DNA from: Bugula neritina | Lineage: Eukaryota; Animalia; Bryozoa | Length of the DNA: 64,000 nt | NCBI GenBank assembly: GCA_964035545.1 | Contig: OZ037773.1 | Span: forward strand, 10,135,751 to 10,199,750 | Direction: 5' to 3' | Shown: one piece after another, positions 1 through 64,000 of the stretch | Position numbering within the stretch: the stretch's first letter is position 1 | Layout: each line of letters starts with the position of its first letter | Program-made: the position numbers and the translations under genes | Notes under the pieces: model-generated | The model's database searches: none | What the model saw: only the letters and a program-made list of their open reading frames with translations | What the model was told of the DNA's origin: nothing

Positions 1-693
1 CAGAGAAGATACAGATCCTGTGAGACTAAACCTTCTGGCGGATATGGAAAAGACATCAACAGATGTGTTGGAAGTAACTATAGTAGACGAATGTGTAACA
101 TTCAATGCTGCCAAGGTGAGCTCTTGAAACTTTTTGTGCAATTCACTTATAAAAGTCTGTAGTAGAGAGAATGTTTATTAAAAGTTTTATCATTTTATAT
201 TTGGGAGCCTATTTAATACCAAGTTGTTCATTAAAGTAATGTTATATCATAGGTTGCACTAAACTCTTGACTTAAAGGTAAATAAATTTTTGGTCAAGTA
301 TCATTTTAAAATTTTGACGACTGTAAAATTTATCTAAAAATAGTTATCAACCGGCAATTGAAAGATGAATACGATTTAACAATATAATAAATAACAATAA
401 ACATAATATATAACGTAATGCAATGTGATAAGTCTCATGATAATAATATACTTGAACATCCTTGTCGCTGTGTGAAGAGAATAAAAATTATTTGAACTGC
501 TGTAGTTGATGGAGTGTGGAGTGACTGGTCTAACTGGGTGAGTAGGAAGGAAGTAGTTTATAAGCGGATGAGGACAAGATACTGTAGATATGAAAGTCCT
601 CACTGCCGAGGGAAACCCTGTGTTGGTGCTGACCAACAGACTCAAAGTGGCACTGGCCGTATTGAAGATTATCGAGGACCAGGCAAGAAGTAA
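1..693 (+). CDS. Family A secreted TSR (thrombospondin type-1) protein, copy A1; 5' part outside window; exons <1..115, 506..693
   Basis: Exon 1..115 reads QRRYRSCETKPSGGYGKDINRCVGSNYSRRMCNIQCCQ, then GTGAG donor. After the TGTAG acceptor: VDGVWSDWSNWVSRKEVVYKRMRTRYCRYESPHCRGKPCVGADQQTQSGTGRIEDYRGPGKK*. Phase-1 intron; WxxWxxW and RxRxC TSR motifs. Confidence 0.88.
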
Positions 694-1407
694 TCTTCCA
701 TGCTATGGTGGCAAGCAACTGAACGAAGAGAAATTCTATAGAATTAAAATTAGTTTGTTTTGATAACAAGCCCTTTCTATGTCACTATATGAAACTTTAT
801 TGCATAATTTGTTTACTTTTTATGTTATGCTAGACATTTCTCATCAATAAAAAAAATGGCTTATACTGCTAGTGAATTCGTCTATGACCTATTTGTTAAA
901 GGTCAGCTAAGTATAAACTCACATCCTATTCACCAACAGTTATAATAGCTGTCTCCACATGCTGACATATTGTCTAGGAACATTATATAGTCTGCACTTT
1001 GAAATACATGCAAATGCACTCAGAAAATCATAACTGCACTGCAAGTCAGTAAGAACTTGTTCTCTTTCCAAACTGTGAAAGTTTTCATATCTCAAACACA
1101 TAAAAGTCCAGCTCGACCATCAGTTTCCTTGTCCTCCAAACGTCATGATTAGTTATTTGTACAGTAATCAAGCAGCAAATATCCTCCAAAGATGTGCCAA
1201 CTTTCTAAATCACCATATGAACATAAATTACTTACAAGAGTGAGAAATATTACACTTTGTTGAAAAAGTTTCTGCAAGTTCTACAAATTTGATTTTGTTT
1301 ATTATAGGTGTGTGAGTGTATGTAAAGGCAAAAGCAAGCAGTTTACTATACTATTCAGTACGGCTACCCAAGTTGATAATGCTTTTAGCTAAAAAGTGTT
1401 TAACAAA

Positions 1408-1588
<181 letters not shown>

Positions 1589-3738
1589 TATTTCAGAGGT
1601 TTCTAAAAATGAACTTTGTGGCATATCATTGCATTGCTGACTACAGTCTTTAAAATATTAGCTGATAACTCTTTGATGTTTTAAAAATTGTTTATATAAC
1701 AACCAAACTATCAACATCACGTATAAAACAGCCAGGCCGATGAACTTGTGAGATTAAGATCCAATCAGATTTTGATAAATTTATAGCCAGCAAACTTGTT
1801 TGAATCTTCGATTTATTTATATGTCAAAATTTCAAAGCAATAAAGTGATGAGAAATTTCTATCTAAATATAATCTGAAAAGTACAAAGGTAGTTTAGCTA
1901 AGAATGTATTATTCTACTCCTCAAAATGAGGTTGTTTGTCACGAACAGCTTCATTTAAAGCTACATTTGTTGTAATATTTACACAGTTTATGCAAAATTT
2001 GGAGTTACCTTTTCTTGTTGTTTTAGCTGATCAATCGCTTATTTTTGGCTTTGAATTTTTATGTCGGCTATTACAAGACACTAAACAGATGTGAAGTATG
2101 TTTTACATCTGCATTCTTGTTATGTTGTTAAACAACATTTTGCAGAAATATATACTGATCAATTGATATTCTGTTTTTGAAAAATATAGTCACTTCCTGT
2201 TTGACAAACTGTAGTGCTTGATTAAAACGATTTGAAGATGAAAACTAAGCTACAAATAATTGCTAGATAAATAGACATCTAAAGAATAAAACAACATTTA
2301 CCTGTTTTAGTTTGCTGAAAAATTTAAGATCTTTTTACTGCGTCATCATCTGTACATGAACACAAGCATATTACATTGCTCAATATGATAAGCTATTTTA
2401 AGTATATGTAAAAATTCTGCTGCCTTCTCTCAGCTATAGGTGATAATGCTTTAAAGTTTAGCTGAGATACTTTAAATTATAAATTTGTAATTTTTTCTCA
2501 GCTACTTTGTGTACATATATTTTACCTATTATATAATGGATAAGTCATTGCACTTACAAGTAAACACAAATGCACATAAATTCTTCATCTAACATATCAT
2601 ATTTTATTGTAAATTACAATTGACTGTGAAGAAATGTTTTTGCAGCTGTTTTGAATTAGCATATTAATAAGCATAGGCTATTGGTATCAAAGAACTTGGC
2701 AACCACACGCTCACATAACAAAAACAAAACTAAATAATTCCAAAAGCACCAAGTCATTTCAGACAGAATATAGATTGATAATGTGTCATAATATGTTGCA
2801 TTCTAAGAAATATTGTGGCAATTTTTCTTAGAATAAACAAGTCATGCCACTTTGAAGAATTGATAGTAAATAAAATATTTTTAGCAAAAAAGTTTTAATA
2901 TAACCACATATGCACAGGTCATTGCCTTTCACACTTCAAATGTCAATTCAAATGTCAATGACTTAGTAAATAACTGGTTTGATCTAAATATTACAAACAG
3001 AGAAAATAATCAGATAAATACTTGATTATATTGTCAGTTGTTTTTTACGATAAACTGTATTGAACAGGTTGGTTACATGATGTATATTCTAGCATATGAC
3101 ATCAACAAATAAGTTTAATATTCCACATAAAAATATAATCTAATCAATTGTTTTGTAGTTTTAATTAACTGCTAATAAAATAATTCTGTCTATAAGTTGC
3201 TGAACCAAAACATATCTTTCTATTTAGATTAATTTTGTGTGCTCAATATCTTTATAGTTATAAAATGTAAAACATTATATAAACAGCAAAATATATTGGA
3301 GTAAAAACTTACAGTTTATGCAAAGACACACCATTTGACAAGAGTTTCCTGGTATAACGATCCCATATTTATAAAATCAATACTGATCAAATTCAGCATG
3401 TTGAGTCAAGCTGATTACATGGGTCTTGCACTAAAAGCAATAAAGCAATTTGAATATACCTAAATTTGAGTAGTTACATATAACTTTTATGAAGATGTGA
3501 TATAGAATAATGTCTAAAGCTTTTACTAGGTAAACAACCCCATTTCTGTACTTCTTATAAATTATAATTAATTAATTGCTTAGATTTTCTGGCATATAAA
3601 TAAATCAAACATCCAAGTTGATTAAATCTTATAAAAATGATTCAAATATATAAATAATAAATTCTGAAGGTAAATGAAATATTGTAATTGATGAAGCAAA
3701 TGTCGTGTGACAGTATATCAAAACAGTAATTTACAGAG

Positions 3739-3746
3739 TATATAAA
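3739..3746 (+). promoter_or_regulatory. TATA box of copy A2
   Basis: TATATAAA about 75 nt upstream of the ATG at 3816; the same context recurs at 19962-19969 before paralog A7. Confidence 0.65.
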
Positions 3747-3815
3747 GCCAACTTCAAATCTCTTCTTTATTATTACCTGTTTGTACTTCACAGTGGAATA
3801 AATATAAGAAAGAGA

Positions 3816-5541
3816 ATGGGTAAGTCAATTTTATGTATGAAAACTTATTTCACTTTGAAAAACTTTACACTTAGATGTTAGTAAACCTGTTATTATAGTG
3901 ATTACACATTACAGTGTTTGGTTTTGAAGATAAATTTAATGCCTTATAATTTATCTAATCATTTTAATTTAACATTTTAGATTCCAAAGTTGTTTTTGTT
4001 TTGACGCTGGCCCTATGCATCATATGTAAGTACTGATATCAAAGTTTTGCAAACAAATAGAATTATAAATTATAGTCAATCATGATTTTTAAATGAAGGT
4101 AATATGAATTTAATTAATTTTGTAAAAGGATTGTAGTTACAGTTATCCAACCTAGTACTTTCTATGTATATGTATACATTTGTTCAAATACTGCTAATTG
4201 TTTATTTAAATAGCATGAAGCCTAGATTGTTTTAGTTTGCACTTCATCCGTAAGTTGAGTTTTCTACAATATTCATTAGGATAAGCAAAATAGTAGAGAT
4301 TATTTTCTATAGTTCACGTCTTTTTTTATATTAATATAATTATGGATATAGTGACATTATATACTTTAACTTTTATAGGCTCTTTGACAGAAGGGTATCG
4401 CACATACAGCAGAAGTAAGTTGTCATACTTTTAACTTGAATAACTAAAATCTATGATTGTTGTATTTACACTAGTCAATTAGCATAGTTTAAACCTATTG
4501 TCTTATAATGCATATATAAATATTATTCATGTTATTTTTAAAAAAAAATGTATTATTTCAATTATTATTTGTTTGAACAAAAAAGTCATTTCAATTGAAT
4601 TGAAAAATATTATGTTTATATTCATTGAAATTCAATACCTAAATATGCAGATGTAAGGATTAGAGGTTATGACGGAGAAGATTACAACCGATCACATGGC
4701 CACTATCGTCATAGAGGTTAGTTTCTAACATGTTATACCAAATAATGGTGTGTATTGTTACTCCTAACTTTTATATATAGCAGTTACATCCATGTTTACT
4801 GATCGTGAGTTGTGGTTATATGTCTAATCTACAGTAACAAGCAATTGGGGCCAATGGGGAGAATATGGAGCATGTAGTGTGACATGTGGTGGTGGAGAAC
4901 AGAGAAGATACAGATCCTGTGAGACTAAACCTTATGGTAGATATGGAAGAGACATTAACAGATGTGTTGGAAGTAGCTATAGCAAACGCATGTGTAACAC
5001 TCAGTGCTGTGCAGGTAAACTGTTACCTCATTATTTCTACATGTATAATATGTTTATTTTATTGATTAGGCATAATTATATAACACATAAATCCTATTCT
5101 CTGTTACAGTCAGCAGGCAAATTTAACCAAATGAGAATGTCACCGTATTAACTTATGGTAACCTCATAAATGTAACTTACAATTTTTATTCGTGATCACA
5201 TTGAGTAAAACGAATATAATAAAAATAATATCTTTAAAACATAATATAAAATACAAAGTGCGTGACATATAGTATGGAAGATATAAAACATGCAATAAAA
5301 GTTGCATGACATGTACATAATATATAATAACATGTAACAATATATTGCTGTAGTTGATGGAGTGTGGAGTGACTGGTCTAGCTGGGTGAGTAGGAAAGAT
5401 GAATGTTACAAACAGATGAGGGCAAGATACTGTAGATATGAGAATCCTCACTGCCGAGGGAAACCGTGTGTTGGTGCTGACAAACAAACCCAGAGTGCTA
5501 ATGGCAACATTGGAGACTATCGAAGACCAGGCAAAAAGTAA
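3816..5541 (+). CDS. Family A secreted TSR protein A2, 172 aa; exons 3816..3819, 3981..4025, 4379..4414, 4651..4716, 4835..5014, 5354..5541
   Basis: All introns are GT-AG and phase 1; spliced ORF is open. MDSKVVFVLTLALCIICSLTEG (signal peptide), YRTYSRNVRIRGYDGEDYNRSHGHYRHR, TSR1 (WGQWGEYGACSVTCGGGEQRRYRSC...CNTQCC), TSR2 (VDGVWSDWSSW...), ending DYRRPGKK*. Confidence 0.9.
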
Positions 5542-6927
5542 TATCCCATGCTATGGTGGTGCTGACAAACAAACCCAGAGTGCTTCTGGCAACACTGGAG
5601 GCAAGAAATAACCCTTTCTTCTGTAATGGTGGACAACTGATTTCTCCTGGATTATTTTATTTTAAAATATTACCATGATTATATAAGGATAAAAAAGTAA
5701 TTTCTTCAAAAGACCAATTTTCTTTAAAATGAGGATATTTTGTGTTTTGGCTGTTTTTAAATCCAAGTTTATTTCACAAAATAAATGTTCAAAAACATAC
5801 AAAGTTTAACTCACTTTTTATACTAGATTGTTTCCTCCTACATTCCAACACCAATAAAATCTATGTTTTATCAGTTAGCTTTTCTAGATCTTAGACAAGG
5901 ATAACATACAATATAGTATCTGGATTATGTTATCAATTTTATAACACGAGAAAAAAAAATCATACAGCTGAGGCAGTATTCTTCGGCTTAAAAACTCTAA
6001 CATGTTGTTGCTCTACAGTAGGTGAAAAAAAGGCTAAATTTTTCTAATATGAGCAATTACTAAGAAAATTGTTGACAGCTTTAATTAGGCAAGTCTTATA
6101 CTATTTTGAGTTCTTGTTTATTTTTATTTCAAACAAATTTAGACGATTAATGCCAATGACTTAGCTGTATATAAACTGCACATGTTATTTTTGTTGTATG
6201 TTCATTATTAGTAAAAGTAATTGTAATTGCAAATCAATTCATGAAATTTCATGCAATGTAATTATATGTCACATTTTGCAAAAAATAATATTTCTATTAC
6301 TTGTTGTTTATTAAAATTACCTGCGTTGTGTAAGCTAGTATAGAGAGAGCTATTTGAATAAGCTTATTTATTATATAGTATTACCTATAACTGCCTAGAA
6401 CTGAAAATCATTTTATATAATTATAGAATATTGTGCCATATTTTCCGTGGAATAGATTAATACCCTTTGCATATAATCACAGCTACTTTGATCCCCTATA
6501 TAGTCAAAATGATAACAAAGTTTTGACATAATCGGAAAAACACTTCATTAAATAATTAATAAATGTACATATAAAAACAAACTTATTTTACCAATTATCT
6601 GATTGAAAATTGTGTAGTATTTAAGTATTAATAAAGGAGGTCGACACATAATTTAATGCTGAACAGAGTTCATTATGTATTGTAAAAAAATAGCTGCTAA
6701 TTTATGAAAACATAACTAACTCGTTTGGTATAATGCTAACTCATTCTAACACCCATATAAACATATCTAAATAAAATAATATAGGACTATGCTTAAATAT
6801 TCTAATCTTAGATTAAAAAGCTTTCAGTTTTTAGTTTGCTTTGTTGTTATAGGCTGCTAATGCTTTTGCAAGCCAAACCTATATATACTATTATAAACAA
6901 ACTGAAGCATCAATATTGTAAGTTTGC

Positions 6928-7114
6928 AGTGAGGACATTCTAGACAAAAAAACGGTGCCGATATACTCAGTGGGTTCAGAGGTCAAACATGGTGGCATAT
7001 TATTAAAATATATTTAAAAAATCTGTGAGGCCACTGACTCCTTTATTATTACTATTTCCACATGAATTGGATGATTGCATAAACTAATAAATAAACTGTG
7101 ATGAAAGGAATTTA
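6928..7114 (+). promoter_or_regulatory. Conserved upstream block of copies A3/A4/A5 (candidate enhancer) containing DR1-like GGTTCAgAGGTCA at 6973-6985
   Basis: Near-identical copies at ~9577-9762 (+) and ~15458-15645 (-), partial at ~18520-18597 (-), each a few hundred bp upstream of a family A ATG; the flanking DNA is visibly more diverged. Confidence 0.45.
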
Positions 7115-7422
7115 CCCGCAAGTCATGGGTTATTATTCTTTGACTGGTTTGCGTAATGAAAGGGTTGTGTCCGTTGAAATTGGCCCATGATCCTAAAAGT
7201 ATAGCATCAAAGCAAATATGTATCAAATTTTTCACCTATTTCACAAAAATAACCAAACCATTTCCAATAAACTTTCAAATGGCTGATTTTGCAATGACTT
7301 AAACAATTTATGTTTTCTTTTGATTGATTCTTTCAAAGTATCTAAAAGCAAATGACCAAACTGTGTTTTACTGTCTCTGTCCATCCACTTGACGAGAGAA
7401 GCAGCTAACAAAGCAGCTAACT

Positions 7423-8530
7423 ATGGGTGAGATATAGTGATTATCGTATTTTCACATATGAGTTTTTTTATTGATATATATATATATATATATATTTGTT
7501 TATTTGTGTTGCTATAAACAAACATGCACTAAACTGTTAAATATTTTATCAATATGTGCGGAACCTTTACATAACACATATATTATACAACTTACTAACT
7601 TACTAACCTGTAGTATATATTAATGTACATAAAGCTTATACGTTTTTATATAATGGCATCATTTGATTATTTTTGTTTATGTATTTTTGATTAACTTTTT
7701 AGCCATGAAAATATTGCTATTCCTCTCTCTGTCTTCAGTTTTATGTAAGTATAGTTGCTAATTTCACTTATGTCTTGGATGATTACTTTATTTATACATC
7801 CATAATTTATTTTGAATTTGGAAGGAAAAACCTATTTTTGGTGTGTATAACACTTATATACCTCTTTGTATATAAAGTTCTCACATTATAATATTCGAAT
7901 GTTTAGGTGGGTTGACAGAGGGCTATGGTTTACCACCCAATTGGCTAAACAGTAATTATTACAGAGGCGGTAAGTTGTCATATGCTCTTCATTGTGGTCT
8001 GTGTTTGCCATTTTCACATAAATAAACTTCAGGCTTGCTGTGTGTTCTTATTTGCATACTTTAGCATGAAGTTTATTATTTGAACAAATGCAGAGAGTAA
8101 TTTTATCTTCTTGTGTTTTAAATTCGTTTAAATTAAACATTTAACCATTCAGATGTGAGGATTAGAGGTTATGGCAGAGGATATCATGGTAGACCACATG
8201 GCAGCTATAATCATCATAGAGGTTAGTTTCTAACATGTTATACCAAATAATAATGTGTATTGTTACTCCTAACTTTTATATATAGCAGTTACATCTATGT
8301 TTACTGATCGTGAGCTTTGGTGATATTTCTAATCTACAGTAATACGTGAATGGGGCCAATGGGGAAATTATGGAGCATGTAGTGTGACATGTGGTGGTGG
8401 AGAACAGAGAAGATACAGATCCTGTGAGACTAAACCTTATGGTAGATATGGAAGAGACATTAACAGATGTGTTGAAAGTAACTATAGCAGACGCATGTGT
8501 AACACTCAGTGCTGTGTGGGTAAGCTCTAA
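7423..8530 (+). CDS. Family A copy A3, lacking the terminal TSR2 exon (truncated gene or pseudogene); exons 7423..7426, 7703..7744, 7907..7969, 8153..8221, 8340..8519
   Basis: MAMKILLFLSLSSVLCGLTEG-YGLPPNWLNSNYYRGDVRIRGYGRGYHGRPHGSYNHHR-TSR1 is open. The expected acceptor TGAACTGCTGTAG reads TGAACTGCTGTAT at 8821-8833 and is followed by 3'-flank sequence. Read-through of the donor ends CCVGKL* at 8530. Confidence 0.75.
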
Positions 8531-10064
8531 GTGAACTTTGCTGCAAAATTATTCTATGAAAAAAATTTTAGTATAAAATTAGTATACTTATTTAGGAATT
8601 TATTATTATAGAAATGTGCATGAGAGGCTATTTAGCACCAAAGCGCATTAAAATAATTTTAAATGCAGGTAATAATAAACCGATCATTATAGCTTTGGCT
8701 TATTACAACTTTTCTTGTAAATATATTTCAGAAATTTTAGATACACCGCTATGTGAGAAGCTTTACAAGTTAAAACATTTAAACATAATCATCATGAGTA
8801 GACAGGTTAAAAATAGTTCTTGAACTGCTGTATTTTGTTATTGTTTTTCGCAAACCTCAACTTGTAATAATATATGTCATTACACATTCTCATGCAAGTC
8901 AATAACTGTGACAAATTGCTGTTCATTTAATTATGTTAGTAACAAATACACAGTAGTAGTGCATGTTACAATTGTTAAGCAAACCATTATTTATGCAATT
9001 TTTAGAAAAAAAAATTGAAGCTAAGTAATTTTATTTAAAAATATAACTGGGGAAGTATATTATATCATAATCCATAAGAGTTACAAGATATTTCGGTCTG
9101 CTGATTGAAATTATAACAATTTTTTAACATATTATAGGCTTATACTGTTAATAATTATAATAATTATTTGGTACAATTAGTTTGAGCTATACAAAATAAT
9201 TTAGTATATGCTACATATGACTCAACCCACCACCCACACAGGACCACATGCAGCGTTAAAAAGTGACCATGCTACATCTAACCCAATTTGTGAAAATAAG
9301 AAGACAGATATTTTAATACTGTAAACAGAGTTCTTTGTATTGCAAAAAAAGCTGCCATTCAAGAAAATGTAACTTTATCTTTTGGTATAATGCCAACACA
9401 TCCAAACACCCGTAATTATATGCCAATTATAAATATTAATGAATTATACTAAAATATTCTAATCTTGGAATAAAATATATTTTAGTTTGTAGCATAAGTT
9501 CTGTTTTTGTTACAAAACCTGCATATAATATCATATTACAATTGCAAGGATCAAATGTAAATGTTGTAAAGTTTACAGTGAGGACATTCTAGACAAAAAA
9601 CAGATGCAGGTATACTCAGTAGGTTCAGAGGTCAAACATGGTGACATATTATTAAAATATATTTAAAAAATCTGTGAGGCCACTGACTCCTTTATTGTTA
9701 CTATTTCCACATGAATTGGTTGATTGCATAAACTAATAAATAAACTGTGATGAAAGGAATTTATACTGTCAATTTGTGATTTATATATATATATAATTCC
9801 TTTATTGTATCTTTTGAAATTGGCTCATGATTCTGAAATTTCAAACATATTTTATTAAGCCATACAAAATATTGTCAAGTATTCTTTCAAATGATTCACA
9901 TTGTGCAATGCATCTAACAGTTTGTCACTTTCAATTGATTGTTTATATAGCTGTTAATTGATTCTTTGAAAGTATACGTAGAAAATTAGATAATAAAAAT
10001 GTGTTTTATCATTTCTGTCTATCCTCTTGACTAGTGAAGCAGTGAACAAAGCAAAGCACACTAT

Positions 10065-11663
10065 ATGGGTGAGTTACTGTCAATATAGTTATATCAGCTA
10101 TAAATACTTTGCTTGTTATATGTTGCTAACAAACATACTAAAAAAAATTTAGTACCTGTTGCTTTATTTCAACATTTCTTTTATTACTGTATACACTTTT
10201 ACACATCACTATAACAATTTGCTTTATATTGAGATAAGTTGTTAAATATTTTATCAATATTTGCTGAATCGTTATGCAAAACATATATGCAAACTATTTA
10301 CCGCCATTATATAATATAACTCATATACATGAACTGTAGTTATTATTATAGTTATACAACATTCTATACTCTTTTCATAAACTTGTAGCCATGAAAATAC
10401 TGATTTTCCTCTCCTTGGTTTTATTTCTATGTAAGTACATTTGCTAAGTTTACTTTTGCTTTGGGTGATCTATACATAATATATATTACGTATTATTCAA
10501 ATTAAAATATGATGCTTAGAAAGCTGTGATGCTGAAAGCCATTATTTTTTAGTATATAATACAATCCTGAATTTGTAACTTAACCTAATATAATCTGATT
10601 ACATTTGAATATTCAGGTTCACTGACAGAAGGTTATGGCAGAGGTTACTTATATAACCCCCAACATGGCAACTATCATCATAGTGGTGAGTTTTTATACT
10701 CCTAATGTTTACATATATTTACACAATCCGACTACGTAACGTTCAAGAACCTAAACTCTACTCAGTTTCTATTTTTATATAATTGGTGCTTATCTTTACT
10801 CATGAAAGTGATGTTCATATTTATTGATCATGAGTTGTGGTAATTTTTCTAATCTACAGTATTAATGCATGAATGGAGCCAATGGAGAGAATATGGAGCA
10901 TGTAGTGTGACATGTGGTGGTGGAGAACAGAGAAGATACAGATCCTGTGAGACTAAATCTTCTGGTGGACATGGAAGAGACATCAACAGATGTGTTGGAA
11001 GTAACTATAGCAAACGCATGTGTAACACTCAGTGCTGTGCTGGTAAGCTCTTGAAACTTTTTGTGCAAATCATTTATAAAAGTCTGTATTAGAAAAAATG
11101 TCTAGTAGAGGTTTTATCTTTATATATTTGAGAGCCTATTTAACACCAATTTGCTCATTAAAGTAATGTTATATTATCCGTTGCACTAAACTTATAACTT
11201 TAAAGTATATAAATTTTTGGTCAATTATCACTAAATTTTTTAAACTTTGATTACTGTAAAATTTCTCTGAAAATAAATATCAACTGGAAATTTAAAAAAT
11301 AAATAAAACCTAACAATATAATAACAATATAGATAATTCAACAACATAATATATAACAATGGATATATAGTATATATAGCATTATAGAATGTGAGAGGTT
11401 TTACAATATTATATATTTGAATATCGTTGCCATTGTGCGTAAACATAATGAAAATTATTGGAATTGCTGTAGTTGATGGAGTGTGGAGTGACTGGTCTAG
11501 CTGGGTGAGTAGGAAAGATGAATGTTACAAACAGATGAGGACAAGATACTGTAGATATGAGAATCCTCACTGCCGAGGGAAACCCTGTGTTGGTGCTGAC
11601 AAACAAACCCAGAGTGCTTCTGGCAGCATTGGAGATTATATAGATATAAATAATTTTAAATAA
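10065..11663 (+). CDS. Family A secreted TSR protein A4, 162 aa; exons 10065..10068, 10389..10430, 10617..10685, 10860..11042, 11473..11663
   Basis: Phase-1 GT-AG introns, open frame: MAMKILIFLSLVLFLCSLTEG-YGRGYLYNPQHGNYHHS-TSR1-TSR2, ending SGSIGDYIDINNFK* (no GKK). Confidence 0.88.
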
Positions 11664-12661
11664 TCTCTTGGTTTTAATTCTACATAATTAAAACCTCTAT
11701 GTAACAATAAAACTTTATTACGGCATTTGCTGATTTTCCTATGTTATGGTAGATTTTTTGTCATCAATAAAAGACATTTGCTACTGCAAGTAAATTCATA
11801 TAAGACTTATTTGCTTAAAGTCAATCAAGTATAAGTTTACATCTTACTTATCAACAGTTATAAGAGTTATCACCACATGCTGATATAATATATTCAAACA
11901 ATAGACTGCACTTTGGAATACATGCAAACGCAGTGCAAGTCAGTAATGACTTGTTCCCTTACCAAACTATTAGAGTTTTTATATGGTCTCAAACACATAA
12001 GAGTTTAGCTTGTCAGTTTCCGTGTCAACCTATCTTTATCATTAGTTACATGTATAATATATAGCATGTGTTATATTTTGTTTAGGTTCTTGCTCATATG
12101 CTGCAGCAATGGCCTATCAATTTATAATAAACAAAAAATTTTACTGGTTTTATACCTGCCTATAATTAAAGCTGTCTGTCAAAATATCTTTATTAATCAT
12201 GCTTTGAAAAAATTAATGCTGTTTTCACCTGTAGTTTAACATTATAAGTTTTTATGCTCACTAATACTGCCATGAAATATACCTCTCATTTTTATGGATC
12301 TGCAATATAACATAATCTATAAACTAAATTGTATGTTAGCTTGTCTAGCAAAACTAATTGAGAAAATATACATTTTATTAGTGTTGAGATGCAGGAGAGG
12401 GCTCAACCCCCCCCCCCCCCTTCCTCGACAATCTAGTATAACAAGTGAGTCAAACTTTATGTTCCTGAGCATTTATTTTGTAAAATAAATTTACATTCAA
12501 AAACAGCAAAACACAAAAACAACTCCTATTTAAATGAGATAAGCAATTATATAGTTTTTATAGAACTGGTGCAATTTAGAACAAAATAATTTGGCAAAAG
12601 TCTCTCTTGTTTATGCAAAATGTTCTCGGTCGTCTACAGCATCACAAATGAAGACATTATA

Positions 12662-12836
12662 CTAATCTTTGCCAGGAAATTGTAATCTCTAACGCTACCA
12701 TTAGCACTCTTGGTTTGTTTGTCAGTTTCCCTCGGCAGTGATGATTCTCATATCTACAGTATATTGTCCTCATCTGCTTGTAGCACTTGTCTGTTCGACT
12801 AACCCCCTCTAGACGACTGGCCCCACCATCCATCAA
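12662..12836 (-). pseudogene. Degenerate orphan copy of the family A terminal (TSR2) exon
   Basis: Reverse strand has a GCTGTAG acceptor, then VDGWWGQSSR../VSRTDKCYKQMRTIYCRYENHHCRGK/DKQTKSANGSVRDY with frameshifts and loss of PCVGA. Confidence 0.8.
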
Positions 12837-13446
12837 CTACAGCATTTCACAACAAACTTACTCTGTTTACATAATAGCAGATGTATTCTAGTAGAGCAAG
12901 GCCTCTATAGCACAATATTATGTTATATAATACATTTATTGGTATATGCTAAACATAGGGTATATAATTATCATTAATTTGACTTATACTTGTATTAACT
13001 TTGTCGCATGCAATCTCTATCACTCAGGTCTACTTTACACAGATATTTGTATAAGCAAAGTGTAATGCTACAGAAATCAAGTGTTGTATATTTATTATTA
13101 ACAAAATAAGATTAAAAGCAGTTTGTCACACTTATTGACTTGAGGATGTGTAATGACATATTATTACAAGTCGAGGTTTTATATGTTTTAGAAAAATAAT
13201 AGTAACAGATATGAGTTTATTGTGTTTATAGAAGAAAGTGGTTTCACAGGTTTGATTAGGTCTCTTAGAATAAAGAATTATTTTATTATAGCAAAACACA
13301 AATCAGTAGATATACAAATTAATTAGCAAAATTGCTTTTGTCAGCAAAATTTATTTAGAAAATAGCATCAAAAACTTTTTCTACCGATTTTATGAAGGCT
13401 GCAGTTTTTATAGCTGCCATCTTTATATATAGCATGGAAAAAAAGA

Positions 13447-15156
13447 TTATTTCTTGCCTCGATAATCACCAATACTGCCAGAAGCACTCTGGGTTTGTTT
13501 CTCAGCACCAACACCCCATCTCCATCGGCAGTGAGAATTCTCATATTTACAGTATCTTGTTCTCATCTGCTTGTAACATTCATCTTTCCTACTCACCCAG
13601 CTAGACCAGTCACTCCACACTCCATCAACTACAGCAATATATTATATGAAAGCTTTGTAATTATAACAATATTTATGCAATATAACAATTATAGAAGGAG
13701 CAGCAGTGGCTTAGGGTTATAGCGCTCTATAGATCAATGGTTTAAATGGGGTAATAAAGGCTATTGATGATGTTAGAAAGGATATCCACATAATTGCTTC
13801 TGCATGTGCTACATTAAAAATAAGTTTTCAGCTCGATTTAGCAAAAACCCTTTTCCATGAGGTTTTATTGAAAATAAATATATTAAATATGTATAAAATA
13901 AATGTTATATAATATATTATATATACATATATTATATTTTATATTTTGCTTTTTTTAATAAAATATTTTATTATACTTTTTTAAGTTTTGAAATGGACAT
14001 AAATAAAAATTGTATACTAATTTTGTGAAGTTAATATAAGAATACTATAATACACTAGTCGAAAATAGCTTTCAATTGCTATAATTAAGTACATAAGTTT
14101 TGTTTTTAAACTGCAACTTTAAAATAAACATTCTATCTATTGAAGTAGATCGGTTAAATAACCAAATTACCAAGCTTACCAGCACAGCACTGAGTGTTAC
14201 ACATTCGTCTGCTATAGTTACTTCCAACACATCTGGTAATGTCTCTTCCATACCCACCAGAAGGTTTAGTCTCACAGGATCTGTATCTTCTCTGTTCTCC
14301 ACCACCACATGTCTTACTACATGCTCCATACTTTCCCCATTGGCCCCATTCACGTATTAATACTGTAGATTATAAATATCACCACAATTCAAAATTAGTA
14401 AAAATGAACATCACTGTCATGGGTAAAGATAAGCACCAATTATATGAAAATAGAAACTGAGTAGAGTTTAAGTTCTTGAACGTCACGTAGTCGAATTGTA
14501 TAAATATATGTAAACATCAGAAGCATAAAAACTCACCACTCTGATGATAGTCGCCATGTTGGAAGTTATATAAATATCCTCTGTCATAACCCTCTGTCAG
14601 TGAACCTGAATATTCAAATGTAATGAGATTATATTATGTTAGGTTACAAATTCAGGATTGTATTATATACAAAAAAATAATGGCTTTCAACATCACAGCT
14701 TTCTAAGCATCATATTTTAATTTGAATAATACGTAATATATATTATGTATAGATCACCCAAAGCAAAAGTAAACTTAGCAAATGTACTTACATAGAAATA
14801 AAACCAAGGAGAGGAAAATCAGTATTTTCATGGCTACAAGTTTATGAAAAGAGTATAGAATGTTGTATAACTATAATAATAACTACCGTTCATGTATGAG
14901 TTATATTATATAATGGCGGTGAATTGTTTGCATATATGTTTTGCATAAATATTCAACAACTATTGATAAAATATTTAAAGCCTTATCTCAATATAAAGCA
15001 AATTGTTATAGTGATGTGTAAAAGTGTATGCAGTAATAAAAGAAATTTTGAAATAAAGCAACAGGTAATAATTTCCTCTTTAGTATGTTTGTTAGCAACA
15101 TATAACAAGCAAAGTATTTATAGCTGAAATAATTATATTGACAGTAACTCACCCAT
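13447..15156 (-). CDS. Family A secreted TSR protein A5, 159 aa; exons 15156..15153, 14833..14792, 14605..14537, 14362..14180, 13628..13447
   Basis: Open spliced frame: MAMKILIFLSLVLFLCSLTEG-YDRGYLYNFQHGDYHQS-VLIREWGQWGKYGACSKTCGGG...CNTQCCA-VDGVWSDWSSW...CKYENSHCRWRWGVGAEKQ...DYRGKK*. Confidence 0.87.
13699..13868 (+). mobile_element. Degenerate tRNA-derived SINE-like remnant, within the last intron of A5
   Basis: A-box-like AGTGGCTTAGGGTT; core GGCTATTGATGATGTTAGAAAGGATATCC..CATAATTGCT is shared with the copy at 27960-28130. Confidence 0.5.
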
Positions 15157-16616
15157 ATAGTGTGCTTTGCTTTTTTCACTGCTTCATTAGTCAAGAGGAT
15201 AGACAGAAATGATAAAACACATTTTTATTATCTAATTTTCTACGTATACTTTCAAAGAATCAATTAACAGCTATATAAACAATCAATTGAAAGTGACAAA
15301 CTGTTAGATGCATTGCACAATGAATCATTTGAAAGAATAGTTGACAATATTTTGTATGGCTTAATAAAATATGTTTGAAGTTTCAGAATCATGAGCCAAT
15401 TTCAAAAGATACAATAAAGGAATTATATATATATATAAATCACAAATTGACAGTATAAATTCCTTTCATCACAGTTTATTTATCAGTTTACGCAATCATC
15501 CAATTCATGTGGAAATAGTAACAATAAAGGAGTCAGTGGCTTCACAGATTTTTTAAAATAGATTTTAATAATATGTCACCATGTTTGACCTCTGAACCTA
15601 CTGAGTATACCTGCATCTGTTTTTTGTCTAGAATGTCCTCACTGTAAACTTTACAACATTTACATTTGATCCTTGCAATTGTAATATGATATTATATGCA
15701 GGTTTTGTAACAAAAACAGAACTTATGCTACAAACTAAAATATATTTTATTCCAAGATTAGAATATTTTAGTATAATTCATTAATATTTATAATTGGCAT
15801 ATAGTTACGGGTATTTGGATGTGTTGGCATTACCAAAAGATAAAGTTACATTTTCTTGAATGGCAGCTTTTTTTGCAATACAAAGAACTCTGTTTACAGT
15901 ATTAAAATATCCGTCTTCTTATTTTCACAAATTGAGTTAGATGTAGCATGGTCACTTTTTAACGCTGTGGTCCTGCGTGGGTGGTGGGTTGAGTCATATG
16001 TAGCATATACTAAATTATGTTGTAGCTCAAACTAATTGTACCAAATAATCATTATAATTATTAACAGCATAAGCCTATAATATGTTATAAAAGTGTTATA
16101 ATTTTAATCAGCAGACCGAAATATCTTGTAAATCTTATGGATTATGATATTATATAATTCCCCAGATATATTTTTAATTAAAATTACTTAGCTTAAATTT
16201 TTTTTGCTAAAAATTGCATAAATAATGGTTTTGTTCAACAATTGTAACACTACTACTGTATATTTGTTACTAACATAATCAGACGAACAGCAATTTGTCA
16301 CAGTTATTGACAATTGAGGATGTGTAATGACATATTATTACAAATTGAGGTTTGTGAAAAGCAATAAAAAATATTTGATGTATGATTTTATTGCGTTGAG
16401 GAGAAAGTGGTTTGACATAACATAAAAAAGGAAAAATTCACATTACTTAAGTTTTCTAGGTTAGGCTTTTATTTTAATATATATAGCAAAACACAAGTTC
16501 GTATAGATATACGAATCTTTATCTTTATTTATCTTGAAGCAACCTAATTTCAAAGAAGTTTCTTTACTGCACATTATGAAGAGTTTTATTAGGTGTCGAC
16601 CTGCACAAAGTGACCA

Positions 16617-18146
16617 TTACTTCTTGCCTGCTGGGCCTCCATAATCTCCAATGTTGCCAGAAGCACTTTTGGTTTGTTTGTCAGCACCAACACACTGTCT
16701 CCCTCGGCAGTGATGATTCTCATATCTACAGTATCTTGTCCTCATCTGTTTGTAACATTCATCTTTCCTACTCACCCAGCTAGACCAGTCACTCCACACT
16801 CCATCAACTACAGCAGTTCAAGAATCATTTTTAACCTGTCTACACGTGACAAATATGTTTAAATGTTTTAATTTGTAAAGCTTCTCGCATAACAGTAGAT
16901 CTAAAATTTCCTAAATTTATATATTTACAATAAAAGTTGTAATAAGCCAAAGCTATGAGTTTATTATTACGTGCATTTAAAATTATTTTAATACCCTTTG
17001 GTGCTAATAAGGCCTCTCATGCATATTTCTATAAATAATGCTAAATAGCCTCCCGTACACCTCTATAATAATACATCCTTAATAAGTATATTTTTATACT
17101 AAAGGTTTTTTACAAATATATATTACAATGAGGTTTAAGATTTTACCTGGACAGCATTGAGTGTTACACATACGTCTGCTATAGTTACTTCTAACTCATC
17201 TGTTAATGTCTCTTCCATATCCGCCAGAAGGTTTAGTCTCACAGGATCTGCATCTTCTCTTTTCTCCACCACCACATGTCTTACTACATGCTCCATATTC
17301 TCCCCATTGGCCCCATTCACGTATTACTGTAGATCAGAAATATTACCACAACTCAAGAAGATTAAATGTGAATATGATCGTTAAAAGTAAAAATGTAACT
17401 ACCATGATTTTGAGCATATACGCTGAGAAGAGTTCTAACTTGGCTTCTTGATTTGTGTACATGAAAATACAACAAGTATAAACATTAAGGGTATATGAAC
17501 ACACCGCTGCGATGATAGTTGCCATTCGGTCGATTATAGTACATTCTACCAAAGCCATAGCCATCTGTCAACAAACCTAAACATTTAAATATATTGGTTT
17601 AATATTATATATCATACTTTGAGAATGAGATTATATATCATACAATAGTGTTTTTCAAAATCATGGTTTAATAAACTTCTTCTTTAAATCTAAATAATAA
17701 ATCATCTTCATAATATTATATAGATTAGGATGTTAACATAAGTAAGTTAGCAAATACTTACATAGAGCTGATGCCAAGGACAAGAAAACCAATATGTTCA
17801 TGGCTAAAAATTTAATCGAAAACACATAAATAGAAATAGTCAAATAGTGTAATCATATCAGAATACAACTTCATGTATGTTAATGTATAACTCGCATTAT
17901 GTATAATAGTAGTGAATAATTATAAGTATAATATGTAAAAATTCAACAGCCATTCATAAAATATATAATACCTTACTTATAGCGTGTCTCATATAAACAA
18001 ACATATATATGGTGAAGTGTAAAACAGGTGCGGAATAAAGATAAAAATTGTAAATTAAACAGAAGACAACTTTTTAAGAACACCAAGTGTAATATTAATA
18101 CACAATACAACTGTGTGAAAATATATCTGAGAAAGAGCTCACCCAT
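16617..18146 (-). pseudogene. Family A copy A6 with an in-frame TGA replacing a TSR1 cysteine; exons 18146..18143, 17803..17762, 17576..17505, 17326..17147, 16807..16617
   Basis: All exons are present (MAMNILVFLSLASALCLLTDG-YGFGRMYYNRPNGNYHRS-TSR1-TSR2...GGPAGKK*), but AGA TGT GTT GGA of the paralogs reads AGA TGA GTT AGA (TGA at 17198-17196). Confidence 0.8.
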
Positions 18147-18739
18147 GGTGTGCTACGTTTTCCTTGCTTCACTAATCAAGTGGGTATACTGCTTAGAATA
18201 TGAGAGGTTGAAGTGATGAAACACATTTTGATTATTTACTTTTATACACTTTGAGAGAATCAAATAAAAAGCTGATGGGCATCTAAAAAAGGATTGTAGA
18301 AATTTTCTGATGCAATGCAAAATGAGTTATTTGAACTTTAATTTACTTGTCAACGTTTTGAATAATTTTGTAATGTTATTGGTTTTAAATTGATGCATAT
18401 AGTTGGTTTTATGGTAATTTTATAAAATTCGGAGCCAAGTTCAACAGACATGACCCTAGCTTTTATTGTAGCAAAATAATATATGATGGAAAATAAAAAA
18501 TAGGTCAACAAGAAGTATTTTCCACCACAGTTTATTTATTAGGTTATGCAATCATGCCATTGTTGTGGAACTGACAACAATAAAGGAGTCAGTGACCGTA
18601 AAGCTTCTTAAAATATATATTTTAATATTATATATATGTGTGTGTGTGCGTCCGTGAGTGCGGGTGTGAGTGTGTGTGTATTTTTTAAAATATTTAAAAG
18701 TTTTTTGCTGGTGTCATTCTAGAATACATATTCTATAAC

Positions 18740-19805
18740 CAATTTGTTTATTACTGTTTAATGTAAAAAACAACTGACAATATAATCAAGTATTAATCTG
18801 ATTATTTTCACTATTTGTAATATCTGGATCAAACAAGTTATTTACTAAGTCATTGACTTTTGAATTGAGATTTGAAATGTGAAAGACAATGAGCTGTGTA
18901 GATCATTAATAAAATTGTCTGCATGGTTAGAAATATTTTACTTTCCACAAACACTTTGAAATATCATGACTTGCATGTTTGTCAGAAATATTGTAAATTT
19001 CTCTTATATATTGCAAGATTTTGACACATCATCAAAAGATTTTTTGAGCTTTCAAGTGGTCTGCTTTTTGGCATTATTATGCAAGTTCCACTTTTGCCAT
19101 ATGTGACCATGTAATCAGTTAATATGTTCCTCAATATCATAAATTGTGTTCACTCATACTTTAATTCAAACTATTTGCTATAACAAATGATTACTCTTCA
19201 AATTTCAGATAATATAAAATAAAATATCCTAAAGAAAGTAATTATACATATTATGCATATAATTTGCTGTTTCAGTTTTGCAGACATAATAGTTAAAGTG
19301 TATTTGCATAAAATACCTGTATAAAAATTACCAATTTCTAATTCTAAAGCTTTTCAGTTAAACTTTGAAGTTTTATTATATACTTAGCTCACAGTAAAAG
19401 TGTTATGTGCAATTAAATTAATTAATCATATTATACAGTATACTTATGTTCATGAATGATGATGCAGTAATAATATTTCAAATTCTTCAGAAACCTAAAA
19501 CAGGTAAATGTAGCTTTAAATAAAGCTGTGCGTGACAGACAACCTAATTTTGAGGCGTAGAACAATACATATTCTTAGCAAAATTAATAATTTGGTATTT
19601 TGAAATAAAGTTGCAATGCAAAATTATTGACAGCTTTTATATACTATTTGGGCAGTTAGATGTAATTCTCTTATTGATGTGATGTAGCCCAGTGTCTAGC
19701 TATAACGGGGTGAAGGACCCCTTTTTAATCCTTTGATTTCACTTAGATGAACATTTCTCATCACTTTATTGCTTTAAAATTCTGACATATAAATAAATCA
19801 AACCT
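18740..19805 (-). repeat. Diverged inverted copy of the intergenic region ~1805-3060
   Basis: Reverse-complement matches, e.g. 19750-19800 vs 1810-1858, 19505-19580 vs 1895-1968, 18770-18870 vs 2943-3045. Confidence 0.75.
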
Positions 19806-20038
19806 TCAACTTGTTTTCATATCAACATGGTTCAAAGAGCCTAATTACTTCCCATTTATTGGCAATAAATATGTAAATAATAAATTCTGAAGGTAAATGA
19901 AATATTGTAATTGATGATACAAAGGTTGTGTGACAGTATATCAAAACAGTAATTTACAGAGTATATAAAGCAGACTTCAAATCTCTTCTTTATTATTACC
20001 TGTTTGTACTTCACAGTTAAATAAATATAGGAAGGAGA

Positions 20039-21276
20039 ATGGGTAAGTCAATTTTATGCATGGAAACTTACTTTATTTTAAAAATCTTTTGATATGTTAA
20101 TAAACTTGTTTTTATTAAATGTTTGCTATAAAAACTATAAAACCTATTGTGTATTATAGTGTTTTGTTTAAAAATAAATTATTTGCCTTATAAATATTGT
20201 ATCTCCTAATTTTAATTTAACATTTTAGATTCCATGCAGAGTTGTTTTGTTTTTGACGCTGGCTTTATACATATGTAAGTACTAATATCAAAGTTTTGCA
20301 AACAAATAGAATATACTTTTTTTATCAAGAATAATTTTTAAATTAAGGTTATATAAATTTAATTGATTTTTAAAAATACCGTTGCTACATTTATCCAATC
20401 TAATACTTTCTATGTATACATTTATTTAAATTATACTGCTAATTGTGTATTTAAATAGTATATGAGGCCTTAATTGTTTTTGATGCTACTTTATCTGTAA
20501 GTTGAGTTTTCTATATTCATTTAGATAAGCCAAATAGTAAAAATTATTTTCTAGTTTACGTCTTTTTATTATCAATATATATAAATATATTGACTTCATA
20601 CTTTCACTTTTATAGACTCTTTGACAGAGGGGTATCTCCCAGAGCAGCACGGTAGTAAGTGGTCATACTCTTAACTAAGAAAACTAGGGTCTGGAATTGT
20701 TATATTTACACTATAATCAATTAGCCAAGTTCAAACCTATTGTCTTATGCATGTATAACTATTACATCAACTTGCTAATCTAAGAATAAAAATTATTATC
20801 TGTTCAAACAAAGAATATTTTTAAATACATGGAAAAAATTAGGTCAAAATATATTTAAATTCAAATTCAAGCAAATCATGAAGACTATTAAATATATATT
20901 TTTTAAAAACAAACAGAATAACCCTTCTTTGCTAATCATTTGTTTGAGCATTAAGGATATTTTAGTTATCATCATAGTGGTGGGTTTCTATGCATTTACC
21001 AAATAATGGTGCATATTGTTACTCTTAACTTTCATAGAAATGACATCCTTGTTTACTGATCTTGAGTTGTGGTAATATGTCTAATTTACAGTAATACGTG
21101 AATGGGGCCAATGGACCAAGTACGGAGCATGTAGTAAAACATGTGGTGGTGGAGAACAGATTAGATTCAGAGACTGCGTGAGACTAAACCTACCGGCACA
21201 TTTGCAATAGACATTAACAGATGTCTTGGAAATAACTATTATAGCATACGCAGGTGTAACCAGCAATACTGTCCAG
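20039..21276 (+). pseudogene. Family A pseudogene A7 (A2-like 5' end)
   Basis: ATGG/GT at 20039. The signal exon 20229..20274 has a 4-nt insertion (frameshift); exon 20616..20654 follows. The TSR1 exon 21092..21276 has a 2-nt frameshift (GACTGCGTGAGACT) and CC changed to YC. No TSR2 exon found downstream. Confidence 0.82.
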
Positions 21277-24026
21277 GTATAGAAACATGGTAACTCAGTA
21301 CAATTACTGTGAGAGGGGATTGAGATGAGTATAAATACCTAATTTCCACATTCTATAATAAGCAGACACCAGCCTGTATAAGGATCATATATGTGTGACA
21401 CTTCATTAGGTTGCGCTAGTTTTAGATTGAGCTATATTCTAGTATATATATAGGATGGTATTTATCTTTCAGCTCCTTATAGCCATGTCTATATAACCAT
21501 AGATATGGAAAACAGAATGTATTTGTAAAGAGTTCACACTTTACCTCAGCATACAGAGAACAATAAGTACGACCTATATAACTCGCTCAGCAAAATAATC
21601 TGAAAAAGAAGAAACAGAGATGTTGTATAAAACATGACAGCTTTTATTCTTATATAATATTATATGCACAACAAATAAATTGTATTAGAGCTGTTGACAT
21701 CATAAATTTACTTATATTTGGTTGCTGCCTTTTGTTTTATTTCATTTCCTCAAATAAACTTCAACAAATCTAATGAAAAACCTTGACGTTCTTAATTGGT
21801 CTCTCAACGAACACATTCATTCGGTCATTAGAAAAGATGCTATATAACTGATTTTACAGCAATTAATCAACACCAACACTGCTTTTATTCAGTTTTCGTG
21901 ACACACTAGACCACATAATAATCAACCTGAAATTATAGTATACCAACAAAATCTAACTAATAGTAATTTGAAGATAACAGTTTTAATTGTATTAATTGCA
22001 TGCAATCTAAGTCACTCGTAATTAAACAAGCTCATGTACCATCCAACCAAGATATAAACAATAATCTCCAGTTTTTGAGTGTAATTAGTTTATATATAAA
22101 AATAATTATATTTTGTAGTCAAAATATATAAAATTTTCTATATTCTTATTTTTGTTTAATCAATAAAAAGATTTCCGTTTAATATTCCAGACTTTACATT
22201 ACAGTTTTTGTCTATAACTTTGCAAATAGTGGTTTCAATACTAGCTAGATAATTTAGCTGATAAATGACAAGACAAATTATATGCATAAGTTACAGCTAG
22301 CAGTGAAATTAGCTAAGTTGATAAAATTCTGTTTTTGAATGTTTTAAGAAAGCAGCCAAACTAAAAGCCGCACATTACGTATAGGACCTATTTTGAAATG
22401 CTGCATGCATTTCTTTGCAATTAATCAATATTTAATATTTTAATCAAAATTTTTATGTCAATAGAATAATTTTCCAACTGGTCTTCAGTTTTTTTCTTTG
22501 CTCTGAAAATTACATGATTGCATGAAATGTGTGTGTGTCATGCAGTGCAGTGTAAGTATCACGTATGTTTGTGGAATATTTTATTTTTTAAATCTACTAT
22601 TTATCTAAATAATTTTTTTAATAATTGATTAAATGAAAATAACTATAGAAGCTAGTATATATTAAATTGATGTAGCCTAACATATGTGTGCAGCTTACAT
22701 TATATAATAAATATTATATTGTTACTATAATCTGGTACTTTTATCATTTATTAGTGTACCAAATGGAACATAAACAATATATAGTGTGGGAAATTTTAAA
22801 TGTCTTTTGAGATATACAAGTAATGCTTTAAATAAATGTCATAATATTTTGCTTGTTCGGAGTCGTTTACACTTCTTGTTTATTGCCATTTTATAGTTGC
22901 AGTTTTCTTTTGATAAATTTACTTGCATTAAATTTATTATATTAAAGAGTTTCCTTCTCATGATCAAAATCACTCTTATAAAGATTTGTTTTCCAGACTT
23001 GTAATTCTTACATCTGTATACACTTGAGAAGTTGTGCTCTCACCATCGTACTACTATTGGCAAATCTTAAATCAAATATTGGATAACAATGCATTTGTAA
23101 AACTTGTGAAAAAGTAATGTTTTTTTAGAGTTGAGAGTAGAAATTTGCAAAATTAAAATAGCTAGAAAGTCAATCTATTGTTTACTGTTATATAGGTACA
23201 AAAGTGTTGTCCTAATAAAACATTGGATAATTATGATTATCACTATATTAGAATATATATTATTATAAGACAAATTGTGCCAGCTCCAGCGCCAACTATA
23301 ATTAATTATTAAATAAATTTTATTCAAAATAATGCCGCAATATGAGCTTGTATTTTCCTTTGCACATTTTATGACTTAAATATTGCTTCTTGAGTCATAA
23401 CGTTTAGGAATTGTACTAAGACTAAATAATGAGAATAAAATTGATTGATTTCTTGTGTATTTTTAATAATCACATAAAGCTGTATTTTATTATAACTTGA
23501 GATAATCATTATTGTATTATATGCTTTTTAAAGTCCATATAAATTATTGTGCAGTACATGATAATAATATTGTGTTGCTGCTATAGGATGTAGTGTAAAG
23601 CTGTGATTATATAGAAGCATGACATTATAGAAGTTTACCGCGTGACAATGTAGAGGTGTTACCATATAATGTATAGTGAAACAAAGAAAATGCAACAACC
23701 AATATTGCTGAGTATTTTGAGAAAATTTCGTTTATTTCAATTTATGTAAATTCATTCTTTATTTCATTTAATTTTTCAAAAAAGTCATTAGAAAATTTAA
23801 AAGTAGCATTAGTATATATACTTTTTTCAACATCTACCCATAGAGTGAAATATAAAATCCCACATGCAATAATTACTGCTGATACTATACTGCAAACTAT
23901 TGTGTAGTTATGGTTATTAATCTAAAGTTTTTATTTCGTTTTCAGAAGTTGGTAGTGTTCATTTTGCGGTCATGCAGATTAGAATGGTAAAGCAATGAGG
24001 TGTTCCAAAAAAGATCTGTGTTGGCT

Positions 24027-25787
<1,761 letters not shown>

Positions 25788-25860
25788 TTTTATTTACGAG
25801 ATGCTCACTCTTGTGACTAAGAACACAGAATAATGTGCTTTGAAGTGAACGCTAAGTTTA

Positions 25861-25868
25861 TTTATATA
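25861..25868 (-). promoter_or_regulatory. TATA box of the Trp-periodic peptide gene
   Basis: TATATAAA on the minus strand about 75-80 nt upstream of the ATG at 25787, similar to the spacing in the other cluster genes. Confidence 0.5.
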
Positions 25869-27959
25869 TTTTTCTACATCCCCAACTAGTTGGTTTAACA
25901 GCAAGCTTAGTGCACTCACCCGGTTAATATTTCCTTTAGCAAAAAAGACCAATATAATGTCTCCTTAATTTTTCATGTAGTCTTTTTTGCATAAAGCATA
26001 CAGCTTATAATAAGTACATTTATTTTACTTTAACACTTGGGATTATCTTGCAATTTTTTTAGTCCTGTTTATTGTTTTTGGCAGCTTTCCTCCAGTCAAT
26101 TATTTTACAAGAATATAACAATCAACTTCTGTTTCACTCAAGGTTACTGCAAAACCACGTGTTTTTGTTTGTAGATTTGCAAAAATGACTCTGTAGTAAA
26201 TATAGTAAATATATTTGTTATAGTAAATATATATTTTCAGTACTCAATCTACTTTATATTTGCTTGCTATAAACAAAAATGGTAAACAGAATTGTGCATC
26301 TAGATTACAGATAGTGCATTAAAAATGTTGCGATTGTATAAAGACTTCCACAAAGCACTACTTTTACATAAAAGTTGGTTGTTAAACTGAGATAAGATTA
26401 TTAGTTGACAATAAGTATAATTAAAACTGTAAATATCTGCTTGAGCCAATATAATCTCATAATCACACAACAGGTTGATGACTCATGTCAAACAAAATAA
26501 AAGATATTATAATAATATTTCGTTTATACATCTTTAAAACTCCTAAGTAATATCTTAATAACAAGGAAACAAAAGCTTTGCTATGACATAAAGATCGCAA
26601 TTTCATCATAAAAGAGCAGACAAAGAATGGGATTATCAATATTCTTCTGTTATGAAACTGCAGATTATATCTAACTGATGTTTTTCATACGCCCTAAGTT
26701 CCTGAAGCTATGAATATATGGTGCTGACAATTTAAAGAATTAGATTATTGTCTCACTGAGTTATCATCACATTAATTTAGAACTTTTACTAAACAATGAT
26801 TTCCCAAGTCTATGCTTACTAGCTAATAAAACAGAATTTCAAAATTTAAATTATAAAAAAATTAATTAGGCCAATTTTAGCTAAATCATAATCAGAGATT
26901 GTCTTTTTTTGATATTGTAGCAACAAACCACTTAATGATTTTTGTTATGAAATTTCGTTACTTAACAGTTTGAATAATTTGAACAATGCTCACCCCACTT
27001 TTTATGTTTAGTTTCGCATTAATGTAAATAAGGCTAAGCACATTGTATATTGATTAGATAAATAATTTTGACTAGCAGAAGAAGTCGACTTAAAAAAACT
27101 TTAGTTAAAATCAACTTTTGTGTTTATAAGAAAGGAAGAGTTTTATTATAATAAAAAATCTTTAAAAGTATTAGTACTAACAAGCAATAGTTGATGCACA
27201 AACATGAATGACCTTTAGACTTTGGAAGGAATAGCTAAGTGTAACTTATTTATTCATTGAAAAATTCTTTCGCAATAAATATATTATAACAACTGCAATA
27301 TAATGGTTATTATTAGTAGCAAACTTCAAACATTCTCATGAGATGGACAAGTGATGCTTCCACTAAGGTGCTCACAAGCCTTCCTTGAAGTCATTTCCAC
27401 TTCTCATGTTTCACAACATTTAGCAGCTTCCTATAATTTATTTTATTATAATGAAGAGTTGTTTTTCCATCATCAAAATTTACTTTGTTTAGGAATTATT
27501 TTTTTATAATTCTGATTTCTATTGAGTTAGGAAGTTATGTTCTCATAGCGTTGGGAACACGACATTTCAAATTCATATGGAAGCAAACCTGACACGGTTG
27601 ATTGAATGCTAGTTTACTGCAATCTGTCCAAGTTTATAGTGTAACTATTATAGCAGTCAATAAATCACCAGCATTAATCAGTTTTAAATGCCCTAATAGC
27701 GAGATGCAAGCCGTAACCCTTAATATATAAAACCATGCAATGATGGAAACTGCAATACAACAGTTTCTGGGCAAACAGCAGTTTATAATGTCATTGCAAC
27801 TTTGTAAGAATTAAAACTATATATTCAACTTGTATAGTTTAGTTCTCCACTTTCACCATACTTCAGAGGAGCGCTGAAGCATTCAATTTTTTTAAAATTG
27901 ATAAGATAAGGAGAGCAAATGATTAGCAATTCTCACTTAATGAGTGCAGCATTTATAAG

Positions 27960-28130
27960 GAAGTAGACGTGGTTAGAGGTCAAGGGTCTGAGATCATGGG
28001 TTTGAGCCCAGGCAAAGGCCATTGGTGATGTTAGGAGGAGCATCCAGTCATAATTGCTCTTGTGCCTCATTTAAATGAGTCCTTGGTCCTTTTTAACAAC
28101 AACCCTTTCTATCAGGGGTTTCTCATAGAG
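27960..28130 (+). mobile_element. Degenerate tRNA-derived SINE-like element
   Basis: B-box-like GGGTTTGAGCCC, then core GGCCATTGGTGATGTTAGGAGGAGCATCCAGTCATAATTGCT; related copy at 13699-13868. Confidence 0.55.
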
Positions 28131-29623
28131 ATAATGACTATAAACTTGCGTGAAGTTTTTAATGAGTGAAGCATTTGCACTGCTTACCTAACCATAGAGT
28201 ATGCTGAAAGCTAAGAAACAAGCCATATACTCATATATAGTTGCCTATGGAAAGTTTTTATAACACTACTTGAGCTTAGCAATGTCAATTGCTTTAGACT
28301 ACATCTAAATTTTAAAAAAAATTGATGTTATTTCCTAAAATGTTGTTAGCAAACTAAATACATGCCTACACGTTTTACATTATATTTTTATTTTGGCTTA
28401 CAACATATCACTATATTTCTAGCCAACATTTATGCAATATTGCAGTGATAATTATATATTTTGTTTTCACCCAAATTAATACTGTCAATTATGACATAAA
28501 AGGCCTTTGAGATTGTACAGTGTTGGCTAGAACATTTATCTAACTGGCCAGTGTGTAGCTTATAACAAAATATTCTATAGTATTATTTATTTCTTTGTTG
28601 GGTTAGTTATTAAAATTTTCAAAGTGGCCGGCTGGTTCATTTTCTCTGAGAATCTCCAGTACCTCAAAATAAGTTACTTTTCAGCCTGGAGAAATGTAGT
28701 AGCTTCAACACTATATATTGCGTCACTTCTGCTTTTAAGGTTTGCTTTGCTTTATATTCTTATGAAGATGGCTGAATACTCACTGCACATTTAAACCGTA
28801 CTATTTGAACTTAACTATGTATAATCCTAACTATATATCCTAACTACATGTATGTCTTAATATAATGCCCTATGCTATATTCTCCTAAATAATATATCAC
28901 CTATAGTTCAACTATGCCATGTGTTATGCGTATGTTTTAACTATATTACAACTATAATATTTTCCTATAACTATACTTGTCAACTTAATTTCTTGTTTGA
29001 TGGGATACCTCAAACTATAACGTTGCTGTAAGTAATTAATCTAATTAGAGAGACAAATGCAAGCTTTGTAGTGTTGATCATAGTGATTATCAAAATCTAT
29101 AACAACAGCTTTATACAGCCTTGAGGGTAAACACTAGGAAACAGAATAACTGCATGGAGCCAGGCTAAAAATTTTCACTTCAATTCTCTGAAATGCATCT
29201 GTTTTCTATATTTAAAATTATCAAACTAATTATTGATAAAAATATGATTTATTGTTGATATGACAGCCCAGCATATAGGAGTTGTACCTATAATATCTCC
29301 TATTATATCCTGTTATACCCTGTTATACACATCAAATCATAAATCATTAAAGAGTCATATTTTATAATGAAATGGGAAGTAATGACAGTTAAATTTAGAA
29401 AAAGATTTCTAGCTATCTGGTAAGACTTTCAAATTAATTGTCAAACAAATAAATTACAACACTTATTGTTTTGCCAAATTCTGTCACTCAGATTTTATTT
29501 GTTTCCATTTTAGTTTCGCAAAAAACTTAGAATAAAACTTTTGGATGCAACACGTACCTTAGTCAACGCCAAATATTTCTATTTATGCAACGAGTTTTAT
29601 AACTGAATTTGAGACAGGACAGG

Positions 29624-29659
29624 TATATAAAAGCAAGGATCTGCAAGGTAAAATCAGTT
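29624..29659 (+). promoter_or_regulatory. Core promoter of B1: TATATAAAA plus TCAGTT initiator
   Basis: TATA at 29624, TCAGTT at 29654 (30 nt spacing), ATG at 29691. Confidence 0.75.
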
Positions 29660-29690
29660 CACACTCAACAGCTGAATCTATCTCAACAAC

Positions 29691-31278
29691 ATGGGTGAGT
29701 AGCTATAATCATTAGTTATAGGTTGTGGTTTATAAAGTCTATCTTTGATGCCAAGACTTTGAGATTATAATATTATATACATTACCATAGTCTAGTTACA
29801 GTATTGCTAAGCACAAACAAACTTTTTAAATTGATTTTTAAAAAAATCAATTTAGTACTAAGCATATAAATTTGATGATTTAGTTTTGCACAATCTATTG
29901 GGAAATTGATTGGTTTTTAGTTTTAGTCAATCAGGTGTCTGTTTGATTACCTTTTGAAATAAAAATTTTAACTTACATTTCTGTTGTAGGTTTCAAATTG
30001 GCCATCCTACTTGGACTTGCAGCTTTTGTTGGTAAGTATGCATATTATTGAAAAATATAATAAAATTATTATCAAATTGCAATCAAATTATGGCAAGCTT
30101 TAAAAGAAGTTTAAGTATACAGAACAAGCATCTAGCATTTAATGCCTACTTTATTTTGAATTTTTGCTCAGACTTTTTCTTGGTATTGCAAACAAAGTAT
30201 GTTTTATTTTATATTCAAATGAGTTTGTTCCTTACAATCACTGATTGCTATGTTGAGACGGCTATATACTAGTTAAGAGCTTGCTGATTTATTTTATTTA
30301 GTATAGACATATAATCATGTTTTAACTCAAAATTTAATAAACTGCTTTTTGTTTTATAACCAGCAATAACTGTAAATTAGAAATTAATCAGCCAATTAAA
30401 TGCCAGTTTATAATAAAGTTGTGCACTTCTACTTTCAGCTGTCATCAGTGCTAGCAGATACTACCCACAACCTAAGCACCATTCTTACAGTAAGTAACGA
30501 TAATTAACATCTTGTTGCGTTACAGGTTTCATCGAATGTTTTTTTTTATCACCAAAGACCTGTTTAAAACCAGAACTTTTTTCATTAGACATCTCTGTTG
30601 AATCTGTTTTCAGCCGTCAAAAACTGGAGCGCTTGGGGAGCCTACGGAGCATGCTCAGTGACATGTGGAGGTGGAGAGCAGAGGAGACACAGAACCTGTA
30701 AGACGACCACCATATATGGCTATGGTAAAGATCAGAACAACTGTGTTGGACCAACATACAGCAAGAGAAGATGCAACACTCAATGCTGCCCAGGTAAATA
30801 CCATAATGTAATTCCTGGGTAATATGGAGTTTTTCATAAATAGAAAAATATAGTTATGTCATTTGCAACAATTTTAGCACCATAAAATATAATAAATTTA
30901 TCAAAAGTCCTAAATAAGTCTGATACATTTAAAAGTTGTTATTGTGGCCTGAACTAGTCTGGTATAAGCATATATAATTATAACAGCTACCTTAGCAGTG
31001 CAACACTGGTGAAGGGTAATTCTGCGTCTTTAATACAGCAGGTTTTTCAAAGCTCTGGTTCTATAAAAGGTGGTTTTTGACATTTTAAGTTTTCTGTTGC
31101 AGTTGATGGAGCCTGGGGCAGCTGGTCTCACTGGGCAAAGAAATCTTCTTATGGATACAGCAAAGTACAGATCAGAACCAGACACTGCAACAACCCAGCA
31201 CCAAGCTGTGGAGGCAAAACTTGCCCTGGAGCTAGTTCTCAGACCAGAAAGGTCCGTGTCCACCGCCCTCATTACTAA
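29691..31278 (+). CDS. Family B secreted TSR protein B1, 150 aa; exons 29691..29694, 29990..30031, 30439..30489, 30614..30793, 31103..31278
   Basis: [61 protein letters not shown]...CNTQCCP-VDGAWGSWSHWAKKSSYGYSKVQIRTRHCNNPAPSCGGKTCPGASSQTRKVRVHRPHY*; all introns phase 1. Confidence 0.92.
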
Positions 31279-33722
31279 GTTGGGACCAAGCTCTAACTTG
31301 ACCTGGAAATGATTTGCGATTACGAAGTCTCTTGTTTTGTTATTTTCAACTTAATAGTTTTGTTGCGTTTTAAAATTTAAATTTTTTTGTTTGACAAGTG
31401 TCTTTGATTGTAGGATTAGAAGTAAATTGAGAAATAAAGCAATTTAAAAACTTATTCAAAAACTCCTCTTTATTTGTAGTACTAATATTGACATTCAACA
31501 ATAGTGATTCCTTTAACATTATAAACCAGTATAGTTATAAATATCAATCACCAATCATGGTGTATAAAATTTCAAATTTAATTTCAGCTTTGGGTAGAAT
31601 CTGTAAACAACAGTTTCATACCCGCATAAATTATGGACTAACTTGGCTTAAAACAAATATAACATCAATAATTGGAGAACTACCAAAAATATTTAAATGC
31701 TTTAGTCACTACTTTTATTATAAATAATATCCGTTGACTCCATAAAACAGTAGTAACGTGATAGGTGTCTGTAAGGTCTCTTATGATTGGCTAACACTCT
31801 GATTTATAAATTGCATTGTACACTAAAAAACTAAGCATAAATTGAAAGAAGAAATTTCAATGAGAATAAGCAACAAACATAAGAGTATATTGCAGAAAGT
31901 AGCCTAAGGTTAAAACAATACTTGAAGATTTGCTTGAATATTTTGTCAGCTATAGCAGCAAAAATAGATTTAGTGTGGAAGGCTACAGCTTTAGTTACCA
32001 TTATTCATTAAACTTGAACAAACTAGTTCATTTATATAAAAACCTTTCTTACAATATTTTTTCTAAACTAGAGATATCTTCAAATAAAATAGCATTCAGC
32101 TGTAGCCAATTCTATGAGCCACATCACTTGTTTACCTGAAGACAGCCTTCTCAACTTGTTACAGCTTAACGTCTGACAAATGATTTGATGCAATTACATA
32201 CCGACCAGAGCTAAAAGCTAATAGCAAATTATAAACACACTAACAGTGAACACAACTCCTTAATTAATAATGTTTATAATTTGTTTTAGTGTAGATATAA
32301 ATGTAAATGTAAATATTTTACTTACGACGCAGCTTAGAAAAGAACATCAGAAAACATATGCCACATCCGTGAGTGTACTTGTGCATATAAAAAACAACTT
32401 TGTATATTGAACAGTTTTTCTCAAAGTACTCCATTGCTCAAACTATCCCGGCTTCCTCTACCAACTTATAGAGCTTTTGAAAAACTCTACAATGTCAAGG
32501 TACCAAACTAAAGAGTAAAGTTGAGTACCATAAAACTCTGTCCAGTATCAAAACAAAACTCTTTTAGATGGCGAACCTTTGGCTACTTATTCTGCATATA
32601 TAGTAGTTAGGATTTTGCTGTTACATTTGATACTGCTAACATTTTTTCACTTTTAATAAAGCTTCTATCTGCACTAAAGCAAATTATGAATGTTACTTAA
32701 GTTGCGTTATTGGCTTTACAGAGCTAATTTGATATCATTATATAATTACATTGGAACACTATGGTTAGGTGCTTAGCTGTCTTAGGTTAAAATGAACTAT
32801 AGGTTTTCATGAAAACAAGTATAATGGTCGTGGCACATTTATATATTGAGCTATTATAGCTGAATATAAATATGACCGCATCACAATTAAATATATTTTT
32901 GAAGATCTAAACAAATAATTTAATATAATTTTTATAATTGAATGGATACTTTCAAGTTTATTGAAGAAGGGCAACTAAAATGATAGCTCTCTAAAGTTAA
33001 TTCGTGCTACTTATAGCTGCCAAAATATTCAGCCAAATATTTTAGCTTTTTATGACTATATGTCAATTTTTTAAAAAATACTTCAAATTATTATACACTT
33101 TATATTTGTTTATTAATTCTTTTCAAGATTTGTTATTTTAATTAACTTGTTTATTTCAATGTGTGAAGGAGTTGCTTTTGCAGTGTTAGCCAATCATTAG
33201 GAATTTTACAAGTGTCTATCAGGCTACTGCTGTCTTTTGATGTCGGAGTTTAATTATATAGTAAAAGTAGAGACTAGACTGGACTAGAGCATTTAAATAT
33301 TGATCGTAGTTCTTCAATTATCAGTACTATATTTGTTTTTATATTTAAGTTGCCATAAGCTAATTGGACAAGTAGGAAAATGTCGTTTACAGAGCCTATA
33401 AGCCCAAGCTGAAATTGGATTTGAAATTTTATACAGTATGATTGGTGATTGATATTTATAATTCCTGGTTTATAATGTTAAGAAAAAAAACTATTCTTGT
33501 TGAATGTCAATATATTAGTGCTGCAAATAATGATGAACTTTTGAATTACTTTTATTGAATTGCTTTATTTTTCAATTTACTTCTACTACTACACTCAGTG
33601 ACATTCATTAAACAAAACATTTAAAATTTAAAACATAACAAAATTATTAAGTTGAAAGTAACAAAAAAAGAAACTTCATAATCATAAATCATTTCCAGGT
33701 CAAGTTAGAGTTTGGTCTTAAC

Positions 33723-35394
33723 TTAGTAATGAGGGAGGTGGACACGGACCTTTCTGGTCTGAGAACGAGCTCCATAGCAGTAACGACCTCCACATTTTGG
33801 TGCTGGGTAGTTGCAGTGTCTGGTTCTCATCTGTACCTTCTGGTATCCGTAAGAAGATTTGTTGGCCCAGTGAGACCAGCTTCCCCAGGCTCCATCAACT
33901 GCAACAGAAAACTTGAAGTACAGAACCTGCAGTTTTATAAAACCAATGCTTAGTAAAGCTAGCTTTCACTAGCCATAGCACTACTATGTACCTGTTATAA
34001 ACATGGATGTTTAGCTGACTAGTTTTAGTCATTGTGGCATCTTTAAATGCATTAAACTTACTTAAGATTGCTAATATATTTAACAGAGGTGCTAAATTTG
34101 TTGGAAAAGCTATTGTTTTTTTACTTAAAAATGACTCTTATTACCCAGGAATTGGATTATGGTATGTACCTGGGCAGCAGTGAGTGTTGCATCTTCTCCT
34201 GCTGTATGTTGGTCCAACACAGTTGTCCTGATCTTTACCATAGCCATATATGGTGGTCGCCTTACAGGTTCTGTATCTCTTCTGTTCCCCACCTCCACAT
34301 GTCACTGAGCATGCTCCGTAGGCTCCCCAAGCGCTCCAGTTTTTGACGGCTGCAAACAGATTCAACAGAGATGTCCAATGGGAAGGGTTCTAATTTTAAA
34401 CAGCTCTTCGGCAATAAGAAGACACTCGCTGAAACTTGTACCGTAACAAGGTGTTAATTATTGTTACTTACTGTAAGAATGGCGCCTAGGTGGATGGTAA
34501 GGCTGGGGCTGGCGGCGGTGGTGCTTAGGTCGTGGGTGGTATCCGCTAGCACTGATGACAGCTGAAAGTAGAAGTGCACAACTCCACTATAGACATGCAT
34601 TTGATTGGCTAACTAGCTGACAATTGGCAACTATTGCTCCCTCCATGCATCTTTAGAACACTTTTAGTTATTATAATAAACAAACAGCTTCATATATTCT
34701 GAGTTAAAACTTATGTGACTATGCATGTCTTACTAACTGAAAGGAATTAGCAAAGTCTTAATTATAGTCATTTCAACATAGCATTCAGTTATTGTATAAA
34801 AAATACATGAATAAAATAAATATAATTTATTTGTAATACTGGTAGCAACTCCCAGCAAAAATTAAAAAAATAATGAATGCAACACTTACTCTATTTATGG
34901 ACTTATTTTTAAAGCATGGTATAATATATATATTTTGATTGCAACAATTTGAAAATATTGCAAAGTTATGTACACTATATTTTTCTTGGTAACTATAAAA
35001 AATCAAATATAAATACTATAAAATAGTTCTATTTCAATGTAATATACATTCTTACCGATGAAAGCCGCAAGTCCAAGTAGGATGGCTAATTTGAAACCTA
35101 CAACAGAAATGTAAGTTAAAATTTTTAATTCGAAAGTTAATCACACAGACACCTGATTTGCTAAAACTAAAAACCAATCAATTTCCCAATAGATTGTGCA
35201 AAACTAAATCATCAAATTTATAGGCTTAGTGCCTTAAGGATTTTTTAAGAATTTTTTTAAAAGTTTGTTTGTGCTTAGCAATACTGTAACTCGACTATGG
35301 TAATGTAGATAATATTGTAATCGCAAAGTCTTTGTATTAAAGATAGACTTTATAAACCGCAACCTATAACCAATGATTATAGCTACTTACCCAT
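33723..35394 (-). CDS. Family B secreted TSR protein B2, 163 aa; exons 35394..35391, 35097..35056, 34561..34472, 34349..34170, 33898..33723
   Basis: [48 protein letters not shown]1(...CNTHCCP)-VDGAWGSWSHWANKSSYGYQKVQMRTRHCNYPAPKCGGRYCYGARSQTRKVRVHLPHY*. Confidence 0.92.
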
Positions 35395-35425
35395 GTTGTT
35401 GAGATAGATTCAGCTGTTGAGTGTG

Positions 35426-35461
35426 AACTGATATTACTTTGCTGATGCTCCCCTTTATATA
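35426..35461 (-). promoter_or_regulatory. Core promoter of B2 (TATATAAA plus TCAGTT)
   Basis: Minus-strand TATATAAA at 35461-35454 and TCAGTT about 30 nt downstream. Confidence 0.72.
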
Positions 35462-37455
35462 CCTGTCCTGTCTCAAATTTAGCTATAAAACTCACTACAT
35501 AAATCAATATATTAGTCTTTGAAGATGTTGCATTCAAAAGACTAAAATGGAAATAAATAAAAAGTGAGTAACAAAATTTTTATCAAAAAATTTTGATACT
35601 CGTTGCAATTTATTTTTCAAAACATAAATTTAAAAAATGTTAGCAGAAAATAGAAACTGTTCCATTTTTAACTTTCATTACTTCCAGTTTCGTTATAAAA
35701 TATGACTCTTTAATGATTTATGATTCCGTGTGTAGGATACATTAGATATAACTCATATATGCCGGGCTGTCATATCAATAATAAATCATACGGTATTATA
35801 GCTGCCTTATGGATTTATTATACAAAACTAGCGGGAGCTATAAATTTATAGTATTATATATTCATAAAAGTTTGGCTAATTCTTTTTAGCCAATTGCACC
35901 TCAACTCAAGAATTATATTATAGTATTTCTTTTTGTTCATCAAGTTTGCCAATGACCAGCTGAGGAATACACACAGAGTATAATCTGCCTATTATGAGAG
36001 TTACGAGTTACTTTGTGTTAGTAATCCCAAAACCTGGGGGTAGATTGAAGAACAAAGAATTAGCCACACTTAAATGAATATATAGTACTATCAAACTATA
36101 GGTTTGTATAATAAACCTATTAGACAACTATATTACTGTCAAAGGTGCAGACTTTCGTTATAAGAATTTAAATGATATGCTCAAGTTAAACCTTAAGTCA
36201 TATGTTTCTATATAAAAGGTTTTGTTTTGTTTTACTGAGGTAGTTTAAATTTCTAGTGTCTATTATTTCCTCTCAATTTTTAAACTAGCTAATTTGCTGA
36301 CATATATAATAGCTTTTAGCACATTTATAAAAATTATAATTTAAGTTAAAGTGATTTTCTTGTGCATCAGTTGCAACTATAAAAAGTTATTGTAATAAAA
36401 TCTAATAAAATCTAAATAATAAATTTGTTGGCATTGAAGTTGTTTTCAAAAAGAGAAAACAAAAGTCATTTATTTGCGTATGAGTCATACTGGCTATAAT
36501 TATTTAGTTCATTTTAGTTTTTGAATCAATTTGCATATATGTAATACTTTCAAGTGAAACTTAAATCGATTTTATTTAGTCGAGCCAAATTCATTTAAAA
36601 TTTCATATCTCAACTTACAGATCTCAATTATCTTCTAACTATATTTTGCCCATAATATCCTATTTTACTATATATATATCACTATAATTATTTTCCAAGT
36701 ATCAATTAATAGTGCAAATATTTGGCATGTCAATATGAACTCGGCTCTCCCACTTTTTATTTGATACAAAAACCTACACTTATATGATATCGAAATGTTT
36801 GTAAACTTGATTTTGTGCTTGATGCTGGTTACTTGTCTCATTAAATAAAATTAATCTAATTGGAGAGATAACTCCAAGCTCTGTAGTTCTGGTCATAGTA
36901 ACTATCAAAGTCTAACAACAGCTTTATCCAGCCTTAAGGGTAAACACCAGGAAACAGAATAACTGCATGGAGCCAGGCTAAAAAATTTCACTTCAATTCC
37001 CTCAACTGCACCTGTTTCCTATTTAAAGCCATTAAGTTAACCATTGAAAACAATATGATTTATTATTGGTATATGATAGCCCATGCAGCGTGGAAGTTAT
37101 ATCTATAACATTATATATTCTATCATACCTTATACACATCAAATCATAAATCATTAAAAGGTCATATTTTATAATGAAATAGGAAGTAATAAAACCTAAA
37201 ATGGAGCAACTTTTATTATCTTGTAACATCTTTCGAATCAATGTTTTGAAAAATGAATTGTAACGCGTACCAAAAGTTTTGATATAAATTATTTCACTCA
37301 CTTTTAATTTATTTCCATTTTAGTCTTTTGAATGCAACACGTTCAAAGACTAATATATTGATTCATTTAGTGAGTTTTATCACTAAATTTGAGACAGGGG
37401 AGGATCAGCCAGGTAATATCAGTTCACACTCAACAGCTGAATCTATCTCAACAAC

Positions 37456-39128
37456 ATGGGTAAGTAGCTATAATCATTGGTTATAGGTTGTGGTTTATAA
37501 AGTCTATCTTTGATGCAAAGACTTTGAGATTATAATATTATATACATTACCATAGTCTAGTTACAGTATTGCTAAGCACAAACAAACTTTTAAAAAACAA
37601 TTGTTAAAAAATCTTTAAAGTATTAAGCCTATAAATTTGATGATTTAGTTTTGCACAATCTATTGGGAAATTGATTGGTTTTTCGTTTTAGCAAATCAGG
37701 TGTCTGTGTGATTAATCTTTGAAATACAAATTTTAACTTACATTTCTGTTGTAGGTTTCAAATTGGCCATCATACTTGGACTTGCAGCTTTCGTTGGTAA
37801 GAATGTAGATTACATTAAAATAGAACTATTTTATAGTATTTATATTTGATGTTTTATAGTTACCAAGAAAAATATAGTGTACATAACTTTGCAATATTTT
37901 CAAATTGTTGCAATCAAAATATATATTATATACCAAGTTTTAAAAAAAAGTCCATAAATAGAATAAGTATTGCATTCATTAATTTTTTATTTTTGCTGGG
38001 AGTTGCTACCAGTATTACAAATAAATTATATTTATTTTATTCATGTTTTTTTATACAATAACTGAATGCTATGTTGAGAAGAATAAAATTAAGATTTTGC
38101 TAATTCCTTTCAGTTATTAAGACATGCATAGTCACACATGTTTCAACTCAAAATATATGAAGCTGATTGTTTATTATTATAACTAAAAGTTTCCTAAAGA
38201 TGCATGCAGGGAGCAATATTTGTCAATTGTCAGCTAGTCAGCCAATCAAATGCATGTTTATAGTGGAGTTGTGCACTTCTACTTTCAGCTGTCATCAGTG
38301 CTAGCGGATACCACCCACGACCTAAGCACCACCGCCGCCAGCCTCAGCCTTACCATCCACCTAGGCGCCATTCTTACAGTAAGTAACAATAATTAACACC
38401 TTGTTGCGGTACAAGTTTCAGCGAGTGTCTTCTTATCGCCGAAGAGCTGTTTAAAATTAGAACCTTTCCCAATAGACATATCTGTTGAATTTGTTTGCAG
38501 CCGTCAAAAACTGGAGTGCTTGGGGAGCCTATGGAGCATGCTCAGTGACATGTGGAGGTGGAGAACAGAAGAGATACAGAACCTGTAAGGCGACCACCAT
38601 ATATGGCTATGGTAAAGATCAGGACAACTGTGTTGGACCAACATACAGCAGGAGAAGATGCAACACTCACTGCTGCCCAGGTAAATACCATAATCCAATT
38701 TCTGGATAATAGAGTCATTTTTAAATAGAAAATCCATAGTTTTTTCAATAAAGTTAGCACCACTGTTTTATATAAATACGCAATCTTGAATAAATTTATT
38801 GCATCTAAAAATGCTACAATGACTGAAACTAGTCAGCTGGACATCCATGTTTATAACAGGTACATAGTAGTGCTATGGCTAGTCAAAGCTAGTTTTATTA
38901 AACTTTGGTTCTATAAAACTGCAGTTACTATACTTCAAGTTTTCTGTTGTAGTTGATGGAGCCTGGGGAAGATGGTCTCACTGGGCCAACAAATCTTCTT
39001 ACGGATACCAGAAGGTGCAGATGAGAACCAGACACTGCAACTACCCAGCACCAAAATGTGGAGGTCGTTACTGCTATGGAGCTAGTTCTCAGACCAGAAA
39101 GGTCCGTGTCCACCTCCCTCATTACTAA
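37456..39128 (+). CDS. Family B secreted TSR protein B3, 163 aa; exons 37456..37459, 37755..37796, 38289..38378, 38501..38680, 38953..39128
   Basis: Near-identical to B2, open frame, intact splice sites; the promoter lacks the TATA box. Confidence 0.9.
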
Positions 39129-40881
39129 GTTAAGACCAAACTCTAACTTGACCTGGAAATGATTTATGATTATGAAGTTTCCTTTTTTGTTACTTTCAAC
39201 TTAATAATTTTGTTATGTTTTAAACTCTAAATGTTTTTGTTTCATTAATGTCATTGATTGTAGTAGTAGAAGTAAATTGAAAAATAAAGCAATTCAATAA
39301 AAGTAATTCAAGAGTTCGTGATCATTATTTGCAGCACTAATATATTGACATTCAACAAGAATTTTTTTTTTCTCAACATTATAAACCAGGAATTATAAAT
39401 ATCAATCACCAACCATACTGCATAAAATTTCAAATCCAATTTCAGCTTGGGGTAGAATCTCCAAACCACTCAAATAGTTTACAGCAACTTACATAAAAAC
39501 AAATATAGCATTGATATTGAAGAATTACCATCAATACTTAAATGCTCTAGCCAGTACTTTTACTATAATTAACTGCTGACATCAAAAAACAGCAGTAGCC
39601 TGATAGACATTTGTAAAGTTCAAGATGATTGGCTAACACTGCAAAAGCAAGTAAATTGAAATAACAAATCTGGATAAGAAAAAATAACAAATTCAAAGTG
39701 TGCAATAATTTAAAACATTTTTAATAAACAAATGACATATATATAAGGTCAGACAAATACTGAAAATTTTGACTGAATATTTTGTGACTTATAAGTAGCA
39801 CAAATTGATTAAATCTGAAGGGCTACAATTTTAGTTTCACTAAACGTGAAAGTATCTCTTCAATTATAAAAATTATATTGAATTATACTTCTGAATTAAG
39901 ATCTCTTTAACAAATGTGTTTTAACTATGATGCAGTCATATTGAAATTCAGCTACAGCTTAATCTATATCTGCCACAACCATCACTTGTTTTCATGGAAA
40001 CCTAGCTGCTCCTAACTTGGGACAGCTGAGCACCTGACTATAGTGTTCTAATGTACTTATATAACAATGTTAAACCAGCCAATAAAGCTAATAACTTGAA
40101 CTAAAAGAACACTCTATATATAGTAGATAACACAACTCCAATAACTTTCATAATTTGCTTTAGTGTAGATATAAAAGCTTTATTCAGTGTGAAAAAATGT
40201 TAGCAGTATCAACTGTGTCAGTGAGATTATATAACTAATTTTTGCTCAAGTGCCAACTGTCAACTTAACTGTCTTTCTTCATCTATAATTGTATTTTCCA
40301 CGTTTTCCTATATACGCTGCATTTTGTTCTAGCTTTTTAATAATTTGCTGTAACACTCCTACAAATTTAGTTAAGCACGTTTGGAGTTGTCTCCTTCTTG
40401 TGACAGATCACGGTAAAGCTTTTAGAACTACAGGATGAGTCAGCTTTTCAAATTCTGATACGTACTGCACCTTACATAAAATAATCTAAAAATAACACCT
40501 GCATGGCAATCTGTCATATATAGCTAACATCAAGACACTTGATTTCCTAGTCTACTAGATATATATTTGTCTGCCATGTTGGCCAGCAGTCCAATGCAAC
40601 CCCATTATGTGCTCTAAAGCAGTATAGAATACATGACCTACATATAACTTATCACAAAATGAGTAAGCAGTAGACTGTATAGTTTACTCTCCTTTAATAT
40701 TAGCCATAACTATAAACAATGTAAGAAATCAATATCAATAATCCATGTCAATAATCAATGGATAGTGATACTTAATTATTACTAATACTTATGAAAAGTT
40801 GATATATGATTAATATCATTATTTGATATCAAAACCAACTATATAATCCACATCAGTAAACAATTATATTTATTAGTATTA

Positions 40882-41017
<136 letters not shown>

Positions 41018-41321
41018 ATTGATACTATAAAATATTTGTTGAGTTAAGGAGAAAAAATAAATGCATTTTTGCTTTTATTATGCACAATCTATTTTAGTAT
41101 ATCTTACGGCATATTCTAAAAGCTAAATGTCATATTGCTACAATATTTTAAGGATTTTCAATTCATAAAAGCTTTAATTTTTTAATTACAATATTTTGCA
41201 ATTTTTGCATTTCTAATTTGTTGATTTTACATACATTTAAATAGCTCTCAAAGTGTATTTCTACAAGTAAGTATTTTCAGCAATTAAAATATATATAATT
41301 AAATTTATCTCTATATTCACA

Positions 41322-42505
41322 AAGAAGCAGTGGTCAGCCTAGAGTCCCTGGACCTCCTGCTCTAAGTACTGCGGGGGAGGTGAGAGAATGCGCCACAAGA
41401 CTTGTGAGACAACCACTCACTAAGGAACTGGTAACCCAGCTTCTTACAGTTGTAGAGGCAGTCCTCATGGAAAGGTGAAATGCAACACTCAGTGTAAGTG
41501 CACAAAGTTATTATTTGTTTACACTCGCACAGTTTAATCATGGAGTGGATATAATAATTCTTTTTATTTGTTAATCATTTTTATATCAAAAGCAGTTTAA
41601 TGCCTATATATACACTTTTTTTTCAGTTTTGTCTAATTTAAAAAAATAACATTAATACTTTTATCAAAGTTGTATTAGAAAGCCAATGTTGACTATACTA
41701 TGTCATCCTTTACTTATGCAGTAAAAATTATTAATCCTTAACTCATTATTTTGGAAAAAGAAATCATCAGATAGATCTATTTTTACCTTTCTCTGTATCA
41801 GAATTTTTAAATTTTTCAGTTGAATTTTGTATAACTTCATTTTTTAAATTTATCAAATATATATTATTTTTGATCTACCAACAATTGAATATTTTTAATA
41901 CTGTATTATAGCTATAAAAAGATATTCTCAGCAAAAGAAAAATAATTTGAGTTGTAATTATGAAATATTTTTCTAGACCCAAAAAAGCAGTGGTCACAGC
42001 GGGGTCCATGAACAGTTCGCTCAAAGACTTGTGGTGGAGGAGAGAGAATGATATACAGAACTTGTGAGGCAGCTTCAACTTCCAAAAGTTGCAAAGGTGA
42101 TCTTCACGGAAAGATAGCCTGCAACACCCATTACTGCCCATGTAAGTGTAAAGTTAATTATTTCTAAATTGTCACACTGATCTATCAGCGAACTTTCAGT
42201 TGTTCATGAGCCTTATATAGCTTTTATAGTTTTCTATTCTTCTATTTCTTCGCTTGGCTTTTTTCATTATTAAAACGTTAATTAAAGTTCATTAGTAATT
42301 CATTTTAAAATTTTGATTTCCTATTGCAACTTTAAAAATAGTTTGTTGTTCTACAAATGTTCTTTTTTGAAAAGAAATACTTTCATTAGTTGAAATCATT
42401 CTTGTTTGAATAAACTTTCTCTAGTGAAATTAAATTTGAATCATGTCAATTTGGGTTTTAGATACACGGAGCTATACTAAACCGCCACGCACAAGGACAA
42501 GATAA
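41322..42505 (+). pseudogene. TSR pseudogene related to the 42962 gene: exons ~41322..41493, 41977..42141 and probable last exon 42462..42505
   Basis: KKQWSA*SPWTSCSKYCGGGERMRHKTCETTTH*GTG...CRGSPHGKVKCNTQ and PKKQWSQRGP*TVRSKTCGGGERMIYRTC...CNTHYCP contain in-frame stops and end in GTAAGT donors; then YTRSYTKPPRTRTR*. Confidence 0.8.
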
Positions 42506-42892
42506 GCAATGAATGTATCCAAATAGGTGGGCTTTAATGTACAGTTACTATATGCACTCATCTAATTATTGCACAAAGTCAATAGTGGCAATTTCATCAA
42601 TCAAGACGTTAAGCATACTGTATATGTAAATTTAATTAAATTATAGATGAATAATCAGAAAAAAAAGGAGTTATTTGATAAGTACTTCCATACTAGAAAC
42701 TTACGCTTGCTAAAACAGAATGTGTTTGAAATAAAAAGGAAATAAGATGATTACACTGCATGTGTTGTTAGACATAAGTATGATTAGTTAGCTAGTACTT
42801 GAAGTACACCATGGTCATGGTAATTAATTACATAACGGCCTTCTTTGACAACTCTAATTAGAAAGAGTTCCTTATGGCCCTACTTTCAGCAG

Positions 42893-42899
42893 TATAAAA
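42893..42899 (+). promoter_or_regulatory. TATA box of the Tyr/His-repeat TSR gene
   Basis: TATAAAA 69 nt upstream of the ATG at 42962; TCAGCA about 29 nt downstream of the TATA. Confidence 0.65.
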
Positions 42900-42961
42900 G
42901 CCCAGCTGTTGGCCTTCAACTTCAGCATCTCTGGACTGACTTGCCAAGGAACAACATTAAG

Positions 42962-44755
42962 ATGGGTAAGTCCAATGTAAACACCTTTCTTTAAGAAATG
43001 CTGCAAATTATACACTAAATTATAGCACTATATTATAGCTGTGCTAAAGCATTTATACATAATAGAAATGTTTTTAGTTATATTTGCTATAAGCTGAGCC
43101 TTCTTACTGTATATTTTTACTTTCAGATTCAAAGATTTTGCTTACTCTCGGACTCGTGGTTATCTTAGGTAAGTCTTTCAAATTAAAACATAAACTTTGA
43201 TTTTTTTACAATTTACTTGATTTATGTAAAACCTTAATAAAACATTCACACTTTATATTGAATTCATAAATCATTGACTGCATAATTTGTTTGTAATTGT
43301 CTTTCCAATAAAACGTAGAAATCTCACTGAGTATAAAGTTATTTTACTAAATTATGTGGGAATGTTTTTTATTCAGGATGTGTCAACGCATCTTATAACA
43401 CCAAAAGCTACAACACCCACAACAATGTTCACAACAACGGCTACAACACCCACAACAATGTTCACAACAACCGCTACAACACCCACCATGCCCAAAGGCA
43501 ATGTAAGTACACATATTTCTTAAAATGATCATCTGAATTGAGTTTTTGGTAAATTGGCTTTTTAAAAATCAATTTTAATAACAATTCGACATATCAAAAA
43601 TATATTACTGATGTATTACTATTTCCATATAAATATATAAAAGCAATTATCTTCATGTTTCAAATCTGCTATAAAATTTAAAAACTTATAATTGTAAGCA
43701 AACAGTGCCACCTTCAATAAAATATTTTATACGAGTTTGAGCAAAACAAAACAGTATTTTACAAAATAAAATGAAAAAATATTAAATTGATGCAGGTTTA
43801 AATTGTATTTATTCCAATCGATTTTATTTTGTGTTTTTCTTTGTTACTTGATAAATGTATATATCTGAATGTTTGATCTGTAAAGCATATTATTAATTTT
43901 GTAAATTTTTCAACAAATTAAAATTCTAATAAAACTAATGTTATCTCAATTGTAGACACGACAAAGCAGTGGTCACAATGGGGATACTGGAGCTCCTGCA
44001 CAAAGACTTGCGGTGGCGGTGAAATGAGAAGACACAGAACCTGTGAAACTAAGACACATTACGGGGCTGGTTACTCAACCTCCCACGGTTGTAGAGGCAG
44101 TTCTTACGCAAGGAGGAGATGCAACACTCACCGATGCCCATGTAAGCTCTCAAAAACAAAATTTAGCAGCCGTTAATTTGTGTCCTTCCAGTAATTCATG
44201 GCTATTTTTTATAATTATTTCATGTTTTTTAGCTTTTTTATAAAAAACAGTATCGAGGTTTTGTATAATATAGTCCAATATGGTCTGTGTTTTTGCTTCT
44301 TTGCATGGAAATATTTACTAATTACTAATTACTAATTACTATTACTAATTGAAATGGCAATTATTTTCGCATTACTTTTAAAAGCTGCAAATAAGTTCCA
44401 CATTTGTATTTTATTCAATTAATTTTTCTTTTTAGATGTCCCAAGCTATAGCCACCATGCCACACCAAGCTACAACAAACATGTCTCACGACCTTACACC
44501 AGACATGCCACACCCACTTACAACAGACACGCCCCACAATCTTACAACAGACATGCCACACCCACTTACAACAGACATGCCACACCCACTTACACCAGAC
44601 ATGCCACACGATCTTACACCAGACATGCCACACGACCTTACACCAGACACACCCCACGACGTTACAGCACTCATGTCAGACGAAGCCATAGCCGACCAGC
44701 ACCAACCCACTACAACACTAAACCCAGATACCACCAACGCTCATCAAGCTATTAA
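42962..44755 (+). CDS. Secreted protein, 225 aa: Asn/His repeats, single TSR, Tyr-x-x-His octapeptide array; exons 42962..42965, 43127..43168, 43377..43502, 43956..44141, 44436..44755
   Basis: MDSKILLTLGLVVILGCVNA-SYNTKS(YNTHNNVHNNx)2[39 protein letters not shown]...CNTHRCP-YVPS YSHHATPS YNKHVSRP YTRHATPT YNRHAPQS YNRHATPT...YHQRSSSY*; phase-1 splicing fixes the frame. Confidence 0.88.
44447..44686 (+). repeat. Coding 24-bp tandem repeat, about 10 units (consensus TACAMCAGACATGCCACACCCACT)
   Basis: Visible 24-bp periodicity encoding Y(N/T)RHATP(T/S). Confidence 0.9.
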
Positions 44756-46089
44756 GCCCAGACATTTTGCAAACTCTGCCGAGTTTCAAAATTTCCAAAA
44801 CGATAACGGATTGTCTTAGCCTATTACCTATTGAAATATTGCTAGTTGTTACTTTAAAAGTTTAGTTCTTGTTATGTTTTTGTTAATGTTGTTTTTTAGC
44901 GGTAATTAGAAAATGTTGTTACTTTCTTTTCCTACAATACAAATATCTATAATATGCATTCAAATTAGAAAGTTTCAATTCTTCTTTGACAGAACTCCAA
45001 AAACTAGAATTCATACAAATCTCAGTATAGTCTTTAGTCAACAATTCTGCTTATTATACTCACTTGCATTCTAACTTAAGAAGCAAATCACTATATTTAC
45101 ATTGAACTTCTCATAAACTTTTCACTATAAAAATACATGGGCTGCCCTTTAGTATTTTGACAATATAGCAAGATTAGTTTCAGTAGGAGTTGTCATATCA
45201 CATTGATACTCTGTCTATTCAATTGGTTGTATGCATGCAACATCACAAAGTGCTACTGAGAACTCTTTCACTCAATAAACAAATATTAGTTGAGACATAT
45301 ACTTTAATTAGGAAGTCGTATATAAGTTGTGATTCTCAAAACTGAAAACTTTTATCATCTTTTTTACCATTTTGTAAATAAACATTCAGCAATGAATTGA
45401 CAGCTGCAGGTACCTAAGGCACAACTTCACTTTGGTACCAGGAAGTTTTCCCAATTCATTCCGGTGTTAATTTTAATGCTTTTATTAAGCCAAAAACTAA
45501 TGTCAAAAAATGTGCTTAGAACCAATTGTGATCATAAATTATACTATGGGTCATAAATTTAAAATATAAAAATCGTCTTATGTAACCTTTTTCCATCACC
45601 AAATTTTAATCACTATTTTCATGGTAACACAACTTCTACCTATTAAGTAGTATTTTGCTTGTTCATTTGAAAAGAAGCAGTTTTTACTGCCAGCAAGAAT
45701 AGTTTCACAGAACTTGAACAGAATACATGCAGAATTTATTTGTGTGGCATCAGTAATTAACTGGATATGGTATTCCCATCTAAACTAACCGATTTAACTC
45801 TTCCAAAAGCAAAAATTTATAAAAAAACTGCATATCTTTTAATTATAGAACCAAGAATAGTTTTTAGTGTTTTCCTAGCACCTAATAATGATTTCTAAAG
45901 TCGTTCTGTGATGCTTTGTGTATTAAGTTACATCATCACAATTATAGACTCGATATTTGACTTGATATTTCAACAATATGGGGAGAGAATTTAGAGCAGC
46001 TTTCCATATCTATAGCAGAGACACAAATTAACGAGCTTTTAAACAAATGCTACTAATTTTTAACTTTCATAATCAATGATAGCTTAGAG

Positions 46090-46439
46090 CAAGGCTGTCA
46101 AACAGGCAGCCCCAGAGCCGGATGTGGTCCCCCAGTTTAAATTTATGTGGCCCTCAAAGGCATAATACTAAAATTACTTTTCACACTATACATTATTTAG
46201 AGTGTAAAACCACTTTTTTAATGTCTCATTAATTATACATGCACATGCTATAAAACATGCAGCCTGCAGTAACTTAATTGCGTAATAAGTCATAAGAAAT
46301 TGAAATAAAATAATTAGAAAATTACTGATATATTGTGCCCCCCCCCCCCCCCCAGCACAAGCTAAAGTTTAAAATGTGGCCTTCAGCATGAAATATTCCC
46401 TTTCAGTGGCCCTTACTCTGAAAAAGTTGGGCAGCTCTG
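46090..46439. mobile_element. Non-autonomous hAT (Buster/Charlie-type) MITE, 350 bp
   Basis: Imperfect TIRs CAAGGCTGTCAAAC / GTTGGGCAGCTCTG; identical 8-bp TSD GCTTAGAG at 46082-46089 and 46440-46447 with a central TA; internal TGGCCC motifs. Confidence 0.85.
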
Positions 46440-49400
46440 GCTTAGAGCACTTTTACTGATCACCTATAGAGTGTGTTACATATACATGTTTATACATATA
46501 CATGTATATATAATATGATTTAAAAAAAGGAAATTAATTATATTGATAAATGCATATGCCTGTATTTAGACATACGACCACAAATCACATTGTTATGGCG
46601 AATCAAAGTCTAGATGAAAGGAGCTAATGCTAAAGCTAAAAATAGCCAGTGCCCGATTGGCTTATTATGACAGATAAAACTTAATGTCAAAGGCTATCCA
46701 TCAATGACACACTTTTCATAGTAGGATATCACGTGACACATAGTTGGCATTAGTTAACAGTACTAACTTCAAATACTCAGTATCAACCATACATTAAGTT
46801 TAAACTACATTGTAACAATTTAATGTTTTTTTTAATTTCCTTTTTTTTCATCTTAGTATATATAACCAACAAAAATGTCAGTATATATAGATGGTATAGT
46901 TTTGTTGCAGCTAAAATGATGTTATGCAGTTACATATTACAAACTATCACTATTTTATATTTTGCACAAAAGCAGTATAATGTCAACGCAAACAACTTTG
47001 CACAAGGCTTAGTGAAATGCACTTTGTCACAACTCCATATGTTGGATGGCAAGCAACCCAAATCTCAGCTGAGGTATTTTTAACACAAAACCATTTCCTT
47101 AAAAGCTGTAAAGCATTTTCTTATCATTTTTTAAACAACACAAAATTATAAAAAATCTTTTTAAACTTTACCACAGCCCAAAGATGTTGATCCATTTTGC
47201 TAACTTAGGTAATAGCAGCATATACTTGTGACACAAACAGCTAGTGATTAGTGATAATTTACTGGATACATATGCTGTTGTGGCTTATATTATTATATAA
47301 TTATTACTATAATATGCTTGGTTTGCATCATGAGATGAAGATGTCAAAATATACGTATCAGGCCATTTCTATGTCCTATAGACCTTATGCTATATGACCG
47401 AATTTTGCATAGTCTTAAAAACTATCTGAGAAACTTCTCTCTCATGGTTCTCAGGCTATTGGTAAACCACCAGAATCTAACTTCCTAGCAATTACCAAGG
47501 ATTGCACATGCTTGGTTTGTCAATAGCAAACAATAAACCAATTAATAACCAACATATATACTTTGTGCACTTCCACATTTTTAGGAAATGTGGAATCATC
47601 ACTCAATTGTTTGTAGAATGATGAATATGTCGGCCACCGGTATATCCTGAAATAGTATCAGTGGTTGCTGAGCTTTGCCACTTCAGGTGCAATATTTTAT
47701 ATTTTTCATTTTCCATAGCAGTATTTTATTATGTTTTTGTTTGTATAGCAGCATTGCAAAATATGTTTGCTTGTTTAATAACATTATATATAAATATTTT
47801 GTTCAGAATTTATACTATGTATGGTAAACTTTGATATAACATGCATGCAGATACTTTTTTAAAAAAAACATTATGAATATTTCAAAATTTGATGGCTTTT
47901 CTGAAGATTCTTTCTAATATATTACTTAATTTAAACCTTGATTCACCTACATTTTAGAGAACGTTTTCAAAGTTTGTCTACTTGGAATTATTGCAACAAG
48001 TTCCAGCTATAGTATCAGTTGTAAATGTAATTATTTTGCCGGTTTTTGTAATTTATTTTAACTTTTGGAAACAGGTTGTGGAAGTCTGAAAGAAAATATA
48101 ATTGACAGTTATTTGCCTGAAATACCACAAAAAATAAATTTTGCTAAAATTATTTCCTAAATTAGGAATATTAGGCACCGGGTATTATAATAGATTGATA
48201 TAATGTATAATTGCATTTCAATGGAAAACTGAAATTTTGGGTCACAAGCTGCTGCTTGATGATAGGCATTTCCTGATTGGCTGGTGATTTATATGCATTC
48301 TCCATGATAAAATCTCAAGTATAATTGGCAAGGTAAATAAGATACCCGCTTTGATAATAGAAGGAGACATGCAGACTGAAAATTGCAGATAAATCCAAGT
48401 AGTCAAATTTACTGATTGCTTCGACTGATAAACTTTCTGATCATTCTTTCGGCACTTTACAAATGATTTATCATTTATCATATATATTTTTCCTCAAATC
48501 TATTTTTTTCAACAAAAACAATGTTTAAAGTAAATTTTGAATGATGTCCTGATAAGGTAAATGGCGTGGTTTTCAAATTCAACACTATTTTATAATAGAC
48601 ATTTATTTATCACAGGAAAAGGGTTATCTATAAGCTCATAGCTTCACAAAATACGGAATATTATTTGCAAGCTTAGAAAGCCTTAATTATTTTATAGCTC
48701 AAAAATATTACTGATATTTGCACAAACAATTTTAATTTGCCACTAACAATTGTTTGCCTGTATTCAACCTTGCTTTTCAGAATAGTTTTTATAAACTTCT
48801 GAAACTTGTCAAATTGAATGAGATAAAAAAATTAATCAGTTATTTAACGTTTTAGATTTTCTAAAACATCTGCGAAAGTTTAAAATTAATAAATTTGTTT
48901 TGAAATTATAAGCAATACATATTCATATTTGAAGCAACAAATTTGTAAAAAAATGTTGGTTATCACTTTCAGCTTGAAGACTGAATAGATTGCTATGGCC
49001 ACAAATTCTGTAAAACATCCTTACTCTGTTCATATAAACACTTATTTGGTTTTGAATACTATTATGACAAATTCTTAGTCTTAGTCTCAGCTGAAAACTA
49101 TTCAAACAGTTGAAGAGCTTGAAATATTTTTGAGCTACTAAATTTGGAACCTATTTTTCAAAATCATCAATAATAATTCCATTTTATTTTTAATGCACCA
49201 TTTTATTGCTGTTTTTATACAGTTGTTATTTGAAGTGTTACTAAATGGTGCAGTACACGTATCACAATTTTTGCAAAGTCACGTACCTGTTACTACCTGT
49301 CACAGCGTGCTTGACACTAACCTTTAAGATCGTGCCAAGACACCACAACATTCATCACTAAATTTCAATATACCTATTTCATCAAAATATTTGAAGGATG

Positions 49401-50876
49401 ATCAAGTGTTATTTATTACCTGTCTATTAATTTTATGGTGTCATTAACCTGGCATGGAATAGCATATTATTTCTGTGGCTGAAAGCCCTATTTTGGTTAT
49501 GAAATTTTATTCTATAGTCTGCAATACATAACTTTTAAACAAAGTTTTTGAACTAAAAATTTCATTTGCAGCTTGTACCTAGTCGATCTGTAATTATAAG
49601 TTGAATTAGTGTAAAATTGAAACAGCAGCTAGACGTGGACAAAAGAGGCAGGGACACAGACTGTAATGGATGTAATGGATTGGCTGTAGTATTCAGTCAA
49701 ATACATGTTAATATATTTCTAATTACACAATATTACATTCAATTCATTACACAGATTAGATGCAGATATGGCTATAGAGTCGCATGAAATTAGAACAAGC
49801 TGCATCAACATGCTGCTAGAATAACAGTGACTTTGTATTCAGAGCTTTAATCTAAACTACTGCTGCCGCTGCTGCTACTGCTCTTATCCAATCATAAGCA
49901 CCGCGAGTCATATATAAGTACATCTCTTTTTATTGGAGTACTAAATACTCCTAATTTGTACATTGCATTGCATTCAGCAACATTTGCTGCAAGTTGTTGC
50001 CAAAATAAATTCTATTGTCCATCAATATTGAAAAAAAAGTCGTTAGTACAAAAAATGTCTTAGAAAGATCAGGAAAGCTGCTTTTGAGTGCACTTTAACT
50101 AAGAGCATACTTTATAATAAATTAAATTTGGTGAAGCACCAAAAATATTAATTATCTCCACTTACTGCTTATGGAAATTTCCCTCAACTTTCATCTGAGT
50201 AACTGTGCCACTATTCCTGTGGGTAATGTTTACTTGATTATATGTTGTCTATAAACTTGACCAGCTCTTATAGAAAATTGTGGAAAAAGACTTTCAGAAA
50301 GACAAAGAATAATTGCTTATTTTCCATCTTTAAAATTATTGACCAACGTGTTATAAATTTTGCATTTTGATAAATAATATAGTATATAGCTGTGTTAATC
50401 TAATCTTCACAATCATATGCCACATAGGTTATTAATGTTTCCTTCAATAATGTGTCAAATGTTTTTATAAATAAACTTGAAGCAAACTTTTTGTATTTTA
50501 AGTGCCATTGCTTAGGATTTTATATTGTTAAGTTAGAGTGTTAACTAAAAACTTAACTAAATGAAATCATTTATACATTTTTATGTCAGAATGTAGTATT
50601 ATAATACAATACAATATTACATATATGTAATATTGTATTTTTATGTGAAATAAATTTGCCTCCATTAGAATATTCAAATCTTCTGCTAAATCTCTGCACA
50701 CAATACGAGCTACAAAGTCACATGTTGATACTCATCTTGTAGCTGATAGATATGATGTCCATCAGGTAATGGCTTTGTTGTTTGCTGGAATAAAATATTG
50801 CATATTGATGCAAATTAGTTGCAGTGCATTAAATAGACCCGAAGTAATGGTAGTGTTTTTATGGAGATAAACTAAT

Positions 50877-51060
50877 AGACCATAGGCACATTGGACCATT
50901 GGTGCACTATACCACTGGTATACTGGACCACTGGTACACTGGGCCACTGGTACACTGGACCACTGGTACATTAGACCATTGGGCACTGACACACTTATAG
51001 ACCACTGGTATGCTATAAGACCAGCTGGTACACTAGACCATTGGTACACTGGGCCACTGT
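50877..51060. repeat. 16-bp minisatellite (GGACCACTGGTACACT), about 10 degenerate units
   Basis: Direct periodicity visible; a short GGTGGTGTATT-type repeat follows at ~51168-51240. Confidence 0.85.
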
Positions 51061-51818
51061 TAAACTGGTCTACTAGCTTGTGTGTTAACTAGACCCTCCT
51101 TTACTTGGCTCCCATGCTACGTTACTGCATAACCATTTAGCTGTGTCACTGGAGCTGCAAGTGCATGTGGTGGTGTATTGGTGATGTATTAAGGTAGTGT
51201 ATATTAGTGATGTATTGGTGGTGTATTGGTGGTTTGTTGGCATGTCACACTAACGCAGAATGATTGGCTCTTTATATGAATATGTATATTGAATTTCCAC
51301 ATTATATCTTTCAATCAATTCTTGTCACCACACACTATTTGTTTGTCTCATGAGTAGAAAACTCTTAATAATAAAAGCTTAAAGTTTCTTATTCAGCTAA
51401 TTTATTTTAAAATCAATCAGTAGGGAACATGCAAGGATTTTTCCCCCCTTGATTTTAATTTTTATCAAAGGAAAGCCTATAACAGAAAGATAAATACTGC
51501 AACTCAAGTTTTTTTTGGTAGAGATGTCAACATAATTCAACAGCTACATTTTTATTATCCAATAACAATGTATATAGCTTTATATATTAAGCTATAATCT
51601 AAAACATCAGCATTGTTCACTAAACATGCATATCTTAGAATCACACAAGTAAAATTTACAGTTCTATAAATTTCATGGCAAAAAATTGTATTGTAAGTGT
51701 AAAGGAATTGGCAATCTTAGCAACTTCATTGATTGTTTATTTAAAATTTATTTAAAAGCACTACCATGCATGTCTACTAAGGCAGGTACTGTGAAATTTT
51801 GAAAACATTTTCAGCTGT

Positions 51819-54800
51819 TTATATCTTAGTCAACAATATCCACAAAACCAGAACGTAACATAAGCCAGCTGTCTTGGTAACTCCACTGTTGGGTGCAGGT
51901 GTTGCTGTTGGTGAAATGACCTCATCTTTTAGCCTTAAGATTTTCCTTGTGTTGTACATACGAGACGAGACATCCATTTGTCCTTCCCCAAATTCATAGA
52001 AATATTGTCTAGACTTTGAATAAGGTTTCCATATAATCTCAGAGCTATTGGTGACAGGGTGCCTATATATAAAGTAAGAGTATTTTATTAATTCCTAATC
52101 AAGCAATTTTGGGGAAGACAACTTCTATATTTGAAAGTGCTCCTAACAATATTTTTATAACAATTGGTTAGATTATTTTATATCATATTCAATTAAATTA
52201 AACTAAATTTAAGGTAATTTTAGGTGGTCTACATATGAGTAAGGTATTGAAGCAATATGAAAAGCTTTGATGGGTTGTGTTTTAACAATAGCTGAATAAT
52301 ATCTTTGCAAACTATTGTAAGCTTTCGTCTTGCCTAATTGTAGCACAAAACAGATAAAATATAACTGCAGTATTTGTATTTATTAACTTACTTCAGATTA
52401 TGGTGGGCTATACAAATATTTATGATAGTTTAATTCTACTTAGTCGCAGTAAATCAGCTATAAGGGCTGAAATTATTAAACCTGAACTTCTGTACCAATT
52501 TGACCTCTCACCCCGTTCTAATAAAGTTGCCCCACGCCTCCATCATCTCGTCATTTAGTCCCACTTCTCGCTCAGTCATCTGATAATCTGGGAGATTGTA
52601 AAATGTTGGATGTTTGCCAAATACAAAAGTTCTCTCGTCTGTGTGCCTTGATCCACGAAACCTGCAGGAGAATTTCAAGCAGAAAGTTTCAAATTAGCTA
52701 AACTATCATAATATTATTAAAATAAACTTATAGCAGCATGGAAGGAGTATAATTATCAGCTGCTTTATGATGAATTAATATTCTTGCTAACATATTGCAG
52801 ATCGAGCTGAAAATGTGTTTGAAATTCTTGAATGGAATACAAAAATATTTTTATTCGCTCACTAAATAGTATATCAATATTATAATACTTGTTTAATTAG
52901 CCATTTATTTTTCGTGTCTGAAATTATTTACAGCAACTACATTATATCTAGTAGGTTCAGGCAAACCTGAGCCTAACTACCAGAAAAGAGTTGTGAACAC
53001 TCCAACAGATAACAAAGTTAAGTTGACATATAATCATGGATCAGGTGATGAGACCCGTGTGACCACAGATTATGTATAAAAGCTAGGACATAGTGACATG
53101 ACTCACCAGGAGGGATTCTTACTCTGAGAGTCGTGAGTCTCGTAGGTAAATGTGTACATGTAGGTGGAGGTGGTGCTCTGCTCGGAGTGACTGTCTAGCA
53201 GGGCTATGGTCGGCGCTCTAAACAGCATATCCGAGAAGATATTGAGGATAATTCCGGCTACCTCTGGCGAGGGATCACTGCTCAATGCGACGTCTCTGAA
53301 GTAAATGTCCTTAACATTGTCCTTGACACGCTCATATGAGTTGGGGAAGTAACTCCGCAGGTATTCGTTGAGGAACTGTTCAGCCATGTATTGGTTTGCC
53401 CCCTCCTCGATGGTGAACCCCTGGGCTCTAGCTAGTCTGTTTAGGTAGGTGAGTATCAAACTACCCTCCTGGGTGTTGAACCCTCCCAGGTAGTCGTAGG
53501 ATTGGAACTTGGAAATTATCTTCTCTCTTACAGCAGCTGAAACATTGTAACAGTCTCTTATCAAGATTATAAGTGGATAATAAAAGTTGATATAAAAAGA
53601 GCAACAAACTATATTGATTAGTTTAAAGAATTTTCTAAATTATATTTACATCAGCTTGAATACCAACAGCTTTCCTATGAGACATTTAGCAGAGTCATTA
53701 AATTTAGGCGACACGAACAAATCAGCGCAACTAGCCTCACTTTGCATAATATTACAGTGAAAAAATGAAAAATAATTTTTTTATTATTTATAATATTAGA
53801 CACGTGCAACTATATATAAACAAGGGAGAAGGGCAAATAACTGAAAATCGTTTACAGTCTAATTGACTTCAAAATCTTCATTCACGTTAAAGCAAAACAA
53901 AGTGATTCATTAGCATGCAAATTTATTCAAGTACATTGAGACACAATATATTGCATATATAATATCTTGTCAAATTGCAACTAACTCATGAACAGATAAC
54001 TCTTACCATCAATCTCTTCTCCTTTCCTGAAATATCTCCAGACTTCAAACAAGTCAGTTTTAATGATCTCATTCTCATAGAAAGGAGCGTAGAAATACAA
54101 CGTTGGGAATGTTCCCAGTAGATCAGCAGATAGCTTCCTTGCATACTCATCAACCTTCACTGCATCTTTCTTTAACAATTATTATTAAACAATATAAATT
54201 TTATCATGAAAAGTCAAGTATAAAGTGAATGTTTCTATAGCTGTTGATTATTCAAATAGAAAATGAAAGATTTATATAGCTTAAATAATTGTTAATGTTA
54301 TAGTTTTTGTTGTTACTATTAACAATACCATAAATAAATTCTATATTTCACAATAGCATGCCATGCTTACTGTTGAGTAAATTAATCAGAATTCATTCTG
54401 TTTTACAGCTGCATGTAAACCCAATAAACATCTTATCACAATAATATATTGATAAAAGTTGTATTTGCTGAGGTATATACCAGCTTTAAAATTATTATGA
54501 TGTCACCATTTTCTATGAATTTGAGGAGTCGTCTTATTTTGTTAACGATTATTGTAATTAAGAGTTTTCCTTTACACTCAGTTACTAATCTTGAAATATA
54601 ATTTGACATTTTTTAATAGATGAACACTTAAATTTAGGTTACCACTTGAATTAGTGTTTACATAGAGATGGTTATAAAAGTGCTTTGTTTACCATGGAGT
54701 GTGAAAGACTAAAGTTATATGTTTAAAAACCTTAATGTTTCATTGAAATATTCCTAAAAAGTTATTTTGCGAAGTCAGTTGAATTTAGTTTTACAACTAT

Positions 54801-57027
54801 ATTGCACATGATAAAAAAGAAGACAACTGCACTATTTGTATCAAATTCTACTTTCAAGAGGAAGCAACTCCTATAACTCACCTCTCTGAGACAGTCCACA
54901 TCACTGCAACCAAACTCTTCTAATATTCGTTTCCTGACCGTTTCAGTCGGGGGACTGATGAGCTTTGGGCACAGGAAGTTTCCGCTGGCGCCAATTATCC
55001 GGTGAAAAAGGCCGGTGAACACGTCTGAGGTGGCCATCAGAGTGACTGCCATGCCACCTGCCGACCCTCCATATATGGTCACACGACTCTTGTCACCTCC
55101 AAAGCTTTCGATGTTGTTCTGGACCCACTCGAGGGCCAACTTCATATCCCAAAATGCAAAGTTGTCGACTAATCCGTCGCCATCGATATCAAAGTATCCC
55201 ATGATCCCGAGGCGGTAGTTGATGGTGACGACCAGGATATCCTGTCTAGCGGCCAAGAACCTTCCATCATACTCTGTAGCAGCTCCTCTGGAGTAACCTC
55301 CCCCGTGTATCCACACCAAAACAGCTTTCCTAGAACTGCTCTCAACTGAAATAATTATAGACATTATAGCGTTATACCAAGATATTGTACGTAAACTTAT
55401 TTCACTTATACGTGGTACTTCTCAGATTAGATTCTAAAATGTTAATGTTACCAACTTTATTTATGAGTATTTCATCAAAGCAAAGTGTGATACCCTTACA
55501 TGTCTCATTGTCATATATTCTATTTGAAAGTCTAAAAGAAGTACAGAAACAAAAAATATATATGATAACGCTTTCTGACAGGATTATATTGAACTCTTGA
55601 CCTATTTATGACCTTCTAGTCTACAGTTGTTGAATTTACAGTTACATAGACTTGAATCAAGCATGCATAAAATATTTATCTTCATTGAAGCAGCTAGTCT
55701 TACTGTACTAATCTGCTGCACATGGCATAAATCAATAACATGAAAAGCAATAATATTGCTGTTATGTCACTAAAAAATCATTTTGTCCTAATTTAATCAC
55801 TGTATTGAACTACTACTTGTCTATCATAACAATCTAGTAACACAAGATGATGATGACCATGAAAGTATACAGTATGTTATACTAACACAATAATTATGTT
55901 GTTGCAATGCATAGTGAAAAGCTTACATCTCTGCAATGTATTATGAATGCAATTAATATAATATAATATTACAGCTAGTCAATTACTCCAACCAACTTTC
56001 ACTTAAACTAAGAGAATATATAGTTAAGATAAAAAGTCACATTTGATAATCTTTACCTTGATATTAGCCATGAGATTGTGGTCCGATTTATGCATAAACG
56101 TAAAACGATGAATGCATATCATTCTAGCTGCACAATATTCAGTTTACTGATCAATGAAGGTCTGTGGAATAGTACACTGAAATGAAGAATACATGCAGAG
56201 AGCACATACCTGGAGCTCGAGAGTAAATATTCAGAGTCAAACAATCTTCTGAGTTATTGTAGTTAGCCCTAGTTCCAGCTGTAGTCTGAATACAGGAAGT
56301 TCCCATAGTCCCATCATTGCGGGTGACAAAGACATCCCCCCATGCTGGCACAGGCTGAGGTTTCTTCCATCTTCCAGTCCCTTGAAGTGAAACAGTTTAT
56401 TTGTTGTACAGAAAACATTTGGCTTCCACTCTGAAGTATAATTGATGTTATATAACTATATTATGCATTTTAAATATAATTGCATGATTAAAGAGATCAA
56501 TGTAATACAGAGCTAAAATCCTTAAAAAGATGCTGCCTTTATTACAAAAATCAGAAGCTGCCTGTTCACTAAATATAATTTTACATATCATGTCCAAAGT
56601 GGCATGAAACCACAAATACAAACTATTTGATGAAATAGAGCAATAAAATGAGTCATCTAAAGTAGCTGACAGCTACTATGCAATCAGCAGGTATAACTAT
56701 AGTCTAAGTGATGCAATCAGCAGGTATAACTCTTCCTATAAGTAACCATCAACAGACTCCAACCAAACAAACTATAAAATAAAGCTGGAGATAACTTGAC
56801 AGAAACATACCAGTGCTGGTAGGTGGCTGAGCGTAAGGAATACCGTAGAACCTAGCAACCTGCAGACTACTGTCAATATCTTCAGTGAAGCCCTGTATCC
56901 TCCCCTGTGGTGTATCAACAGTTACGGCAGCAATAGACTGAGTTGCAGCATAGTCTGCAGCAGCAAGAAGTGTGACTATCACTAGCCACCATTGCCTGCC
57001 CCTCAGCCTGAGGAAACCAATGCCCAT
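51819..57027 (-). CDS. Type-B carboxylesterase/cholinesterase-family hydrolase, ~612 aa, probably GPI-anchored; exons 57027..56811, 56380..56210, 55345..54882, 54169..54007, 53536..53107, 52661..52512, 52062..51819
   Basis: Signal peptide, FYGIPYAQPP, SEDCLTLNIY, VWIHGGGY oxyanion loop, NYRLG, FGGDKSRVTIYGGSAGG (Ser), GFNTQEG (Glu), GSRHTDE (His), WGNFIRTG, and C-terminal PNSG followed by a hydrophobic tail. Exon phases give one open frame. Confidence 0.93.
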
Positions 57028-60007
57028 GCTGTAAGTAGACGAGAGTAAATTTAAACTGAATTAGTTTTGAAGCTGAGATGTTGACTGAATACTTGACACA
57101 TTATCTGTGCACAGAGCAACCTTGTGATGATATTTGAGTATTTGTTTTGATAAAGTCAGATAAGCTATTCAGACTGGCATATTTTGAAAGACTAAAGCAA
57201 GGTGTGACTTCGCTTATCTTAATTTTAGGTAAAGCCAGTGGATTTACTCAAATCAAAAGGGGACATATCTTTACTTGGTGCAACTCAAATACTCCAACCA
57301 ATTAATCATCAGGCTGCTTAGCCCAGCACTTGTATATCTATGCCAAGTAAATATTCTGGCCTTGCCAGGTGCTAAGAGGGTAACTCAAGTGTCAATTGTT
57401 CTGCCTGGACATCAACAATAGCGTCTTATTGTTTCAGCTAAGGAAGCCGCGAGGAAACTGATTTATTTCATGAATAAATTATTTCAGAACATCCGCAAGC
57501 AGTTTTTTAGATTACATAAGAATTGTCAGCATTGAGTGATGGATGTTGTCAAACTGATAATTGTATGACTGTCAACATTTGATTGATTAAACAGTATAAC
57601 ACTTAAATTACTTTCTTACAGATTATACTTGTAGTTCTGTAACAATATTATAAGGTTTGGGTAAAAAAATTAAATTATGACGAGCTGTAAACTAATAACA
57701 CATTTGGTGACTTGGAGATTAAAATTGTTAATCTAAAAGCACTTAATAATGTGTTAGCTGCATTGAACCCTTGCAATAAAGAATTGATGCACTAAAGCCT
57801 ACCCATAACTCATTTCTAATCAACTTGAAATAATTAAATATTTTATTAGCAGACCGTGTCTAACTTGTTTTCTAATCTCAGAAATACATTTCAGGTGCAA
57901 AGAAACTATTTTATAAATTTGGCACAGAGAAAAATAATATAACAAGAAAATAAAAATCGGGTTCAATCAACCAAATAGAATAGTATAATATACTCAAAAT
58001 CATAATTTCCACTTTTATGTCTTGAAACAACTAGCAATTATTTAGGAATTATTAAACTTGCTGCTTTCTTTTTGAAAAAATAATGCAATCAAGTCGTTTT
58101 TCCAGTTTTTCTGGCATTATGAAAAAAGCATTATTGGCAGTTTTTAGTGTTTATAACTGTTCAATTTAATTGTAATTGAAATTTAAAGTAAAATTATAGA
58201 GCTGTTATATATAAGGTTTAAAATTATTTATTAAAACATATAGAGAATAAATCATTTTTTCAGATGTAAATGGGTAAAGATGCAAGGGCGCTTGTTTTAA
58301 CAGATAATCCTTGGGGTGAAAATAAGTGGACAAGAAAGTTACCACTGATATTAGGTTATCACCTATAATACTACAAGACACTACTAAAAACTAAATTAGC
58401 ATTTCAGGCAATCAAATGACTCATGAGCAATCTATTATAAAATTGTGAATACCTACCTATAATTCTATTTTTGTCACCATTAATTTATATTCAAGCTTGC
58501 GGACTGAATGATGCGAAAATACATTATTCTTGTGGAAATGGGTTTGGGCTGACAGATTTACCAACAGCAGAAGGGTTTTGGGTGGTACCATGAGTTTAAG
58601 ATGGTATTGCAGTGTTTAAGACAATACAGAGGAACTGATGCAAGGAGGGAAGGGCCTCTAAATATTTTTACAGAGCTCGAAAATCCTGTTCAGTGCAACA
58701 GACAGCTATGCTATAAATAGAAAAAATCTCTATAAAAAGCAAACAGAATTCCAATTAGTGGGAACACTTACATATCATTCACTCTAGGATTTGCTAAAAA
58801 TTGACATATTTCATATCATAGCTTCAATATTTATAATAACCAAATAATGCAGCACAATTCATAATGCATTTTATATGCATTTAAATTTAAATACTTTAAA
58901 AATATAATAATTTACACTTGCAAATCTTGTAAGATATCATTTTGAGAAAGCTATTTGCAAGTAATGCTTTTCTGGAAGTAAATTTGTACCTCAAGCTACA
59001 GTTACAATGTGGCATAGCTTGAATACAGTTGAAAGCCACACAATAGCTTTTCTCATAGCAAGTATAGGCAGCACTGCTTTACTTTGCTCAAACCTGGAAG
59101 TGTGACACACACATGCAAATTGACTTGAGACCAAAATAATTAAGTTTTTGTGATAAATGACAGTTGTGAAGTTTGTTACGTAAATTGCAGATTGTGGGCT
59201 AATCCGGGTATCGGTAAATTATGCTAATTCAAAGTAATCATTTATACTTAGAAGGTGTTGGATAATATATTATATTGTTTCTGTTTATTTATTCAAAGCA
59301 ACTGACGTAAGTATGTAGATCACCATGCAATAAATTATATATTTTTGTGGCCTATCAACCTTCAAACTGCATTAAATATAAGATGCATAGTAAGATTTAC
59401 TTAGTTATATAGGCTTTTAGTAATTTTTAAAATATAAATTTATAATTTTCGAAAAAATTTTTTACACTTTTTAAAAGAGATTGGTTAAAAAATAAGTCAA
59501 GTTTTAATGTTTGGTTATGGAGCAATAATTACTTGAATAGGATGTAATTGACCATATTGCTAATTCTAATGCTAAACTATTTCATAAACTTTAAACAACA
59601 TTTGCAAGTAAAGACATATAGTTAGCAGCTATTTTTTATGGCTGCTAATGCTGCAATACTACTGAACTCATAATAAGATTTAGATAGTTTTTCTTGACTA
59701 CCAGCAAATGCGTGATGTCTTACATATAACTTCTCTGTGTTTTACCATGTTAACCATCACAGCTATTGCCTTTAGGAAAACATATTTACTGAAAACTGGG
59801 GCCGGTTGGAGTTTCATGTAATGAACAGTATTCGGGTTGAAGCCAACATCCTACATCGCCCACATATATCGGCCAGTTGTTTAACCATATAATCCATTGT
59901 TTAATAGATCTAACTAGTCAAATCAGTGGTTTTACCAAATGGATTTGGCAAATATTCAAACAGAAGTGAAGTCCCTCACTGCCAGCTCAATTAGCATATT
60001 TTCTTCC

Positions 60008-60014
60008 TATAAAA
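60008..60014 (+). promoter_or_regulatory. TATA box of the Gly-His-Ser-Pro repeat gene
   Basis: TATAAAA 66 nt upstream of ATGG/GTAAGT at 60074. Confidence 0.62.
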
Positions 60015-60073
60015 AGGTGTGAAATCAAGACAAAAGTACTATTGTTTAGAAAGCTGTCACCATAGATGCAAAG

Positions 60074-62552
60074 ATGGGTAAGTCGTTGTATTTTATTCAT
60101 CAACACTCTGCTAAGCAGAAGTAAATTCTTTGAAACTCATTTCTAAAATCACCTGCTATTCTGAAAGATCGTATATAATAAATACTTATGAATGTAAACT
60201 CACATGCCTCTGCAAAGCAAAGTTGATTAACTTCCGTTCATCAAAATGAGTTATAAGATAAGTGTCTACTTGATGAGCTTGCACTTTGATTTGTTTAATC
60301 TTTTTAAATTTATCTAATAAATTGCCAAAAAGTGTAGATATCATATGGCTTGTAAAAAGTGAGTTTATCTTGCTCTTCATATCTATTTCTACTATTTTTG
60401 ATTAACCAAAACATTAGGCTTATAGTTTTTTAGCCTAACACAAATAAAACAACTTGTTACTGGTATACATGTTCATTATAAATTGGCTGTTTTATGTTTT
60501 AGACAAAAGAAGTTGTGTGATCCTGGTTCTAATATTAGGTAAGTCAAGAAACTACTTTCAACTATAATAATAAAAGACATATTTTTGTACAATTATCTTT
60601 TGTAAAATCCATTTATAGTTCTGGCTATGCGTGCTGTTGTATACCTTTAGTCCTGGCTATATTTTATGTTCTACTAGGATTGGCTGTTGCTAATCAGCAG
60701 CTTTTCAGAAACAAAAGAAGGACCTATGGTGGCAGACGAAGAGGAAGTGACCGAAGCGATGACCAAAGTTTCGGCACTATAATTTTAATATGTAAGTTTA
60801 ATTTGTTGATACTTGAATGTGTTTACCCAATGAAACATGATATAGAAGTAAAACATATAAAAGTTGATTAACATAATTAACAATCAAATCACTTTTTACA
60901 ACACAGAATTTATGGTACTTTTAGCACATGGCGGTCCTGGAAGACATGGTCAGTCAGCTGCTGCTCCAGGTGGACATGGTAGCCCCGCCCAATCTCCAAG
61001 TGGACATGGTAGCCCTGCCCACTCACCAAGTGGTCATGGTAGCCCCGCCCACTCACCAAGTGGACATGGTAGCCCTGCCCAGTCACCAAGCGGACATGGT
61101 AGCCCCGCCCATTCACCAAGTAGACATGGTAGCCCCACCCATTCACCAAGTGGACATGGTAGCCCTGCCCACTCACCAAGTGGTCATGGTAGCCCCGCCC
61201 ACTTACCAAGTGGACATGGTAGCCCTGCCCAGTCACCAAGCGGACATGGTAGCCCCGCCCATTCACCAAGTGGACATGGTAGCCCCGCCCATTCACCAAG
61301 TGGACATGGTAGCCCTGCCCATTCACCAAGTGGACATGGTAGCCCTGCCCATTCACCAAGTGGTCATGGTAGTCCCGCCCACTCACCAAGTGGACATGGT
61401 AGCCCTGCCCAGTCACCAAGCGGACATGGTAGCCCTGCCCATTCACCAAGTGGACATGGTAGCCCCGCCCATTCACCAAGTGGACATGGTAGCCCTGCCC
61501 ATTCACCAAGTGGACATGGTAGCCCTGCCCACTCACCAAGTGGTCATGGTAGTCCCGCCCACTCACCAAGTGGACATGGTAGCCCTGCCCAGTCACCAAG
61601 CGGACATGGTAGCCCCGCCCATTCACCAAGTGGACATGGTAGCCCCGCCCATTCACCAAGTAGACATGGTAGCCCTGCCCACTCACCAAGTGGTCATGGT
61701 AGCCCTGCCCACTCACCAAGTGGACATGGTAGCCCCGCTCACTCACCAAGTGGACACAGAGCACCATCTCATTCGCCAAGTGGTCACGGATCACATGGAG
61801 GTCATGGTAAACCATCCCATTCACCAAGTGGTCACGGAGCACCATCTCATTCACCAAGTGGTCACGGATCACATGGAGGTCATGGTAAACCATCTCATTC
61901 ACCAAGTGGTCACGGAGCACCCTCTCATTCACCAAGTGGTCATGGAGCACCAAGAGGACATGGAGCACCATCTCATTCACCAAGTGGACACGGAGCACCA
62001 TCTCATTCACCAAGTGGACACGGATCACCCTCTCATTCACCAAGTGGGCATAGAGCACCAAGAGGTCACGGAGCACCCTCTCATTCACCAAGTGGTCACG
62101 GATCACATGGAGGTCATGGTAAACCATCTCATTCACCAAGTGGACACGGAGCACCATCTCATTCACCAAGTGGTCACGGAGCCCCATCTCATTCACCAAG
62201 TGGACACGGAGCCCCATCTCATTCACCAAGTGGACACGGAGCACCCTCTCATTCACCAAGTGGTCACGGAGCCCCATCTCATTTACCAAGTGGACACGGA
62301 GCACCCTCTCATTCACCAAGTGGACACGGAGCACCCTCTCATTCACCAAGTGGTCACGGAGCCCCATCTCATTCACCAAGTGGACACGGAGCACCATCTC
62401 ATTCACCAAGTGGTCACAGATCACATGGAGGTCATGGTAGTCCATCTCATTCACCAAATGGGCATAGAGCACCGCATGGTCATGTTTCCAGACCTCACCG
62501 TAGATACTATGGTCCAAGAAGCAAAGGCCACAGGTCTACTGGACGATACTAA
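60074..62552 (+). CDS. Secreted Gly/His/Ser/Pro decapeptide-repeat protein, ~593 aa; exons 60074..60077, 60503..60538, 60678..60791 (donor could be at 60767), 60925..62552
   Basis: MDKRSCVILVLILGLAVA signal peptide, QQLFRNKR furin-type site, (GHGSPAHSPS)26, then GHGAPSHSPS-type units, ending HVSRPHRRYYGPRSKGHRSTGRY*. Variation among repeat units is mostly synonymous in this frame; introns are phase 1. Confidence 0.88.
60972..62460 (+). repeat. Coding 30-bp tandem array: 26 GHGSPAHSPS units (60972..61751), then GHGAPSHSPS units with 18-bp inserts
   Basis: Strict 30-bp periodicity; Gln-variant units recur at 61212, 61392 and 61572 (180-bp higher-order repeat). Confidence 0.97.
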
Positions 62553-64000
62553 CCAGTGATCTCTCTATTGGATCAAACATTTTATTCAGTTGCTATATAG
62601 AGTTCGACTTTTCCAATATACTAACAACACTATTTGTCAACATGCTAGCTTTCTCATTGAAATTGTCATTAAGATTTAGCTGCTCTTGTCCTTTTGTTTT
62701 TTAGTTCTCTAATGTGTTTTGAAATGGAAAACATTGTTTTCAATGAAATGCTGTTTTGAGTGTCATTAAATAAAAGATGCTACTTTAATTAGGCTTTATG
62801 CCTTACCTTATGCATACAATATATATTATACAGCAATATATACTAGGTTCAACCTTGTATTTATATAACTTCAAAAAATATATATTAATAAAAAATTATT
62901 TAGCATATCATATGGAATTATAATACATAATAGAAAATATGTGATATGATATATATACAATATTCAATATACAATTTATAATATATAAGTTTCAATTTAC
63001 ATGTATATTACGTTTAATACGAGTATAATATAAAGTAGAACGAATTATGAAAATAATCTGTTGGACTGGCAATCTCCATAATAATTTCAAATTTTGTAAA
63101 TCACAGCACATATTTTCATATATTTAAACTCAGCAATACTTTTTATAGGAGCAGTATATTTCAAAGATCAATATTCTCTAGTTTTTAATGGCATTTGATT
63201 ATACACCATACAAAATCACTCTTTGTTTCACTAATTATATAGGAAAAGCAATAATTACTTCGCACTTTATGTTTGTTCAACAATATATATATTATTGTGT
63301 GCTGATACGTAAAAACAGCTACTCAATAACAAATATAAATATTCCCTTTATAATCATCTTGTTAGAACATTTCTCATGGCTAAGTGGCTGACTCTAGCAG
63401 CGTTACGCAGTTAGGCTTTGCTGTCAATTAGATGGAGGTTAGCATTGCACTGGTAGCATCCTGCTAGATCTTTTGCAATAAGGTTTATTCAAACTAACAT
63501 TGAGTGAAGCTTGCGTGTGAAATACTAGTATATAGATATTTATAGAAAGTCTTTCAGAGATCTTGCAAGGATGAGAGTAGCTTTGACTGCGCTGACCATT
63601 TGGATATGTTCTTCTATTAGAGAATCAAAGGAGAGCATTCTGGGTAATGTTTTATTTCTAAACTTTGCATAAATTTGACTTAAATTAAAAAATAAGTATA
63701 TTAGATCTTGCTTCCATGTTTTTGAACAATTAAAATAAAAAAAAAACAAATAATTGGAAGTTGGCATATAGGCATCTTCAAATTTATGTAGAAAAGCTTT
63801 GAGCAAAGCTGAGCTTGAAAATTGTTGAGCTACAAATAAGAACTGAGACTGTAAAAGATTTATTTTTCAAAAGCTGCTGTTTTTGTTAATGCTCTTTGTT
63901 AATAGAGTTACTATAGGTGTTAAGATAACATATCTAAGAACAGTTTTGGTTGAAAACTCATAATTGGTAATTGGATATCTGTTCAATCAACATTCTCAAC

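Follow-up and report, generated by a model that had tools for sequence, protein, structure and literature searches.

A predicted secreted thrombospondin-repeat protein with a Tyr-x-x-His octapeptide tail, from a tandem gene family of the bryozoan Bugula neritina

Introduction

In mussels, the foot protein Mfp-1 consists of Tyr/Lys/Pro/Thr decapeptide repeats with DOPA, and Mfp-4 is His-rich. Squid beak proteins illustrate another use of the same residues: deprotonation of histidine, followed by His-Tyr hydrogen bonding and stacking of tyrosines, drives their phase separation (PMC6884462). Still other marine adhesives are TSR-only or TSP1-domain proteins, among them sea anemone TSRL, the byssal TSP1 proteins of Pinctada and adhesive candidates of ascidians (PMC12817120). 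It should be noted that in the literature we searched no adhesive or cuticle protein of a bryozoan was found, and that bryozoans go unmentioned in a review from 2025 on marine adhesive proteins. Bugula neritina ranks among the major fouling animals.

Here we describe a gene of this species whose predicted product, judged from its sequence, would fall among the secreted proteins that combine a TSR with Tyr-rich low-complexity sequence in sessile marine animals, as a member of a Bugula-specific family. The gene lies in a 64-kb stretch of chromosome 9 (C9:10135751-10199750; hereafter the window), which is AT-rich throughout (~30% GC). A first-pass annotation of the window had proposed a three-part protein and a chemistry of adhesion or hardening. 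The analysis below adds that the gene belongs to a large tandem family, specific to Bugula and fast-evolving, whose members have leader exons and a C-terminal tyrosine in common.

Materials and methods

Database and genome searches were run exon by exon, and residue totals were tallied without joining. Genome searches covered 216,009,554 bases; the Darwin Tree of Life assembly of Bugula neritina is described as 216.00 Mb in 9 chromosomal pseudomolecules (PMC11480708). Leader exons were surveyed over 165 kb stitched around the window. Window coordinates refer to the forward strand unless marked (-).

Results

Gene structure and reading frame

The TSR gene, spliced by hand and checked by translation, comprises five exons at 42962-44755. 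The coding part of exon 1 (42962-42965) consists of ATGG followed by a GTAAGT donor (ATGGGTAAGT at 42962), a mini first exon that is common to the family. Exon 2 (43127-43168; 42 nt, phase 1-1) encodes the hydrophobic core of a predicted signal peptide, M-D-SKILLTLGLVVIL-G, while exon 3 (43377-43502) opens with CVNASYNTKSYNTHNNVHNN, runs through a likely cleavage region (GCVNA/SY) and continues into an Asn/His/Tyr block. Exon 4 (43956-44141) encodes one thrombospondin type 1 repeat (TSR), and exon 5 (44436-44755) a basic tail that ends SSSY-stop (TAA). All four introns are of the GT-AG type and in phase 1; they start with GTAAGT or GTAAGC and end with CAG or TAG, and the codons split at the four junctions are D, G, Y and Y. 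A putative promoter element read from the sequence, TATAAAA at 42893-42899, lies 69 nt 5' of the ATG, and a similar TATA-to-ATG layout is found in a gene for a Gly-His-Ser-Pro (GHSP) polymer in the same window. Two AATAAA motifs, at 45274-45279 (the first after the stop) and 45377-45382, are tentative poly(A) signals; the first of them would give a 3'UTR of ~0.5 kb. The product is very probably secreted.

The first-pass annotation had held that the open reading frame track misreads these exons, and this is indeed the case. Both wrong-frame readings are present in the list, which is of bacterial style (TTPTTMF at 43287-43523 and DMPHPLT at 44436-44819), and splice phase gives other frames. At the junction 44141^44436, the acceptor AG at 44435 is the first AG past a strong polypyrimidine tract. 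Cryptic AGs occur 10 and 16 nt downstream, at 44445 and 44451, and use of either would lead into the acidic DMPH frame, in which the protein would end in NGLS, that is, in a terminal serine. The basic tail frame is assigned because of the continuity of phase from the ATG through the signal exon into the TSR, the position of the first AG, and family features that fit that frame alone. Independent support comes from the C-termini of the family, since all eight intact ones that were read end in tyrosine. Moreover, the paralogue nearest in its TSR (63% identity) shares the exon plan and has a repeat tail of His and Tyr with a terminal tyrosine, in agreement with the modelled frame. Variation by codon position across the ten tail units left the three frames indistinguishable overall; purely synonymous variation is confined to the Tyr and His codons of the tail, a pattern that is not significant after correction for post-hoc choice. 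In our opinion, it is highly probable that the gene and its frame are correct as given.

The opposing reading is that the gene is not functional as modelled, being a silent recent duplicate, or that its tail exon is used in the acidic frame or not at all. The two cryptic acceptors are compatible with this, as are the several decayed copies in the cluster and the lack of a transcript or protein match in the word, 1.84-billion-representative and JGI searches described below. Against it stand an open frame maintained over five exons with canonical splice sites and a TATA box, diagnostic TSR residues that are intact beside a decayed copy, and a strong contrast in GC between exons (45-52%) and introns (21-27%); the modelled frame also reproduces the basic Tyr/His composition and the terminal tyrosine of the family. 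We consider a non-functional gene, or a different use of the tail exon, quite improbable.

Architecture of the predicted protein

The predicted product has ~224 residues, of which ~205-210 would remain in the mature protein, and is strongly cationic. The mature form contains 33 Lys and Arg against 2 Asp and Glu, for a net charge of ~+31, together with 24 His and 23 Tyr. The proposed triblock of Asn/His repeats, a TSR and a Tyr-x-x-His tail is borne out by exon translation, by the arrays detected with TRF and by the Pfam TSP_1 match.

The N-terminal block in exon 3 is built of 2.4 copies of the 11-residue unit YNTHNNVHNN(G/R), encoded by a 33-nt DNA unit with 97% matches (TRF). It has no Pfam match, and a genome search found no second copy. 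Exon 4 matches PF00090 (TSP_1) over profile positions 1-49 of 49 with 32.9 bits against a cut-off of 21.6 (E 7.6e-8). Translation and alignment to the thrombospondin-1 TSRs demonstrate that it keeps the WxxWxxW motif, the CxxS/TCG consensus for O-fucosylation and all six cysteines. Among solved structures in the PDB, its matches range from E 3e-16 to 1e-10, those to the thrombospondin-1 TSRs reaching 3e-16, and include properdin as well.

The tail comprises 106 residues if the tyrosine at the junction is counted and 105 without it. Counting in the exon 5 translation recovers what had been claimed for it: a length of about 106 residues, ten Tyr-x-x-His octapeptides and no acidic residue. The ten octapeptides are consecutive, with tyrosine at position 1 and histidine at position 4 (consensus Y-T/N-R-H-A-T-P-T), and are followed by about three degenerate units. 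Asp and Glu are absent and so is Gly; the tail contains 17 Arg, 2 Lys, 14 His, 14 Tyr, 17 Thr, 12 Ser and 12 Pro.

Origin of the repeats and of the Tyr/His register

The DNA of the tail is a 24-nt tandem array (44456-44684; 8-9.5 copies, 79-84% matches, TRF score 227-281). This array and the 33-nt array of exon 3 are real repeats and not chance resemblances; both low-complexity blocks flanking the TSR are young and arose by tandem duplication of their 33-nt and 24-nt units. Two of the tail units are identical in DNA, which indicates that the 24-nt array is still turning over. Every one of the ten units retains its tyrosine and histidine; variation is seen at positions 2, 3 and 5-8. Given the tandem duplication of a 24-nt unit, the exact register of the two residues is most simply regarded as a by-product, for which no functional explanation beyond that duplication is needed.

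The same fact is part of the case for a passive matrix protein, a basic protein of the lightly calcified body wall, heavily O-glycosylated and mucin-like or else associated with mineral, in which Thr, Ser and Pro would carry glycans, no oxidative chemistry would take place and the register would have no role. Such a protein would make use of the 17 Thr, 12 Ser and 12 Pro found among 105 tail residues, and in the shell matrix proteome of a brachiopod, proteins with TSP_1 domains rank with the domain classes of highest abundance (PMC13425148). The retention of Tyr and His in every unit while the other positions vary argues the other way, as does the recurrence of Tyr/His enrichment in the independently expanded tails of paralogues; moreover, the repeat proteins of shell matrix are more often acidic. 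On balance we consider a purely passive role unlikely.

Searches for relatives

A word search with the tail over 5.8 billion clusters came back blank, within a length window that excluded proteins of ~224 residues. An exhaustive phmmer search of 1.84 billion representatives yielded 37 weak matches, all of them unrelated low-complexity repeats (one primase-like), with no self-match, and the ESM Atlas gave no usable match to the tail. When the TSR exon was used in the word search, subject to the same exclusion of ~224-residue proteins, no orthologue or transcript fragment was returned; a scan of JGI metagenomes with that exon retrieved generic eukaryotic TSRs alone, at no more than 47% identity over the full domain. 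The product of the TSR gene is thus apparently absent from the searched protein collections. In the genome the tail is unique, the other matches containing many stops or different repeats.

The likeness to mussel Mfp-1 that had been suggested for the tail does not hold as a sequence relationship: the tail has no Pfam family, no match in the word search and no related match among the 1.84 billion representatives. Composition by itself is insufficient to define a DOPA protein.

One Y-x-x-H look-alike in the genome, SYNLHLRP at C1:34.02 Mb (L003 1230-1830), was rejected. It is a 24/26-nt minisatellite, judged non-coding because its 26-nt units break the frame and it has no gene context. That it spells perfect SYNLHLRP octapeptides in one frame is a caution for composition-based searches of this genome.

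A leader-sharing family on chromosome 9

The TSR gene belongs to a tandem cluster on chromosome 9 that comprises ~20 genes with one or two TSRs each. About 12 TSR exons lie in the window, at 47-56% identity to exon 4, and a genome search with the TSR exon gave 24 matches at E<1e-8, of which 22 fall on C9 between 9.83 and 10.18 Mb. In the 165 kb surveyed, the mini first exon ATGG/GTAAG (ATGGGTAAG) occurs 13 times and is followed in seven cases by a 42-nt phase-1 signal exon. Signal exons of the family are 36-42 nt long and in phase 1, with a start of the form M-D/G-x-K/R and a hydrophobic core, features that the TSR gene shares. The leader cassette is present also in the L025 paralogue and, with a 36-nt exon, in the GHSP gene. 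The leader and promoter DNA of the TSR gene showed no similarity to those of its neighbours at E<1e-3. The family leader is conserved in structure and peptide but not at the nucleotide level.

The closest TSR paralogue, the 63%-identical one at locus L025, lies 65 kb upstream. Its plan begins with the ATGG exon, the 42-nt signal exon and a Tyr/His-rich linker; its TSR is entered via a split Tyr codon, and a second TSR follows, with a tail in which five His/Tyr 11-mers lead up to KPNY-stop. Two further genes, at locus L024, lack a TSR but have a signal exon 77% identical to that of the TSR gene. Their tail exon starts HYVPTT, compared with YVPSY in the TSR gene, continues in Tyr/His hexamers for over 270 residues and terminates in PHY-stop. 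The GHSP gene (60008-62552; 60074-62552 counted from the ATGG) has a TATA box, ATGG/GTAAGT at 60074 and a 36-nt signal exon, MDKRSCVILVLIL. Because its leader has the same design, this gene, which encodes more than 540 residues and ends GRY-stop, belongs to the leader-sharing group. H(R/L)PHY-stop is the terminus of the window's three double-TSR genes.

Thus, a C-terminal tyrosine, often as PHY-stop, is present in all eight intact family members read, the TSR gene included. The corresponding places are 31103-31279, 33898-33722 (-), 38953-39129, 44750-44755 and 62550 in the window, and L025:6243-6248 and L025:409-414. The occurrence of this terminus across TSR proteins, TSR-less repeat proteins and the GHSP protein suggests that this residue may serve as a handle for processing, sorting or cross-linking. 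Several paralogues have expanded different Tyr/His-rich tails, each independently. The TSR gene is the only member seen to combine a single TSR with a long tail of Y-x-x-H octapeptides and an N-terminal Asn/His repeat.

Three other features of the region should be mentioned. Two family genes form an inverted pair at C9:10121392-10121607 (-) and C9:10125183-10125398 (+) (L030, L031). They have the leader MDTRVVLFLALALCI and an exon that is short, His-rich and strongly basic (KVHGKKHHRRPHGKYHHRHE), so that the family includes yet another independent module rich in His and Tyr. Between the TSR cluster and the GHSP gene, exons at 53103-57027 (-) belong to a gene of carboxylesterase type (VWIHGGGY, GGSAGG). 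Finally, a tandem array at C9:10202100-10205400 (L033), with repeats ~200-400 bp apart, has putative minus-strand open frames rich in Tyr, His and Thr (HTSTLYSPYTIYSPSY).

Decayed copies and turnover of the family

Just upstream of the TSR gene lies a decayed paralogue (41319-42506) with two TSR exons and a short tail exon. The first TSR exon (41319-41489) contains TAG and TAA stops, and the second (41985-42141) a TGA stop and the changes W to R and C to R; the tail exon (42462-42506) reads YTRSYTKPPRTRTR-stop. No leader for this copy was found from 39.2 to 41.3 kb, an interval that contains a long (TA)n tract (40890-41015). The copy illustrates the course of neutral decay in this region. The TSR gene retains six Cys and three Trp beside this copy with its three stops and its lost Trp and Cys, which argues that selection maintains the TSR gene. 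Alignment of the two tail exons scores ~3 SD above shuffled sequences (z ~3) but is exceeded by the best shuffle; this weak alignment hints that the long tail may have grown from a short Tyr/Arg/Thr tail like that of the decayed copy.

Further damaged TSR exons are found at 17148-17321 (-) and 21097-21275 (+), one interrupted by a TGA in frame and the other broken by a frame shift, and point to ongoing birth and death of family members. Taken together, the sequences portray a lineage-specific, tandemly duplicated family that evolves by birth and death.

Turnover of this kind, in which pseudogenes arise and tails diverge rapidly, is a typical trait of immune families and brings into consideration a function in host defence or metal handling. 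The TSR would then be a recognition module as in properdin, which follows thrombospondin-1 among its solved-structure relatives, and the tail a histatin-like antimicrobial or a Zn/Cu-binding segment, possibly released by proteolysis. Histatins are rich in His, Tyr, Arg and Lys and end in tyrosine. A mature protein with 24 His and a net charge of ~+31 suits such a role. Opposed to this are the lack of dibasic processing sites flanking the tail and its Thr/Pro-rich spacing, which is unlike that of amphipathic antimicrobial peptides. The family neighbours also include very long, material-like repeat polymers (the GHSP protein and the Tyr/His hexamers of the TSR-less genes), and such polymers sharing the leader favour a role in a material over one in defence. 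We think a defence or metal-handling function unlikely, if somewhat less so than a passive matrix role.

Discussion

A possible component of an extracellular material

The explanation that in our opinion best fits the observations as a whole is an intact, secreted gene of the TSR family whose product ends up in an extracellular material; we would put it at about an even chance. A structural or adhesive role for the protein, argued from its composition, by analogy with known systems and from its GHSP neighbour, is held at a similar, middling level of confidence. The product would be exported into cuticle, attachment glue or the matrix of the body wall, where glycans or proteins of the matrix could serve as docking sites for the folded TSR. 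The tail, disordered and rich in Tyr, His and Arg, would act as a multivalent sticky segment, through cation-pi contacts between Arg and Tyr and hydrogen bonds between His and Tyr, and may condense as its histidines deprotonate at the pH of seawater, as in the squid beak proteins. Once condensed, the tail might conceivably be hardened by oxidation of its tyrosines. Such hardening is possible in that the genome contains at least one locus with a tyrosinase domain, located on another chromosome and unlinked to the TSR gene.

DOPA formation or His-catechol cross-linking in the tail, as advanced by the first-pass annotation, is a conjecture that we regard as improbable. Two points count against the material reading in general. 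The tail lacks Gly and almost lacks Lys, unlike most characterised DOPA proteins or His-rich material proteins, and a family that expands in tandem, leaves pseudogenes and changes its tails quickly could equally well be one of immunity or defence.

A bolder version makes the Y-x-x-H register itself functional. Once its tyrosine is oxidised, each octapeptide would pair a catechol or quinone with its own imidazole at a fixed distance, so that the tail would be a self-contained, two-partner sclerotisation polymer, and the C-terminal tyrosine of the family would allow enzymatic end-linking of TSR, Tyr/His repeat and GHSP proteins into one network of bryozoan cuticle or glue. We rate this as a long shot; if true, it would amount to a material system undescribed in any phylum.

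Significance

The TSR gene and its family offer clonable candidates that join a TSR anchor with Tyr/His/Arg repeat tails. If the gene is expressed in cells secreting cuticle or glue, its tail would offer a new kind of sequence for the design of biomaterials that respond to pH or can be cross-linked. The cluster also displays the birth of repeat proteins: leader exons are fixed, domain exons are gained, lost and decayed, and short tails are expanded by tandem duplication.

Comparison with known systems

The TSR itself shares the WxxWxxW Trp ladder, the CxxTCG motif and the six cysteines with the repeats of thrombospondin-1 and properdin (7yyk, 3r6b, 1lsl, 1w0r). It differs from them in a loop that is 4-9 residues longer (THYGAGYSTSH) and in being a single domain set between low-complexity blocks.

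With the TSR-only and TSP1-domain adhesives of marine animals (PMC12817120), the Bugula protein has in common that it is a small, predicted secreted protein built on a TSR, from a sessile marine animal. Its similarity to them is generic to the TSR, and Tyr/His octapeptide tails are not described there.

The squid beak proteins (HBPs; PMC6884462) likewise contain a disordered modular repeat bearing His and Tyr. Their units are Gly/His-rich pentamers (with Ala and Tyr), in contrast to the Arg/Thr/Pro-rich octapeptide without Gly of the Bugula tail, and the two are not homologous.

Mussel Mfp-1 and Mfp-4 resemble the Bugula protein in their secretion, in their tandem short repeats, in the periodic arrangement of Tyr with basic residues and Pro, Thr or Ser, and in His-rich segments. 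They are not homologous to it, and the Bugula protein has Arg in place of Lys, no Gly in its repeat tail and a TSR domain. Tyrosine and histidine, which in mussels are allotted to separate foot proteins, are united in the Bugula tail within one and the same repeat.
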